IMG/VR virus record: IMGVR_UViG_3300042564_005954
Coordinates: 1-62,553 of that record
DNA length: 62,553 nt
DNA from: a virus
Taxonomy: Duplodnaviria > Caudoviricetes
Reading direction: 5' to 3' (one strand)
Shown here: in pieces, positions 1-62,553 of the stretch
How the letters are laid out: every line of letters starts with the position of its first letter
Position numbering within the stretch: the first letter of the stretch is position 1
The notes under the pieces: model-generated
What the model was told of the DNA's origin: nothing
Databases searched by the model: none
Seen by the model: only the letters and a program-made list of their open reading frames with translations
Position numbers and translations under genes: made by a program

Positions 1-2
1 GT

Positions 3-74
3 ATAGGAGAGCATGGCCTACTGGACAGAATTGAAGCGGTTGCCCTAACGGTTAAAGGGTACGAAAAAAATTAA
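3..74 (+). CDS. 3' end of an upstream gene (partial)
   Basis: Open frame IGEHGLLDRIEAVALTVKGYEKN* ends at TAA 72-74, just before the promoter motif. Confidence 0.5.
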   Translation: MGEHGLLDRIEAVALTVKGYEKN

Positions 75-130
75 AAAAAAGTTCCCAAAAAGTTTTACAA
101 TCCCAACTAAATTGTTTATATTTGTATATA
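75..130 (+). promoter_or_regulatory. Class-A (early-type) promoter, copy 1
   Basis: AAAAAAGT(75)-N17-ATCCCAA(100)-N10-TATATTTG(117); the last box matches the Bacteroidota -7 element TAnnTTTG. Confidence 0.8.
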
Positions 131-148
131 ACAAAAAACGGAAAAAAT

Positions 149-1003
149 ATGAAAACGGAAACTCTTAATTTTACTCTAACCAAGATCAATAACGTTAACT
201 ACGAAAAGGGTCTATTTGAAGCTCATAAAACGGATACCCCACTAGACGGACTATTCTCTGTTAATGGTGGAGTACCTAAAGCAACTAACTGGATGATCGT
301 AGGAGATCCGGGAGTTGGTAAATCAACAGTAACACTGGATATCTTATCCAATGCAAAGAAGAATGGTAGTAAGGTACTGTTTATTTCAGCAGAGATGAAC
401 CAGGTGGACCTTTTCCTATATGTACAAAGGTACCCTAAATTTGGTGACCTAGACATCTTTTTCCCACAAGATATAGAAGAGGGACAAAATCCTAAACGTA
501 TACTAGAAGCAATACTTGACCAAGGCTGGGACCTTATCCTTATTGACTCCTTTGTGGAACTACAAGAAATTATTCGTGAAGAATGTTCTGTTACTAGAAA
601 TTCAGCCGAGAAATATCTCCTAGACCTTATGTATAAACATAATCTAGGCCAAAATAGCGCAAAGAGGTTTACATCATTCCTTAATATACAACAGGTAAAT
701 AAAGGTGGAGTATTTGTAGGATCGAATAAGCTAAAACATATGACCACTGGTATGATGGAAATCCGTTTTGTGGATGAACATAGCCAAGATGAACGCTATG
801 TGGTATTTTCAAAGAATCGTCGTGGCCATGTTGGTAAGCAAATGTTCTTTGATCTATCTGCTAAGGGAGATGTTACCTATGACACCGAAAGATTTAAAAA
901 GGCGGAAGGCCTTAAAGAACTTAAAAAGCGCGAAAAAGAACTAATAAAAGAACAAGGTATAGGATTTGATAAACTATTTGGCCTTGTGGAAGGGGACCAA
1001 TAA
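149..1003 (+). CDS. RecA-superfamily ATPase, RadA/Sms- or KaiC-like
   Basis: Walker A GDPGVGKST, VLFISAEM, Walker B LILIDS, KNRRG finger; ATG 149 preferred because the TTG at 122 lies in the promoter. Confidence 0.8.
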   Translation: MKTETLNFTLTKINNVNYEKGLFEAHKTDTPLDGLFSVNGGVPKATNWMIVGDPGVGKSTVTLDILSNAKKNGSKVLFISAEMNQVDLFLYVQRYPKFGDLDIFFPQDIEEGQNPKRILEAILDQGWDLILIDSFVELQEIIREECSVTRNSAEKYLLDLMYKHNLGQNSAKRFTSFLNIQQVNKGGVFVGSNKLKHMTTGMMEIRFVDEHSQDERYVVFSKNRRGHVGKQMFFDLSAKGDVTYDTERFKKAEGLKELKKREKELIKEQGIGFDKLFGLVEGDQ

Positions 1004-1010
1004 ATACTGT

Positions 1011-1078
1011 AAGGGAAATGCGAGAGAAAAAGTGAGAAATATTTTCATTTTTAGCGAAAAAAGTCTCGCATTTCCTTT
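1011..1078 (+). other. Long intergenic RNA hairpin
   Basis: GGAAATGCGAGA (1014-1025) pairs perfectly with TCTCGCATTTCC (1064-1075); inner stem 1028-1038/1042-1052 includes G-U pairs. Confidence 0.65.
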
Positions 1079-1112
1079 CAAATCCCAATAAAATTGATTA
1101 TATTTGTATATA
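1057..1112 (+). promoter_or_regulatory. Class-A promoter, copy 2
   Basis: AAAAAAGT(1057), ATCCCAA(1082), TATATTTG(1099); same spacing as copy 1. Confidence 0.8.
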
Positions 1113-1130
1113 CCAAAAAAATAAAACAAC

Positions 1131-2285
1131 ATGTTAACAACCCTTTCCAACCAAGTTTATCAAGAGAGAAAAGCTGAGGCTATTAAAAACCAAGTTCTAC
1201 GTAAAGAAGTAAACCTATCTGAACTAGACGTGGTAGACAATACTCATATACGCCTTGACGGTGTAACCATACAACTCTCTAACCACGCATTCGGTAAATT
1301 ACTAAGCCGCCTACGTATACCAAAGGCTTTCGCCAAAAGATTTGAAGATGGCTTCGGTAAAGACGGTTTACGCCAATTGGTACAAATGATGAAAACCATG
1401 AAGACCACAAATCGTGATCAAATGGTAACCCTACTGGTGGACCATAAAGAGAGAAAAATCTCTGATATACTACCTCATAATTATGCGTCTATATCTAACG
1501 AAAGTTTCGTTGATTTCGCTGAAGGCTATATAGATCAATACGGACTAGAAGTAACTCATATGGGATCAGATCCACGTGGTGGAGTAACCATTAATACAGT
1601 AAGCCCTAATGGTCTACTACAAATACCTGGTATGAAGGATGAACTATTCCATACTGGTGTAACTTTCCGCAATACACCTGAACGTGGACTAGAAGTCAGT
1701 CCTTTTCTTAATCGCCTAGTATGTACCAATGGTATGACTTCAACATCATTCTCTGAAACGTATGGTTTACACCAACTATCTGATAAAGGTATTAATGAAT
1801 TTAACGATCATATGCTTAGAATGGCCTCTACTGGATTCCAACCGGTTGGTATGGCTGATCAAATCCGTAAGGCCAATATAACCAATGCTTCTGTTGGGGA
1901 GGTAGAACAGGCCCTGAGCCGTGTATTAGGGTCCGATAAAAGCCTAGATTATGACTATATGCAACGCTATATACCACTAAATAGGGTAAATAACGCCTAT
2001 TCCAACAAAGGCGTAAATACAGCCGAATTAACCTCCAAACAACGCTCTACTGCTAACAGTGGTCTATCTGTCTGGGAATTGGTTAATGGTATTACCAATT
2101 TTGCTTCTAACGATACTAGATTTAATATATCTGACAATACTAGAGGTAATCTAATGGTAACCGCTGGTAACCTGTTAATGAAAAAGGATTACGATATGGA
2201 TGGTCTATTAACTGTGGATCCATTCCGTGGTGGTCAACTACTAAATACTCAAGAATCAAATCGTATTATGGGTAATCTTAACTAG
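1131..2285 (+). CDS. DUF932-like phage protein
   Basis: 384 aa; RLVCTNGM motif and C-terminal WELVNGIT motif typical of DUF932. Confidence 0.6.
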   Translation: MLTTLSNQVYQERKAEAIKNQVLRKEVNLSELDVVDNTHIRLDGVTIQLSNHAFGKLLSRLRIPKAFAKRFEDGFGKDGLRQLVQMMKTMKTTNRDQMVTLLVDHKERKISDILPHNYASISNESFVDFAEGYIDQYGLEVTHMGSDPRGGVTINTVSPNGLLQIPGMKDELFHTGVTFRNTPERGLEVSPFLNRLVCTNGMTSTSFSETYGLHQLSDKGINEFNDHMLRMASTGFQPVGMADQIRKANITNASVGEVEQALSRVLGSDKSLDYDYMQRYIPLNRVNNAYSNKGVNTAELTSKQRSTANSGLSVWELVNGITNFASNDTRFNISDNTRGNLMVTAGNLLMKKDYDMDGLLTVDPFRGGQLLNTQESNRIMGNLN

Positions 2286-2399
2286 GGCTATCCGCCGGGT
2301 GGTACTCTTTTTTCCGTTTCCGTTTCCGTTTCCCTAGGATACCACCCGCCACCCTATTTAGGACCTCTTTAAGGGACTGCCATCAGGCGGTCCCCTTTT
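2283..2399 (+). ncRNA. Candidate 3'UTR-derived small RNA with (UUUCCG)n loop
   Basis: Stem CGGGTGGTA (2296-2304)/TACCACCCG (2340-2348) and outer TAGGG/CCCTA enclose TTTTTTCCGTTTCCGTTTCCGTTTCC; followed by a terminator. Confidence 0.55.
2373..2399 (+). terminator. Intrinsic terminator
   Basis: GGGACTGCC-ATCA-GGCGGTCCC stem (one G-U) then CTTTT. Confidence 0.75.
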
Positions 2400-2536
2400 A
2401 GTCTCTATCCCTAAGGCAGTACCTTTAACATAGCCTAGGCGGTACCCACATAGTGCCTAAAGAGTATTATACTCTCAGGGGTATATTGCTCCTGTAGGTG
2501 GTCAAGTGACCGATGGAGCATGCTCTTCTCCAGTTT

Positions 2537-2799
2537 TAAAATTTTCCGGCCAGAATTTCTAGACCCTCTGGAACTCTCTCCCCTAAATTTTTCCAGCCAG
2601 AATTTTTAGACCTCTTGTAACTCTCTCCCCTAAATTTTTCCGGCCAGAATTTCTAGACCCTTTGGAACTCTCTCAGGTAAATTTTTCCGGTCAGAATTTT
2701 TGGTCCTTCCAAAACTCTCTCAGGTAAATTTTTCCGGCCAGAATCTGAAGCCCTTCTGGAACTCTCTGGGCTTTGGTACCTAAGGTTTTCCAGCCAGAA
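2537..2799. repeat. Five 47-bp tandem repeats plus a partial sixth
   Basis: Units start 2537, 2584, 2631, 2678, 2725; core TAAATTTTTCCGGCCAGAAT...AACTCTCTC; partial copy 2781-2799. Confidence 0.9.
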
Positions 2800-2990
2800 A
2801 AGAGTGTCCCTATAAAAGGGTGTGCCAAGTAACTCTTAAAGAAGGGGGAGGGCCCTAAACCGTGTGCTGTTTATTGTAGGCCTTAAGACTAAGAGAGCTT
2901 ACAAAGGGTTCGGTACGCATAAGCCACCGGTAGACCCGCTAGGCGGGAGGCCGTGGTAATTCTATGATAAATAAAAGAAACACAATCAAG

Positions 2991-3164
2991 ATGAAATCTA
3001 TCGTAGACTTTGAGGCCTTTATGGGCGAGAGCCGTATTTATACTCCATTAGAACTTGAGAGAAAGAGCCGTGAACTCCTAAGAGACTTGGGTATCTCCAA
3101 TCCCACCAGTGACCAACTGGAGGTAATTGTAGATGCCATCCGCCAGGTGGTAGATCCAGAGTAG
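2991..3164 (+). CDS. Small tagged protein (putative internal head protein)
   Basis: Starts MKSIVDFEAFMGE-S, a divergent version of the tag; GATAAATA box at 2966-2973. Confidence 0.65.
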   Translation: MKSIVDFEAFMGESRIYTPLELERKSRELLRDLGISNPTSDQLEVIVDAIRQVVDPE

Positions 3165-3226
3165 AAGTGCTCTAGTGTGCCCGGTGTGCGAGAGAGACCT
3201 GTGAATAAAATATATAAAGTATAGAG

Positions 3227-3282
3227 AAAAAAGTTGAAAAAAAATTTTAAAATCCCAACTGGATTGATTATATTTATATTAT
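3227..3282 (+). promoter_or_regulatory. Class-A promoter, copy 3 (upstream of the tagged array)
   Basis: AAAAAAGT(3227), ATCCCAA(3252), TATATTTA(3269). Confidence 0.8.
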
Positions 3283-3298
3283 AATAAAAAAGGAACAT

Positions 3299-3703
3299 AT
3301 GAAACGCATACACACATTTGAAAGCTTCTTAGTTGAAAGTTCACAAGACGTGTATGGAAAGATTGATGTGTTACCGGTAGGAAAGATTTTTAGCGATGCA
3401 AAAAAGATTGATGGTGTTTTTAAGAAAAGTCAGTATACCTGGAGTGAAGTAATAGAAGCCTTTGAAAAGAATAAAGAGTCTGCAAAACCACAATTTATAA
3501 ATATTAAAGACATTAAGATTACGCAACCTAATATTCAATCGGAGAAAGTAAAAAAGATGATTGATGACATAGACAAAGTGCCTCCTATCAATGTTGTACA
3601 ATTTAAGAATGGAGAAAAAGCTATTTATGATGGGCATCACCGCTTAATGGCAAACTGGGCATTAGGTGAAACTAAGATTAAAGTTAACCTGGTTAAATTA
3701 TAA
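3299..3703 (+). CDS. Tagged protein with ParB/sulfiredoxin-like domain
   Basis: MKRIHTFESFLVE tag; PPINVV...IYDGHHRL ParB/Srx motif. Confidence 0.75.
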   Translation: MKRIHTFESFLVESSQDVYGKIDVLPVGKIFSDAKKIDGVFKKSQYTWSEVIEAFEKNKESAKPQFINIKDIKITQPNIQSEKVKKMIDDIDKVPPINVVQFKNGEKAIYDGHHRLMANWALGETKIKVNLVKL

Positions 3704-3708
3704 AATAG

Positions 3709-4029
3709 ATGAAACACATACACACATTTGAAGGTTTCTTAAATGAAAGTTTTAGTACAAATTTCGACAAAGACATTCAAAAGTTAATAGATCTTCAGAT
3801 TAAAATTGCAAAGTCTGCTGATTTTGCAAGAAGCAGAAATCGACTTGAGGCATGGTGGGAGAATTCTGCTACCAGTAATTATGAAAGAAAATGGGAAGCC
3901 TTAATGACCAAACTTAGAGGATGGGCTACAAGAAGTTATGATGGTGGAGAGACCAATCCTGAATGGATTGAATACTGTGAAAAGAATGGGCTTTCATATG
4001 ATTACGATTTTGGCGATGTAATTGCATAA
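3709..4029 (+). CDS. Tagged hypothetical protein (putative internal head protein)
   Basis: MKHIHTFEGFLNE tag. Confidence 0.75.
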   Translation: MKHIHTFEGFLNESFSTNFDKDIQKLIDLQIKIAKSADFARSRNRLEAWWENSATSNYERKWEALMTKLRGWATRSYDGGETNPEWIEYCEKNGLSYDYDFGDVIA

Positions 4030-4050
4030 ATAAAATTTTAAATATAAACT

Positions 4051-4470
4051 ATGAAACACCTAAAAACATTCGAGAGCTTTTTAAATGAAGCTACAGTTGC
4101 TAACCAATGGGACATACAGTCTCATCATATAGGAATGCTACAAAAAGGCAAGGTGAATAAATTCACAGATGGTAGTAGTACTCCGTTTAGCTTAATTACC
4201 AGATTAGAGAGCGGTGTAAGTGATACGGATAAAAAATTAGTTGAACCTTTTGTTGATAGTGATCACCTGGTTATACAATTTTATCCAGCCGAAGATCCTA
4301 TAAATGATTCTATGTATGATGCAGTTCAGGCTGGCGGTATTAAGGTTATTGAAGACTTGATTAATCGTGAATACAGCCTAAAGCTAAAGAATGTACTTAA
4401 AGGGAAAAAGCATTGTGATCGTACAGGTGAAACATGTTCTGTATCTCAATATTTAGTTTTTGGTAAATAA
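4051..4470 (+). CDS. Tagged hypothetical protein (putative internal head protein)
   Basis: MKHLKTFESFLNE-A tag. Confidence 0.8.
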   Translation: MKHLKTFESFLNEATVANQWDIQSHHIGMLQKGKVNKFTDGSSTPFSLITRLESGVSDTDKKLVEPFVDSDHLVIQFYPAEDPINDSMYDAVQAGGIKVIEDLINREYSLKLKNVLKGKKHCDRTGETCSVSQYLVFGK

Positions 4471-4481
4471 AAAAATATAAT

Positions 4482-4751
4482 ATGAAACACTTAAAAACAT
4501 TTCAAAGCTTTTTAAATGAAGCACAAAACATTGGTTTATCAGTAACGGATTTTGATGAATACGTAAATCCTGACTATGTTGAGGTAACACTATCAGATGG
4601 TCGTAAGTTACAGATAAAAAGAAAGACTATGAAAGGCGGTCAGAAAATGTATCAAACTATTTTACAAGCTTTAGATAGTTATAAATCTAATCCTAAGGCA
4701 AAGACTTTTATGGACAGCTTAGTAAATGCAATGATAAATAATTTAGATTAA
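4482..4751 (+). CDS. Tagged hypothetical protein (putative internal head protein)
   Basis: MKHLKTFQSFLNE-A tag. Confidence 0.8.
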   Translation: MKHLKTFQSFLNEAQNIGLSVTDFDEYVNPDYVEVTLSDGRKLQIKRKTMKGGQKMYQTILQALDSYKSNPKAKTFMDSLVNAMINNLD

Positions 4752-4763
4752 AAAAATATAAAT

Positions 4764-4994
4764 ATGAAACACGTACAATCTTTTAACAATTATTCAGCCA
4801 ACGAAATGTTAGGCGAGGCATTTAGCAACCGCGATATTGAAATTGCAGTTGAAAATGGTATGGATGCATTTTGGGCAAGTGTTGCTAAAAAGTTTCCACA
4901 AGTAAAAAGCGGAGATTTTGGCCCAGAAGAAACTGGTAAATTGGAAAGTGCAATGAAAGCCGCAGTTTCAACATGGTTAAAAAATAATATGTAA
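4764..4994 (+). CDS. Tagged hypothetical protein, divergent tag
   Basis: MKHVQSFNNYSANEMLGE-A. Confidence 0.7.
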   Translation: MKHVQSFNNYSANEMLGEAFSNRDIEIAVENGMDAFWASVAKKFPQVKSGDFGPEETGKLESAMKAAVSTWLKNNM

Positions 4995-5001
4995 GCTAAA
5001 C

Positions 5002-5481
5002 ATGAAACACTTAAAAACATTTGAGAGCTTCTTAAATGAAGCAAAAGATTCAGTAACATTTTCAGTTAATGATGAAAAGCTAGATCAATTACTACATGAC
5101 TTTCACGAAAGAGAATTAGACTATGTTAAGGTTAAGGGCGATGATTTCTATAGTTTGCCTAAACGTGAATTTGATCGATTCATTGCTGCTGCTGATAGTA
5201 AAGGATTTGACGAGGAGTCTTGGAGCTATTATGAAGAATCTGTAAATTCAGTTAAAGAAGCAAAAAGCGAAAGTGGTTTAATGGTTTTTGGTAAAACTAA
5301 TCTTGACAATAATAAGATCGGTGATTGGCTAGATGATTCTGATTATACTGCCGAATGGAATGCTCGTGAAGGGTATTGGTTATTTCCTGAAGAAGAAGAT
5401 GGTTATGATGCATTAGAAGCAGAATTAGAAAAGGCTTTTACTAAGGCTAGAATTAATGCAAGATTTGAGGGAATCTTTTAA
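5002..5481 (+). CDS. Tagged acidic protein, possibly two fused modules
   Basis: MKHLKTFESFLNE-A tag; internal VKE-AK site midway. Confidence 0.8.
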   Translation: MKHLKTFESFLNEAKDSVTFSVNDEKLDQLLHDFHERELDYVKVKGDDFYSLPKREFDRFIAAADSKGFDEESWSYYEESVNSVKEAKSESGLMVFGKTNLDNNKIGDWLDDSDYTAEWNAREGYWLFPEEEDGYDALEAELEKAFTKARINARFEGIF

Positions 5482-5493
5482 AATAAAAATAAA

Positions 5494-6249
5494 GTGAAAC
5501 ACCTAAAAACATTTGAAAGTTTTCTTAATGAAGCAGAGAAAAAAGGAGACGGTTCTTTTGAATTGGCATATCCTGGTACTTACATTGCAAATTGGAAAAT
5601 CTCCGACGCGCCTAGCGACAAGAACACAGTTGCTAAAAGATTTAACTTTACTATCAAAGTAGAACACCCAGACTCTGTTATAACAGGAACTACTATTAAA
5701 GATTCTTTTACACTTGCATTTTCTAAAGACAGTCGCGGAATCTACAGTTTAGGAAAAGATGTAGAGAAATTCGTGGGAATACCTGAAGCAGATGCCATTA
5801 AGAATGTAGAAGACGGAAAAGAAAAGAAAGAAGACTCTCTTATAATGGGAATGTGTAACATTATGAACGGCGGTAAAGACATTTACTTTTGGAATAATGG
5901 ATTACGTATGATTGGCTCTGCCGAGTATGCAGGTGTATTAACAGCGGTGACTGAACAACTTTCACATGAAGCTGGTGTTCATCTTAACCGTTTAGTTTTA
6001 ACACGTCACATTGCAAATAAAAATGGTGTAAGTATTGGTAACGAAGATTGGATAACTTATAATTATGGTGCAGGCGAATACAGTTGGCCTGCAGTTGGAG
6101 ATCCTAATGATAATACGCCTAAGATCATTGCAATAGATGAAGAAACATTTGCAACTGTTGGTGGTGCTATTGTTTCTATGATTACTCCTACTTTTATTGA
6201 TATGGCATCAACATACATACCTCAATTAGAAAAAATTAAAAATATATGA
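5494..6249 (+). CDS. Tagged protein with possible metal-binding HExxxH motif
   Basis: GTG start, MKHLKTFESFLNE-A tag; LSHEAGVH and downstream IDEE. Confidence 0.75.
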   Translation: MKHLKTFESFLNEAEKKGDGSFELAYPGTYIANWKISDAPSDKNTVAKRFNFTIKVEHPDSVITGTTIKDSFTLAFSKDSRGIYSLGKDVEKFVGIPEADAIKNVEDGKEKKEDSLIMGMCNIMNGGKDIYFWNNGLRMIGSAEYAGVLTAVTEQLSHEAGVHLNRLVLTRHIANKNGVSIGNEDWITYNYGAGEYSWPAVGDPNDNTPKIIAIDEETFATVGGAIVSMITPTFIDMASTYIPQLEKIKNI

Positions 6250-6509
6250 AACACTTAAAAACATTTGAAAGTTTTCTTAATGAAGCAACAACATCATGGA
6301 CAAAAATGATGAAAGGCGTAAACAGTGGAGAAAGTGGTCCTTGGAGTTTAGTTGCCATTGAAAATAAAAAAGTTGTTGCACAAAAGATTAATATTAAAAC
6401 AAAGGAAGCAATTCCAGCAGCATTTGAAGATCTTAGAAAAAATTATCCTAAAGCATCTATTCGTATTGAAGATGCAACTGGACAGGTACTTTGGACAGAT
6501 AAAAAATAA
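6246..6509 (+). CDS. Tagged hypothetical protein (putative internal head protein)
   Basis: MKHLKTFESFLNE-A tag; ATGA overlap with the previous stop. Confidence 0.8.
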   Translation: MKHLKTFESFLNEATTSWTKMMKGVNSGESGPWSLVAIENKKVVAQKINIKTKEAIPAAFEDLRKNYPKASIRIEDATGQVLWTDKK

Positions 6510-6517
6510 AAATACAA

Positions 6518-6832
6518 ATGAAACACCTAAAAACATTTGAAAGATTTCTTAATGAAGCATATAAGCCAATCCCTTACAATGTAAAGATTTCCGGTAAGTA
6601 TGAAATTACAGTAGACGGTAAACCTGAAACTACTCTTGTTGCAGGATTTGAAAGACAAGACTCTGATAATGACAGCTTGTACTTAATGGACAGTGATCCA
6701 TTACGTTCTACTATAGGTTCTCTAATTGTAAAAAACAGTGATATGTTTAAATTAGAAAAGGGAACTAAAGTTAATGCAACAACTACCAAAGGTGGTAAAA
6801 GTGTTAAGATTAAGAGAGTAGGAGACCTGTAA
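6518..6832 (+). CDS. Tagged hypothetical protein (putative internal head protein)
   Basis: MKHLKTFERFLNE-A tag. Confidence 0.8.
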   Translation: MKHLKTFERFLNEAYKPIPYNVKISGKYEITVDGKPETTLVAGFERQDSDNDSLYLMDSDPLRSTIGSLIVKNSDMFKLEKGTKVNATTTKGGKSVKIKRVGDL

Positions 6833-6856
6833 AAATACACACAGATTCACATAGAT

Positions 6857-6889
6857 TGAGAGACCGTAATGGCCTCTCATTTTTTTTTT
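6857..6889 (+). terminator. Intrinsic terminator closing the tagged array
   Basis: TGAGAGACC-GTAAT-GGCCTCTCA stem (one mismatch) followed by ten T. Confidence 0.85.
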
Positions 6890-6900
6890 CATAAATAGAG

Positions 6901-6956
6901 AAAAAAGTTCACAAAATATTTTTATATCCCAACAAAATGTATTATATTTATATTAT
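6901..6956 (+). promoter_or_regulatory. Class-A promoter, copy 4
   Basis: AAAAAAGT(6901), ATCCCAA(6926), TATATTTA(6943). Confidence 0.8.
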
Positions 6957-6984
6957 AATAATTAAAACTAATACAAATAAAATT

Positions 6985-7149
6985 ATGGAAGCAACGGTCG
7001 GAAATTTAATCATTGAATTGAAAAAGGATTTAATCTTAATTAGAGAAAGAGTAAGTGGAGATTTATTAAAATGCAGAGAAGTATCTCCTTGTACTGCTGT
7101 AGAAAATTTTCAAGATTTAGTAAAAGCCCTTAAAGAAAAAAAGAAGTAA
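6985..7149 (+). CDS. Hypothetical protein
   Basis: ATG 6985 after A-rich leader; ORF-track start 6937 is inside the promoter. Confidence 0.6.
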   Translation: MEATVGNLIIELKKDLILIRERVSGDLLKCREVSPCTAVENFQDLVKALKEKKK

Positions 7150-7151
7150 TT

Positions 7152-7289
7152 ATGAAGACAGAAAATGAAGAAAGCAAACTTGCAGAAAAAATGGCAGATG
7201 ACATTCTTAAATCTTTAGGCCAAGAAGATAATCCGCTAAGAGTACTAATTGTAATGTATATTGAAAATCAACTTAAATCTTTAAAATAA
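7152..7289 (+). CDS. Small hypothetical protein (45 aa, below ORF-track cutoff)
   Basis: MKTENEESKLAEKM...QLKSLK*; fills the operon gap exactly. Confidence 0.55.
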   Translation: MKTENEESKLAEKMADDILKSLGQEDNPLRVLIVMYIENQLKSLK

Positions 7290-7295
7290 AATAAA

Positions 7296-7643
7296 ATGAG
7301 AACATTAATTTTTTCAACACTATTTCTTTTAAGTTCATTTGTAACATTTGCCCAAAGTAATAAAGTTTACTTTTGTGTACAGGTTTGTTCAACTGAAAAC
7401 CCACATCTCTTAAAACCTGACATGGTTTCATTATTTTCAGCTGATACCGCAATGGTTGAATTGGCAGTCATAGAAAATAGAATGTTATCAAGAATCCTAT
7501 TTGTTTATGAAACTAAAGAAGAGCAAATAGCTGCTCATCAAAATTGGTTAAGATATTGGCCTGATGCTATGATGATTACGAGAACAGAGAGACAGGTTAA
7601 AAATTTATCTAAACTTTTCACAACAACTGAAAATGAAAACTAA
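7296..7643 (+). CDS. Secreted protein, possibly SPOR-like
   Basis: Signal peptide MRTLIFSTLFLLSSFVTFA-Q; VYFCVQV resembles the first strand of SPOR domains. Confidence 0.55.
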   Translation: MRTLIFSTLFLLSSFVTFAQSNKVYFCVQVCSTENPHLLKPDMVSLFSADTAMVELAVIENRMLSRILFVYETKEEQIAAHQNWLRYWPDAMMITRTERQVKNLSKLFTTTENEN

Positions 7644-7809
7644 TACTGAAAAAACTTATCATTGTAATTATTATAATGTAAATGAAGAAACCGTTTGGAC
7701 ATACGGTATTAATATTGAAGCTAAAAACTATTCCCAAGCATTAAAATTATTAAGAGAAAGATTTGGGATACAAGAAAGTCAAATAATTTACCTAACTTGT
7801 AAAAATTAA
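7633..7809 (+). CDS. Small hypothetical protein (58 aa)
   Basis: MKTNTEKTYHCNYY...LTCKN*; overlaps the previous stop and fills the gap. Confidence 0.55.
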   Translation: MKTNTEKTYHCNYYNVNEETVWTYGINIEAKNYSQALKLLRERFGIQESQIIYLTCKN

Positions 7810-7813
7810 TAAA

Positions 7814-8215
7814 ATGGGATTAGACATGTATACATACCGCACTTCGGTAAACTTTTCAAAACCTGTAGATTTTCAAGATGAGATTTATATGTTAAGTGAA
7901 AATGACGAAGATGCATATACTGAAATTGCATATTGGCGAAAACATCCTAATCTTCATGGATGGATGGAAGACCTTTATTATAAAAAAGGTGGTGTAAAAG
8001 AATCTTTTAATTGTGTACCTGTAGAACTTGAATTAGAGGATTTAGTTAACCTAGAAATTGCAATAAAAGAAAAAACCCTTCCTCATACATCAGGTTTCTT
8101 TTTTGGCGAATCTGGTACTGATAAAGAAAGTATAAAACAAGATCTTAAGTTTATAAAAGATGCAAAAGATGCAATTGCTGAAGGAGATCGCGTATTTTAT
8201 GATTCATGGTGGTAA
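7814..8215 (+). CDS. Conserved phage hypothetical protein
   Basis: MGLDMY...YWRKHPNLHGW...GFFFG...YDSWW pattern common in phages. Confidence 0.7.
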   Translation: MGLDMYTYRTSVNFSKPVDFQDEIYMLSENDEDAYTEIAYWRKHPNLHGWMEDLYYKKGGVKESFNCVPVELELEDLVNLEIAIKEKTLPHTSGFFFGESGTDKESIKQDLKFIKDAKDAIAEGDRVFYDSWW

Positions 8216-8226
8216 ACAAAAATAAT

Positions 8227-8439
8227 ATGAAAGAAGAAGCAAAAAATATCCTAATTAAAAAGATGCAAACATGCAATAACATTTTTGGTGATAACATTTT
8301 AACAGAAGGTCAAGCTAAAGGTTGTTTAATCGTTGCAGTAAACCTAGTCATAGATGCATTAGAGAATAAAGATGATCTTAATTGGTGGAAAGATTTTAAA
8401 GATGAAGTTAAAAAACATAATACCACTATTATTATATAG
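8227..8439 (+). CDS. Hypothetical protein
   Basis: ORF in operon; ATG 8227 after A-rich leader. Confidence 0.6.
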   Translation: MKEEAKNILIKKMQTCNNIFGDNILTEGQAKGCLIVAVNLVIDALENKDDLNWWKDFKDEVKKHNTTIII

Positions 8440-8534
8440 TGTTTATTTCACCTCTAGCATTATGACAATATATATTATAAAGGTTGGTTAAAAGTATGAC
8501 CAGCCTTAATTTTATTAATTTAGTAAACTTTTTT

Positions 8535-8756
8535 ATGAGCTGTTTAATTAAATTTTATTTAACATATTACTTAATAGGTATTTTATCTTGTGCATTTTTT
8601 GAGTTTTTGATTAATAAAGTAAAGAATGTTTTAAATGATAAAATAAGATCTATTACCTGGACTGATCGTTTTTGGTATACAAATCTTTGGCCTTCTTTCT
8701 TGGTGTTTTTCTTTATAACAATTTTTAAAACACTAAAAAACAAAGGAAATGATTAA
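8535..8756 (+). CDS. Small membrane protein
   Basis: Two hydrophobic segments, LWP motif; start uncertain. Confidence 0.5.
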   Translation: MSCLIKFYLTYYLIGILSCAFFEFLINKVKNVLNDKIRSITWTDRFWYTNLWPSFLVFFFITIFKTLKNKGND

Positions 8757-8853
8757 TTATCAAATCTTGGTAGATACAGTATTAATAGGCATACTTTTTC
8801 TATGTGTTTCTTGTGTTATTTATGGAATACAAAACTTTTTTAAAAAAAGATAA
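8749..8853 (+). CDS. Small membrane peptide (34 aa)
   Basis: MINYQILVDTVLIGILFLCVSCVIYGIQNFFKKR*; one TM segment plus basic tail. Confidence 0.45.
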   Translation: MINYQILVDTVLIGILFLCVSCVIYGIQNFFKKR

Positions 8854-8908
8854 AAAAAGTCTATAAAAAGTTTTAAAATCCCAATAATATTGTTTATATT
8901 TATATTAT
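8853..8908 (+). promoter_or_regulatory. Class-A promoter, copy 5
   Basis: AAAAAAGT(8853), ATCCCAA(8878), TATATTTA(8895). Confidence 0.8.
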
Positions 8909-8929
8909 TAAATAATAAACAAAACGGAA

Positions 8930-9460
8930 ATGCTAACAACAACATTTTTTACATCTCTTAAAAATACAACACCTTCAAAAGTTTGTAAATTGGAAGAAAT
9001 TTTCGGTATCATTAAATCTGAAAAGTATAAACCTATTGTCTCTAAAATAAGAGCAGAAGAATTACCTAGTAAATCGCCTCTAAAAAACAAAATACCTGTT
9101 TTTACTCCTACTGGCGTTTTTAACCACAGGTCTATTAAAGGATTGGAAGTTTATAACGGTATTATATGTTTAGATCTAGACAGTGTAGAAGATCCACAAT
9201 CTCTCAAGGAAATGTGTAAAACTTTACCTTATGTTTATGCTGCATTTATTACACCATCTGGTAAAGGGCTAAAGGTAATAATTAAAACATCTGCTAATAC
9301 TGATGAATATAAAGTAATGGAGGAATCGGTATCCAAAAGATTCTTTGATGATACCGGGTTTATGAGAGATAATCGTTGTAAGGATATTGCAAGAATACAG
9401 TTTCTTTCTTATGACCCAAATCTTTATTATAATGAGCAATCAGAATTTTTTAATATTTAA
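8930..9460 (+). CDS. BT4734/BF3469-family (VirE N-terminal, AEP-like) stand-alone domain
   Basis: FTPTGVF, CLDLD, FITPSGKGLK and KDIARIQFLSYDP motifs. Confidence 0.8.
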   Translation: MLTTTFFTSLKNTTPSKVCKLEEIFGIIKSEKYKPIVSKIRAEELPSKSPLKNKIPVFTPTGVFNHRSIKGLEVYNGIICLDLDSVEDPQSLKEMCKTLPYVYAAFITPSGKGLKVIIKTSANTDEYKVMEESVSKRFFDDTGFMRDNRCKDIARIQFLSYDPNLYYNEQSEFFNI

Positions 9461-9471
9461 AATAAAAAGAC

Positions 9472-9807
9472 ATGTTTAAGATTACAGGTAAAAACGGTTT
9501 TCATTTAGTATTTGGAAATGACATATCAATATCGGTTATATGGGGTCCTGGCACATACAGTGATAACCGTGATAAACATAAATTTGTAGATGATGTAATT
9601 ATGACATCTAAAACTGCAGAGATTATGATATGGGATATGAAAAACGATAGAGATATTCTTTGGTGGGGTTCAGATGAAGTTATAGGATGGCTAACAGTGG
9701 ATGATGTTATAAAAATAATGGCTGTGTGCCAAGATTCTTCTTCATTAAGTGAAATCAGTAAAAAACTAGAAGTACTTAAATTTATAAAACCTAATTTGGA
9801 AAACTAA
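9472..9807 (+). CDS. Hypothetical protein
   Basis: 111-aa ORF with GPGTYSD and EVIGW motifs seen in phage proteins. Confidence 0.65.
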   Translation: MFKITGKNGFHLVFGNDISISVIWGPGTYSDNRDKHKFVDDVIMTSKTAEIMIWDMKNDRDILWWGSDEVIGWLTVDDVIKIMAVCQDSSSLSEISKKLEVLKFIKPNLEN

Positions 9808-9820
9808 AATAAAAAATATT

Positions 9821-9934
9821 ATGACCTATTGTATAGTGATACCTTTAATTATTCTTGTCATAAATCTTTTGGCTCTTCACCTAATGATAAGAAATGTACA
9901 AATAAAAGATAAAAAAGATGATGATAACATTTAG
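9821..9934 (+). CDS. Small membrane peptide (37 aa)
   Basis: MTYCIVIPLIILVINLLALHLM... plus charged tail. Confidence 0.45.
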   Translation: MTYCIVIPLIILVINLLALHLMIRNVQIKDKKDDDNI

Positions 9935-10001
9935 CACTCTTATGTATTTTAGTCCTGATGTTTGGTATAGTACCAATACATTAAATATTACCGTAAACTA
10001 T

Positions 10002-10025
10002 AATGGGAACCTATAGGTTCCCATT
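10002..10025. terminator. Palindromic hairpin between convergent genes (likely bidirectional terminator)
   Basis: Perfect 24-bp palindrome AATGGGAACC-TATA-GGTTCCCATT. Confidence 0.7.
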
Positions 10026-10027
10026 TG

Positions 10028-10435
10028 TTATCTTTTAATTTCGTTTTGAAGATATTCATTTGCAGCTAAAAGGTAGTCTTTTGCCTTAACTAATTTTGAC
10101 TGCCACCAATGAGGGAAATCAACCTCTCCCATATTTCCTAAAGTCATTAATGCCGATTTAAGTTCTTGCACCGATCTTTCCATTGTCATAAGATCCCCTA
10201 AGATCATTCCTACCTCGTCCTCCTCTCCTATCTCTACATCTTCTTCTACTTGTTCAGACCAATGCGGGCTTTTTACTTCACCTCTTGTTGGATATACATC
10301 ATAGCCTTGATATTCAGGCGAGTTATATGCATTTGTGTTTTTTCCAGCCTGTGCATCCCAAAAAGATTTAAAATCTTTAACACTTCCTTTAAAGTATCTT
10401 ATCTTTTCTAATTCTTCCGATTGCTTATTGTTCAT
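10028..10435 (-). CDS. Putative head-associated protein
   Basis: VKDFKSF tag-like motif; C-terminal PHWWQSKLVKAKDYL helical domain recalled from T4-like phage proteins; start at 10435 overlaps the upstream stop. Confidence 0.6.
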   Translation of the reverse strand: MNNKQSEELEKIRYFKGSVKDFKSFWDAQAGKNTNAYNSPEYQGYDVYPTRGEVKSPHWSEQVEEDVEIGEEDEVGMILGDLMTMERSVQELKSALMTLGNMGEVDFPHWWQSKLVKAKDYLLAANEYLQNEIKR

Positions 10436-10967
10436 CCTTTTTAAATTGTTTTTTAAGTTCATGAATTGCATTTTGAACTTTAAGTTTTTCACGCTCTATT
10501 TTATCAATTTTTATTCTTAGTTGATAAAACTCAATTGCAAAATTATCTTGTCTTTCTTGAGCTGCTCTAAATCTTCTAAGATTCATTTCTTCTCTCTTTT
10601 CTAATCTTTCCAAAGTTTCATTAGGCTCAAATTCGTAATCTTCAGCTTCATAGACACTTTCATTTTTATCCATCATTTTTCGTGTTTCATACACTTCATC
10701 AATTCTTTTATCTATATGTTTTTTTACTTCAGATAAATATCCGTGTGCAGTGTGTTCAGGATTATCGTTACTTTCATATGTATATGCTTCATCTGCAATT
10801 TTAGATGCAGCTTCATTTATGTAACCTGTTATAGGTTGTAAACTATATCCTGTTACAGGAATTGTTGTTGATAGAGAATACGGCCTTAAATAGTTAGGAC
10901 CAAATCCTGCAATTACTACATCTTCATTAGTATTATTGAATTCTTCAAAGGAAACTACTTTGCTCAT
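10425..10967 (-). CDS. Tagged protein (putative internal head protein)
   Basis: MSKVVSFEEFNNTNE tag-like start; internal INE-A and VYE-A sites; AATATATA box upstream on - strand (10991-10998). Confidence 0.7.
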   Translation of the reverse strand: MSKVVSFEEFNNTNEDVVIAGFGPNYLRPYSLSTTIPVTGYSLQPITGYINEAASKIADEAYTYESNDNPEHTAHGYLSEVKKHIDKRIDEVYETRKMMDKNESVYEAEDYEFEPNETLERLEKREEMNLRRFRAAQERQDNFAIEFYQLRIKIDKIEREKLKVQNAIHELKKQFKKDEQ

Positions 10968-11043
10968 ATTTAGTTTTTATGTTGTTTTATTATATATTCT
11001 TAAACAATACCACTAGTAGATTATATAAAAATAAATAGTAATT

Positions 11044-11244
11044 ATGAATGATTTCTTTAAAACTTTAATAGGTCGTAAACTTTTTGAAAGTGATATACCT
11101 GATTTAATAAAAGCTTTGCATTCTTTATCAAAAGAACTAAAAACTTTAAACGAAAGAGAAGATAAAAAATTTAAGCTTGATGAAAGACTTAAAAGATTAC
11201 AGATAAAAGAACACCTTAATAAAGTAAATGAAAATACGAAATGA
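11044..11244 (+). CDS. Hypothetical protein
   Basis: 66-aa ORF coupled to the DnaJ-like gene (ATGA overlap). Confidence 0.65.
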
Positions 11245-12047
11245 AAGATCCGTATTTTATTTTAGGTGTAAGCAAAAATTCAACAGATGATGAGATAAAA
11301 AAAGCTTATCGTAATCTTGCTATGAAATGGCATCCTGATAAGGAAGGCGGCAGCGAGGAAAAATTTAAAGAAATAGCAGATGCGTATGAAACCTTAAGTG
11401 ATTCTACAAAGAAAAGGAATTATGATAACAGAAATGCTTTTCATTTTGATGATAGTATTTTTGATGACATAATAAAAAGTGGCGGTTTTTCTGATATGTT
11501 TAACAATAGGTATGGCTTTACTAATGGTAAAGGTTCTGATGTTAAAGCAAATATTATGGTCTCTTTGGAAGAAGCTTATTTTGGCACAACTCGTGAAATA
11601 CGTATAGGTCTTAAAACAGTAAATGTTAATATTCCGCAAGGCATTAAGAATGGTATGAAATTAAGATTAAAGGGATTAGGACAAAGAGGACAAACTGAAG
11701 ATCTTAATGGTGACTTAATTCTTTCTGTTGAAGTTTTAGAAGATCCTAATTTTTTTATTGATAATATAGGCTTACATACCATACAAAAAATTAATGTATT
11801 TGATGCTATGTTAGGCTCAAAAAGTACTATAAAAGTATTTGATAGAAACATAACATATCAAATACCAGAAGGTACACAAAATGGAAAGGTGTTAAGAATA
11901 AAAGAAAAAGGATTTCCTGTGTATAATAGGCCTAATGAATATAACGATTTACTAATTACTATTATAATTGAAATACCTGAATCATTTGATGAACAAAGTA
12001 AAAAAGACTTAAAAGTAATAAAAGAAAGAATATATGGAAGATCCTAA
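11241..12047 (+). CDS. DnaJ/CbpA-type co-chaperone lacking the zinc finger
   Basis: J domain with HPD (DPYFILGV...WHPDK...AYETLSD) and DnaJ C-terminal domain. Confidence 0.92.
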
Positions 12048-12303
12048 CAAAAAACAAAAAAGTATTGTTGAATCCTTAATGGGATATATGATGAAGCATC
12101 ATTATGAAGACTATATGAATCTTAAGTATGATGTTTTAATTAATACAACAGAAAGTGTCATAAGACAAAATTATGCTCCATTTGGTGAAGCGGTTTTTAA
12201 AGATATAATAACTTTCTTTGAGGAAAGAGAAGAATATGAAAAATGTCAAGCATTAGTAGATCTTAAGAAAAAAATTTTAAATAAAGAGAAAAAAGTTCAT
12301 TAA
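12034..12303 (+). CDS. Hypothetical protein with UVR-like C-terminal motif
   Basis: [12 protein letters not shown] motif. Confidence 0.6.
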
Positions 12304-12344
12304 AAATTTTAAAATCCTAACTATTTGTATTATTTTTATATTAT
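12289..12344 (+). promoter_or_regulatory. Class-A promoter, copy 6
   Basis: AAAAAAGT(12289), ATCCTAA(12314), TATTTTTA(12331). Confidence 0.7.
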
Positions 12345-12360
12345 AATAATTAATACAAAC

Positions 12361-13671
12361 ATGAACGGAAACTTAATTAAAAACCTACAAACATTATTAG
12401 TATTTTTAGATGAAATGAATGCAAGTTCTTCAAATAATGCAAAACTTACAATCATCAAAAAATACTCAAACAATGAATTTATCGTAAAGGTATTTCAGTA
12501 CACATTTAACCATTATAAAAAATATGGTGTACATACAAAGGTTCTTAAAAAACATTCTAACCTTTGTTTAAGCGAATCCATTTATGATGACCTATTTCCT
12601 TTATTAGACGATTTAGCAGAAAGAAATATTACAGGCCACTCTGCTATACAAGCTGTTAATACATTCATAAATACTCTTCCTCAAGAACTTCATAAATTAA
12701 TTTATAGAATACTTGATAGAGATCTTCAAATGGGTGCATCTTTAACAAGTATTTTAAAAATAATCCCAGGTATTGTTCCTACATTTAAAGTTGCTCTTGC
12801 TCATCCGTATCATCCTAGCCGAGTTGATTTTCAAAATGAAATTTGGTACGGCAGTAGAAAATTGGATGGTGTTCGTTGTATTTGTAGAAAAGAAGGAAAT
12901 AGTGTAACATTCTTTTCAAGAAATGGCAAAGAATTTGAAACGTTAGGAAACCTTGAAAAAGAGATCCAAAAAATACCTGGCAACTTTATATTAGACGGAG
13001 AAGTCTGTATAGTGAATAAAAATGGAAAGGAAGATTTTCAAGGTATTATGAAAGAAATACGTCGCAAAGATCATACAATAGAAAATCCTAAATTTCTCGT
13101 ATTTGATTATCTTTCCATTGAACAGTTTGATGAAACTTCAGAATCCAATAATGCAAATCTTTCAATTAGATTAAGCTTATTAAATATTATTCTTTCTGAT
13201 TCAAATTCTTTATTTATTGAACCTATTTCGCAAGTTGTTATTAAAGATGAAACACAATTTACAGAAATGGTTAAAGAAGCTGAAACTGAAGGATATGAAG
13301 GAATTATGTTAAGAAAGGACCTACCATACGAAGGTACAAGATCTCATAACCTTTTAAAGGTTAAAAAATTCCACGATGCAGAGTATAAAGTGCTAAACAC
13401 AGTTAATGGAATTATACGTTGGATAGAAGGTGGAATAACTGTTCAAAGAGAAACGTTAAGTGCTATTATAATTGAACACAAAGGATGTTTAGTAAATGTA
13501 GGTAGCGGATTCTCTAAAGAACAGAGAGAAAGATATTATGCTAATCCTGGTGAACTGATTGGTAAAACTGTAACTATACAATATTTCGAAGAATCACAAA
13601 ATCAAATGGGAGGCTATAGTTTAAGATTCCCGGTGGTAAAACATATTTATGAAAACGGCAGAGATTGCTAA
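12361..13671 (+). CDS. lig: ATP-dependent DNA ligase
   Basis: KLDGVR (motif I), LDGE, VFD, EGIML, LLKVK and OB-fold LRFP. Confidence 0.95.
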   Translation: MNGNLIKNLQTLLVFLDEMNASSSNNAKLTIIKKYSNNEFIVKVFQYTFNHYKKYGVHTKVLKKHSNLCLSESIYDDLFPLLDDLAERNITGHSAIQAVNTFINTLPQELHKLIYRILDRDLQMGASLTSILKIIPGIVPTFKVALAHPYHPSRVDFQNEIWYGSRKLDGVRCICRKEGNSVTFFSRNGKEFETLGNLEKEIQKIPGNFILDGEVCIVNKNGKEDFQGIMKEIRRKDHTIENPKFLVFDYLSIEQFDETSESNNANLSIRLSLLNIILSDSNSLFIEPISQVVIKDETQFTEMVKEAETEGYEGIMLRKDLPYEGTRSHNLLKVKKFHDAEYKVLNTVNGIIRWIEGGITVQRETLSAIIIEHKGCLVNVGSGFSKEQRERYYANPGELIGKTVTIQYFEESQNQMGGYSLRFPVVKHIYENGRDC

Positions 13672-13684
13672 TAAATTAAATTAT

Positions 13685-14533
13685 ATGAAAAAATTATCTT
13701 TATTATTCTTAGCATTTATTACATTAAGTTGTGCTGAGGAAAAAGCATTCCGTTGTGTAACCGATGATCATATACCATTGTCTGATTATGAAATTGTACA
13801 AGTTTCAAAATCATTTAATAAATCTAAAAGTAAGTCTTTAGGACAAGATGAAGAAAAGACTGAAGTATTTGCTGGCAGGTTTGATAATGTTAAAGGTTCT
13901 AAGTATAAAGGGATAGGATTTCCTAAAGGTAGAAAATGGTTAACAATAAGCGAATGGCGCGGTGAACATATTAAAGATAAAAATAAAAAGGAAAAGTTTT
14001 TACTTTGGAGAGAATACTATAAAGAGCAGTTTATTTATGAAATTAGCAAAGCTGCAATTGCAGAAAGTATGGTTTATAAAGATATTCCACCGTCACTTAT
14101 AGTTGCTCAAGTTATATTAGAAAGTAATTATGGTATGTCAAGACTTGCTGTTACTGCAAACAATTTCTTTGGCCATAAATATAATGGCAAAGATAAAGAA
14201 AAATTTATCATTGCAGCAGATGACTCGCCTACAGATAAATTTACTGTTTTTAGGTCTAGGTGGTATTGCATGAGAGCTCACAGTAAACTCTTAATGAGAA
14301 TGTATCATAAACGTGTTAAGGGCAAGCCTACCGTTGATAATTGGCTTAATGCTTTATGTGGAGGTTCTAATTTAAGTCAGAGTAAAAGATGGGTTAGAAA
14401 AGGTAACTATGTTTATGCAACGTCTTGTTATAATGGAAGTTCATGTTATGCCGATTTGTTAAAATCTATTATAGAAAAGCATAATCTAAAAAGACTTGAT
14501 AAAATAAGATATGAAAGAAGAAAAGCTGTATAA
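13685..14533 (+). CDS. Glucosaminidase-family peptidoglycan hydrolase, predicted lipoprotein
   Basis: AQVILESNYG, NNFFG and YATS motifs; MKKLSLLFLAFITLS-C lipobox. Confidence 0.8.
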   Translation: MKKLSLLFLAFITLSCAEEKAFRCVTDDHIPLSDYEIVQVSKSFNKSKSKSLGQDEEKTEVFAGRFDNVKGSKYKGIGFPKGRKWLTISEWRGEHIKDKNKKEKFLLWREYYKEQFIYEISKAAIAESMVYKDIPPSLIVAQVILESNYGMSRLAVTANNFFGHKYNGKDKEKFIIAADDSPTDKFTVFRSRWYCMRAHSKLLMRMYHKRVKGKPTVDNWLNALCGGSNLSQSKRWVRKGNYVYATSCYNGSSCYADLLKSIIEKHNLKRLDKIRYERRKAV

Positions 14534-14984
14534 AAAAATAAATGTTTTTAAAAATGTCCTATTATCAATAAAAGAACTATCTGTATCTTCAACAACAAAG
14601 GTTGGCTGTATAGCTCTTAAAAAGGACTTTAGTAAAATAGCAAGTTTTGGTTATAATGGTTCATATAGCGGTGCATCAATAAATCCTACAACAGGAACTG
14701 AAGAAGAAAGTTTAGAGCCAGGTAAGAGTGGATTTATTCATGCTGAAATTAATATGATAGCAAAATTTAAAGAGAATGATCCTGAAAACTACATTATATT
14801 ACTAACACTTTCTCCATGTGATATGTGTACTAAAATTTTAGTAAATGCTGGATTTAAGAGCGTTTATTGGCTTGAAAATTACAGACAGATGGATCACTTA
14901 TCAATTTTTAAAAATTGTAAAATTAATCATGGTAATTTAGAAGACCTGGAAAAAGACTATCATAATATATACAATAAAGCATAG
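14511..14984 (+). CDS. dCMP deaminase
   Basis: GYNG, HAE and SPCDMC zinc motifs. Confidence 0.9.
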   Translation: MKEEKLYKKINVFKNVLLSIKELSVSSTTKVGCIALKKDFSKIASFGYNGSYSGASINPTTGTEEESLEPGKSGFIHAEINMIAKFKENDPENYIILLTLSPCDMCTKILVNAGFKSVYWLENYRQMDHLSIFKNCKINHGNLEDLEKDYHNIYNKA

Positions 14985-14986
14985 TC

Positions 14987-15562
14987 TTGATTTTAGAAGC
15001 AATAAGTTTTAAATTAGCATTAGACTTCTTTATTTACTTAAAGAAGAACGGCATAGTTTCAAATACAATTAAGGTTGATTTTTTTGATAGAGTTAAACAT
15101 GAATATGTTAACTATAGCTCTATTGAAGATATGCAATCATATTTTAATTTAAACTATGTACCTATAGATCCATGTAATCTTGGTGATCTATGTTCTATTC
15201 AATCATTTCTCTCAATAAGTAATACTTATAACTTTAGCATTAATTATAAAGTAAATGATGTTATAGGTAATTTAAGTATTAACCAAGGTTCAGGATTTGA
15301 CATTCAGAGGAATAGTCAAAGAGATGTGTTTAAACAAAGACAGCTCAATCTTGTAAAAAATACAATAGGTGAATATCTTTCATTTTATAATGAAATAAAA
15401 AAGATATACATAACAGGAATTTATTCCCCGTGTTATGCAGTACCAGGTTGGTCAGAAAATACTTGGTATCTTAACTCATTAAAAAGTGCAATAACAGCAC
15501 CTAATAATCTTTCTCAATTTCCATATAGGGATAAAAAAATAGAGACAAAACCACCTAAATAA
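14987..15562 (+). CDS. Hypothetical protein
   Basis: TTG start; AATATATA box at 14964-14971. Confidence 0.6.
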   Translation: MILEAISFKLALDFFIYLKKNGIVSNTIKVDFFDRVKHEYVNYSSIEDMQSYFNLNYVPIDPCNLGDLCSIQSFLSISNTYNFSINYKVNDVIGNLSINQGSGFDIQRNSQRDVFKQRQLNLVKNTIGEYLSFYNEIKKIYITGIYSPCYAVPGWSENTWYLNSLKSAITAPNNLSQFPYRDKKIETKPPK

Positions 15563-15581
15563 ATAAAAAAACAAAAATAAG

Positions 15582-18272
15582 ATGTCATTTAATTTAAAGG
15601 AATACATTCTTTATAGAACTGAAATAAAAAGAGAGTTATTTAATACTGAGGTTGATAATAACTTTAAGATGGTTGCAAATCCTTGGGCAGAAGAAAGAGT
15701 ATATGAAGAAGGAAATATTGTTTATCATCCTGTTGTTGTTGAACCAGTCACAGGCATACCTCAACCTACAGGCGGTGGTTCGCAATCACTTGCTTGGTGG
15801 AGAGCTAATAAAAGAACTACAAAGGGAGTTTTTCTTTTAGACGAATGGGATCTTGTTGGAGGAGTAGGAACAGGAGATCTTTCTGTTCAAGGGGCAGATG
15901 GATTTGGTAAAATTCTTGTAAATTATTCAGGACCTACTGGTTCTTTTCAAGGTGGTCCTAATGGATTAATCACATCGCCTAACCCTAATGCAACTATAAA
16001 TTATATTGCAGGTGCTGGTATGCAATTACAATGGGATCAAAGTAGTAACTCAATTAAGTTTATAAATGTAACTGCAGGTGGCGAAGTAAATCACGGACTT
16101 AACATAGGAACTGGTAATGCAGTATATGCAGGCTTAAGTGGAACTGATTTGCAATTCAGAGGTTTTTCTGCTTCTAATACATCAAGTAATCCTGCATTAA
16201 CCACTACAATAAATAGCTTTACAAGTAACATAAATTATAACTTAGACTCAGGAGAAATATTCTTAGGTGAATTAAGTGGAGGCAATCCTACAGCAGATGA
16301 ACTTAGCGATATTACCTATCCATCAGGTCTTCCTACAAATGGTGATCTTTTACAATGGAGTTCTTCTCTGGGATCTTGGATTCCAGTTTCAATAAGTTTA
16401 TTAGGTGTAAATAATATTTATGATAACAGTGCAGTAATAGCAAATGCAACAAGAACGGTTACTCTTAATAGTACTGTTGGTGGCAGTTTAAATTTTCAAT
16501 CATCTGCTGGTGTGTCTGGGCTTAGAATTAACAATGCTGGTACTGGATTTGTAATAGGAACGGTTTTAGGTACATCACCAACATCACTTCTTGACTTAAG
16601 ACCTAATGATACTAATCCTTATCAATTTATGATTGATCAAAAAAGTGGAGGAGGCGATTCAGTCATTAGTGTTGGAAATGAAGTAGGCACGCCCGGTAGA
16701 AAATTTCTTTTAGGCTATGATACAAGTCAAACGTCGTTTGGTATAAATGGTGGATCTGCGTTTACAGGGTTTTCTTCTTTGCAAGGTAAAGGAGTTGATT
16801 TTTTAACAATATCAAATAGCGGTACATTTTACATACCTTATCTAGGTGCTCCTACAGTATCTGCTTTAGGAAATGATCAATTTTTAACATTTGCTGAAAA
16901 TGATTCACAGGGTTTAGACACAAAAGGAACAATCAGATCTGAGAGAGATCTTACATGGACATATGATGGTACAAATGGTTTACTAAGTACTGCTAAACAA
17001 TTTAGAATAAATTCTACAGATCCTTTTAGAACAGCTGCTGGTTATAAGTCAGGTTTGTGGGTTCAAAATGTAAGACTTAATAATACTGGAACCAATGACT
17101 TTAGTATACACTCAAGGGTGGTGCAATCAGACAGTCCGTTAAACGTTGAAGTAACAGGTATTTATTCTACATTAGAAGAAGATGGTTTAGGAGATACAAT
17201 CAATTCACAAGTTAACCGTTATGAAAAACAAAGTGCTGGTAGTTCTGAAATAAATCTTTCAGGATTTGAAACCGTAATAAGAGATAGTGGGGCAAATAAA
17301 TCATTCGGTGCTTTGCTAGGATCTGAAAGTACAACTGTTTCACAACAATGGGGTTTAGGCGTTTATTGGATTGACACTGCTGTTGCTGATAGCAAAATTG
17401 GTATTTTTTCAGATACTGCAAATATTTACTCTAGCAAATTTGATATTTATGAAAACGGCGAAACATGGTCAGGTTTATTTAGAGGGTGTGTAGCTGTAAA
17501 AGATGGCGGACTTGTTCTTGATACGTTTTCATCTACACCAAATTGTAACGTTACGCCTAGCGGTGAAATTCCTTATGAAGATAGGACTCTTTGGATTAAT
17601 GAAAATAATGGACACTTGTACAGAGGCACACAAGATTTAGAAGCAGCATTAGGTGGTTCATTTAAAACTGTTTTAGCAAGTTCAAGTTTTAGAGTTTCCA
17701 GTGATTCTAATAATTTTGCGAGTGATCCTTATGTTATAGGGTTTCCGACCGAACTTTCATTTGGTGGAGATCATGACTTATTTTCACCTTCTGATTTTCC
17801 TGGTAGCTGGGACAGTAATGCTTGGAACGATTGTTATAATGTAACTGTAACTACAACACCTGGCAGTTTAAGTTCAATTGATTCTAATGGATACGGCTGT
17901 TTAATACCTGTTCCTTATCCTTTAGCAATAGGGCAAAAATTAAAATTAACAAGTTTAGGCAGACTTTCCTATAATGCATACCAAGTCGGTACAGTATTTA
18001 AACAAGCAGTTTTACATGTTGATCAAAATGACTTCTTGGATATAACTGGTAATAATACAACCGTTGAGGTTTTAGGAAGTGATTCATATCTTGCTGATGT
18101 TAATAATAGTCCAGTTGCAATTTTTAATACTTCATTGGATATTACATTAACCAAAAACTTAGCAGCTGGCGATTACTTAATGGTAGGGTTTGGTCTTAAT
18201 GACTACAATTCAAGTGCTACACCATCAAATCGTTTAACTGTTTCTTGGACATTAAGCGCATCTGATTCTTAA
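15582..18272 (+). CDS. Tail fibre / receptor-binding-like structural protein
   Basis: 896 aa, Gly/Ser/Thr/Asn-rich; N-terminal W..YEEGNIVY..WWRA carbohydrate-binding-like module; NGDLLQW motif. Confidence 0.6.
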   Translation: MSFNLKEYILYRTEIKRELFNTEVDNNFKMVANPWAEERVYEEGNIVYHPVVVEPVTGIPQPTGGGSQSLAWWRANKRTTKGVFLLDEWDLVGGVGTGDLSVQGADGFGKILVNYSGPTGSFQGGPNGLITSPNPNATINYIAGAGMQLQWDQSSNSIKFINVTAGGEVNHGLNIGTGNAVYAGLSGTDLQFRGFSASNTSSNPALTTTINSFTSNINYNLDSGEIFLGELSGGNPTADELSDITYPSGLPTNGDLLQWSSSLGSWIPVSISLLGVNNIYDNSAVIANATRTVTLNSTVGGSLNFQSSAGVSGLRINNAGTGFVIGTVLGTSPTSLLDLRPNDTNPYQFMIDQKSGGGDSVISVGNEVGTPGRKFLLGYDTSQTSFGINGGSAFTGFSSLQGKGVDFLTISNSGTFYIPYLGAPTVSALGNDQFLTFAENDSQGLDTKGTIRSERDLTWTYDGTNGLLSTAKQFRINSTDPFRTAAGYKSGLWVQNVRLNNTGTNDFSIHSRVVQSDSPLNVEVTGIYSTLEEDGLGDTINSQVNRYEKQSAGSSEINLSGFETVIRDSGANKSFGALLGSESTTVSQQWGLGVYWIDTAVADSKIGIFSDTANIYSSKFDIYENGETWSGLFRGCVAVKDGGLVLDTFSSTPNCNVTPSGEIPYEDRTLWINENNGHLYRGTQDLEAALGGSFKTVLASSSFRVSSDSNNFASDPYVIGFPTELSFGGDHDLFSPSDFPGSWDSNAWNDCYNVTVTTTPGSLSSIDSNGYGCLIPVPYPLAIGQKLKLTSLGRLSYNAYQVGTVFKQAVLHVDQNDFLDITGNNTTVEVLGSDSYLADVNNSPVAIFNTSLDITLTKNLAAGDYLMVGFGLNDYNSSATPSNRLTVSWTLSASDS

Positions 18273-18327
18273 TAAATTTCTTTCAGATTTATAAGTTTCT
18301 TTTTATTTTTTATTTAAACAACGTTTT

Positions 18328-18795
18328 ATGGAAATTACAAAATACCAATGGATAAAAGGTGATAAGATTGGCAATGTTGAAGACATAATTGATTATGGCC
18401 AAGAATGGATAACCTTTAAAAATGGTGGTAGAATAGCATCATCTTTATTAAATGAGTTTATGGTTCCAATACAATGGGATAACCAAATAATGGATTTTAG
18501 TTCACAAACTGAAGTTCCAAAGCAGCCTCAAAAAATAACAAAAAGAGAAGAAAAACCACAAACATCATTTCTGTATGATCTTATTGATAATATAAAGGTA
18601 AAGGAAAATCATACAACAGAATTTGAAATAAATTTTAAACTTCCTAAAAAGGAAATGATTAATGTTTTAGTATCATCTTATGCCGAGGAAGAAGTGTTAC
18701 TTACTCTTAAAGAATATGTTCTTAATCAAATTGATATGAAATCTTTACACGAAACAATAAAGAGTAAATTTAGTGATATATCTATTTTTCTATAA
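18328..18795 (+). CDS. Hypothetical protein
   Basis: 155-aa ORF. Confidence 0.65.
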   Translation: MEITKYQWIKGDKIGNVEDIIDYGQEWITFKNGGRIASSLLNEFMVPIQWDNQIMDFSSQTEVPKQPQKITKREEKPQTSFLYDLIDNIKVKENHTTEFEINFKLPKKEMINVLVSSYAEEEVLLTLKEYVLNQIDMKSLHETIKSKFSDISIFL

Positions 18796-18854
18796 TGTTA
18801 ATCTTACATCTAGCACACTTATTAATCTATAATATATAATTCAAATACCAACAT

Positions 18855-19241
18855 ATGCAAACATTACCAAATCGTTTTACAAGAAGAAAAATTAATAAAT
18901 ATAATGGATTTGTAAACCTAAAAAGAAAACTTTTATTTTCAGCATGGTGTAAATTTGTTTTAAATTTACAAAAAGGTGGAAACGAATTACATAATTCAAA
19001 TGTAGACAGACAAGATAAAATTTACCATGAAATTTTAGAAGCAAGAGAATTGGTAAAAATTGAATTTTGGAAAAACTTAGGTCATACCGAAGAAGAAATA
19101 AAAAATCTTAGAATTGCATTTGCAATTACTGCTGTTAAAAATAGAGATACTTGGCAAACTGATAAAAAGGTTGCAAGAAAAATCTTTAAAGAAACTGCAG
19201 AGTCTTTAAGAAAAAGAAAACAAGAAGGTATTACTAAATAA
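18855..19241 (+). CDS. Hypothetical basic protein
   Basis: 128-aa ORF, NRFTRR N-terminus; AATATATA box at 18831. Confidence 0.65.
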   Translation: MQTLPNRFTRRKINKYNGFVNLKRKLLFSAWCKFVLNLQKGGNELHNSNVDRQDKIYHEILEARELVKIEFWKNLGHTEEEIKNLRIAFAITAVKNRDTWQTDKKVARKIFKETAESLRKRKQEGITK

Positions 19242-19627
19242 TGGAAGAACTGTTAGAAGTTAATTTTGTTTATGCAAATGAACCTTATAAAGTAAAGTCT
19301 TTCTTGGAAAGAATTCCAAGAAATATAGAATGTATTAATTACATTGACATTTACGATAAATTAGCAAAAAATGATTACTATGATCATAAGCCTTCTGATG
19401 CTGTTGTTTCTACATATCTTATAAAGCAGATTCAATATGTTATAGAAAAAGATCTACGATCTGTTTATTATGTGTTAGGCTGTATTGAAAAAGAAAGTGT
19501 ACAAAATATACAACGCTATATGCAATCTTTAACAAATAAAAGTATAGTGTTTAACATATATCATTCTGTAGATATAAACTTAAATGGTTCAAGTAAACTT
19601 TTTCAAGAGTTAAGAGAATTTGAATGA
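19241..19627 (+). CDS. Hypothetical protein
   Basis: TAATG coupling to the previous gene. Confidence 0.65.
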   Translation: MEELLEVNFVYANEPYKVKSFLERIPRNIECINYIDIYDKLAKNDYYDHKPSDAVVSTYLIKQIQYVIEKDLRSVYYVLGCIEKESVQNIQRYMQSLTNKSIVFNIYHSVDINLNGSSKLFQELREFE

Positions 19628-20187
19628 AAAAACACAGAGTCTTTAATAAGGGTGAGTATGTTTATTGTCTTTTGGCATCATATACTAACCCTGATATGCT
19701 TATTCCAATAAAAGGGATAATCATTGATACAAAATGGGATCTTGTGAATCCTCTTTATAAAATAAAAATTATTAAGTTTTACGATAACATAAACTTTTTA
19801 AAGAAGCATTTTTTTGATATGCTTTTTAAGTGTTCGTTTGACAAGAGATCTAAACCATTAGCATTAAAGGCAGAAAATTTTAATCGTGTTATTGATTTAG
19901 AAGAAAGACTAAATGAAAAAGATAGCCACCGCTTTCATGTTGTAGTGGAATCTGTTATGTGTACAAAAACTTCACCTGAATTAAAAGAACTATTTAATAG
20001 AGTACAGTTCTTTTTAATATCAAGAAACCTAAAAGAAATTAGAGAATTTTCGTCAAGGGCTTTTTATAAAGGCCCTTTCTCTATTGATAGCATACCTGAA
20101 TTTAATAAAAGATTTAAAGCAGGTTGGGAAGACAAGTTTAAAAAGGAAAATCTTGACATAGATAAATACCTTGATACACTTTCTTAA
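19624..20187 (+). CDS. Hypothetical protein
   Basis: ATGA coupling; 187 aa. Confidence 0.65.
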   Translation: MKKHRVFNKGEYVYCLLASYTNPDMLIPIKGIIIDTKWDLVNPLYKIKIIKFYDNINFLKKHFFDMLFKCSFDKRSKPLALKAENFNRVIDLEERLNEKDSHRFHVVVESVMCTKTSPELKELFNRVQFFLISRNLKEIREFSSRAFYKGPFSIDSIPEFNKRFKAGWEDKFKKENLDIDKYLDTLS

Positions 20188-20209
20188 TATATAAAATAAA
20201 TAGGTTGGA

Positions 20210-22000
20210 ATGCCAGATAATAATAATACGGTAACAAGTATAAATAGTGCTTTACCTCAACCTCAGCAATTTTCAGATAGAAATACAACATTAGGTGTTT
20301 TTGGTGGTGAATCATTTGGATTTGCATCTTCCGTTGAATCAAGATATGCTTCAAACTTTTATGTTAACAGAGTACAACCTGATGGGTTAACTGTACCTAA
20401 AGCATTTAATGATTTTTTACCTCGTTCAATTTTTAATCAGTATGCACTTTTTAATTATAGAGGTTTATACGGTGGTCTATTAGGAAGTACTGCTAATGGT
20501 TATTTTGATAATGGAAATAGAGGAAGTCTTAGCGGTGAAAATGCAGCAAGAGAAATATCAGTTTCAAAAATTATAGAATTTTATAACACATATTACCCTA
20601 AAATTTCATACGATCCTTCAAATTTTTTATATTCAAAATATTATAAAAAAATACCACCTAATCATCTTATAACATTAAGAAGATTCCCTCTTCCTGTAAA
20701 TGATAATATTTTTGATTTATTTGCAACTCCAGGAACAAAAGATCCTGAAACAAAAGCATTACCCGATGCTGTTGATGTTAATCAAGTTGCAGGTGTTACT
20801 GCAATAACATACTTAGGAGAAACTGCAGGCAATCCTATTGATCAACTTCTTTCTTTTACATTTGGTTTAAAATGGAAAGAAGTTAACTCTGAAATGGAAT
20901 CAATATCCACCGGTGATAAAGGATATACTAGTCAACCTTTTTATAATAAGATAGGCCCATTAGGTAGAGCAACTGCAGATTCACTTAAAGGTATAGATGC
21001 AGGTACTAAATTTAGAAGGGAGATTTCTCCTAATGGAGATCCGTTAGGTCAAACATATGCAAACTTTGTATTAGGACCTATAAATGTCATAGATCAAACA
21101 ACTTCAAGAGATAGAGGTCTTAAATTTGACCAAGACATGAAACTTATTTTTGAATATGAGTTAAGATCTCTTAATTATGTTAATCCTAAAATAGCAATGA
21201 TTGATGTAATAAGTAATATGTTAACAATGACCACAAACAATGCTCAATTTTTTGGAGGTGGACAAAGATATTATGGATCACAAGGTTTTGTTGCTAGCCA
21301 ATTTGGTGATATAAATAAGTTAAGACAGGGAGATTTTTCAGGATATATAGGAAGTGTTGTTAATGATGTTTCAACTGGATTTAAAGGATTATTTGGTAAT
21401 GCATCAGGAGGATTTGATGCAGCTAGTTTAGGTTCAGGATTACTCACAGCAGGAAAAACACTATTAGGAAATATATTAGGTGGATTTTTATCAAGTGAAG
21501 TAGGCGCAGTGGAAGGTGTACAAGCAAGTAAAGCATTAATAAGCGGTGAACCTACTGGTAATTGGCATGTTACAATAGGAAATCCTCTTAATCCTATACT
21601 TGTTATGGGTAATATGTATTGTGATAATGCTGTTATGACATTAGGTAAAGGATTAGGATTTGATGATTTCCCGATGGAGGCAAAGTTTGAAATTAGCGTT
21701 AAACATGGTAAGCCTAGAGATAAGGGGGATATAGAAAATATGTTTAATGCAGGTAGAGGTAGAATATATGCATCAGCGGCTAATGAAGAAGATGTTTTAA
21801 ATTTAGCAGGTAAAGATCCAGTAGTTTTCGGTGCAGTCCAACAGAACATAGGTAATGTTAATCTTCAACCTACACAATCAGACAATGGACCAACACCGTC
21901 TAGCTTAGAGAAAAATAAAGCATCAACTACTTCTAGCAAGCAAGAACCTGCACCAGGAAGTTACATTAGCAATCTTGTCAGTATGATGATTGATTCTTAA
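20210..22000 (+). CDS. Putative tail/baseplate protein
   Basis: 596 aa at the start of the baseplate cluster; Gly-rich amphipathic segment; AATATATA box at 20186. Confidence 0.5.
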   Translation: MPDNNNTVTSINSALPQPQQFSDRNTTLGVFGGESFGFASSVESRYASNFYVNRVQPDGLTVPKAFNDFLPRSIFNQYALFNYRGLYGGLLGSTANGYFDNGNRGSLSGENAAREISVSKIIEFYNTYYPKISYDPSNFLYSKYYKKIPPNHLITLRRFPLPVNDNIFDLFATPGTKDPETKALPDAVDVNQVAGVTAITYLGETAGNPIDQLLSFTFGLKWKEVNSEMESISTGDKGYTSQPFYNKIGPLGRATADSLKGIDAGTKFRREISPNGDPLGQTYANFVLGPINVIDQTTSRDRGLKFDQDMKLIFEYELRSLNYVNPKIAMIDVISNMLTMTTNNAQFFGGGQRYYGSQGFVASQFGDINKLRQGDFSGYIGSVVNDVSTGFKGLFGNASGGFDAASLGSGLLTAGKTLLGNILGGFLSSEVGAVEGVQASKALISGEPTGNWHVTIGNPLNPILVMGNMYCDNAVMTLGKGLGFDDFPMEAKFEISVKHGKPRDKGDIENMFNAGRGRIYASAANEEDVLNLAGKDPVVFGAVQQNIGNVNLQPTQSDNGPTPSSLEKNKASTTSSKQEPAPGSYISNLVSMMIDS

Positions 22001-22012
22001 AAAATATTTAAT

Positions 22013-22549
22013 ATGAATATAAAGTCTCTTTCTCTTAAGAATACATTAATAAATGAAAGTACTGGTGAAAACTACTTTGATTTAACGGCCCCTTCTTTTA
22101 CATATGATGTAAATGCAGGAATTAAAGCTCTTCATTATGTAACCTTAGATCAAATAGGTAGAATAGATAAAATATCTGAACTTTATTTTGGTACCGGCGA
22201 ATATGTTGATGCTATATGTGTAATCAATAATATCTTTAATCCCTTCAGTATAAATGAAGGCGATTTTATTGTAATACCTAATTTAAGTAGAGAAGACTTA
22301 TTTTATAAAAGACCTAATACGATTAGTAGACCTAATGCTGTACAAGGGCCTTATATAAATACTGATGTACAATCAACTAAAGATCAGTCAAGAATACAGA
22401 GATTAATACAAAAGGCAAAAAATAAAAAATCAGGTGTTAACACGCCGCTGCCTCCTAATATGTTACAGCAAGGTCAATCTGCTAATACATTCCAAAATGG
22501 AAAAATAATTTTAGGTTCAAATCTTAATACCAGAAATACTGAAGAATAA
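22013..22549 (+). CDS. Baseplate wedge protein, gp53/LysM-like
   Basis: GRIDKISELYFG...NNIFNPFSINEGDFIVIP pattern. Confidence 0.65.
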   Translation: MNIKSLSLKNTLINESTGENYFDLTAPSFTYDVNAGIKALHYVTLDQIGRIDKISELYFGTGEYVDAICVINNIFNPFSINEGDFIVIPNLSREDLFYKRPNTISRPNAVQGPYINTDVQSTKDQSRIQRLIQKAKNKKSGVNTPLPPNMLQQGQSANTFQNGKIILGSNLNTRNTEE

Positions 22550-24030
22550 TGGCAACTAACCAAATAGAAAGAAATATCTTAACTATTATTGAACCTACGA
22601 TAGAGTTAGATGAATTAAGTATTCCTGATGTTGAAAGCGGTACTGAAAATTCTAATGGGCAAACTATAAAGGAAAAACCTTCCAAGTTTTCTCAAATGAT
22701 TCCTGAGATACGTATAAATGGTTATGATGTACAAGGAGACAGATTAGAATTTTTTAGATTAAGAAATACAGAATTTTATCCTACCTGTAGGATTATTTTT
22801 TCTGATGTTGACGGTTTCTTTTTGGCAAGATTTTTTCCAAAAGATGGTGATCTTATACAGGTACACATAAGATCTCAAGGAGATGAAACTACATTTAAAC
22901 CAATAAGAATTGATTTTCTTGTTACTTATATAAGTCCAGCAGGTGGCGGTGGTAATGTGTCAGCAAATAAATTTATAGTAGAAGGTAGAATGAATGTACC
23001 TAATTTATTTACTGAAAGAGCTGCCTTTTATGAAGACACTAGTTGGAATACACTATTAACAATAGCAGAAGAATTACAGTTAGGTTATGCATCAAATGTA
23101 GAAGATACTGCTGATAGTATGACATGGATAAATCCAAATGATACTGCTGAAAAGTTTATATTGGATACTATTGCAAATTCATATCTTAATGATGATACAT
23201 TTTTTACTGCATATATAGATCCTTATTATTATTTAACATTTGTTGATGTTAACAGACTTTTTAACCAAGAAGGCGATATTGAAGTAAGTCAAGCTTACGC
23301 ACAAAATGCAGGTGATACTATGGGTGCTGAGGATGCATCTGGTCAAGTTGATGAATACCCTAATTTTTTAGGCAATATGTTACAAATGCAAGGGAGTGCA
23401 AGATATATTTCAAAATATGAAATGATTAGTGAAACAGGCGCAGTTAGTAAAGATAACGGTTATAAAAGATATGCTCAATACTGGGATTTGGAAGCAAAGG
23501 AATTTGTAAGTGAATTTATTGATCCTTTAACTGATAACACACCAGGTATGATTCCTGTTACAAAGGGGAGAATAATAAACGGAGAACCCGAAGGACCGAG
23601 AGATAATCAAAATAGGTTTAAGTACTTAGGCATGAGTGGTGATAATGTTCATGATGAATATATGTACAGCGTAATTTTAAACTACCAAAATTTAGTTGAA
23701 GTCACTAAAATGGGAATGATTATTGAATTAGATACAATTAATCCTGCTCTTGTTAGGTATTCAAGAATATATTGTCAAATTTTAGAATTTGCACAACCTA
23801 TAAAAGATGTTTTACTAAATCCTAGTACGTCTGAACAAAATCCTAATCCAAATTCTCAACAAAGAGATATCAATCCTTTATTGGATGATACATCTACTGA
23901 AAACGGTGTTATAAATGAATTTCTTAGTGGTTTTTATGTAATAAATGGCTTGGAGTATATTTTAACAACGCCGGGTGGTATAAGAATGAAATTATATTTA
24001 CAAAGAAGAGAATTTACTCCTAGTACATAA
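22549..24030 (+). CDS. Putative baseplate hub protein
   Basis: Lies between gp53-like and gp5-like genes; C-terminal LSGFYVI motif. Confidence 0.5.
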   Translation: MATNQIERNILTIIEPTIELDELSIPDVESGTENSNGQTIKEKPSKFSQMIPEIRINGYDVQGDRLEFFRLRNTEFYPTCRIIFSDVDGFFLARFFPKDGDLIQVHIRSQGDETTFKPIRIDFLVTYISPAGGGGNVSANKFIVEGRMNVPNLFTERAAFYEDTSWNTLLTIAEELQLGYASNVEDTADSMTWINPNDTAEKFILDTIANSYLNDDTFFTAYIDPYYYLTFVDVNRLFNQEGDIEVSQAYAQNAGDTMGAEDASGQVDEYPNFLGNMLQMQGSARYISKYEMISETGAVSKDNGYKRYAQYWDLEAKEFVSEFIDPLTDNTPGMIPVTKGRIINGEPEGPRDNQNRFKYLGMSGDNVHDEYMYSVILNYQNLVEVTKMGMIIELDTINPALVRYSRIYCQILEFAQPIKDVLLNPSTSEQNPNPNSQQRDINPLLDDTSTENGVINEFLSGFYVINGLEYILTTPGGIRMKLYLQRREFTPST

Positions 24031-24059
24031 TCTGTAATATATAAACTAATAACTTAAAA

Positions 24060-25505
24060 ATGCCTAATATACAATTTCCTAGTTCATATTCTTTTGCAAA
24101 AAGATTTGTTTCATCGTCATTTACAACAGTTGGCGGTGGTAATGGTGTTACTGCATTTGATGATCCTACGTATTTAGGTTTTACTTTAGTTTTTGATAGA
24201 ACCAGTCCATTATTTAATGGTGCCGATAAAGGAGAAACTCAACCGGCAAATTCTCAATTAGGTTCTCAACAAAGTCCTACACAAGGTGGTGGTCAAGTTA
24301 ATCTAAATTTGCCTGATTCTCCACCACAAGGCGGCCAGGCAAAAACAATACCAGGTGGAGAATCTGCAGTTGGATATTTAGAGGCCATTGGTGAAAAAAC
24401 TAGAGCAACATATCTTAGATCATTTATACAAGGTTTATTGGAAATAAATGATACACGTCCATATTATTGGCAGTCAATAAGCGGTTTAGTTGAAGCATGG
24501 GAAAAAACATTTAATTTTGATGATCCTTATATAGGAACAAAAATAGGTGAAACTGGTGAAGGTATTCAAATAGATTGTTTAGAAGCCATAGATTTAAAAA
24601 TGTCTGCATTATTTACGCTGTATAAAATGGCAGTGTATGATAATAAGTATAGGAGATATATTCTACCTAAAAATCTTATGTACTTTGATGCTTATGTTTA
24701 TGTACAAGAAATAAGAAAATTTAATACACTGTTAGATGTTACAGATAGAGAAATAAAAACAGGTGAATTTGTTAACCAAAACACTTCACAAATTTGTTTT
24801 AAGTTTGGGCAATGTACATGGATACCAATAGTAGCAAGTAAAGTTTTTGATGGTGTAAAAAATTCAGGTGGTAATGAAGTTGCGGCCAGTTCTATTAAAT
24901 GGGGTTATAGCACGATAGAAATGATTTCTCAGTTTTCAGGTTATAACTCTTCTTTAAATGAAAGCAGAAAACAAACTGGATCAGATATTAGTACTGGTAA
25001 CCCTTCCTTAGGAAGTAAGCTATTTCCTAAAAGTCCAGTGGTAACAGATGCAAAATTTGTTGATCAATTAAAACAAACATTGCGAGATCAATTTGGTGTA
25101 TTTGAAGATAACTTTAACAGATTATCAACAAAAGAAAATTTAGGCAATACATTCTCTGGCGAATTAAGTAGATTACGAAATGTTGCTTTACAAAGAATAA
25201 GTTTGGGAAATATTTTTGGTATAAGAAATCAACTTTTACAGAATATACAAAATCCTCAACTTTTACAAAATGCAGTTAATGGTGCAGCATTTCAAATAGC
25301 AGAAACAATAAGAAATAGAAATAGAAGAGGGCCTAGTATAGGTGATAATCCTTTAGGCGATGGTATTGAGCCTAGAAATACTATATCCGCAGGTAGTATA
25401 TTTCCGGACTTACCAGATCAAACTAATTTAGGATCAAGCAATATTTTTGGATCTGCTCCATCAGGTCCTCCACCTTTAGATTCAACTAATGTATTTGGCC
25501 AATGA
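24060..25505 (+). CDS. Putative tail tube-related/baseplate protein
   Basis: 481 aa in the baseplate cluster; AATATATA box at 24036. Confidence 0.45.
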   Translation: MPNIQFPSSYSFAKRFVSSSFTTVGGGNGVTAFDDPTYLGFTLVFDRTSPLFNGADKGETQPANSQLGSQQSPTQGGGQVNLNLPDSPPQGGQAKTIPGGESAVGYLEAIGEKTRATYLRSFIQGLLEINDTRPYYWQSISGLVEAWEKTFNFDDPYIGTKIGETGEGIQIDCLEAIDLKMSALFTLYKMAVYDNKYRRYILPKNLMYFDAYVYVQEIRKFNTLLDVTDREIKTGEFVNQNTSQICFKFGQCTWIPIVASKVFDGVKNSGGNEVAASSIKWGYSTIEMISQFSGYNSSLNESRKQTGSDISTGNPSLGSKLFPKSPVVTDAKFVDQLKQTLRDQFGVFEDNFNRLSTKENLGNTFSGELSRLRNVALQRISLGNIFGIRNQLLQNIQNPQLLQNAVNGAAFQIAETIRNRNRRGPSIGDNPLGDGIEPRNTISAGSIFPDLPDQTNLGSSNIFGSAPSGPPPLDSTNVFGQ

Positions 25506-26407
25506 AAATAAATGTAAAAGATTTAATAAGTGATAATCTTATAGGTACACAATGGGTAGGTGTAATAGAAGATACTGAAGATCCTCTTTTTGAAGGAAGA
25601 TGTCGCATTAGAGTTTTTGGTAAATTTGATATGAGACAAGATTTAGAAGATCCTCAGAGTGACTTTATTATACCTAGTGATAAATTACCATGGGCAAGAC
25701 CTGGTAATCTTTATAGTGGTGGAAGTAACACCGGTTCTGGTACTTTTTCTGTTCCTAAGCTAGGTTCTTTTGTAAAAGTTACGTTTGATAGTGGTAATGT
25801 ATATTCTCCTATTTATCATGAAACTGTTTATCCATCTGATGAATTAAAGGCAGAAGTACAAGGATCTTATCAAAATTCTCATGTTCTTATTTATGATACA
25901 GCGTTCGGTTTAACAAAAGATGATAATGATCAAATAAGTAATAACAGAGAAGGCGAAGGTATTAAAGTTTTTTTTACCGAAGAAAGCGGTTTAGTTCTTG
26001 ATTATGCAACCGCCGATGGTTCTTCAATTATAAACATAAGACCTGATAACACGATTTATATTGAACATGCTGGTGGAAAGGCAATACATATTCAAAGGGA
26101 TAAAATAAGCATAGGCAAAGAAACTGAAAGTGATGAACCTGCAGTATTAGGAAATAAAAATGTAGATGCTTTAACTGCTTTGGCAGATCAAATAAATGCT
26201 CTTTCTAGGTCTTTACAAACATTTGCAACTCAACAAGCATCTATTGCATCTTCTGTTTATTTTTTAGCCCCCTTAGCTCCAGCATTAACACAATTAGGCG
26301 TTGACCAAGGTCCTATTCAAACTCAAATAGAATCTCCAATAAAAGCAACTACAATCCCACAGACAAGAAGTTCAACGGTTTCTATTGATGGCCCTTCTAT
26401 CACATAA
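25502..26407 (+). CDS. Baseplate central spike, gp5/VgrG OB-fold
   Basis: WVGVIEDTEDPLFEGRCRIRVFG...LPWA...VPKLGSFVKV motif. Confidence 0.85.
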   Translation: MKINVKDLISDNLIGTQWVGVIEDTEDPLFEGRCRIRVFGKFDMRQDLEDPQSDFIIPSDKLPWARPGNLYSGGSNTGSGTFSVPKLGSFVKVTFDSGNVYSPIYHETVYPSDELKAEVQGSYQNSHVLIYDTAFGLTKDDNDQISNNREGEGIKVFFTEESGLVLDYATADGSSIINIRPDNTIYIEHAGGKAIHIQRDKISIGKETESDEPAVLGNKNVDALTALADQINALSRSLQTFATQQASIASSVYFLAPLAPALTQLGVDQGPIQTQIESPIKATTIPQTRSSTVSIDGPSIT

Positions 26408-26434
26408 TATATAATATAGTTAAAACAAATAAAC

Positions 26435-26818
26435 ATGGCACTAGTTCCAGCAACTCTTTTTCAAACATTGTTTCCTGCATTTAAAGATGCTGCTAAAGAA
26501 GCAATGATTTTATATAATAGGTCAATAGATCCTAATGATAATGGCACTGAAACCATAACAACAAATTTTGGCCCACCTGTAATTATTAATCTTAATACAG
26601 AGAGTGGCAATAAAAAAGTTGATTTATCAAAAGCTTCGGAAGTATTTGGAGATGCTCTTGCTGCAAAGTTAGTTCCAATACTTGTTAACCAAATAGATAC
26701 ATATATCAAAACAGCTGGAGTTACTATTCCACCAGGTCAAGCAATCGCAGGTACAAGTCCAGCAGGTCCTGTAACAGGTGCAGCAATATCACCATCTCCA
26801 ATAGGTACAATTTCATAA
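26435..26818 (+). CDS. Hypothetical structural protein next to the spike
   Basis: IDTYIK...Pro/Gly-rich C-terminus; AATATATA box at 26406. Confidence 0.55.
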   Translation: MALVPATLFQTLFPAFKDAAKEAMILYNRSIDPNDNGTETITTNFGPPVIINLNTESGNKKVDLSKASEVFGDALAAKLVPILVNQIDTYIKTAGVTIPPGQAIAGTSPAGPVTGAAISPSPIGTIS

Positions 26819-26857
26819 TTATTAATAAACTTTTTATAAACTTTTTAAAATAAAAAA

Positions 26858-28009
26858 ATGATTGAGCAAGAAATTTTAATTCAATTAAGTGATGATCCAT
26901 TTGATACTAAAATTTATAAAGTTGCAATTCCTCATGATGTAAAACTAATGAAAGGAAAAACTTATACTTTAGAATCTTTAGAATTTTTAAAACAATATTT
27001 TTCTCACGAAAGTTCTATTGATCACCCTTCAGTATTAAGAAATAGCGACACCGTTAATGGAAGTGTTGAATCGATTATAGAAAAAGCAGGTGTGCCAACA
27101 GAAGCTTTAATAAATGTTAATCAAAAATATACATTAAGCTGCTCTCTTTTAAGTGAACCTAAGGAAATAGTTAATCAGCTTAAAGAAGGAATGAACCTTA
27201 GCGTTAAGGTAAAAACAGTTCAAGGTGGTAGAATGGTTGCTTCAATAGGTGATGCAATACATGAAGTTAAAGTAAAAGAACTTCTTTCTTCTATAGGAGA
27301 TAAATCAGTTGCATTTACATGTAAAGTTGAAGAACTTATACATGGAGGGTACTGGGTAAATATTGGTGGAATAAAATGTTTTATGCCAGGATCTCTTGCA
27401 GGTTTAAATAAACTTTATGATTTTGAAATGATTTTAGGTAAAGAGTTAATTGTTATGGCAGTAACATTTTCTAAAGAAAAAAATACCATTGTCGTTTCGC
27501 ATAGAGAATATTTAAGAACACTTATTCCAGATGCAGTTGACAATCTTAAAGAAACTATAAAAATAGAACGTGAAGGTTTTGTAACAGGTTGCACAGATTT
27601 CGGAATTTTTGTAGAATTTGATAGTTGTTTAACAGGTCTTATACCTTCTTCTGAATTAAATGAAGAAACGTTTAAAAGATTTAATAGCAAGGAAATAAAA
27701 GCTGGCAATAGTATAAAATTTTGGGTAAAAGAAATAATTTCTAGCAATAAAATTATTCTTTCACAAAGCGGCCCTATAGTTGATTTATGGGATGGTATAA
27801 GTGAAAAGTATAAACCTATGATGATTGTTGAAGGTAAAGTTTCTAAAGTAACAAATTATGGAATTTTTGTTGAATTAGAAAAAGGTATAAGTGGTCTTAT
27901 ACATAAATCTAAAATTAAAGATATTACCTTTAATAGAGGAGATAGCATTAATGTTAAGATTACCAGTGTTAACGAAAGTGAAAGAAAAATAACAATGTCG
28001 ATTATTTAA
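26858..28009 (+). CDS. Ribosomal protein bS1-like multi-S1-domain protein
   Basis: S1 repeats GGYWV..CFMPGS, DFGIFVEF..GLIPSSEL, NYGIFVEL..GLIHKS. Confidence 0.85.
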   Translation: MIEQEILIQLSDDPFDTKIYKVAIPHDVKLMKGKTYTLESLEFLKQYFSHESSIDHPSVLRNSDTVNGSVESIIEKAGVPTEALINVNQKYTLSCSLLSEPKEIVNQLKEGMNLSVKVKTVQGGRMVASIGDAIHEVKVKELLSSIGDKSVAFTCKVEELIHGGYWVNIGGIKCFMPGSLAGLNKLYDFEMILGKELIVMAVTFSKEKNTIVVSHREYLRTLIPDAVDNLKETIKIEREGFVTGCTDFGIFVEFDSCLTGLIPSSELNEETFKRFNSKEIKAGNSIKFWVKEIISSNKIILSQSGPIVDLWDGISEKYKPMMIVEGKVSKVTNYGIFVELEKGISGLIHKSKIKDITFNRGDSINVKITSVNESERKITMSII

Positions 28010-28017
28010 TTTAGATG

Positions 28018-28053
28018 GCCCGGTTTATCTCTAATATATAGAATAAACCGGGC
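28018..28053 (+). promoter_or_regulatory. Hairpin with a late-type promoter box in its loop
   Basis: GCCCGGTTTAT (28018-28028)/ATAAACCGGGC (28043-28053); AATATATA at 28033-28040. Confidence 0.65.
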
Positions 28054-28059
28054 TTTAAT

Positions 28060-29355
28060 ATGTACACCAACGAACAACTTAATGCTATTCACTATTCTAA
28101 AATAGGAATTGAATTTGAGTTCTTTTCTAATTTTGATCTTAAAAAAACAAAAGAAGAATTAAGTAATCTTTTAGGTAAAAAAATTAGAATAGAAGAAAAG
28201 GCTCATAGTGATTTTACTCCTACTTATGATACCTGGAAAATGGAACCTGATAATTCAGGCGGTTCTGGAATGATAGAGTTAGTAACTGGCTCGCTTCCTT
28301 ATGCAGAAACGAAGATTGTAATTGCAAAAATGTTAAAGTGGATAAAAGAAAACGGTTCAACAAATGATAAGTGTTCTATACATATAAACATATCATTTGA
28401 TGGAGAAAAATTAGGTCCAGTTGCAAACATATCCAAACTTGATATAGGTAAATTTGTACTTAACTTTGATGAAGAAGCAGTATATAATGCATTCCCTAAT
28501 CGTAGGGATTCAGTTTATGCAAAGACAATTAAATTTATAGTACCTCTTAGTGGAATGACACAACCTTCTTCTGCTAACACTCTTTGGAAAAATTACATGT
28601 TTGTAAAAGAAAAATATTATGGTGTAAATTTTTCTAAAATACCAAAGAATTATATTGAATTTAGATACTTAGGAGGAAAGGATTACCAATTAAAATATGA
28701 CACCATTATGAAAATGGTTAATCATTTTATTGTGTCTCTTTACGATACTTTAACAAATCCAACTTATACTAAGGAAGATAAAGAAAAATTGGAAAAGATA
28801 CTTAAGCAGCATGAAGAAGTAGTTAAGTCTTACAAATCTTATAGTAATTTTAAAAAATACTTTCCTGACATAAAGTTATTGGTAGATTTAAGAACAGCAG
28901 ATCAATTAGTTGAAATGTTTTATCCTAAAATTAGAGAAAAGATTTTTGATCTTTTAACTAAAGCAGATATGAAAGAAGGCCTAATCAATTATGATAGTGA
29001 TTTAGGGCGCATACAGATAAAAGATACAGAACTTTTAAAATGTTTTGAAATTCAAGGAGTTGATATTGTTGATTCAAAGGTTCAAGGCAATATAATTGAA
29101 TGTGATCTTTTTAATTGCGACATTCTTAATTCATCAATTATGAGATGCAATGTGTTTGGATCATCAGAAATTAAAGATTGTAAAGTTGAAGATTGTTATG
29201 TTAATAAAAATGTAACATGTTCGAACTCTTACGTATTTGGTAAAATAGGTGTTTTTAGCGGTGATATGAAAGGAGGTATATTTAGACAAGGGCGTGTAAC
29301 TAAATTTGCAAGATTTGATGATAAGGCAGAAATTATTGAAATGGAAAAAATTTAA
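28060..29355 (+). CDS. Amidoligase (COOH-NH2 ligase) family protein with C-terminal beta-helix
   Basis: IGIEFEF, IELVT, CSIHINIS, KYYGVN and IEFRY motifs; five-residue periodic C-terminus. Confidence 0.75.
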   Translation: MYTNEQLNAIHYSKIGIEFEFFSNFDLKKTKEELSNLLGKKIRIEEKAHSDFTPTYDTWKMEPDNSGGSGMIELVTGSLPYAETKIVIAKMLKWIKENGSTNDKCSIHINISFDGEKLGPVANISKLDIGKFVLNFDEEAVYNAFPNRRDSVYAKTIKFIVPLSGMTQPSSANTLWKNYMFVKEKYYGVNFSKIPKNYIEFRYLGGKDYQLKYDTIMKMVNHFIVSLYDTLTNPTYTKEDKEKLEKILKQHEEVVKSYKSYSNFKKYFPDIKLLVDLRTADQLVEMFYPKIREKIFDLLTKADMKEGLINYDSDLGRIQIKDTELLKCFEIQGVDIVDSKVQGNIIECDLFNCDILNSSIMRCNVFGSSEIKDCKVEDCYVNKNVTCSNSYVFGKIGVFSGDMKGGIFRQGRVTKFARFDDKAEIIEMEKI

Positions 29356-29358
29356 TAT

Positions 29359-30201
29359 ATGAAAAATAACTATTGTAGTAATCCTGAAGATGAAGCATGT
29401 CTTAATGAACTTATTAATGAAATTAATGATGAGTTAACTATTGCATGCCAAATACCTTTTACCGTTCCTAAGAAACAAATTATGAGAATTGTTGATAGGG
29501 CAAAGCAATATTTTTATAAAATATATGAAGATAGTGTAGAAGAAATGTACATCGGTTTACCAAGAGGAGCTGTACAAAAAGCTTCGTTTGTCGGCGGCAT
29601 ACAAAATAATAATGATGAATTAAGTAATGCAAGTTTAGAAAATACAAGAGGAATCATACCTATGCCTGATAGAGTGTGGTCTGTAAATAATGTTTTTGAA
29701 ATTAATAGATTTAGCGGAGAAGATGGTGGTTTTGGAACAAATTCATTTTCAGGATTAGATCCAGACTTTGCACTTGATAAATTTATTTATAGTGATGTTT
29801 ATGGTGCAGGTATAGGCTCAGAAAATCTTATGTATTATGTTGTAAATGAATTATTTATTGATAATGCTAGACAAGTTTTACAGCCTCAAATATCTTACTC
29901 GTATAATAGGTTATCCAAAAAATTTAGATTTCAAGGAGAGTTACCACAAAATGCGGTCATATTCCAAGTTTATGTTACTATACAAGACTGCGATCTTTTT
30001 AATGATGAAGTTTTTATACGTTACTGTATTGCACAGGCAAAAATATCTTTAGGTAGAATACTAGGAACATTCGATTATAATTTACCAGGTAATATAAAAA
30101 TAAATTATGATCTTGTTAAGTCTGAAGGACAAGAAGAATTGCAGGCAATAATAGAAGAAATAAAAGGAGATGAAGGTGTTGATTATTTCTTTACAGGATA
30201 A
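29359..30201 (+). CDS. Neck protein, T4 gp13-like
   Basis: YCIAQAKISLGRILG.F...LPG.I.IN....SEG.EE C-terminal pattern. Confidence 0.7.
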   Translation: MKNNYCSNPEDEACLNELINEINDELTIACQIPFTVPKKQIMRIVDRAKQYFYKIYEDSVEEMYIGLPRGAVQKASFVGGIQNNNDELSNASLENTRGIIPMPDRVWSVNNVFEINRFSGEDGGFGTNSFSGLDPDFALDKFIYSDVYGAGIGSENLMYYVVNELFIDNARQVLQPQISYSYNRLSKKFRFQGELPQNAVIFQVYVTIQDCDLFNDEVFIRYCIAQAKISLGRILGTFDYNLPGNIKINYDLVKSEGQEELQAIIEEIKGDEGVDYFFTG

Positions 30202-30251
30202 TGTATTATAAATCTAATAAGATTTTCTTATAATATATAATAAAAAGAATA

Positions 30252-30614
30252 ATGATTAAGGATATTTATAGCAGAGATATTGATTCACCTAAATATAGTC
30301 CTACTACTTTAGAGGTCAGTGATAATATATCCCAACTTATTCTTAAGATAGAAAATGTTCTTTTTTCAAGAAAGGGTGATGTATTAGGATCGCCTAATAT
30401 GGGATGCAATTTAGATGATTTAATTTTTTCATTAGTATTAAATGAATCTTATATAGAAAATGTTATTAATTCGCAAATACAAACATATTGTTTAAACGGT
30501 GATCAAACATTTTCAGTTAACACAAGTGTTACATTTTTTACTGTTAATGAATCAAACGGAGCTTTGGTTGATATTTTTGTAAATGAACAGAGAGTAATAG
30601 GAGCTCTTTTTTAA
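30252..30614 (+). CDS. Baseplate wedge protein, gp25-like
   Basis: VLFSRKGDVLGSPNMGCNL motif. Confidence 0.75.
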   Translation: MIKDIYSRDIDSPKYSPTTLEVSDNISQLILKIENVLFSRKGDVLGSPNMGCNLDDLIFSLVLNESYIENVINSQIQTYCLNGDQTFSVNTSVTFFTVNESNGALVDIFVNEQRVIGALF

Positions 30615-30627
30615 AAAAACATGACAG

Positions 30628-32487
30628 ATGTCATTCTTTAGTAAAACACGCATAAAAGCAACAGAATTATTTTCTGACGCATTTCAATATTTGCAAAGAA
30701 CATACGATCAAGCAATTGATGTATTTACACCTGCTTCTCCATTTGGCCAAATCTTAACAGTTGTTGCAAATTTAGGAGAACTTATTCTTTTTTATATTGA
30801 GGCTGTTGCAACTGAACTCAATATTACAAGAGCAAGAAATATAGAGTCTATTTATGGTTTATCAAGATTAACAGGCCATAATCCATCAAGAGGTATATCT
30901 GCAAGAGGTATAATAGGATTAAGACTTAATACATCTGCATCTACGCTTGTTAATGGAAATTATTTACAAATACAAAACGGTGCAAAGGTTGAATTAGGAA
31001 ATAATGGTTTTACATACTTTTTGAGATTTAACAGTGATTTTATTAGACTTGAAAAAACTGATAAAAATTTTACAAACGTTGAATTGATACAAGGAGAAAT
31101 TGAAACTCAAAATTTTACAGGTAGCGGTTTATCAATACAAAGCTATAATCTTATAACAAAAGAAGGTACTGATAATGATCTTGTTAAAGTTACAGTCGAT
31201 GGTGAACTTTATAAGAATGCTGATTCACTTTATGATATGGGTCCTAATGAAAAAGCCGTGTTAATAAAAACAAGTATAACAGGAGGGTTAACAATATTTT
31301 TTGGAACTGGACAATTCGGTTACATACCACCTATAGGATCAAGAATAATTGTAGAATATGTTAGGACAAGAGGCCAATCTGGTAACATTGGTGGTAAAAA
31401 TTTAGAGTTTAAATTTGTAGATTTTGGAACTGATGTAAGTGGTGAAAATATCGATCTTAATGAAGTTTTAGCAATTAATATAGTAAGAGCACCTAACTTT
31501 GGTTCAAATTCAGAAGATCCTTCATTTACTAGACTTATTGCACCTTACCAAAGTAACTCATTTGTTTTGGCAAATCCAAATAATTACATTTATTATTTAA
31601 GTAAATATGATTTCTTTTCATTTATAGATGCATATAATACAAAGGATGATCAATATATAAATGATGACAATATAATTTATCTTTTTCTTGTTCCTGACAT
31701 TAAAAAGAAAATAACTTCAGATACTGATTACTTTAATGTAAATGAATCGGAATTTACTTTAACAGTAGATGAAAAAGATCAAGTTTTAGAAATTCTTAAT
31801 AAGAGTGGTAGACAAGTTGTTACAGCAGAGGTTAGAATAGTTGATGCAGCAATTAAAAGATATGCTCTTAATATTATTTTAAGATATTTTGAAAACTATG
31901 ATAAAGATGAGCTAAGAGTAGAAATAAGAAAAAATCTTAATGACTATTTCTTAAATGTTAATCGTAGAGATAGAATACCGCGTTCTGATATTATTTCTAT
32001 ACTTGAAGGTATTGATGGTATTGATAGTGTTAATGTTTTCTTTATATCTGAAGAAAATGAAAATGCAATAAAAAATGGCTACTATTTTGTACCTGTTTAC
32101 GGAACCGATCCTGCTACAGATCAAAAGGTCCTAATAGAAAATAAAAAAATTGTATTAGCAGAAAATGAAGATCCGCAATTAGGGTTAGATAGTTTTGGCG
32201 ATATTAAAATAGGTAATAATGAAATAGCAATAATAAGAGGTAATTGGTTTGATAGAAATAATAATTTTTATGAAGAAGTACCTCTTCCAAATACGCTGTG
32301 TTCTCTTAATGTATTTTTTAAGGATGTTGTTGCAAATAATTTATATAATAAAACACAACAGGATAAATTTAATGAATTAAGAAGAAATAGAGGTACAACA
32401 CTAGCAACTGGAAATAATTCAAGAGGATCAAATACAGGTAGGCTTGTAGGTACACCTGTCCAAAAATCATTTAAGAATCTAAAATGA
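30628..32487 (+). CDS. Baseplate wedge protein, gp6-like
   Basis: Follows gp25; ELNITRAR..SIYGLSRLTG.P.R, IFFGTG.FG.IP, VEY..T.G..GN motifs. Confidence 0.8.
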   Translation: MSFFSKTRIKATELFSDAFQYLQRTYDQAIDVFTPASPFGQILTVVANLGELILFYIEAVATELNITRARNIESIYGLSRLTGHNPSRGISARGIIGLRLNTSASTLVNGNYLQIQNGAKVELGNNGFTYFLRFNSDFIRLEKTDKNFTNVELIQGEIETQNFTGSGLSIQSYNLITKEGTDNDLVKVTVDGELYKNADSLYDMGPNEKAVLIKTSITGGLTIFFGTGQFGYIPPIGSRIIVEYVRTRGQSGNIGGKNLEFKFVDFGTDVSGENIDLNEVLAINIVRAPNFGSNSEDPSFTRLIAPYQSNSFVLANPNNYIYYLSKYDFFSFIDAYNTKDDQYINDDNIIYLFLVPDIKKKITSDTDYFNVNESEFTLTVDEKDQVLEILNKSGRQVVTAEVRIVDAAIKRYALNIILRYFENYDKDELRVEIRKNLNDYFLNVNRRDRIPRSDIISILEGIDGIDSVNVFFISEENENAIKNGYYFVPVYGTDPATDQKVLIENKKIVLAENEDPQLGLDSFGDIKIGNNEIAIIRGNWFDRNNNFYEEVPLPNTLCSLNVFFKDVVANNLYNKTQQDKFNELRRNRGTTLATGNNSRGSNTGRLVGTPVQKSFKNLK

Positions 32488-32750
32488 GTGCAACTGATAA
32501 AAGAGTAGGATTTCCAAGTTTATATAAAGCTGCATATGAAGATGGCTGGGAATTAAAAAATCTTGGTAATGATTATACTGATACATTACTAAAAAGATCT
32601 ATGTCAAATTATATGTTTAGAAATCCTAATCTTAGTACTTTTTTACAAGACTATCTTAATCCTATTATGGTGTTTTTTGTAAATCGTGTTAAATTTTTAA
32701 GAATTTACTATAACTACGGTGTACCTAAAGATTACGAAAAAATAAACTAA
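32484..32750 (+). CDS. Small baseplate-cluster protein
   Basis: 88-aa ORF coupled on both sides. Confidence 0.6.
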   Translation: MSATDKRVGFPSLYKAAYEDGWELKNLGNDYTDTLLKRSMSNYMFRNPNLSTFLQDYLNPIMVFFVNRVKFLRIYYNYGVPKDYEKIN

Positions 32751-35700
32751 ATGGCAAAGAATTGGGAACATCTTTACTTTTTTGATAAAAGTGGAAAGTA
32801 TTATAATTTTGATTATGACAGTGCGCAGGATAAGTGGACTGGCAATATATACCTACCTCAAGTTTCAACAAATCTTTTTGAAGTTGCTCAAATTTTTGTT
32901 TTAGAAAAATTTATTGATAAAAATAGTAATGCTTTTAAATTTGGGTTTCCACATGAACCAGTAGATCCTGTTGTAACAGGCGGTCCTACGGGTGGATGCG
33001 GTTGGGAGATTGAATGGTTAGAAGATGATCCTAATGTATTTCTTTTATTTCAATTTAATTTTAACTTTTCAACAGCTACTCAGTCAGCACTTGTCATTGA
33101 AAATGATGGTCCTATTATAGAAAAGTATGATAAGATAGATGTTACACTTGATTTTGATCCAACACAAACTATTAATAGCCAAGGATATATTGTTACTTCT
33201 TTAATTAAGTCAGAAGCTTTACAAATAAATCTTGCAATAAATTCTCCTGATGAAAATACCTACAAAAGAACTCTTTTAATTAGAGATACATGTACAGGTA
33301 CTATTGTTGCAGAATTAACTGTTTATGGAGAAACTGTAGGTGAAGACGAAAGACTAAGAACTCTTACTCAAAATTTTGGATATAATATTTTAGAACAAGA
33401 TAGCACGATATTTAAAAATACCAACATAAAAGAAATACTTCCAGATTTTATTGAGGTTAATCTCAAGAGAAAGGAAATAATGTTAGAAGGACATAACATA
33501 TATCCTTTTATAGGATCATATAAAGGTTTAATTAATGCAATAAGATTTTTCGGTTATACTGATCTTGAAATTAGAGAATTTTGGAAAAATGTAAATAAGT
33601 CATCTCCTAGTTATGGTAAGTATATTCAAAGTAATCCTATAAGTATTTTTAGTCCTACCGTTGAACTTAATGACAAAAGCATAACACTACCTAATAAAAA
33701 TTTTAGAAAAACAAGTATGTTTAGTCTTATTTATAAAATTAATAAGATTAAGCCAGATTTTTTTAGTAGTGATGATTTGCCTTTAACAGAAGAAGTGTTT
33801 GAATACACTATAGAAGAAGCAGTCATAAAACTGTTTGGTCTTAAAAGAAAACTTGAAAAGGAGTTTCTTCCACTAAATGCTCACATAAAGGATATTACAG
33901 GTGAAGCTGATTTTTTCGGTCTTCTTAATCTTACAAACACAATAAGCAGAAATGACCGTAACACTATAGTTGCAGGAATAGATGCAGATTTTAAAGTTAG
34001 TCCTAGCGGATGTGTACTTATGCAAGATCTTAGAGATATAAATCAGCTTATATATGATTTTACATTTCAGCCTCCTAAAAATCTAGTATTAGGACCTTAT
34101 AACACAGGAGAAACTATTCCTCCTCCACCTATAGGACCTGACCCTAATGGACCGTTAGGATCTCCAGTTGACGGGAATGATTTTACAATTGGCGATTTAG
34201 CAGATTATTACTTAGCTTATTTTAGCAGATTTGCACCTAACATAAATACTTTAGAATATATTGAAGGTAGATCTTCTAATCGTTTACCAGATAAGCCAGG
34301 CATACCTGTTGGTGCACCTGTAGTTTTGGAAAATACAAGCTTTGGTACAATATACTGGGATAATATTGATTCTACTTGGGATCAGTTAAATAACGCAAAT
34401 AGGTACTATACGTTTGACTTTCAACCGGTTAGCCCTTCGGTAGGCGATGTATTTATAATAGAAGATCCAATAACAAACACTGGAGCAACATATACTGCGC
34501 AGGCATTAGATAATGATGTAACAGTAAGAAACCAATTGTTAACACAATTAACATCACTAAAAACTTCATTTACAGATCCTTGGCTTTTTTATGATCTGTC
34601 TGCACAAGCAACAGTGACAGGCCCTGTAGTTAGAATTTTTGGGGATAACGTTTCAAGATTAAATGTATCAGTTATAAAAGCATCAGTTTTAAGTAATGCA
34701 GAATTTAAAAAGGAACAACAAATAGATGCCCAGCTTTATACGTGGGACGGCTTATATAGGTCTAACTTTACTGAAATAGAGTGGACTGTTTATAAAGAAC
34801 AAACTGATATATCTCCAAGCTTTTTTTATACTATAAGAGGAGATATAAATGATTATGATAAATTACCTATTGTATTGCCTTATGTAGGTAATTATACGGT
34901 TGAAATAAAACTTTTTGATCTTTATAATAATATTTCTTCAAAGGTAAAAATAGAAGAAGTTTGTGTTGAGGGCAGAGAAGTTGAATATTCAGGATGGTAT
35001 CAATCAAGAAATTTAGATTATACTTGGCAGAGTGAAGGTAAATATGTTTGGGGTGATTATGGCGCATTTTGGGATTTAGCCATTTCTCCTGAAGTTACGT
35101 GGGAAGAAGAAACACCTGCTCTTTATGATTCTCTTGATCGTGTTAATGCTATACTTAATAATTTTGGATTAGGTGCAACACCAGATTTTCATTTACTTAA
35201 TTTTCAGAATAATGGTAAAGCAAGTTTTAAAGGACCTTATTATTGGAATAATTTACCTATAGGCGGATGGAACGATACATATCATCTTTGGTGGGATATG
35301 ACAATGACAAGTGGAGACACACCTGCATTTTTTGAATTTAAAAAGGTTGTTCCAAATACATACCTAAGAATAGAAGATCTTAACGGTAATGTAGGAGAAC
35401 ACTATTTTGATTTAAGTACAACAACTTTAACACAAGCTAAAAGACAACTTAATGCTAGCTTAGATCCTATTATAAGTAAATATGTTTATAACCTAGTTTT
35501 AAATACTGCATCGAAAGAAATTTATATACAAGCAGTTGCTAAGTATTTTGGTTTAAACGGAGATTTTACAGATGTAGACATGGTTGATGTAAACGGTAAT
35601 AGAATTTGCGATTACCCTGTAACTGGACAAATACCAAGTACTGCAACAGGCTGTGAAAGTATTATTTTTAGAAAGGGAAATAGTATAACAAGTAATCCTA

Positions 35701-35975
35701 CTTGGAATACTGCCAAGTTTATAAATGATGGTAAAGTTTTACCAAAAATGACTTGGATTATGTTTGTTTATGATAAATGTAAAATATCAGGTAAAGATGC
35801 TCCGCGTTGGAGAATACGAAATACAACAGACCCTACATTTGCCGATATATATTTTGAAAGTAAGTACTTAACATATCTATTTAAGAAACCTGGAAAATAT
35901 CAAATCCAATTAGAATTAAAAGATTCTAATGGAAATAAATATAAAAAGGAAAGAAATATCTTAATAATAAAATAA
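32751..35975 (+). CDS. Large baseplate protein (gp7-like position) with PKD-like domains
   Basis: IGSYKGLINAIRFFGY motif; YLFKKPGKYQIQLEL.D.NG PKD-like end. Confidence 0.6.
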   Translation: MAKNWEHLYFFDKSGKYYNFDYDSAQDKWTGNIYLPQVSTNLFEVAQIFVLEKFIDKNSNAFKFGFPHEPVDPVVTGGPTGGCGWEIEWLEDDPNVFLLFQFNFNFSTATQSALVIENDGPIIEKYDKIDVTLDFDPTQTINSQGYIVTSLIKSEALQINLAINSPDENTYKRTLLIRDTCTGTIVAELTVYGETVGEDERLRTLTQNFGYNILEQDSTIFKNTNIKEILPDFIEVNLKRKEIMLEGHNIYPFIGSYKGLINAIRFFGYTDLEIREFWKNVNKSSPSYGKYIQSNPISIFSPTVELNDKSITLPNKNFRKTSMFSLIYKINKIKPDFFSSDDLPLTEEVFEYTIEEAVIKLFGLKRKLEKEFLPLNAHIKDITGEADFFGLLNLTNTISRNDRNTIVAGIDADFKVSPSGCVLMQDLRDINQLIYDFTFQPPKNLVLGPYNTGETIPPPPIGPDPNGPLGSPVDGNDFTIGDLADYYLAYFSRFAPNINTLEYIEGRSSNRLPDKPGIPVGAPVVLENTSFGTIYWDNIDSTWDQLNNANRYYTFDFQPVSPSVGDVFIIEDPITNTGATYTAQALDNDVTVRNQLLTQLTSLKTSFTDPWLFYDLSAQATVTGPVVRIFGDNVSRLNVSVIKASVLSNAEFKKEQQIDAQLYTWDGLYRSNFTEIEWTVYKEQTDISPSFFYTIRGDINDYDKLPIVLPYVGNYTVEIKLFDLYNNISSKVKIEEVCVEGREVEYSGWYQSRNLDYTWQSEGKYVWGDYGAFWDLAISPEVTWEEETPALYDSLDRVNAILNNFGLGATPDFHLLNFQNNGKASFKGPYYWNNLPIGGWNDTYHLWWDMTMTSGDTPAFFEFKKVVPNTYLRIEDLNGNVGEHYFDLSTTTLTQAKRQLNASLDPIISKYVYNLVLNTASKEIYIQAVAKYFGLNGDFTDVDMVDVNGNRICDYPVTGQIPSTATGCESIIFRKGNSITSNPTWNTAKFINDGKVLPKMTWIMFVYDKCKISGKDAPRWRIRNTTDPTFADIYFESKYLTYLFKKPGKYQIQLELKDSNGNKYKKERNILIIK

Positions 35976-35982
35976 AAAAACA

Positions 35983-36633
35983 ATGGCTATATCAGTAACA
36001 GAAATTTTAGGAACAGATTCTTTATCAGGATCTAGACTTGTCATTAATGATAATTTTAATATTTTGGCAAGTGAAATTAATGCAATTGAGGTTTATTTTA
36101 ATCCTACAGCAGGAACAATTACAAATCTTAATGATGTAAAAACAGAAGCTCTTCGAGTTGGATTAAGTACTATACTTCTTGATATTAATGCAAGTACATT
36201 TGATATCCTAACAAATGTTAATATGACAGGTAACCTTAACCTAAACGGTGGAGGTCTTGTTAGAAATGATGTAGATCCTAACACTATAAATGACATCTTT
36301 GTAGGTCCTTCACTTAACTATAATATAGGAACAAGTACAGCACAACCACCTTATACAATTGTAAGAGTTGGAAATTCAAATACCGCTGCACTTACTCTTA
36401 ACCTTAATGATGGTGTTATTGGTCAAGAAATCTTTTTCTTTTATGCTGATGCAACAACAGGTTCTGTTGATATTATAGGTGCAGTTAATCCACTTATTCT
36501 TCCAGGTGCTGGTGCTACTCCGACAGTTACGCTTGATCAAAAAGGTACATCTGTACATCTTCTTTGTATTGATGATGGCACAGGTAATGGAGATTGGTAC
36601 ATTGCAGGCGGAATAGGTTATACTATATCATAA
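35983..36633 (+). CDS. Virion structural protein
   Basis: N-terminal ILGTDSLSGSRLVINDNF, similar to the N-terminus of the 47304 fibre. Confidence 0.55.
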   Translation: MAISVTEILGTDSLSGSRLVINDNFNILASEINAIEVYFNPTAGTITNLNDVKTEALRVGLSTILLDINASTFDILTNVNMTGNLNLNGGGLVRNDVDPNTINDIFVGPSLNYNIGTSTAQPPYTIVRVGNSNTAALTLNLNDGVIGQEIFFFYADATTGSVDIIGAVNPLILPGAGATPTVTLDQKGTSVHLLCIDDGTGNGDWYIAGGIGYTIS

Positions 36634-36643
36634 AAATTAATAA

Positions 36644-38758
36644 ATGGCAACATCACCTTTAATAAAAACACCGCAAGTAGATGGCGGTACATTTTATACA
36701 TTTTCATCTTCTGCTAGGGATTTATCTAAGACTCTCAATAACGAGAATCTTAGATTTGTCTTTTCTAAGTTTGTGCTTTTAAATATACCTGATTTTGATA
36801 GATTAGATCCTAACACATTTTCTAATTTTCAAAACTATATGCAGTTTGATACTATTGATGGTATGATTGCAAGTGGAGGTTTAAAAGGTGATCCTAATGT
36901 TAATTGGACGGAAAGCTTACAAAATTATGCTCTTAATATTGAGGAACTTATTATAAGTGATCCTGCATATGATAACACGACTAATCGTTCAGTTTCAGAA
37001 AGAGTATTTTTTAAATGGCTTAAAGAAACTGGTGCTATAAGATTTAGAAATGCAACAAATCTTGAAAAGAACCAAGGTGTAGTTAGACCTCTTTTTGTTG
37101 AAGAAGATGAAAAAACTACAGGGACTACTCAGTACAGAAGAGTTGTAAAATATATAGGTGAAATAGACATCGTAAATAATGTAGATAAGGCCGGAGAAGC
37201 TTATACGGAATTATATATTAATGTGCCAACAGAAGTGGGTGGTACTCCTACTATACTCTTTGATGCAGTTGTAGATAATAATTATCAACCAAGTTTAAAA
37301 ATACAAGGTACTAGTGAATTTATATTAGGTAGAAATACTGCAACTATTCATCCACAAGGTTTAAGTATAAATGCCTTTTACGATTATGACCAAGCTCTGT
37401 TAGGTCCTGGTCCTGCAGGTTATACTGATCCTAATGCAAATTGGATGAATGAATCTACTCCTCCTACTACCACAGATTCATATTTTACTGAACCTACATC
37501 TTTCATAGATCCTACTAATGTTAATATAAGAAAATATCCTGCGGATTATGGCAATCCAATAGGTTTTACTGGTGTTGCTTATGTTAGATCAAGTCTTGAT
37601 GGAATTAGCGTTGATTTTAATGCAACAGATTACCAACAAATTGTAAGTGATCCTACTATATCTACTATACAACAATTTAACGGAATACCTCTTGCATCAA
37701 CTTTTGAATTTAATGCAGTTCTTGTTTACTACGATCTTGTTGATTTAAGTAACCAAGCAAATAATGCAACTAATCTATATGGTATACTTATTCTTGATAA
37801 TATTACACCTACTATAGATGGTGGATTTATACAGAGATATCCTAAATATAAGCCTAATCGTGTAACAGGACAAAATGGTAATAGTTATGGATTTAAAATA
37901 AATTTAAGATTTGATGCATCACCTGGTACATCAGGTATAGATACAATTGTGAATGATTATAACACATTCTCTATGGGTCTCTTTGCTGATGCAACTGCTC
38001 AATTACAAGAATCTGTTAAAATATTCACAAGACAACAAATAGAAATTTCTGAAATTAACCAGAGATTAACGGGACTTGAAAACAGAGGAGATTCTGTTAG
38101 TACTATTTCTTCTTTACAGCAACAAATAACGAGTGTACAAAATCAAGTTAATAACGCTTCACTTGCATTTGCTAACCAAACTACTCTTTTAGATCTTATT
38201 GCTAAAAATGCAGATGATATACAAGCATTAGCAAATGGACAAGTTACAACAACTCTTCAGTATAACACAAGTGTAATTAGAAGAGGGGCTGGAATTGAAA
38301 TTAATACAAATACACCTAATCAAATACAAATATCACAAACTACGCAGGCATATTCATTTATGGTTCCTAAAAATAACAGTGGTATTGAAATTAACTCTAC
38401 GAATCCTATTAATATTAATGTTGCAACCCCTAGTATATTTGCAGAACTTAGAAATTTTACAAATATGTTAAGACTTGACACCGTTAATCAAGCTGGCGGT
38501 GATATTTTAATTTACATAGATGATACTGCTATTCAGTTTAAAACTGGACAAGTAATAAGATTAACATTTAATAATAACTTAAATATAGGTTCAAGAAATA
38601 TAAGAGTTTATACGGATGCTCCTAATAGACTTAACGGAGGAAGTTACGGTAAATTAATAGCAAATATAACAAATGATCAAATAAGTACTAGACCTATTGT
38701 AGATATTATTTGTACTGAACAAGGAGTACTTAACTTTGTATATGATGTTATTAAATAA
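36644..38758 (+). CDS. Virion structural protein with coiled coil
   Basis: 704 aa in the tail cluster; Gln-rich heptads near aa 450-530. Confidence 0.55.
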   Translation: MATSPLIKTPQVDGGTFYTFSSSARDLSKTLNNENLRFVFSKFVLLNIPDFDRLDPNTFSNFQNYMQFDTIDGMIASGGLKGDPNVNWTESLQNYALNIEELIISDPAYDNTTNRSVSERVFFKWLKETGAIRFRNATNLEKNQGVVRPLFVEEDEKTTGTTQYRRVVKYIGEIDIVNNVDKAGEAYTELYINVPTEVGGTPTILFDAVVDNNYQPSLKIQGTSEFILGRNTATIHPQGLSINAFYDYDQALLGPGPAGYTDPNANWMNESTPPTTTDSYFTEPTSFIDPTNVNIRKYPADYGNPIGFTGVAYVRSSLDGISVDFNATDYQQIVSDPTISTIQQFNGIPLASTFEFNAVLVYYDLVDLSNQANNATNLYGILILDNITPTIDGGFIQRYPKYKPNRVTGQNGNSYGFKINLRFDASPGTSGIDTIVNDYNTFSMGLFADATAQLQESVKIFTRQQIEISEINQRLTGLENRGDSVSTISSLQQQITSVQNQVNNASLAFANQTTLLDLIAKNADDIQALANGQVTTTLQYNTSVIRRGAGIEINTNTPNQIQISQTTQAYSFMVPKNNSGIEINSTNPININVATPSIFAELRNFTNMLRLDTVNQAGGDILIYIDDTAIQFKTGQVIRLTFNNNLNIGSRNIRVYTDAPNRLNGGSYGKLIANITNDQISTRPIVDIICTEQGVLNFVYDVIK

Positions 38759-38778
38759 ATATAAAAAGCAAAAGCATA

Positions 38779-41700
38779 ATGGCTGAAAATAATTCAATTT
38801 CAACTCTTTTACCTCAATTACTTAGACTTTTCAATAATTCTTTAGAAGGATTTGAAAAGGTTAACGAAGCAATAACTTCAAGTAAAGAGTCTGTTACTAT
38901 TGATGTACAAAATGAAGATGGTACTATACAAAGATTAACAATACCTAGTTTTGGTTATCTTAAGAATACTGTTGATAGACTTAACAAAAATTTTCAGACA
39001 TTAACTAATATAGGCGGTGGTGATAGTTCAGTTAGACTTGCTGATGGAACATTTAGAAAACTTGTTCTTGCAAAATTGCCTACAGAAGCCAGTGATATAA
39101 CTTCTCTTAATTCAATAAATGAATTTAGTGTAAAACCTAATTGGTTCTTTGAAGAACTTATTAATCCACTTCTTTATGTAAAATTTGATATAACTGGTCA
39201 AGCTCCTATTACAACAGAACAAGCAATAGTAAGAAGATATATTCTTGATACAGTTTCTCAAAGTCAAATTAATTATTTTAATTCTGAACTTAACGGTAGA
39301 AACGATATTAATTTTGATGATTTTTTACAAAACATTGTAGATAGAAACATTTCATATGTTCTTGATGAAGCTGTTGTAGATGTACCACCTAGAGAAAAAA
39401 GATACTCTGGTAATTTTAGTGTAATAAGAATTTCAACAGTTGATGTAACTGAAGAAATTAATGGTGTTTCGGTTACTACACAAAAGAAGCTTTACAAATT
39501 AAATAAACTTAATTACACTGATGTTGATGCACAGTTTCCTGATACAATAAGTCTTAAAGTTGGAGATAGCCTAGATGTTATTTCAGATCCTATTGATACA
39601 AGATATGTTGTCAAGCAAGTTGATAGCAGTACAAATTCTGTTGTGCTTGAACTCATTGAAGGTTCTAAAGGAATTCCTATTGGAGCAGATGTTTTAAAAA
39701 TTGGAGCAAATCAATCAGATCAACTTTTTGTTGATGTAACTGTAGGATTTAATGAAAGATGTGTTACATTTATAAAAACAGTAGATCCTAATTCAAGAAT
39801 ACCTGCAGTTAATTGGTCTCCAGGCAGTGCATTTTTTACAAGTGATCTTATAACTATTAATACTGAAGGCACACAACAAACATTAGCTGAATTCTATAAA
39901 GACACTGCTTTAGATTTTGGTAGGTATCTTTTATCTTTTGCCAAAGATAAGTACATTACAACAGCAGAAGGTGTTGTACCTAATGCACCAACTTTAAACA
40001 CAAGTGACTTTTCAGTTAAACTTATTAATGCTCAATTAACAAATTCAAATGCAATAGTACAATTACAAGACTTAAATAATCAAAAGTTAACTCTTGAGTC
40101 TTCTATTAAAGAATTGGATTCTGCTATAGCAAAGAAAAAGACAAAAATACAAACAACTAATTATGCAACTGAGGTTGAAAGAGATGCTGATAAAAATGCT
40201 CTTCAAGGTCTTATCACTGATCGATCAACTCAATCAGAACTTTATTCTTCCGTTGTAAAGGAAATAGATGCAAAGGGAAAGGACAGTTCAGTTGCAAGTA
40301 TTCTTCCTAAATATAGAGTAAGAGGATTTTGGCCTTTGCCTGAAGAAAAATCTACCCCTGAAACAGGTCCTCAAAAAATAGTAAAATTTGTTGTAAGATA
40401 TCGTTATCTTTCAGAAGATGGTGCTGCAAATCCTGTTGATCAGTTTACCTATGTTGATGGAACTGGACAAAGTCAAGGTGCATTTTCAAATTATGTAGAA
40501 GTTGAAAGTGTTGTCAGACCAAGAATTAAAAATAACATAACAGGTAAATATGAATGGGCTCCTATTAATGATAGTGATGCAAATGCAATTAATATAAATC
40601 AACTTGATATTCCTATTTCAAAGGGTGAACAGGTTGAAATACAAGTTAAAACAGTCTCTGAGGCAGGTTGGCCATCCAATCCGTTGGAAAGTATTTACTC
40701 TGCTCCTGTTAGAATTTCGTTTCCAGCAAACCTAAGTTCAGATAGTGTTGTAGAATCAATTCTTGAACAAAATAGAGAAGATCTTGCAAAAGTAAATCTT
40801 GAAAGTGATCTAAATGCAAAAGGCATTGATCAACACCTTGCAAGTTCATTTATAGCAAATTCTAATTATTTTGCACATAGTGCAAGTTTTATTGCATCAG
40901 GATTTTTATCCGATAATCAAACACCGATTGACTTATTTACAAAGTTAAGTCAAATACAGGCTCAGCTTAATGAGTTTAACGAAATACTTAAACGTGCAAG
41001 TGGCGAACTAGTTGTAAATCTCGTAGACGATTTAGGAAATGTTATAAAGTTAGCAAGAAATTCAGTAACAAAGGTTTTTGCAGGTTTTTATTCTCAACAA
41101 GTTAAAGATCTTGATGATCCTAGAGGTGCAATTATTTCTAAAACATATTTTGTAAATTTAGCAAATAGTAATCAAACAGGTTTACAACTTATTGCAAGAG
41201 TTGCAGGAAGTCGCGGTAGAATGGTTAAGCAATCAGAAAATCCAAATGCTACATCTGCTGAAATTGCTAATGGTTCAGTTATTTTACCTGCTACGTATTC
41301 ATGGCTTAATAATAGTTACTTAAATCAAAGTGACGGAAGACAAACATTTAATACAAATGATTCTGATTATAACATAATTAGAAAATACGATCTTACACCT
41401 ATAAGTCTTTCTAATCCTGATGTTATAACAGGTGAAAACTATGGACAAATTAAATCGTTTCCTCCTTTTCAATCAACTCAAAACAAAAATCAGTTTATTT
41501 ATTGCAGATTTAAAGATGTCTCATCTGAAGACGTTTTTTATAATTATATAAATCCAGATTTTGATGAAGGTATTACTTCAGCAGTTAGATACACAATTAA
41601 TCTTGACACAGCAGAAAACTTTTATAGTAGACCTTCTCAACAAACTGCATCTTCTGGTTTTATTTGGGGCGGAGGTTTTGACAATGCAGGATTACCTACA

Positions 41701-42627
41701 TTAGCAACAGGATACGTTCTTCCTGCAAATGATCAAGCAGTTGATGTACAAATAACTCATCCTTTTTTACAAAATTACGCAGCATATAGAAATGCTTATA
41801 TAGCATTAACAGGTGATACTACAACATTACCAGTAGGTGTTGGTGCAGGTGTTGATTGTACAGGTGCAGGTAATGATACTGCATCAATTTTATTTAGACA
41901 ATCAAAATTTGCACCATTAACAATTGATAAACCAAAAGGAAAACAACAGGCTATTTACTTAAATGAAAATCTTGTAGATCTTACATCATTTTCAGCAAGT
42001 AATCCAATTTCATTTAATTTTAACGGTGTAACAACAAGTCAAAATTTACAAGCAAGTCCAAGTCTTACCGCGATTGCAAATTTATCAACGGTTGATTATG
42101 AAAGAAATGTAAAAAATTCATTTGATACATTTGATCAATATCTTTTAGGTAAGCAATCATGTGGATCTTATCTTTTCTTATCATCTGATGATCATAAAAA
42201 TATTCAAGTTGATGGAGATTCAATACAATCTACAAAACTTATTCAATTTGGAAGTTCAAATTCTATAAACGTTCCTCTTGTTTTCCAATACAGAATGACT
42301 GATTACTACGGAGCTGGAGATGGTACTTCTGGCGGATTAGGTAATGTTGGTGGAGATGTTACTGGAGCAATAACAAATTTAACATACTCTAAAAAAATAG
42401 GTATCGACATATATCCTAATGGAACTGATGTTTATCAATACGATATAGAGGTTTCTTCAAAATATAGATCTGATAATCTTAACCTAGATGTATTTCCATC
42501 TGCAAGTGTATCTACAAGTTTAGGCGATTTGGAGAGAGTACTTAATACACTTAATCCTAGCGTAACTGAAACTAAGGTTAATCAGGCAGTTAATACTGGT
42601 AATACATCAGGATTAAACATAGGTTAA
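38779..42627 (+). CDS. Large virion structural protein
   Basis: 1282 aa, beta-rich with internal coiled coil; AATAAATA box at 38754. Confidence 0.55.
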   Translation: MAENNSISTLLPQLLRLFNNSLEGFEKVNEAITSSKESVTIDVQNEDGTIQRLTIPSFGYLKNTVDRLNKNFQTLTNIGGGDSSVRLADGTFRKLVLAKLPTEASDITSLNSINEFSVKPNWFFEELINPLLYVKFDITGQAPITTEQAIVRRYILDTVSQSQINYFNSELNGRNDINFDDFLQNIVDRNISYVLDEAVVDVPPREKRYSGNFSVIRISTVDVTEEINGVSVTTQKKLYKLNKLNYTDVDAQFPDTISLKVGDSLDVISDPIDTRYVVKQVDSSTNSVVLELIEGSKGIPIGADVLKIGANQSDQLFVDVTVGFNERCVTFIKTVDPNSRIPAVNWSPGSAFFTSDLITINTEGTQQTLAEFYKDTALDFGRYLLSFAKDKYITTAEGVVPNAPTLNTSDFSVKLINAQLTNSNAIVQLQDLNNQKLTLESSIKELDSAIAKKKTKIQTTNYATEVERDADKNALQGLITDRSTQSELYSSVVKEIDAKGKDSSVASILPKYRVRGFWPLPEEKSTPETGPQKIVKFVVRYRYLSEDGAANPVDQFTYVDGTGQSQGAFSNYVEVESVVRPRIKNNITGKYEWAPINDSDANAININQLDIPISKGEQVEIQVKTVSEAGWPSNPLESIYSAPVRISFPANLSSDSVVESILEQNREDLAKVNLESDLNAKGIDQHLASSFIANSNYFAHSASFIASGFLSDNQTPIDLFTKLSQIQAQLNEFNEILKRASGELVVNLVDDLGNVIKLARNSVTKVFAGFYSQQVKDLDDPRGAIISKTYFVNLANSNQTGLQLIARVAGSRGRMVKQSENPNATSAEIANGSVILPATYSWLNNSYLNQSDGRQTFNTNDSDYNIIRKYDLTPISLSNPDVITGENYGQIKSFPPFQSTQNKNQFIYCRFKDVSSEDVFYNYINPDFDEGITSAVRYTINLDTAENFYSRPSQQTASSGFIWGGGFDNAGLPTLATGYVLPANDQAVDVQITHPFLQNYAAYRNAYIALTGDTTTLPVGVGAGVDCTGAGNDTASILFRQSKFAPLTIDKPKGKQQAIYLNENLVDLTSFSASNPISFNFNGVTTSQNLQASPSLTAIANLSTVDYERNVKNSFDTFDQYLLGKQSCGSYLFLSSDDHKNIQVDGDSIQSTKLIQFGSSNSINVPLVFQYRMTDYYGAGDGTSGGLGNVGGDVTGAITNLTYSKKIGIDIYPNGTDVYQYDIEVSSKYRSDNLNLDVFPSASVSTSLGDLERVLNTLNPSVTETKVNQAVNTGNTSGLNIG

Positions 42628-42669
42628 TATAATAGCTTTGTTAAGAATAAATAAAAAAAGTAAAGATAA

Positions 42670-45600
42670 ATGGTCGAGAAATTACTTGACAAAGCATCAT
42701 ATAGTCTTGTTCGTACAAATCCTAAACTTACAGCAAATGTTAAATTAATAAGTAATGGTAATGACATTTACCTAGAATCTTTTAGTGCTAATAATGCGCT
42801 GTCGTCTTCTTCTTTTAAAGCATTTAAAGTTGATGAATCTTCAACATATGATCAAGATGTTTTTAGGTTTTTTCAAAAAGGTAAATTTCCTATTGACTTA
42901 GCATTTGAAGTATTTCAAGAATTTAGTGATACTTCAGTTCTTAATTCATACAATAATCAGTATGAAATGTTTTATAGTGCAGGGGCTAGATCAATTAATT
43001 CTGAGGTTTATACTGAAGATTTAGGAATTCTTGCACCTCTTTGGTTAGATGAACAAATACCTAATTATTTTGTTATTTTCAGACTGGACAATCCTGCTGC
43101 AGTAAATAATCTTTATGCTTCTTTTGCAAATGAAAATGCAGAATTGGCACAAACTTCAGTAGATTTTGTTCAAAATGTTTTAGAAAATTGTACAGCAATA
43201 AAAACATTTGATTTAACAACTGCATCTCCTTTAGGAAGATATATTAGAAATTACAGAAATCAAGAATCATTTCCAAAGGCTTCTCTATTTACAACCTGGA
43301 GAAATGATCAGCCTTTTCTTTGGAATGGTATATCTTATTATGGTGGAGGATTTACATCTAGTGGTAATTTTGTTTATGATGATCTTGTAACAAAAGATGC
43401 AACAATTATACAAAATGAATATTACGTAACACAAGGTTTTCAAAGAAATGGTGTTATACTTGCAAATTTATTAAACCTTGAGTTTCTTTTTACTGATGAT
43501 TATGCAAGTGATTATTCAGTAAATAGATACTTTGGACTTTATGTTAATGAAGTAGAAGAAGGACTGTTTGATATATCTGGAACTTCATTTTATAAAAATT
43601 CAGAAAAATCACAACTACCAAAAATAAAGTCAGATAAAGAAGTTTCAGAACTTCTTAACACAACATTTGAATTAACAAATCCAAATGGCATTGTTCTCTA
43701 TCTTGATCCTTCTAAAGTTACAACATCTACTGGGTTACCTACACCACAGAGAGTTTCAGAAGTAGAGTCAATCTTTTATGTAAAAGATAAAACAGGTTCA
43801 TTTCATACAGTTAAGAAAGGCTCAACATGGGGTAATAACCAAATAAGACTTTTTGATACGAAAGTTGATATTTCACTTTTTGCAGGCTTTAAACAACCTG
43901 ATACATTTGCAGATGCAACCGTTTTAAGTAGAAAGGGATATGCACTGTCTAGTTTTAAAGTGTTAGGTGAAGTTCCAGATGGAGCAAAGATAACATTTTA
44001 TGACGGTGTAACTTATGTAGGAGAAATTTCTGCAAATCTTTCATTAACAAATGGTCCAGGTACAAGCAGTTTTCAATTTTTTAATCCAACAGGAACATCG
44101 CAAGAAATAGTAAAAGCAATGACATCTGCTCTTAATATAGGTATACCTGAAAATAAAAGATTTTTTACAGGATCATATAATAATGATGTACTTTACGTTA
44201 AAAGTAGATTTGCTGGTACACGTTTTAACAGATTAAATTTTACAATTGATTGGGACACATATCCTGATATTAACATTCAAAGTTTCCCTGAAACATCTGA
44301 ACTAATAACAAATGCAAATTTTGTAGGAGGTAATGACAAACCTAATAGTATTCTTAAAGTAAATGCTGGAGATCAAGAAAGATTTACGTTAGGTAACTAT
44401 GTACAAACAAAGGGAGGTTTTACTGTAATATTAGGATCTACTCCTTATTTAGATGAGCCTATATTTGATCCGTTTGGTACAATAATAGGTTATACTGATA
44501 TTGATAAATATGCAATTATAACACTTAATGACGATCAGGTACAAGTAACAAGAAATGGACAAGTTGCACTTTATTCTGATTATAGGCCTTCATTTGGTAG
44601 ATTTTCATTTTTTCCAGTAAGAGATTTTGATTTTGATTTTTATAGTACACAATATAGTCAATTAGGTGAACTTAACTATGAGATTGAATATTATAACCAA
44701 ACAATACCTGGAAGTGTTCCTCCAATTTATACAGGTATAAGTAGCAATCCTGACATTAGATCATTTTTTACAAACGGAGGATTTTCTAATCTTGTTGGTC
44801 TTATAAGAGAAACTGATGTTAACCAAAGTCAAAATCTTTTAGTAACATCTGAATACCAAAGATTAGAAGAAAACTATTTAAAAGAACAAGCAATTGCTTC
44901 AAGAGTAATACCTTACATAAATAAATGGTCTTACTATAATGATGGCAAAGACGTAAGAAATAATCCTTATCGTTTTGATTTAAGCGAATCTTTTGGCAGA
45001 TATAATTTTGCACCTTCTAAATGGACAGTAGGTCAAAATCCTGAAGGCTTTACACATGAATGGTTTTATCTTTGTGAATTTCCTGAATACTTTACGCAAG
45101 AAGCAATTGAGAGTTCATGGAGTTATATTGATGTTGCACCATTTGATACAATAGAAGAAAATCCTTTTACAAATACAGCATACACGCCTGGAACATTTCA
45201 AAATGTTACTACAAATAATTTTGATAAGTATTTTATTATTGATAAATTTGAAACAGGTGGCATAACTTTAATTGACAGACAATTAAGATATGGTAGATTT
45301 TCAGGTGGAGATTCTGAAAATTATGCAGAATCATTTTTAAGAGGTGTTAGAATAATAGCAAAATCAAAATCAAAATTTGATCAATTTATAAACTTTAATG
45401 CTAGTAAAATAGCATATGTAAAAAATGGAGATTTTAATGATTACAAATTTTCTGTTATCTTAATACCTAATAATCCTGTCAAGCCTGAACAACAGATAAA
45501 ATTTGTTAAAAATGAAAAGTGGAAAACAATTACCATGATGGTTTTTGTTACAATTGAAAATGATTGTGTAACATTTGGTAAACAGTCTATAGATAGAACT

Positions 45601-47295
45601 TCTCTTTATTCTTTAGAAAGTAATTTTATAACTAACCAAGATTGTTCTCCTCTTATAACAACTGAATCTTCTTATCAATATTCAAATGGAAAAATGCAAG
45701 GTAGTATATCATTTACTTCTTCTTCATTTGATACCACCATAGGTCTTTATACTATCCAAGGACTTCCTGATATAAATGGAATACCTACTGATTTTATTAA
45801 TGATATACAAGTTGGGTATGATGGTAATTATACTCCAATAGAATTTCAAATTGATGGAGATACTTATAAAATAGAAGGTATCGCAAGAGTACTTACAACA
45901 AATGTTTTATTAGCATCTACGATATTAAAAAATGGTGTTCCTTATAGTTTACCTAATCCCTTTCCATCAGCTAGTAAATTAAGATCTGCTACTTATAATG
46001 TAGTAGGTGGTGGCTACAGAGAATTTTCTTATAGAATGAGTTATGTTGGTTTTGCATCAATATTTAATGCGGTAAATCAAGGAGATCCTAATATTGTATA
46101 TGAAACCGTTTTGGAAAATGGACAAAGAGCATTAAACAGTGATGGAACATTTGCACAAACTTTTTCTATAGAATTAAGATCACAAGATGATATTCTTAAA
46201 TCGGTGTACTTAGGAGTTTTACCTGATCCTAATAAACCTACTGCCTTTAACCTAACTGATGTTATAGGTTACAATCTTTCTTTGCAAAAGGTTCCTAGGG
46301 TAACACCCATTGCTAGACATAGTGGATATTATGAACCACTTTCTTATGATCTTTTTAAATTTAGAGATCCTTATCTTAATGTTGATTTTAATGGAAATGT
46401 AACAGGATCATTTACAGGTTCTACAGGAGGCGGTTTTATTCCTGATCAAGAATATAAAGAAAAGGTTTTAGCATTAACAAGATATGCAAATACACAATTT
46501 TATAGCCAAGATGTTTTATTTGGTCAAATAAAAAACCTATTTTACCATAAAGTAAATCAAGAAGACCCTTCAACAATATTAGAGCTTTCTAATAATAGTG
46601 CATATAAAAGTCTTTATCCACTTATTAATGAAGTAGGTATTTTAAGTAGAAATTTTTATACGTTTTCTTCTAATTGGGAACCTGGTTATTTTGTAAAAAG
46701 CATTGATAAAACTGCAATCGCTGAAGTGATAGGTACAAGATCAATGTTAGAAAAGAAATCATTCTTTGGTTCAAAATATCTAAAGGTGCCACAACAAATA
46801 ACATTACAGACATTTACTCCTAGCGAATTTCAAAAAGCTGCTATAAATCAACCTAGTCTTATTGGTGGAAATTTTATGGTTAATGAAACATCTTCTACTC
46901 TTGACTTTTACTTATTTATACAAAAAAGACTTATAGAAATTTTGTTTAATCCTATAAAGGAAACATTTCAAAAATATATTAATCCTCTTTATAGTTTTGG
47001 TAGTGAACAAACAATTGATGATGATGTAACAGAATACATTACACAAAATATATTGCAATTATATAAAGTACAAAATGTAGAACTTTACGTAAGAAACACA
47101 AGACAACCTATAGGAAATATTTACACAACAGCTGAATTAAATAATAGTGATAAATTAGCAGCAGGTCTTAATCCTACAGGTTCTTTTTCTTCAAAAATTC
47201 TTAATACTAATCCATTTGATTTAAGGTTAATATATAATAAAAATGCAGGATTTTCAGAATCTTTTGGATTTAGCATAACTATAGTTAAAAAATAA
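42670..47295 (+). CDS. Large virion structural protein
   Basis: 1541 aa in the tail cluster; AATAAATA box at 42646. Confidence 0.55.
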   Translation: MVEKLLDKASYSLVRTNPKLTANVKLISNGNDIYLESFSANNALSSSSFKAFKVDESSTYDQDVFRFFQKGKFPIDLAFEVFQEFSDTSVLNSYNNQYEMFYSAGARSINSEVYTEDLGILAPLWLDEQIPNYFVIFRLDNPAAVNNLYASFANENAELAQTSVDFVQNVLENCTAIKTFDLTTASPLGRYIRNYRNQESFPKASLFTTWRNDQPFLWNGISYYGGGFTSSGNFVYDDLVTKDATIIQNEYYVTQGFQRNGVILANLLNLEFLFTDDYASDYSVNRYFGLYVNEVEEGLFDISGTSFYKNSEKSQLPKIKSDKEVSELLNTTFELTNPNGIVLYLDPSKVTTSTGLPTPQRVSEVESIFYVKDKTGSFHTVKKGSTWGNNQIRLFDTKVDISLFAGFKQPDTFADATVLSRKGYALSSFKVLGEVPDGAKITFYDGVTYVGEISANLSLTNGPGTSSFQFFNPTGTSQEIVKAMTSALNIGIPENKRFFTGSYNNDVLYVKSRFAGTRFNRLNFTIDWDTYPDINIQSFPETSELITNANFVGGNDKPNSILKVNAGDQERFTLGNYVQTKGGFTVILGSTPYLDEPIFDPFGTIIGYTDIDKYAIITLNDDQVQVTRNGQVALYSDYRPSFGRFSFFPVRDFDFDFYSTQYSQLGELNYEIEYYNQTIPGSVPPIYTGISSNPDIRSFFTNGGFSNLVGLIRETDVNQSQNLLVTSEYQRLEENYLKEQAIASRVIPYINKWSYYNDGKDVRNNPYRFDLSESFGRYNFAPSKWTVGQNPEGFTHEWFYLCEFPEYFTQEAIESSWSYIDVAPFDTIEENPFTNTAYTPGTFQNVTTNNFDKYFIIDKFETGGITLIDRQLRYGRFSGGDSENYAESFLRGVRIIAKSKSKFDQFINFNASKIAYVKNGDFNDYKFSVILIPNNPVKPEQQIKFVKNEKWKTITMMVFVTIENDCVTFGKQSIDRTSLYSLESNFITNQDCSPLITTESSYQYSNGKMQGSISFTSSSFDTTIGLYTIQGLPDINGIPTDFINDIQVGYDGNYTPIEFQIDGDTYKIEGIARVLTTNVLLASTILKNGVPYSLPNPFPSASKLRSATYNVVGGGYREFSYRMSYVGFASIFNAVNQGDPNIVYETVLENGQRALNSDGTFAQTFSIELRSQDDILKSVYLGVLPDPNKPTAFNLTDVIGYNLSLQKVPRVTPIARHSGYYEPLSYDLFKFRDPYLNVDFNGNVTGSFTGSTGGGFIPDQEYKEKVLALTRYANTQFYSQDVLFGQIKNLFYHKVNQEDPSTILELSNNSAYKSLYPLINEVGILSRNFYTFSSNWEPGYFVKSIDKTAIAEVIGTRSMLEKKSFFGSKYLKVPQQITLQTFTPSEFQKAAINQPSLIGGNFMVNETSSTLDFYLFIQKRLIEILFNPIKETFQKYINPLYSFGSEQTIDDDVTEYITQNILQLYKVQNVELYVRNTRQPIGNIYTTAELNNSDKLAAGLNPTGSFSSKILNTNPFDLRLIYNKNAGFSESFGFSITIVKK

Positions 47296-47303
47296 AATAA
47301 GAG

Positions 47304-49871
47304 ATGCCTATAACCATAAAGGAGCTTTTAGCGTCAGATACTATTTCTCAGGCAACTGATAAGATAAATTTTAATTTTGATCAACTTCTATTAAATGGAG
47401 GTGGGCCAGAAGGTCCAATTGGTCCATTAGGCCCTCAAGGGCCAGTTGGTGGAAGAGGTCTTAGAGGTACTCAATGGTATGAAGATCCTGCTGCATCGCC
47501 AGGTACTAATCCTAACAGTCTTATTTTTATTAATCTTTTAGAAGGAGATTCATATCTTCAATCTGATGGAACTGTATGGGAATATAATGGTACCGTATGG
47601 ATTGTTACTGCTGTTAATTTAACAGGTCCTCAAGGTTTACCTGGTATTTCTGCCGGGTTTGGCTATTTTGGACAAACTGCATTAGTAAATGAAAACACTA
47701 TTTATCCTAATGTTATGCCAAGTGGTATAGGTGGTGGTGCTAATACAGTAAATCAAGGTGTACCTGCTGTTATGTTAGGCGGTGTGGTTTCTAACACTAC
47801 ACCTGTACCTAGTATTTCTTTTACTACTGCATATCAAATTGATAATAATATTGCACAATCTATTGGAAGTGAAATAACATCACTCTTTATTCATCAAAAA
47901 GATTCAACATCTTCAAGTATAACATTTCATGGCGGTGGTTTTTTAGCAACAGACAAGTTTGAACAAAATATTATAGGAAACCTTTCAACAATAGGATTAG
48001 GTATAGATGATAGATTAGTATTTACGGTTCCTAAACCTGCAACAACTCCTACACAAATAGACGATTTAGTAGGTCTTGAATTTATTACTACTAAAAAGGG
48101 TCAAAGATCATACTCAGGTAAAGCAATAGAACATTACACTGGATTAGATACCACAACACCTGTATTAGGTAGTGAATATTCAGATTATAGAATAGTAGTT
48201 GGTCAAAGTAATCCTAGCATTCAACCTAAATTTAGTGTTTCAGTTTCTACACCTTCTAGCACTCTTCAATTAGGAGGAAGTATTACGTTTCCAGGAAATC
48301 CAACAATTTCTTCTGCAGTAGGTAGTAGATTTTTACTTGATGTTGTTAATGCGCAAATACTTACTTCTGGACAAAATCTTATAGTGGCAAATGATGTTAT
48401 AACAATTAGATCTAATAATTCTAATGTTGATACAACTGCTTTAGGTAATATCAGTCATGTATCTGCAAATTTAATAAATACGGTTACTTCTGGAATTTCT
48501 AATAATGTAACCTCTAGCGGTAATATAACTCATACTATTTTTAACGGTGCGTTTTCATCAAGAGCAAGTGCAGGTTCTTTAAGTCAAGCTAATACACCTC
48601 TTAACTTAGTAGGATGGTCTTATCTTTACTCAAGAAATGGTATAGACCTAAATGCTAATGCAACAGGTAGCCAAATTCTTTTAACATCTCAAGGTAGTGT
48701 TGGATTAACTGCAGTTACACAAAATATAACATTAACTGCATCTTCTGCAAATGTTCAGGTTAATGCTCCTGCTGGCCAAATAGACTTAACCGGATTAAGA
48801 GTAAACATACAAGCTACTGGAGCTGCGGGCGGAAGTGGTGGTAGAATAGACCTAACAACATCGTTTGATGATATTAATATAGTATCCGCAAGAGGTGTTA
48901 ATATACTTACAGGTACAACAGGTGCAACACAAACCTTTGATGTTGGTGCAGGAACTATTGATATCTTTTCTAATTTAAACACTACTATAAATGCAGGTGG
49001 GGCTTCTAGCATTTTAAGTTTGCTTTCAGGAAATAACATAGTTCTTACTGCAACAAATATAATTGATGTTAATTGTAATAATTTAGATATTGATGCAACT
49101 GCATTTATTACAATAGATGGGTCACTTATTGCTTTAACATCTACATTAGGAACATTAATACAATCAAGCGCATCAGTTACAATAAGTGGTACATCATCAA
49201 GTAGCCAAGTAACAATTCAAAATTCAAAAAGTAGAACAAGTGCAGCCGCAAACACAACATTACCAACCCTGCCTATTCAAATAGTTGGCGAAGTTTCTCC
49301 TAGTATAACATCTTTAACTGGTGTTGGGCGAGGTATTATTGTTACAAGAACTACTCCTGTAATTGCCAGTGGCACATGTACATATACTGCAGTAGGTTCA
49401 ATTGATGATTGCGTAATAAATTGGATAAAAATAGGATCTATAGTTCAAGTAAATGGGTATGTTGATTATAATACTGGGACCGGTAATGGCGTAGGTTTAG
49501 GTCTTATTCCACTACCTATTATCATGGCAAGCTCATCTGATATAAATGGTCTTTATGGTAATGGCACTGCTTATATAGAAAGTTACATAGGAGGTGGTGG
49601 TAATTCATATGCTGCTAAAATGGTTCCGGTCGAAGTAAAACAGGGGCAAACTGGGGTTGATAAATTTTATTTTGTTTGTGTACATGAACCTACAACTACA
49701 GCAAGTGGTGGCGATACCGATGCTAGGTTTGCATCAAGTTTACAGGTAGAACAAGGTGTTTTTAATGGTGTAAGACAACCGAAAGATTCCAGCAGTGTTG
49801 GAGGATGGACAAATGTTATAAATGCAAAATCAAATATTAGATTTAGTTTTAGTTATAGATTAGAACCTTAA
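47304..49871 (+). CDS. Tail fibre with collagen-like repeat and beta-helical shaft
   Basis: GPEGPIGPLGPQGPVGGRGLRG, YLQSDG.VWEY, Thr/Ser/Gly-rich shaft, WIKIGSIVQVNG tip motif. Confidence 0.7.
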   Translation: MPITIKELLASDTISQATDKINFNFDQLLLNGGGPEGPIGPLGPQGPVGGRGLRGTQWYEDPAASPGTNPNSLIFINLLEGDSYLQSDGTVWEYNGTVWIVTAVNLTGPQGLPGISAGFGYFGQTALVNENTIYPNVMPSGIGGGANTVNQGVPAVMLGGVVSNTTPVPSISFTTAYQIDNNIAQSIGSEITSLFIHQKDSTSSSITFHGGGFLATDKFEQNIIGNLSTIGLGIDDRLVFTVPKPATTPTQIDDLVGLEFITTKKGQRSYSGKAIEHYTGLDTTTPVLGSEYSDYRIVVGQSNPSIQPKFSVSVSTPSSTLQLGGSITFPGNPTISSAVGSRFLLDVVNAQILTSGQNLIVANDVITIRSNNSNVDTTALGNISHVSANLINTVTSGISNNVTSSGNITHTIFNGAFSSRASAGSLSQANTPLNLVGWSYLYSRNGIDLNANATGSQILLTSQGSVGLTAVTQNITLTASSANVQVNAPAGQIDLTGLRVNIQATGAAGGSGGRIDLTTSFDDINIVSARGVNILTGTTGATQTFDVGAGTIDIFSNLNTTINAGGASSILSLLSGNNIVLTATNIIDVNCNNLDIDATAFITIDGSLIALTSTLGTLIQSSASVTISGTSSSSQVTIQNSKSRTSAAANTTLPTLPIQIVGEVSPSITSLTGVGRGIIVTRTTPVIASGTCTYTAVGSIDDCVINWIKIGSIVQVNGYVDYNTGTGNGVGLGLIPLPIIMASSSDINGLYGNGTAYIESYIGGGGNSYAAKMVPVEVKQGQTGVDKFYFVCVHEPTTTASGGDTDARFASSLQVEQGVFNGVRQPKDSSSVGGWTNVINAKSNIRFSFSYRLEP

Positions 49872-49875
49872 AATT

Positions 49876-50112
49876 ATGACACAACAAGAAATTTTAGAAC
49901 TTAACGGATTTGTTAAAAGATATAGTGAAATACAAATCTCTATTGAAACAATGCAGAACACTATAGAGAGTTTAGCCAGAAAGCGTGATCTTCTTTTTGA
50001 TGAATTGGATGAAATGAAAACAAAAGAAGAACAGTTTATGACAAGTCTTATAGAAAAATATGGAGCTAGCGAAGTGACTCCTAATAAATTACTTAAATGG
50101 ATAAATGATTAA
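49876..50112 (+). CDS. Small coiled-coil protein
   Basis: Heptad pattern ending LIEKYG. Confidence 0.6.
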   Translation: MTQQEILELNGFVKRYSEIQISIETMQNTIESLARKRDLLFDELDEMKTKEEQFMTSLIEKYGASEVTPNKLLKWIND

Positions 50113-50893
50113 CATAATTAATACCACAATTAAGATCCTAACAGATCGTAGAACAACAAGAGCATTATTAGCTGCAATAATAGCTATTCTTGTATTCTTA
50201 TTAATGCAACAATGCGAAAGCACTTCTGCTGCAAAAAAAGATCTAACAAGACTTAAGAATAATTCCAAAGCTCTTCAAGATACCGTTAGAAATTATAAAG
50301 ATAAGTGGGGTAATTCAGTTGGAGAAATAAGAGGTCTTAATCTTACACTTAAAGAATTAGGAAATGCTATTAAATACGAAAAAGGTAGACCACCTATTAC
50401 AATTATTGATGTTAGAACTGAAATAGTAGAAAGAATAAAAGAAATACCTGTTTATATTAAAGATACACTAATTGTACAAGATACACTTAAGTTTGAATCC
50501 GAATTGTTTATATCTGAAAGTGATACATTTGGAAAAAGTAGCAGATCAATTTCAGTAGGCATACCGTTTAGTGTTAAAGATAAACTTAAGTTTGGTAAAG
50601 CAAATATAGAACTTAAACAAAACATTTGGTTGAGTGCATCTATATTACAGGATAAAAAGACAAAGGAAGTTTTTGTTCAAGTTAAAAGTGATTATCCAAA
50701 TGCAACTTTTAATAACTTAAAAGGAATATTTATAGATCAAAAAAGTAAAGAGTTTAAAAGTTTAAAAAATTCTTACAGAAAAAGTTTTGGTTTAGGTATA
50801 AATTTAGGAATGGGATATATGCCACTTACCAATAATTTTGCTCCTTTTGTTGGTGTAGGTATTTCTTATACACCTAAGTTTTTACAATGGTAA
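50105..50893 (+). CDS. Membrane-anchored protein, possible spanin-like lysis protein
   Basis: N-terminal TM ending QQC, coiled coil, C-terminal amphipathic beta-hairpin FGLGINLGMGY...FVGVGISY. Confidence 0.5.
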   Translation: MINIINTTIKILTDRRTTRALLAAIIAILVFLLMQQCESTSAAKKDLTRLKNNSKALQDTVRNYKDKWGNSVGEIRGLNLTLKELGNAIKYEKGRPPITIIDVRTEIVERIKEIPVYIKDTLIVQDTLKFESELFISESDTFGKSSRSISVGIPFSVKDKLKFGKANIELKQNIWLSASILQDKKTKEVFVQVKSDYPNATFNNLKGIFIDQKSKEFKSLKNSYRKSFGLGINLGMGYMPLTNNFAPFVGVGISYTPKFLQW

Positions 50894-50905
50894 ATAAATA
50901 TAGTA

Positions 50906-52270
50906 ATGGAATCATCTAGGTTTATACAATTAAGTCCGCAAATACTTGTTGAGTATGTTTATACAGACCCAACAAATCCTACCATATTTAATACGGCAGG
51001 ATATCCTATTGAAATAATGAGAGACCTTCATACAGGAGGATCTTATTTTTTTAATACAATAGGTGTTGCTGCAACCATGGGTAATTACAGAGATATCTCT
51101 GCTGCATCTATTACTCCAAATAATACCAAATATGCTTATCTTAATACTAGTGTAGGCGTACCTTATAATGATTTTGATCCTAAATTAACACCTACTGTAA
51201 ATTTACTTCAAACATTTTCACCGCAACTTAATGTACAGTATGATAGAGTTCGTGTTCATTTTATTGCAGGCTTTAATTTTGAGGATTATGATGGTATAAT
51301 ATTTGAAGTAACGGTTCCACGTAGAGATGGTACGCCTCTTAATCTTTCTTCTATTAATTTCTTAAAAACAGATACTCCTGTTTTTAATCCTGATCCGTTT
51401 CTTTCAGGAGATAAGCTTTATTCAACCTATATTGAATGGCGTGTCCCTTCTCTGTTTTACATGAATAATACATTCTTAAAAACAGACTCAAACGGTTTAG
51501 GATGGAAATTAACACAAGGACAAGGATTTTTAGGAACTCCGCCTATCACTATTAAAGCTAGTGGAATTTATCTTACAACAATAGAAAACTCTTATAGTAT
51601 TTATGATGTTCAAGAAATAAATTCTGTAAGTATTCTTAATAGAGATATTTATGATAATCTTTTTGCGCAAGTAGTTGAATCAGAGGCAGGCGACTATTTT
51701 GAATTAAGTGGACAAGTTACAGGATCAACATTTGCAAATTTTATAGCACAACTTAATTCATCAGGCGGCAACTATGTTGTATTTCATGAAGTAGTAGTAT
51801 CAGAACAAATAGGTACAGGATTTGTACAAACAAGTAATCAGGTCTTTACACAAACAACAAATTTTGATGAACCTATACTTCTTAGACCAATTATTCTTAA
51901 CAGTTCAATTGCAGTTTCATTTGCAATAAATTATATTTTAAGACTTTATAACAGAGACGATAATACACAAATAATTAAGAATGCTAGACTTATATCATTT
52001 GATCCTAAAAAATATGGAAGAAGAATACTTCAAATAAATTTAGGAGTTGTTCCTCGTGTTGCAAATGTTTATAATAAATTAAATAATGATACAGGCCAAC
52101 AAATAGTTGTAGGTGGAAATGGTATAACAAGTGCAGATTTATCTAGAGAAATTGCTGAAAGTTTAGTTGTAAGAACACAATACGTGACTTCATTTAGGGA
52201 TAGAATAAATATTAAAGCAGCAGTATCTTCTGCTAAAATACAAGATGTTACAAATGGAAATACAAACTAA
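50906..52270 (+). CDS. Putative structural protein
   Basis: 454 aa, beta-rich; AATAAATA box at 50893. Confidence 0.5.
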   Translation: MESSRFIQLSPQILVEYVYTDPTNPTIFNTAGYPIEIMRDLHTGGSYFFNTIGVAATMGNYRDISAASITPNNTKYAYLNTSVGVPYNDFDPKLTPTVNLLQTFSPQLNVQYDRVRVHFIAGFNFEDYDGIIFEVTVPRRDGTPLNLSSINFLKTDTPVFNPDPFLSGDKLYSTYIEWRVPSLFYMNNTFLKTDSNGLGWKLTQGQGFLGTPPITIKASGIYLTTIENSYSIYDVQEINSVSILNRDIYDNLFAQVVESEAGDYFELSGQVTGSTFANFIAQLNSSGGNYVVFHEVVVSEQIGTGFVQTSNQVFTQTTNFDEPILLRPIILNSSIAVSFAINYILRLYNRDDNTQIIKNARLISFDPKKYGRRILQINLGVVPRVANVYNKLNNDTGQQIVVGGNGITSADLSREIAESLVVRTQYVTSFRDRINIKAAVSSAKIQDVTNGNTN

Positions 52271-53042
52271 TATTCCTTTAACTGCAACTGAGTCTAAAAT
52301 TTATAAAAAATTTACAACTCTTTCTGTTAATGAAGCGCCACTTCCACAGGGAGATGCGGTTATAAAAATATCACCGTTTGACGATTACTATGTTTTTACT
52401 CTATATGATGATACTGGTGGTGAAAATACACCAATAGATTTATCTAATGTAGGTTCTCTTTTTCTTTCATTTATTGGAGAAAACGATGAAATAAAAATAC
52501 CGTATTATACAAAAGTTTTAGACATTGATATGGCGCAAGGCCAAGTTCTTTTTAGAATAAGTAAAGATAACTCTAAAAAGATACTTGCATTAAATAATGA
52601 TAATTTTTATGTTTCTTCACAAATGATAGCGGCTGATGGGAGTGTTTCGGATGAAACTGTTTTATACACAGGCAAATTCAAATCTTTAGATGTAGCTGTA
52701 TCAGAAGCACTTACCACAAAATTAGAAAATGCTGCTGTAGAATATGCAAAAGAATTAGCTATATTAACTGATGAAGTTGCAAAATTAAGACAAGAAAACG
52801 GTACACTTAGAGCAATAGGAGCACAACTTAATTTAACAATACAACAACTTAGAGCAAGCAATCAACAATTAAGTAATGAATTAGCAAATGTTTCTGCTGA
52901 TATGCCAGAGTATTCAGATCCTAAAAAGGCTTTACAAGCTTCTGCAGAATTACAGTCTAAAACTGAAGGTGTTAAACCAACAGTCGTTACTAACAGTACC
53001 GTAATAAAAGTTAATGCAAAAAACCTAGAAAAGTATTTTTAA
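52254..53042 (+). CDS. Putative structural protein with coiled coil
   Basis: PIDLS..GQVLFRIS module then long heptad repeat; start 52245 or 52254. Confidence 0.5.
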   Translation: MEIQTNIPLTATESKIYKKFTTLSVNEAPLPQGDAVIKISPFDDYYVFTLYDDTGGENTPIDLSNVGSLFLSFIGENDEIKIPYYTKVLDIDMAQGQVLFRISKDNSKKILALNNDNFYVSSQMIAADGSVSDETVLYTGKFKSLDVAVSEALTTKLENAAVEYAKELAILTDEVAKLRQENGTLRAIGAQLNLTIQQLRASNQQLSNELANVSADMPEYSDPKKALQASAELQSKTEGVKPTVVTNSTVIKVNAKNLEKYF

Positions 53043-53045
53043 CCT

Positions 53046-53600
53046 ATGTTTTTAACTGGAAGAAATAATCAATTTAGGTTTGAGTTTCCAAGAATCTTTA
53101 TTCCTAAAGAAATTGCTGATAGATACAGACCTTATATTAATAGGATTCCAGGTTCTATGATTAAAGAACCTATTGATCTTTTTAATTATACAATACAATC
53201 CATAAATCTGCCAGGCCCTTCTTATGATCCAGTAACACAAACAGACTTTCCTGGTAATACAAGAAGTTTTAAAAGTGCTCAACCTTTTCAACAAAATTTT
53301 GATAGAGCTCTTAACGTTACTTGCAAAGCTATAGATGGATATGTTAATTATTGGATGTGTATAGAAGTTTTTAATTACTACTATTCATTAGGTGGAAATA
53401 AAAATTTATACATACCGCCTGTTCATATACAAATGTTAGATGCAGAAGGAAATAATATAGTAACATGTTTTTTGGATCAAATCATATTTAATTCAGTTGG
53501 AGCATTAGATTTAAACTTTTCTTCTAACACAATTGAATTCCAAACATTTGAATTAAATTTCACATACAATATTTTAGATATAAAAGTTAATATTGTTTAA
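53046..53600 (+). CDS. Tail tube-fold protein (gp3/gp19-like)
   Basis: IQSINLPG, NYW, LDLNF...FELNFTY pattern. Confidence 0.6.
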   Translation: MFLTGRNNQFRFEFPRIFIPKEIADRYRPYINRIPGSMIKEPIDLFNYTIQSINLPGPSYDPVTQTDFPGNTRSFKSAQPFQQNFDRALNVTCKAIDGYVNYWMCIEVFNYYYSLGGNKNLYIPPVHIQMLDAEGNNIVTCFLDQIIFNSVGALDLNFSSNTIEFQTFELNFTYNILDIKVNIV

Positions 53601-53611
53601 ACTTAAACTTA

Positions 53612-54256
53612 ATGACATACATAGGAATTGATTTTTCTCTAAATAGTCCAGGCGTTTGCGTACAAAGCCAAACAGGTGACTACGAATTTATTTCTTTTTT
53701 TAATTTTGGTAATAGAAAGTGGGGTACAAAAATACCTAAAGCATTTAGTGTTCATGAAGAACTTATGAATGCTGGAATTATACACGGAGTTTATTATAAT
53801 AGAGAAGTTGAAAATAAAGATTTCCTAAAAAGAGAACGTGAAAAACTTGTAGATGCACAAAAAATTTCAAATGTTATTATAGATAAGATAACTGATTTTA
53901 TAGATGAAAGTAGTGTTAGACTTTCACTTGAAGGGTTTTCGTACGGATCAAAAGGAAATTCATTTATTGATATAATTCAGTACAATACATTCTTAAGATA
54001 TAACCTTATGCAAAGATACGGTATATCTAACCTATCAATATATCAACCTTCACATATAAAAAAATTAGCAGGAAAGGGTAATGCTAATAAGTTCTATATG
54101 ATAAAAGCATTTCAAGATAATGTCTTAAATGATAAGAACCTTAAAAGATCTCCATTTTGGAAGTGGATAAAGGATAAAGATTTTAGTAACAATATTTGTA
54201 AACCCGTGGATGATTTGGTAGACAGTTATTTTATACTTAATGCTTGTAAGTCTTAA
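53612..54256 (+). CDS. RuvC-like Holliday junction resolvase
   Basis: IGIDFSLNSPG, LEGFSYGS, KKLAGKGNANK and DDLVDSY catalytic pattern. Confidence 0.85.
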   Translation: MTYIGIDFSLNSPGVCVQSQTGDYEFISFFNFGNRKWGTKIPKAFSVHEELMNAGIIHGVYYNREVENKDFLKREREKLVDAQKISNVIIDKITDFIDESSVRLSLEGFSYGSKGNSFIDIIQYNTFLRYNLMQRYGISNLSIYQPSHIKKLAGKGNANKFYMIKAFQDNVLNDKNLKRSPFWKWIKDKDFSNNICKPVDDLVDSYFILNACKS

Positions 54257-54302
54257 TTACTTAATGCTAATAAAGCTTAAAATACTTAAATACTTAAATG
54301 CT
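54234..54302. repeat. Short AT-rich direct repeats TACTTAA(A)TGCT
   Basis: Copies at 54234, 54258 and 54291, plus TACTTAAA at 54283. Confidence 0.6.
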
Positions 54303-54378
54303 AATATAATAATACTTTTCTAACAAAACCAGATAAATTTTATATATAGATTTTTAAAATTAGTTTCAGAAATATTTT

Positions 54379-54642
54379 ATGAAAGCACTAAATAATAGAA
54401 TTTTTTTAAAAAAAGATGAAGATTCTGGTAAAATAGGTGAATTTTTTGTACCAAAGAAAGAAGGTATGTATGCACCACCATATACAGGAACTATTATATC
54501 AGTAGGTTCTAATGTTACAGACTTAGATTTTAAAGAAGGAATTAAGGTTGCATTTCACGATTTAGCAGGTGTAGAATTAAACATCGAAGGCGAAAAGATT
54601 TTTTCAATAAGAGATATAGATGTTGCAGCAATTTTATTTTAG
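54379..54642 (+). CDS. groES: Co-chaperonin GroES (gp31 analogue)
   Basis: MKALNNRIFL...GTIISVG...SIRDIDVAAIL Cpn10 pattern. Confidence 0.8.
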   Translation: MKALNNRIFLKKDEDSGKIGEFFVPKKEGMYAPPYTGTIISVGSNVTDLDFKEGIKVAFHDLAGVELNIEGEKIFSIRDIDVAAILF

Positions 54643-54712
54643 AAATTCTTAAAACAAATATAATTAAGAATATATAATCTATATAGGAATTAAATAATTC
54701 TTATGTATCAAC

Positions 54713-54819
54713 GGCAATAACAACGGCAATTTTATTAAGGCAATCCCGGGCAGCAATTAATTAAGTAATCGTGGTTAGGCAATTTTATAATTTTAAAAAA
54801 AGGCAATTTATTATGGCAA
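54713..54819 (+). repeat. GGCAAT repeats in the SSB leader
   Basis: GGCAAT at 54713, 54725, 54739, 54778, 54802; near-copies at 54753 and 54815. Confidence 0.75.
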
Positions 54820-55733
54820 ACGAATTTGATATTTTTAACATTAGTGTATCTGATTTAGATACAGGAGAAAAGCCCTCTCAGAGCAGTGATTTATATTCTC
54901 CAAAACCTGATCAAGGACAAGACGGAACATATCGTTCTTTGATTAGATTTCTACCAAACGCAAAAAATCCAAGAAAACCTTACGTTAGAAAATTTAACTA
55001 TTGGTTAGAAGACAGAGAAGGCAATGGCTTTTATATTGACTCTCCATCAACCGTTGGAGAAAAATGTCCTATCCAAGATGCATTCTTTAAACTTAGAAAC
55101 TCTGAATCTGCTTTAGATAAAAAAATGGCAGAATCTCTAAAAAGAAGAGAAGTTTTTTATGCTCTTGTACAAATTGTTAAAGATCCACAAAACAGAGATC
55201 TTGAAGGACAGGTTAAAGTTTTTAAATTTGGTTATAAAATTAAGGCAAAAATTGACGAAGAGCTTAATCCTCAATTTGATGAACCTACACAAATCTTTGA
55301 TCCATTTGAAGGTAAAAACTTTGAATTAGTAATTTCTAAAAAGGCTGGTTTTGCAAATTATGATTCTTCTAAATTTCAAGGCAGTAGATCTCCTATGACA
55401 TTAGGCGGATCTCAAATTGAAAATACAGAATCAGGTAGAAAACAAATTTTGGAATATTTACAAAAGGCTCCAGATTTAGGAAACTTTGATTATAAAGCAT
55501 GGACTGATGAACAGAGATCTAAGGTAATGAACGTTTTATCTCAATACACATCACCAGGTGAATCTATTGCAACAGTAACTAAAACAAAAGAAGCTCCTAA
55601 GAAACAAAAAGTTGAGGAGCAGAAAACTAAATATTCTGCTGAAGAAGACTTCTCACATGAACCTACGGTAACAGAAAGTTATGGAAGTTCTGATGATAAC
55701 TTAGATGACTTTATCAATGGTTTAGATCTATAA
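54813..55733 (+). CDS. Single-stranded DNA-binding protein, T4 gp32-like
   Basis: IRFLP, KCPI, VKVFKFGYKI, FDPFEGKNF, NYDSSKF and acidic tail DDFINGLDL. Confidence 0.9.
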   Translation: MANEFDIFNISVSDLDTGEKPSQSSDLYSPKPDQGQDGTYRSLIRFLPNAKNPRKPYVRKFNYWLEDREGNGFYIDSPSTVGEKCPIQDAFFKLRNSESALDKKMAESLKRREVFYALVQIVKDPQNRDLEGQVKVFKFGYKIKAKIDEELNPQFDEPTQIFDPFEGKNFELVISKKAGFANYDSSKFQGSRSPMTLGGSQIENTESGRKQILEYLQKAPDLGNFDYKAWTDEQRSKVMNVLSQYTSPGESIATVTKTKEAPKKQKVEEQKTKYSAEEDFSHEPTVTESYGSSDDNLDDFINGLDL

Positions 55734-55734
55734 T

Positions 55735-56796
55735 ATGACTCAGGTAACAACTGAACAAAAGACTCGGATTATCGATAAGGTAGTCCGGGTTCTTTTTAAG
55801 AATCATAATCACCCTGAAAAGAGAAAACCTTTAGAAGGTAGAGACAGACTAAATTTTGCATGTCCTTATTGTGGTGATAGTACTACAAGTCCAAGAAAGA
55901 AGAGAGGAAACATTTATTGGGATGATCTATATTTTCATTGCTATAATTGTTCAACTCATAAATCTGTTGATTTATTTCTTTCTGACTTTGGACTTAATTT
56001 TGAAGGAGAAGAAAGAATAAGTATACTTAATTTAATAAAAGAAAACCGTAAAGAATATTCTTTAGGCGAATCTCTTGATTTTTATCTTTTTGAGAAAATT
56101 AATGAATTGGCACTAACACATGCTGAAATTGAATTGGCATTTAATGCATATCCTATAAATTCATTAACTTATCGTGCTTATCCTTATCTTAAGTCTAGGT
56201 TTCTTCATAATAAGCTTGAAAACTTTGCATATGATCCAAGAAGAAAAGAACTTTATGTTTTTAATTTAACGGTAGATAATAAGATAATAGGTTTCCAAAC
56301 TAGAGCTTTAGAAGGAAATGGCCCAAAATATAAAACATGGAACATACAAAGAATTTATGATAGATTAGGTAAACAATTAGATGTTGAAGGTGAAGAGTTA
56401 GATAATCTTAATAAGATATCAATGCTATTTAACATTTTAAAGGTTGATTTTTCTAGAGTATTTACAATATTTGAAGGACCTATTGATGCAATGTTTATGA
56501 GTAATAGTATAGGATTAACAGGTGTAAAAAAACAAATATCTGATTTTAATGAAATACCTACAGCAAGATACTTTTTTGATAATGATTTTGAAGGAAAGGG
56601 CAGAATGATAGAAAAATTAAAAGAAGGGCAATCCGTTTTTATGTGGGATAAATTTTGTAAGGATTTTAAAATAACACCTAAATATACTAAAGATTTAAAT
56701 GATCTTGTTAAGTATGAGTTTAAAGAAAAAACTGGTTGTTTTTCTGAGCTTAATAAATATTTTACTAATAAACCACTTGACATAATATATGTTTAA
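55735..56796 (+). CDS. DNA primase, T4 gp61-like
   Basis: CPYCGDS...HCYNC zinc finger; EGPIDA, FDND and KDLND TOPRIM motifs. Confidence 0.9.
   Translation: MTQVTTEQKTRIIDKVVRVLFKNHNHPEKRKPLEGRDRLNFACPYCGDSTTSPRKKRGNIYWDDLYFHCYNCSTHKSVDLFLSDFGLNFEGEERISILNLIKENRKEYSLGESLDFYLFEKINELALTHAEIELAFNAYPINSLTYRAYPYLKSRFLHNKLENFAYDPRRKELYVFNLTVDNKIIGFQTRALEGNGPKYKTWNIQRIYDRLGKQLDVEGEELDNLNKISMLFNILKVDFSRVFTIFEGPIDAMFMSNSIGLTGVKKQISDFNEIPTARYFFDNDFEGKGRMIEKLKEGQSVFMWDKFCKDFKITPKYTKDLNDLVKYEFKEKTGCFSELNKYFTNKPLDIIYV
55761..55797 (+). terminator. Terminator-like hairpin inside the 5' end of the primase gene
   Basis: 13-bp stem 55761-55773/55779-55791 with G-U pairs, then CTTTTT. Confidence 0.6.
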
Positions 56797-57016
56797 AAAT
56801 AATGATAGCTTTGTGATTGATGAAACCAATGATTTTTTACGGGATTTTTTTAATAGCAACAAAAGATTAAAATTATTTTCAAACTTTGGAAAATTTGATT
56901 TTGAACATAGCGGAAAAGAAATGGAAATAGAAATTCCTAAAAAGAAATTTGTATCCAAGGTGACAAATGTTAACCTTAAAAAGGATAAATCTAATAACCA
57001 TAAAAACATTTTTTAA
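56789..57016 (+). CDS. Hypothetical protein
   Basis: 75-aa ORF overlapping both neighbours. Confidence 0.55.
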   Translation: MFKNNDSFVIDETNDFLRDFFNSNKRLKLFSNFGKFDFEHSGKEMEIEIPKKKFVSKVTNVNLKKDKSNNHKNIF

Positions 57017-57465
57017 TGTCATTTGATGATACAAAGATAAAAGAAGCCAATGAAGAATTGGAAACGCGTTTAGCAAAAGATAGAAGTGATTGGAAAACAA
57101 GTATACAAGAACTTGTACAAAAATTAAAAAATGTTAGAGAACTTTCCGACTGTCAAGTTAATATGCTTTCATACAGACAAATGCTTTTAGACAAAATAAC
57201 AGATCTTAAAAGTGTTATTTATAGAAGAAATACTACATATGAAAAATACTATAAAACTCAGTATAGAGAGTATACATTAAATTATGATTTAAAGTTGACT
57301 AGCGGTGAAAAACACCAGTTCATAAAAGCAGATTTAGGTTCTTTACGTAATCAAATAGATATATTACAATCTCATATTGATTACTATCAAGAATGTATAA
57401 GAACACTTGATAATATGGCATTTGCAATTAGAAACCGAATAAGATTAGAAGAAGAACAAATATGA
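57016..57465 (+). CDS. uvsY: UvsY-like recombination mediator
   Basis: Helical 149 aa; FIKAD...FAIRNRI C-terminus; adjacent to uvsW. Confidence 0.6.
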   Translation: MSFDDTKIKEANEELETRLAKDRSDWKTSIQELVQKLKNVRELSDCQVNMLSYRQMLLDKITDLKSVIYRRNTTYEKYYKTQYREYTLNYDLKLTSGEKHQFIKADLGSLRNQIDILQSHIDYYQECIRTLDNMAFAIRNRIRLEEEQI

Positions 57466-58964
57466 ATTTAACACTTTCTGACAATAAAATGTTTTTAGTT
57501 ATTGATTCTTGTACTGAATTAGAATACGAGCAATTAAAAACATCATTAACTAAAAAAATCGAAGGCTGGAGATTTCATCCACTTGTAAAACGAAAATTAT
57601 GGGATGGGAATATTTCATTTATAAAAAAGAATAAAATTCCAGCTGGACTTTGGAAAGAGGTTATTGATATATGTAAAGAATACGATTTAGAATTTAGCTT
57701 AAATGGAATAACAAATGTTTTTGATACTGACATAACAGAAGAATCATTTAATAACTGGGTTGAAGATTTTTTTAAAAACAGTGATATAAAACCAAGAGAC
57801 TATCAAATAAGTGCTGCATTTAAAATACTTAAATACAGAAGATGTTTAGCTGAGTTAGCAACATCAGCAGGTAAAACTCTTATTTCATTTATGGTTATAG
57901 CTTACTTAATGGAAGTTTTAGGAAAAAAGAAAATCCTAATGATCGTGCCTAATGTAAGTTTAGTAGTTCAAGCTTCAGGCGATTTTGAAGAATACAACCG
58001 TCAGCGTGTTTCATTAAAAATACAACAAATTTATTCAGGAGTAAAACTTAGACCTAGTTCAAATATTGTTATAGGAACATACCAATCTCTTGTAAAAAAT
58101 GATGAAGAATATTTTAAACAATTTGATGCAGTATTAGTAGATGAAACACATAAAGCTAAAGCAGCTTCTATACAAACCATAATGGACAAATGTTGGCATT
58201 GTGATTATAGATTTGGTTTAAGTGGAACAATACCTAAAAGAGGAACTGTTGATAGGTTAAGTCTTATGTCTGCAATGGGCCCTCTCGTTACGCAAGTAAA
58301 AGCAAATTATTTACAAGAAGAAGGACATATAGCACAATGTAAAGTTATACAATTTCACATGGATTATGCTACACTTGAACAGAAGACAGCATTTGCAGAA
58401 CTTTCTAAAAATTCTTATGATAGACAACGCCTATTTGGTTTAGAACAAAATTTTATAAACCAGGATGAAAAGAGACTTAATTTTATTTCACAAATAATAA
58501 AAAAGAGTACAAGTAATTCATTAGTGTTATTTCATAAAATAGATTATGGCGAAAAGATATATCAAAAACTTCGTGAAATAACTGATAAAAGAATTTATTA
58601 CGTTGATGGTGGAGTTAGTCCTGAACTAAGAGAAGAGTTTAAATCTAGGATGGAAAAGAACAATGATGTAATAATTGTAGCATCATACGGTACATTTTCA
58701 ACTGGTATTTCAATTAAAAATATACATAATATATTTTTTACAGAATCTTTTAAAAGTGAAGTAATAATTAGACAAAGTATAGGTAGAGGTTTAAGAAAAC
58801 ATCATGAAAAGGAAACTGTAAAAATATATGATTTTATTGATGATCTTAGATATAAAGATGAAACTGTAGATTGGTCTAATTATACGTTTAGACATGGAAT
58901 AGAAAGAAGAAAAATTTATAAAGAAGAAAAGTTTCCGTTTGAAGTTCACGACATAAAATTTTAA
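57462..58964 (+). CDS. uvsW: UvsW-like SF2 helicase
   Basis: WDG, PRDYQ, ATSAGKT, VDETH, GLSGT, STGISI and QSIGRGLR motifs. Confidence 0.92.
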   Translation: MNLTLSDNKMFLVIDSCTELEYEQLKTSLTKKIEGWRFHPLVKRKLWDGNISFIKKNKIPAGLWKEVIDICKEYDLEFSLNGITNVFDTDITEESFNNWVEDFFKNSDIKPRDYQISAAFKILKYRRCLAELATSAGKTLISFMVIAYLMEVLGKKKILMIVPNVSLVVQASGDFEEYNRQRVSLKIQQIYSGVKLRPSSNIVIGTYQSLVKNDEEYFKQFDAVLVDETHKAKAASIQTIMDKCWHCDYRFGLSGTIPKRGTVDRLSLMSAMGPLVTQVKANYLQEEGHIAQCKVIQFHMDYATLEQKTAFAELSKNSYDRQRLFGLEQNFINQDEKRLNFISQIIKKSTSNSLVLFHKIDYGEKIYQKLREITDKRIYYVDGGVSPELREEFKSRMEKNNDVIIVASYGTFSTGISIKNIHNIFFTESFKSEVIIRQSIGRGLRKHHEKETVKIYDFIDDLRYKDETVDWSNYTFRHGIERRKIYKEEKFPFEVHDIKF

Positions 58965-59008
58965 CTTAAAAACATTTCATTGAATATATAATAAAAAATG
59001 TACTAAAA

Positions 59009-60184
59009 ATGAGCAAAATTAAAAAATTCTCTAACATAGTTTCTGCAAAAATAATTTCAGAATCTACAGAAACTGAAAAAGGACAAGCTGCTGTAGAAGC
59101 CTTAATTAAAAAAATGGGTTATAATAGTATTGAAGAACTTAAGCGTGAAAAAACACTTATTTCTAAATTAGAAAATCTTATGAAAGAGTTTTCTCCAAAG
59201 AATGATATAAGCGAGGATGAAGCTGAAGATATTGAAGATGAAGTTGTAAAAAGAGGTGAGCCTAAGTCTTTGGAAGGAGATGCTGGTAAAAAAGAAGAAG
59301 GTGGAGAAGTTGGTACAGAAGATGATGAAATTACTGAAGATGAAGCAGAAGATATTGAAGCTGAAGTAGTTAAAAGAGGTGAACCTAAAGAATTAGATGA
59401 TGAAGATGAAGACGATGACGATGATGACGACATTGAAGAAGATAAAGCCGAAGATATTGAAGCTGAAGTTATAAAAAGAGGAAAGCCTAAGAGTTTAGTA
59501 GAAGATGAAGCAGAAGATATTGAAGACGAAGTTTTAAAGAGAGGTGAGCCTAAAGATAAATCAGCTGAATTGGAAGATGAATTGGAAGATAAGGTTACTG
59601 TGAAAGGCAAAGAAGTTAAAAAGAAAGATGGCGCAGTATTAAAAACAAGTAAAAGAATACTTTCATTTGATGAATTTATTGCAGAAGAAACTGTAAATAA
59701 AAATGTTTCTTATCAAGACGACGAAGAAGAAACTGAAGACAATGCAGTTCCAGTTGCTGCTTCTTATCAACATAAAGGCGGTAAAAGTGTAAATGAAAAA
59801 AAGGAAGTTGCAGGTAAAGACGCAGGAAATCTTATTAAAGGTGCAGGCACTGGAAAAAAACTTATGATTGATGATATTACTTATATATGTCTAGGCGGTG
59901 GTAAGTGGAAAAATGAAAACAGTGGAGAAAAATTAAATTGGATTCAACTATCAGCAATGGCATCTGCATTAGGTAATAAAGAAGTAATTTTTGAAGGTGA
60001 AGTAAATGAAGCAGAGATTAAAAGTGATGAAGAATTTAAAGAATACACTACTACAGTTTTAAAGAAAGCCTTTGGCGATAAATTTGATCAAGCAAAAGCA
60101 GACGAAGTAGCTGATGGTTTAATTAGTAAGCACAGCGGAGATTACGGCGCAATGGTAGGCGCTCTTCAGGCTTCTTTAGGATAA
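59009..60184 (+). CDS. Highly acidic repeat protein, putative prohead core/scaffold
   Basis: Four EDxAEDIExEVxKRGxPK repeats, many (I/L/V)xE sites, internal ILSFDEFIAE; AATATATA box at 58983. Confidence 0.6.
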   Translation: MSKIKKFSNIVSAKIISESTETEKGQAAVEALIKKMGYNSIEELKREKTLISKLENLMKEFSPKNDISEDEAEDIEDEVVKRGEPKSLEGDAGKKEEGGEVGTEDDEITEDEAEDIEAEVVKRGEPKELDDEDEDDDDDDDIEEDKAEDIEAEVIKRGKPKSLVEDEAEDIEDEVLKRGEPKDKSAELEDELEDKVTVKGKEVKKKDGAVLKTSKRILSFDEFIAEETVNKNVSYQDDEEETEDNAVPVAASYQHKGGKSVNEKKEVAGKDAGNLIKGAGTGKKLMIDDITYICLGGGKWKNENSGEKLNWIQLSAMASALGNKEVIFEGEVNEAEIKSDEEFKEYTTTVLKKAFGDKFDQAKADEVADGLISKHSGDYGAMVGALQASLG

Positions 60185-60195
60185 TAAAATATACT

Positions 60196-61467
60196 ATGAA
60201 ATACGTAAAACTATTTGAACAATGGCTGGCGGATCAAAGCCAGCCATTTTTATTTGAAGGTGGTGCAGCAGGGCATATGATGCATCCTTTTGATGATAGT
60301 GAATTAACATTTGGGGATTTTAAACAAATGATTAATTCTGGACTTATGGGTGAACTTAATTTTGAAGAAGCACCTACTGAAAAAACAGATGGTCAAAATC
60401 TTTTTGTTACAATAAAAGATGGTAAAGTACTATTTTCAAGAAATAAAGGTGAACTTAAAGTTCCTATGACACTTCAGGAATTTAAGCAAAAATTCCAAGA
60501 TCACCCATCTGAAATGGTAAGAGATACTTTTCAATTTGCAGCCGAAGACCTAGCTAATCAGTTAGTTAAATTACCTGCATCAGATCAAATAAAATTCTTT
60601 AATGACGGTAAGGATTTTATGAATATGGAACTTATTTATTCTCTTAATCCTAATGTTATCAATTATGATACTGATGTTATCCAATTTCATGGTATTAAAA
60701 AGACAGACGGTCAAGGTAATGTTATAGGTGAAGATTCAAAACCTGCTAAGGAAGTTGCAACCATTTTACAAAAGGTAAATGCAGATATTGGAAAAACTTT
60801 TAAAATTATTCCACCAAAAGAAATACAAATACAAAAGGATTTAGATTTTTCAACTAATCGTGATAAATTTATTAAAAAGGTTGAAGATCTTAAAAATAGG
60901 TATAAACTTTCAGACGGCGATGAAGTTTCAAGATATCATGAAATGTGGTGGAGAGAACTTATTGATAAAGAATTTCCTAATATATCGCAAGATCATAAAG
61001 AAGGACTTTTACAGAGATGGGCATATGATGATAAAAAGACCCTTAATATGAGATCTCTTGATAAAGAGCTTACACCACAAGAAGCTGAAAAGATTAAGAA
61101 ATTTGATAAAGAGGATGTAAAGAAAAAGTATAAAGAAAACATAAGACCTTTTGAAGATCTATTTTTAGAATTAGGTTCAACAATTTTAAAGAATGCAAGT
61201 AATTTTCTTGCTGCAAATCCAACAGAAGAAGCTAAAAGGTTAAGATCGCAAATTGAATCTGAGGCAAATAAAATAAGATTAGGTGGTGGTGAAGACCAAA
61301 TAAAAAAGGTTGAGGCTGAATTGGATAGACTTAACAGAATAGGAGGTTTAGAATCAATTTATCCTACAGAAGGTATTGTGTTTAAATATAAAGGAAAGAC
61401 CTATAAATTAACAGGTACTTTTGCTGCATTAAATCAATTATTAGGAATAATAAAATACGGCAGATAA
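60196..61467 (+). CDS. Tagged nucleotidyltransferase (RNA/DNA ligase fold) protein
   Basis: MKYVKLFEQW...LFE-G tag; HMMHP, TEKTDG (I), MEL (III), QFH (IIIa), EGIVF (IV), YKL (V). Confidence 0.65.
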   Translation: MKYVKLFEQWLADQSQPFLFEGGAAGHMMHPFDDSELTFGDFKQMINSGLMGELNFEEAPTEKTDGQNLFVTIKDGKVLFSRNKGELKVPMTLQEFKQKFQDHPSEMVRDTFQFAAEDLANQLVKLPASDQIKFFNDGKDFMNMELIYSLNPNVINYDTDVIQFHGIKKTDGQGNVIGEDSKPAKEVATILQKVNADIGKTFKIIPPKEIQIQKDLDFSTNRDKFIKKVEDLKNRYKLSDGDEVSRYHEMWWRELIDKEFPNISQDHKEGLLQRWAYDDKKTLNMRSLDKELTPQEAEKIKKFDKEDVKKKYKENIRPFEDLFLELGSTILKNASNFLAANPTEEAKRLRSQIESEANKIRLGGGEDQIKKVEAELDRLNRIGGLESIYPTEGIVFKYKGKTYKLTGTFAALNQLLGIIKYGR

Positions 61468-61488
61468 ATAAAAAAACACGTACGTAAA

Positions 61489-62112
61489 ATGTTAGAAATG
61501 ATATTAGAAACTCCGGTACTTGTTGCTTTTATTTCAGGTGTAATAGGTCCTATCTTGGTAATGGTAGCAAAAGAAAGATTGGAAAAATCAAAAAAGAAGC
61601 CAGACATGGTTGTAGATACTTTAGCAGTCAGTGAAAAGATTTCTAAAAAACTGGATGACATAAAGGACGAATTCAAAGCAGATCGTGTTTGGTTATCACA
61701 ATTTCATAATGGTGGTCACTTTTATCCAACTGGTAAATCTATTGCTAAATTTAGCATGGTATATGAAACCGTTGAATTAAATGTAAAATCTATACAAACA
61801 AGTTATCAAAATATACCAGTGAGTCTTTTTAGTAAGTCAATAAATCATTTATTAGAACATGATGTAATTGAGATTAATGATTTTAAAGATGAGACTATTG
61901 CTACATACGGCTTAAAATATGTTGCAGAAGAAGCAGGTACAAAATCTACATATCTTTTTGCAATAAAAACATTTGAAGGTAAATTTATAGGTTGTATTGC
62001 TATTGATTATACTAAGAAAAAGGTTAAGTTATCGCAAGATGATATTTATCATTTACAAAATAAAGCAACTGCTATAGGTGGTGTTTTAATAACTCATTTA
62101 AACAGTAAGTAA
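61489..62112 (+). CDS. T4 gpT-type holin candidate (single TM plus GAF-like domain)
   Basis: N-terminal TM, then ADRVWLSQFHNG...FIGCIAIDY GAF-like domain; GATAAATA box at 61463. Confidence 0.6.
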   Translation: MLEMILETPVLVAFISGVIGPILVMVAKERLEKSKKKPDMVVDTLAVSEKISKKLDDIKDEFKADRVWLSQFHNGGHFYPTGKSIAKFSMVYETVELNVKSIQTSYQNIPVSLFSKSINHLLEHDVIEINDFKDETIATYGLKYVAEEAGTKSTYLFAIKTFEGKFIGCIAIDYTKKKVKLSQDDIYHLQNKATAIGGVLITHLNSK

Positions 62113-62176
62113 TTATTTACAATTTTATTCTAGATGTACTTTTAAATAGTTTATATGTAAATATATTAATGATATT

Positions 62177-62200
62177 AATGACCTCTCTAGAGGTCATTTT
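62177..62200 (+). terminator. Intrinsic terminator
   Basis: AATGACCTC-TCTA-GAGGTCATT then TT. Confidence 0.7.
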
Positions 62201-62254
62201 AGTTAAACAAAATCATAAAAAACTATAAATATATAAATTGAAACAAAATACTTT

Positions 62255-62553
62255 ATGGAAGAACTTTCTAAAATTTATAAGCAAATAGGTGAAAGGTTTA
62301 TTAATGAACTTTTTAATGATTATGTAATTGTAACAGAAAAACTATCAGGTTCTTCTTTTTCTTTTCAAAAAAGCGGAAATGGTATAACTTTTTATAAAGG
62401 TTCTAGTGATAAGCCTATAAATCTTATTGATAGAACACTTATGGTTTATTATGAAAAACCTATAAAGCATATAGAAAATGTTTCTTTAAATATATTAAAT
62501 GCAATACCAGAAAATTGGAGATTTTGTTTTCAATTTTTTGTAAATAATAAACC
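62255..62553 (+). CDS. 5' part of a ligase-fold-like protein (truncated by window end)
   Basis: Open frame MEELSKIY...YVIVTEKLSGSSFSF...; degenerate motif I; AATATATA box at 62228. Confidence 0.55.
   Translation, partial: MEELSKIYKQIGERFINELFNDYVIVTEKLSGSSFSFQKSGNGITFYKGSSDKPINLIDRTLMVYYEKPIKHIENVSLNILNAIPENWRFCFQFFVNNK

Follow-up and report, generated by a model that had tools for sequence, protein, structure and literature searches.

The stretch of DNA considered here, referred to as the window, is the whole of a 62,553-nucleotide virus record that is estimated to be about 23% complete, so that any genome-wide count of a motif is in effect a record-wide one. Towards one end of the window, on the + strand, lies an open reading frame of 384 amino acids (1131-2285, phrog_1362) with a TAG stop codon at 2283-2285. 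Its own translation initiation region (TIR) lacks the box described below, and its 3' untranslated region (UTR) bears a hairpin element. On folding of 2270-2410 with RNAfold, a long irregular hairpin (2270-2367) begins near this stop codon, with a core stem formed between 2297-2309 and 2336-2349 and an apical loop of 26 nt (2310-2335), in which a T run is followed by 3.8 copies of TTTCCG (tandem repeat at 2311-2333, period 6, 100% match by TRF). The loop is complementary to AAACGGAAA and is termed the anti-box. The minimum free energy (MFE) of the fold is -46.3 kcal/mol (z -2.93), with none of 200 shuffles equally stable, and a constrained fold places 14 pairs around the repeat with a z of -4.8, again matched by none of 200 flank shuffles. 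The hairpin is followed on the + strand by an intrinsic terminator at 2373-2399, found by RNAfold and by a consensus scan, which has a stem-loop at 2373-2394 (a 9-bp stem with 7 GC pairs and a loop of four) and then the T run of CTTTTAG. A first-pass annotation, made from the sequence alone, had placed a stem-loop and a terminator at 2283-2399, and the folding confirms both. The four-copy repeat tract is identical in contigs from three of four sequencing runs (X4, X14 and X20), no variant of it being seen in the DNA contigs of these three; the contigs of X10 give no cover over 2264-2369. Of the sequencing runs listed as containing the stretch, none is of RNA. Rfam returned no match for the whole record at the gathering score and none up to an E of 1 for 2200-3000, the families searched presumably including the C4 antisense RNA model and the CsrB/RsmZ models. 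On the 3' side of the hairpin is a repeat-rich non-coding stretch (2400-2960), which is also seen in the relative L003, and in the relatives L001 and L004 the hairpin is present and the repeat region absent.

The complement of this loop is found at the start codons of neighbouring genes. The word AACGGAAA occurs four times on the + strand of the record, at 137, 154, 8923 and 12364, and all four copies lie within -20 to +15 of a candidate start, such windows making up 4.36% of the record (binomial P 3.6e-6; 0.108 copies expected from TIR composition). There are also four copies on the - strand, three of which form the loop at 2310-2335, the fourth (58932) lying within a coding region with no hairpin. 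Among 167 permutations of the same composition, two or more matches near starts were given only by two frame-shifted forms of the AACGGAAA motif. As two of the four + strand copies flank a single ATG (149), they amount to three independent sites. At the first of these, AAACGGAAAAAA (136-147) ends 1 nt 5' of the ATG of a RecA/DnaB-like ATPase gene and over 12 nt is the complement of the loop's 5' part (predicted duplex -12.8 kcal/mol), and AAACGGAAAC (153-162), shared with the 95% relatives L154 and L155, covers codons 2-5 of the same gene (predicted duplex -14.6). At 8922-8930 a copy of AAACGGAAA runs into a BT4734-like/VirE-N (primase-type) gene such that its final A is the A of the ATG (predicted duplex -14.3), and at 12364-12372 AACGGAAAC lies immediately 3' of the ATG (12361) of an ATP-dependent DNA ligase gene (predicted duplex -14.1); all of these are on the + strand. 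The exact reverse complementarity between loop and start-site boxes that had been claimed is therefore present at each of the four copies, and it is conserved in relatives. The first-pass annotation had also listed a weaker site at 6999. This turns out to be part of a split box, AACGG-T-CGGAAA (6993-7004, + strand), just 3' of the probable ATG (6985) of a small ORF, which has a predicted bipartite duplex of -19.4 and, as modelled, could pair with two adjacent loop repeats, but it remains a weak, putative site.

All four boxed genes, with the split-box small ORF included, follow one of the six class-A promoters of the record, in agreement with the earlier statement that they are the first genes behind such promoters. 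The first promoter (60-130) has its -7 box, TATATTTG, at 117-124 together with a conserved upstream block, and the other five have -7 boxes at 1099, 3269, 6943, 8895 and 12331, all on the + strand. The remaining two class-A genes (ATG 1131 and ATG 3299) have no box. The promoters are of the Bacteroidota type, for which a TTTG/TAnnTTTG consensus is described (PMC6847099). Shine-Dalgarno (SD) motifs are absent from the TIRs of the record, with GGAG in only one of 65, which upholds the earlier claim of a host that makes no use of them, and from its sequence features the host lineage appears to belong to the Bacteroidota and to do without SD pairing. An SD element stands at a set distance of about 5-9 nt from the start. 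The box was rejected as such an element on account of its spacing of -1 to 19 nt, its occurrence also 3' of the ATG, and its lack, by eye, of complementarity to the 3' tail of Flavobacterium johnsoniae 16S rRNA, ACCUCCUUUCU (PMC7797042), from which the rRNA of the phage's own host may differ.

How far does this arrangement extend beyond a single record? The relatives comprise 87 loci, from marine and freshwater sources, of which 70 extend as far as the 3' end of the homologue of ORF 1131-2285, the homologues showing 62-95% identity. The nonamer TTTCCGTTT is found just 3' of the homologue's stop codon in all 51 distinct downstream sequences, and its nine letters are the sole invariant columns in an alignment of 42 distinct 57-mers. 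Of 43 distinct sequences, 42 enclose it in a hairpin, and these hairpins are built from at least ten unrelated stem sequences. Only 23 of the 43 hairpins are more stable than shuffles of their own flanks. When one fixed register is applied throughout, 61.7% of cells are paired, as against 46.5% in shuffles, for which the covariation score is 0.172, compared with 0.364 in the real sequences; both values for the real sequences are matched by none of 500 shuffles and lie above those of every slid register. A + strand intrinsic terminator is located 32-83 nt 3' of the nonamer in 44 of 44 distinct tails, and a minus-strand terminator-like site in one of the 44. The motif exposed in the apical loop, UUUCCGUUU, has four overlapping copies in the record and one in most relatives. 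The tandemly repeated seed proposed in the first-pass annotation thus holds for the record, with four copies, and its 95% relatives have two, but 42 other distinct relatives have a single copy, so that 42 of 44 distinct relatives have one nonamer per hairpin. In the largest of the marine clades, a weak mini-helix of A-U and G-U pairs, which caps a UUCC loop, can take up part of the nonamer, and in unconstrained MFE structures the nonamer is wholly unpaired in only 5 of 46. RNAalifold, applied to a motif-anchored ungapped alignment, gave no structure because the clades differ in register; the covariance model R1 recovered nothing beyond the sequences it was trained on, with the register unchanged, and failed to detect the hairpins with several copies in the record and in L153.

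Searches further afield gave a mixed return. An independent 67-kb contig has five boxes at ATGs together with a hairpin, built on yet another stem, and a terminator. A reference phage collection contained no DNA match and one distant protein match of 25% identity, with a plain terminator and no nonamer at its 3' end, and a scan of genome contigs gave no relatives. The 14-mer loop word gave only chance matches among those listed for viral contigs, and the ATPase protein, used as a second query, recovered the same close phage group and none more distant. Of the 100 stretches produced by a scan for the pattern of promoter plus box, about half have the box away from an ATG; the hairpin is inside the fetched stretch in 5 of the 100, a figure that is uninformative because the stretches are short. 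Four whole records (7-37% complete) were checked, of which G006 has the hairpin, G005 has boxes and no antisense copy in its 39 kb, and G007 and G008 have antisense copies that are coding-like and form no hairpins.

The box is conserved along with the loop. Across 74 non-redundant loci (348 kb) the gene strand carries 141 copies of AACGGAAA, of which 130 lie where an ORF starts; permutations of the same composition average 16 copies; the antisense word TTTCCGTT has 74 copies, about one per locus. The enrichment near start codons that the first-pass annotation had suggested looking for is therefore found in the relatives as well as in the record. The end of the box falls within -1 to 5 nt of the ATG in 119 of 138 cases, the distance to the -7 box of the promoter varies from 2 to 37 nt (mostly 13-33), and the position of the box thus follows the ATG and not the promoter. 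In the record the box is also found just within the coding sequence, as is expected of a target in the ribosome footprint and not of a promoter element. Box-less genes account for 80 of 230 promoter-like sites and, as they share the same promoters, the box is dispensable for expression as such. The homologue of ORF 1131-2285 has a box-like TIR of its own in 12 of 31 distinct relatives, so that exemption of the regulator's own gene fails as a general rule.

Concerning the energetics, the predicted duplex between loop and box has a core of -8.9 kcal/mol; the values for the five boxed class-A TIR sites, in four genes, run from -12.8 to -19.4, and those for the two box-less class-A TIRs are -4.3 and -1.6. 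A scan of the record with the whole loop (RNAduplex) was not specific, the ATPase TIR ranking about tenth after purine-rich coding stretches. As the nonamer core is invariant there is no covariation of seed and target, the signal for which the first-pass annotation had pointed to the relatives; what is seen is a weak trend in the flanks, where an A as the 5' neighbour of the loop motif goes with a T as the 3' neighbour of the box in 51 of 112 cases, G with C in 3 of 3 and T with A in 5 of 9, the cases being phylogenetically non-independent. Anecdotally, the U6 flank of the record's loop matches the A6 of box 1, and the 95% relatives have G/C there. Folding energy shows no strand preference among 43 hairpins (+ more stable in 23, - in 20; p 0.54), and the assignment of the strand therefore rests on context. 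G-U pairs make up only 25 of the 489 pairs in the hairpins.

Judged from the sequences compared, the complementarity between loop and box is more than a coincidence in one sequence, as both partners are conserved as a pair. Because the loop nonamer is the exact complement of the box at its neighbours' start codons, control of translation by base pairing is probable. The reading that we favour, with a probability of roughly 55%, is that an antisense loop in a 3' UTR represses replication genes at the level of translation by pairing with a dedicated box at their starts, the host lineage being one that lacks SD pairing. The regulatory RNA module would reside in the 3' UTR of ORF 1131-2285, where the + strand transcript would fold so that the open apical loop displays UUUCCGUUU, and would end at the intrinsic terminator. 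The loop would pair in trans with the AAACGGAAA box in the ribosome-binding window (about -20 to +15) of promoter-proximal phage genes, which in the record would be those for the ATPase, the primase-type protein, the ligase and the small ORF. Such pairing would cover the initiation region and lower translation, and would place the replication module under delayed negative feedback as the UTR-bearing transcript builds up. The element may act as an mRNA 3' UTR rather than as a discrete small RNA. Transcription of the element, pairing in vivo, repression and its timing are what we infer from this arrangement, and the choice of repression over activation is an assumption. Since Bacteroidota hosts do without SD pairing, the box would be the address of a regulator rather than a ribosome-binding element.

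If loop and box do pair, need the outcome be repression? The pairing could instead stabilise or activate the boxed mRNAs, through protection from endonuclease or through a 3'-5' communication such as plant RNA viruses achieve with kissing-loop 3' translation enhancers, or the boxed mRNAs could titrate the hairpin and, when abundant, change how transcription terminates or reads through at 2373-2399. What structure and conservation show in favour of pairing says nothing about the sign of the effect, the hairpin keeps a constant 32-83 nt to the terminator on its 3' side, and the presence of a box in the 5' UTR of the same mRNA in the 12 of 31 relatives makes a 5'-3' contact in cis possible. We nevertheless hold a non-repressive outcome to be unlikely, as the boxed TIRs are A/U-rich and unstructured and so offer no inhibitory fold to open, a duplex of 9-12 bp placed 0-5 nt from the ATG, in the 30S footprint, is expected to block, and structured TIRs are described as going with lower translation in F. 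johnsoniae (PMC6847099). There is an outside chance that the loop-box pair is a substitute for the missing SD system and not a brake, in which case the 3'-UTR hairpin, possibly with bS1, the ribosome or a phage factor, would kiss AAACGGAAA near the start codon and by this docking deliver or retain ribosomes on phage replication mRNAs. If true, the 3' cap-independent translation enhancers known from plant RNA viruses would have a counterpart in a bacterial virus, and the phage would possess an initiation route of its own in Bacteroidota, which are blind to the SD. Alternatively, hairpin and box could be unrelated, the one a 3'-end stabiliser or protein-binding loop and the other a translation-enhancing leader, with their complementarity coincidental. 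The core without covariation and the unspecific duplex scan fit such a coincidence, which is made improbable by the fact that the hairpin's single invariant nonamer exactly complements the most enriched TIR word in all clades; nor is the box complementary to the F. johnsoniae 16S tail (PMC7797042), and a distance to the ATG that varies from -1 to 19 nt, or runs past it, is unlike that of a positioning element.

The remaining alternatives give the nonamer to a protein. It could be bound as double-stranded DNA by a protein of phage or host, as a regulon mark of DnaA-box type on replication genes, with one more site in the opposite orientation near a possible origin in the repeat region (2400-2960). 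The boxed genes are indeed replication genes, the 9-mer occurs in both orientations, a repeat-rich non-coding stretch lies 3' of the hairpin in the record and in L003, and folding is without strand preference. What renders this reading distinctly unlikely is the strict polarity of the sites (141 sense copies against about one antisense copy per locus), a position that follows the ATG rather than the promoter and may fall in coding sequence, the framing of the antisense copy by covarying inverted repeats between stop codon and terminator, and the existence of L001 and L004, which have the hairpin without the repeat region. The other protein-based view, already put forward in the first-pass annotation, is that the boxes are ACGGA sites for a CsrA- or RegA-like repressor and that a minus-strand transcript of the hairpin, with its GGA repeats, is a CsrB-like sponge. 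The box contains A-CGGA, which we take to resemble a CsrA-type GGA site; the minus strand of the record's loop would show four GGA, and the hairpin folds equally well on both strands. T4 RegA, moreover, is described as binding the TIRs of about 30 mRNAs (PMC3014915). This view is nonetheless highly improbable, as most relatives would show a single GGA, a terminator-like site is found on the minus strand in 1 of 44 tails as against 44 of 44 on the + strand, the neighbouring genes are all on the + strand, and 2140-3300 has no sigma-70-type minus-strand promoter in a scan that was not modelled on Bacteroidota promoters. No CsrA match is present in the record, about 23% complete, by a search that was positive in E. 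coli, B. subtilis and T. maritima and gave none in Bacteroides thetaiotaomicron; the lack of a RegA (PF01818) match in the same record is uninformative, as that control matched no genome. Three other candidates were rejected: a nut/put-type antiterminator hairpin and a rolling-circle nick-site hairpin each leave the boxes unexplained, and an inverted promoter cassette is at odds with a minus strand of the hairpin that has neither ATG nor promoter.

How, then, does the proposed repression by a 3'-UTR loop compare with known systems? The c4 RNA has a loop/box arrangement, and the CI RNA of satellite phage P4 is similar. In phages P1 and P7, c4 RNA (immI operon) is described as an antisense regulator of ant (PMC8201110). 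As with c4 and P4 CI, the present element would be a structured phage RNA with an exposed loop that complements short boxes in mRNAs of the same phage; it would be made from the strand and region that also hold its targets, with control by pairing. Those RNAs serve an immunity/antirepressor switch within one operon of temperate enterobacterial phages, whereas here the boxes are spread over several replication genes, each separate and promoter-proximal, and lie at the start codon, and the element is a 3' UTR before a terminator, in a Bacteroidota-like host and with no Rfam match. The loop-seed sRNAs of Gram-positive bacteria pair without a need for Hfq. They are represented by RNAIII and the Rsa RNAs of S. 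aureus, with their UCCC motif, and by 6C of M. tuberculosis (PMC2790875, PMC6486639), and likewise direct a conserved pyrimidine-rich loop motif against the initiation regions of multiple mRNAs. Their target is the SD, which the ribosome needs anyway, whereas here there is no SD but a dedicated box that by itself has no evident function, and regulator and targets are both viral. CpxQ, SroC and DapZ are 3'-UTR-derived sRNAs of enterobacteria and, as here, share the terminator of the mRNA, place the regulator between stop codon and terminator and have a conserved seed, but they are Hfq-dependent and host-encoded, unlike the present phage UTR. In proposed function the closest likeness would be to T4, where RegA is described as competing with ribosomes at about 30 TIRs and RegB as cutting GGAG in early TIRs (PMC3014915). 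In both cases pre-late or replication mRNAs of the phage would be shut down post-transcriptionally via a short motif of the initiation region, but RegA, a translational repressor, and RegB, an endoribonuclease, are proteins, and here the effector would be an RNA loop. Base-pairing sRNAs such as GibS of Bacteroides are described from a phylum without Hfq (PMC7366714, PMC11697453); they are chromosomal and unrelated in sequence to the phage element.

Literature searches on phage sRNAs, Bacteroidetes translation and TAnnTTTG in phages brought up no description of the element among the matches listed, nor any phage-encoded base-pairing sRNA for Bacteroidota; the box word gave only unrelated primer-type matches among those listed, and PMC9723584 makes no mention of the motif or the UTR. 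As the loop-box pair is short, invariant and easily mutated in a compensatory fashion, it is testable in F. johnsoniae reporters, and it might be put to use in Bacteroidota as an orthogonal switch of translation. Should loop and box indeed pair, the element would be, as far as our searches go, the first base-pairing regulator described from a phage of Bacteroidota; it would correspond in function, as an RNA, to T4 RegA/RegB, and would show how nature arranges post-transcriptional control where the SD is unavailable as a target. It would mean that widespread uncultured, probably large, Bacteroidota phages of lakes and oceans have an RNA-only regulon, in which one 3'-UTR loop addresses several replication genes via a nine-letter box at the start codon.

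On the + strand of the record the box, AACGGAAA, occurs four times, and all four copies lie at translation starts: those at 137 and 154 sit on either side of the ATG (149) of the RecA/DnaB-like ATPase gene, that at 8923 runs into the ATG of the BT4734-like (VirE-N, primase-type) gene, and that at 12364 comes after the ATG of the ATP-dependent ligase gene, so boxes in the window can also fall just inside coding sequence. The first-pass annotation had suggested a check for enrichment of the box near start codons, and such enrichment is borne out record-wide, in a record with an estimated completeness of only ~23%: the stretches from -20 to +15 of 78 candidate starts make up 4.36% of the sequence, giving P = 3.6e-6 for 4/4, or ~1e-4 with the two ATPase boxes taken as one. 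Local composition predicts 0.108 copies, and of 167 words of the same composition none clusters at starts except the motif shifted in frame.

The six near-identical class-A promoters are of Bacteroidota type and have their -7 boxes (TATATTTG or TATATTTA) at 117, 1099, 3269, 6943, 8895 and 12331 on the + strand (regions 60-130, 1040-1112, 3210-3280, 6885-6955, 8840-8907 and 12275-12343), together with a long conserved upstream block. The ~60 nt that they have in common (GAAAAAAGTY ... TTTTA.AATCCYAA ... TTG.TTATATTT(G/A)TAT) far exceed the needs of a -33/-7 pair, pointing to an UP element or a site for some factor. The class-A genes with ATGs at 1131 and 3299 have no box, and behind the fourth promoter there is a split version, AACGG-T-CGGAAA (6993-7004, + strand). 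The ATG listed for the ORF at 6937-7149 falls inside that promoter, and the more likely start is ATG 6985, which is in frame and lies 3' of the -7 box. At 1014-1075, between the ATPase stop and the second promoter, a perfect 12-bp inverted repeat, with arms at 1014-1025 and 1064-1075 that are 38 nt apart and with TTTC behind it, encloses the upstream AAAAAGTCT block of that promoter and could be a large-loop terminator or a regulatory site.

Marine relatives use the same promoter type (TTGATTATATTTATA) throughout; passages of PMC6847099 give a promoter consensus of TTTG/TAnnTTTG. Shine-Dalgarno (SD) words are essentially absent 5' of 65 candidate starts (GGAG 1/65, GGAGG 1/65), and the regions upstream of these starts are 45-65% A. 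From these promoters, the near-absence of SD words and the A-rich start regions we infer that the host is a member of the Bacteroidota; a scan of bacterial genomes found no relative. The window is the whole of a virus record of 62,553 nt, with a G+C content of ~30%, and its + strand holds nearly all ORFs of the first 14 kb. Since a related 181-kb contig (G001) is rated ~65% complete, the window phage is probably large, and given this and the ~23% of the window record the genomes of the group may be well over 200 kb.

Homologues of the 384-aa protein, whose gene bears the hairpin, were found at 62-66% identity on seven IMG/VR contigs, with three more at 95% among 80 metagenome loci kept. Across 74 non-redundant loci (348,076 nt, 13 of 87 having been dropped as contained in others) the gene strand holds 141 copies of the box, 130 of them within -20 to +15 of the first ATG of ORFs of at least 40 aa, compared with means of 16 occurrences and 3.8 near starts for permutations of the same composition; the only rivals are again shifted versions of the motif. 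On the same strand TTTCCGTT has 74 copies, about one per locus, representing the hairpin copy. For the 138 boxes with enough flank, the gap to the ATG is -1 to 5 nt in 119 and 10-19 nt in 19, and a TAnnTTTR lies up to 70 nt upstream of 125, at 2-37 nt, mostly 13-33. The position of the box therefore goes with the start codon rather than with the promoter. After 230 promoter-like sites there is an exact box in 122 cases, a near-box in 28 and none in 80, some of the latter not being true promoters. Throughout the relatives the ATPase gene is boxed. Of 31 distinct translation initiation regions (TIRs) of the 384-aa gene, 19 lack a box and 12 have one, often 10-19 nt upstream, which rules out that this gene is always exempt. 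Whole related records have few boxes, 5-7 per 55-181 kb, and most of these are grouped no more than a few kb away from the hairpin.

The 384-aa ORF (1131-2285, + strand; TAG stop 2283-2285) encodes a protein whose sole match is phrog_1362, of unknown function, with none in Pfam or the PDB. A long irregular hairpin is predicted at 2270-2367 (z = -2.93; 0/200 shuffles as stable), its 26-nt loop (2310-2335) reading (TTTCCG)x3.8 after a T run, and behind it on the + strand lies a G+C-rich, 9-bp terminator stem-loop with a T tail (2373-2399). Fold and word positions confirm the earlier observation that loop and start-site boxes are exact reverse complements, with a terminator behind the hairpin. 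The four-copy tract is identical in contigs from three of four lake-metagenome runs, and the element matches no Rfam family. The only other + strand TTTCCGTTT of the window (58932-58940), which lies where a coding region ends and has no hairpin, is taken as chance.

After the terminator comes a 560-nt non-coding stretch (2400-2963; G+C 43.5% over 2001-3000 against ~30% in the rest of the record), in which a 47-nt unit, containing a short CCAGA/TCTGG inverted repeat, is repeated 4.9 times in tandem at 2537-2767; in one contig from lake-metagenome run X10 exactly two units, 94 nt, are missing (2630 to 2725). These repeats may be iterons or an origin adjoining the replication genes. In the marine relative L003 a repeat-rich non-coding stretch (5260-5960) with reiterated CTAGA and ATATAGCC words directly follows hairpin and terminator, and in L001 and L004 the next gene does.

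The gene's 3' end is reached in 70 of 87 loci, the 17 truncated ones being excluded, and all 51 distinct 110-nt downstream sequences carry TTTCCGTTT shortly 3' of the stop. In a motif-anchored alignment of 42 distinct 57-mers, from which the window and the multi-copy locus L153 were excluded, these nine letters are exactly the invariant columns. With the nonamer forced single-stranded, a hairpin of 5-15 pairs encloses it in 42/43 distinct sequences, locus L204 being the sole exception, and the stems are unrelated from clade to clade (GGUUAGUAG/CUACUAAUC, GGCAGUAG/CUGCUGUU, UCAAGGU/ACCUUGA, CCUGG/CCAGG, CGGG/CCCG, ACUAAG/CUUAGU, GGUAU-GGG/CCC-AUACC and the window's CGGGUGGUA/UACCACCCG). Only 23/43 single hairpins are better than 95% of flank shuffles, because the flanks are compositionally complementary. 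In one fixed register the share of paired cells is 61.7% (shuffles, 46.5 +/- 1.6%) and the covariation score 0.364 (shuffles, 0.172); 0/500 shuffles reach either value, and both exceed all registers slid by 1-3 columns. Double-change pairs (13/13) are not distinctive, 212/500 shuffles getting there too. The tandem repetition of the seed proposed initially holds for the window (four copies) and the 95% relatives (two, overlapping); most relatives have one copy. A distant homologue (25% identity) has a plain terminator only, and a further 67-kb contig with the promoter and box pattern has five boxes at ATGs, a hairpin with another new stem and a terminator.

Is the nonamer, then, read as RNA, and from which strand? 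That loop and box match by chance is not credible, since the one word of the hairpin that never varies and the word most enriched in TIRs are exact reverse complements. The second proposal of the first-pass annotation, in which the boxes are ACGGA protein sites and a minus-strand transcript is a CsrB-like sponge, is unlikely; folding energy does not distinguish the strands, and an intrinsic terminator follows the motif by 32-83 nt on the + strand in 44/44 distinct tails, with one on the minus strand in 1/44. As an SD sequence the box is rejected, because it is not complementary to the 16S tail of F. johnsoniae (PMC7797042), which may differ from that of the host, and its spacing is too variable. 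The same nonamer as a site in duplex DNA remains a rival, but RNA is favoured by the strict polarity (the starts have sense copies and the hairpin a single antisense one), the link of the box with the ATG instead of the promoter, the covariation within the stems and the constant placement of the hairpin between stop codon and + strand terminator.

The antisense interpretation is thus the best-supported reading of loop and boxes, and from sequence we put the probability of functional RNA pairing between them, of whichever sign, at about 0.7. The predicted core duplex has -8.9 kcal/mol; for the five boxed TIR sites of the window, which belong to four genes, the values are -12.8 to -19.4, compared with -4.3 and -1.6 for the two class-A TIRs that lack a box. 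A whole-loop duplex scan is unspecific. Covariation of seed and target is absent because the nonamer core is invariant, and the positions flanking it show a weak trend in non-independent cases. Anecdotally, the U6 flank of the window loop fits the A6 flank of box 1, the corresponding letters in the 95% relatives being G and C, and multi-copy loops occur in just the clade that has a box on either side of the ATPase ATG. For the main marine clade, folding predicts that part of the nonamer can close into a weak mini-helix.

Repression in trans by the antisense loop, at slightly better than even odds, would be the likeliest outcome, because a duplex ending 0-5 nt from the ATG would lie inside the 30S footprint, and because initiation in F. 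johnsoniae, according to passages of PMC6847099, is tuned by A-rich, unstructured TIRs. As the UTR-bearing RNA built up, the replication module would come under delayed negative feedback; both the sign of this regulation and the description of the genes as 'early' are assumptions. The loop element would be parallel in kind to the phage antisense RNA CI of P4. A like parallel exists with Gram-positive loop-seed sRNAs and with the phage antisense RNA c4 of P1/P7 (in passages of PMC8201110), and the T4 proteins RegA and RegB, which act on early TIRs (in passages of PMC3014915), provide a functional parallel to the proposed repression. Literature searches did not find the element described. Phage-encoded base-pairing regulators are already known; what would be unusual here is a dedicated address box at the start codon and the SD-less setting.
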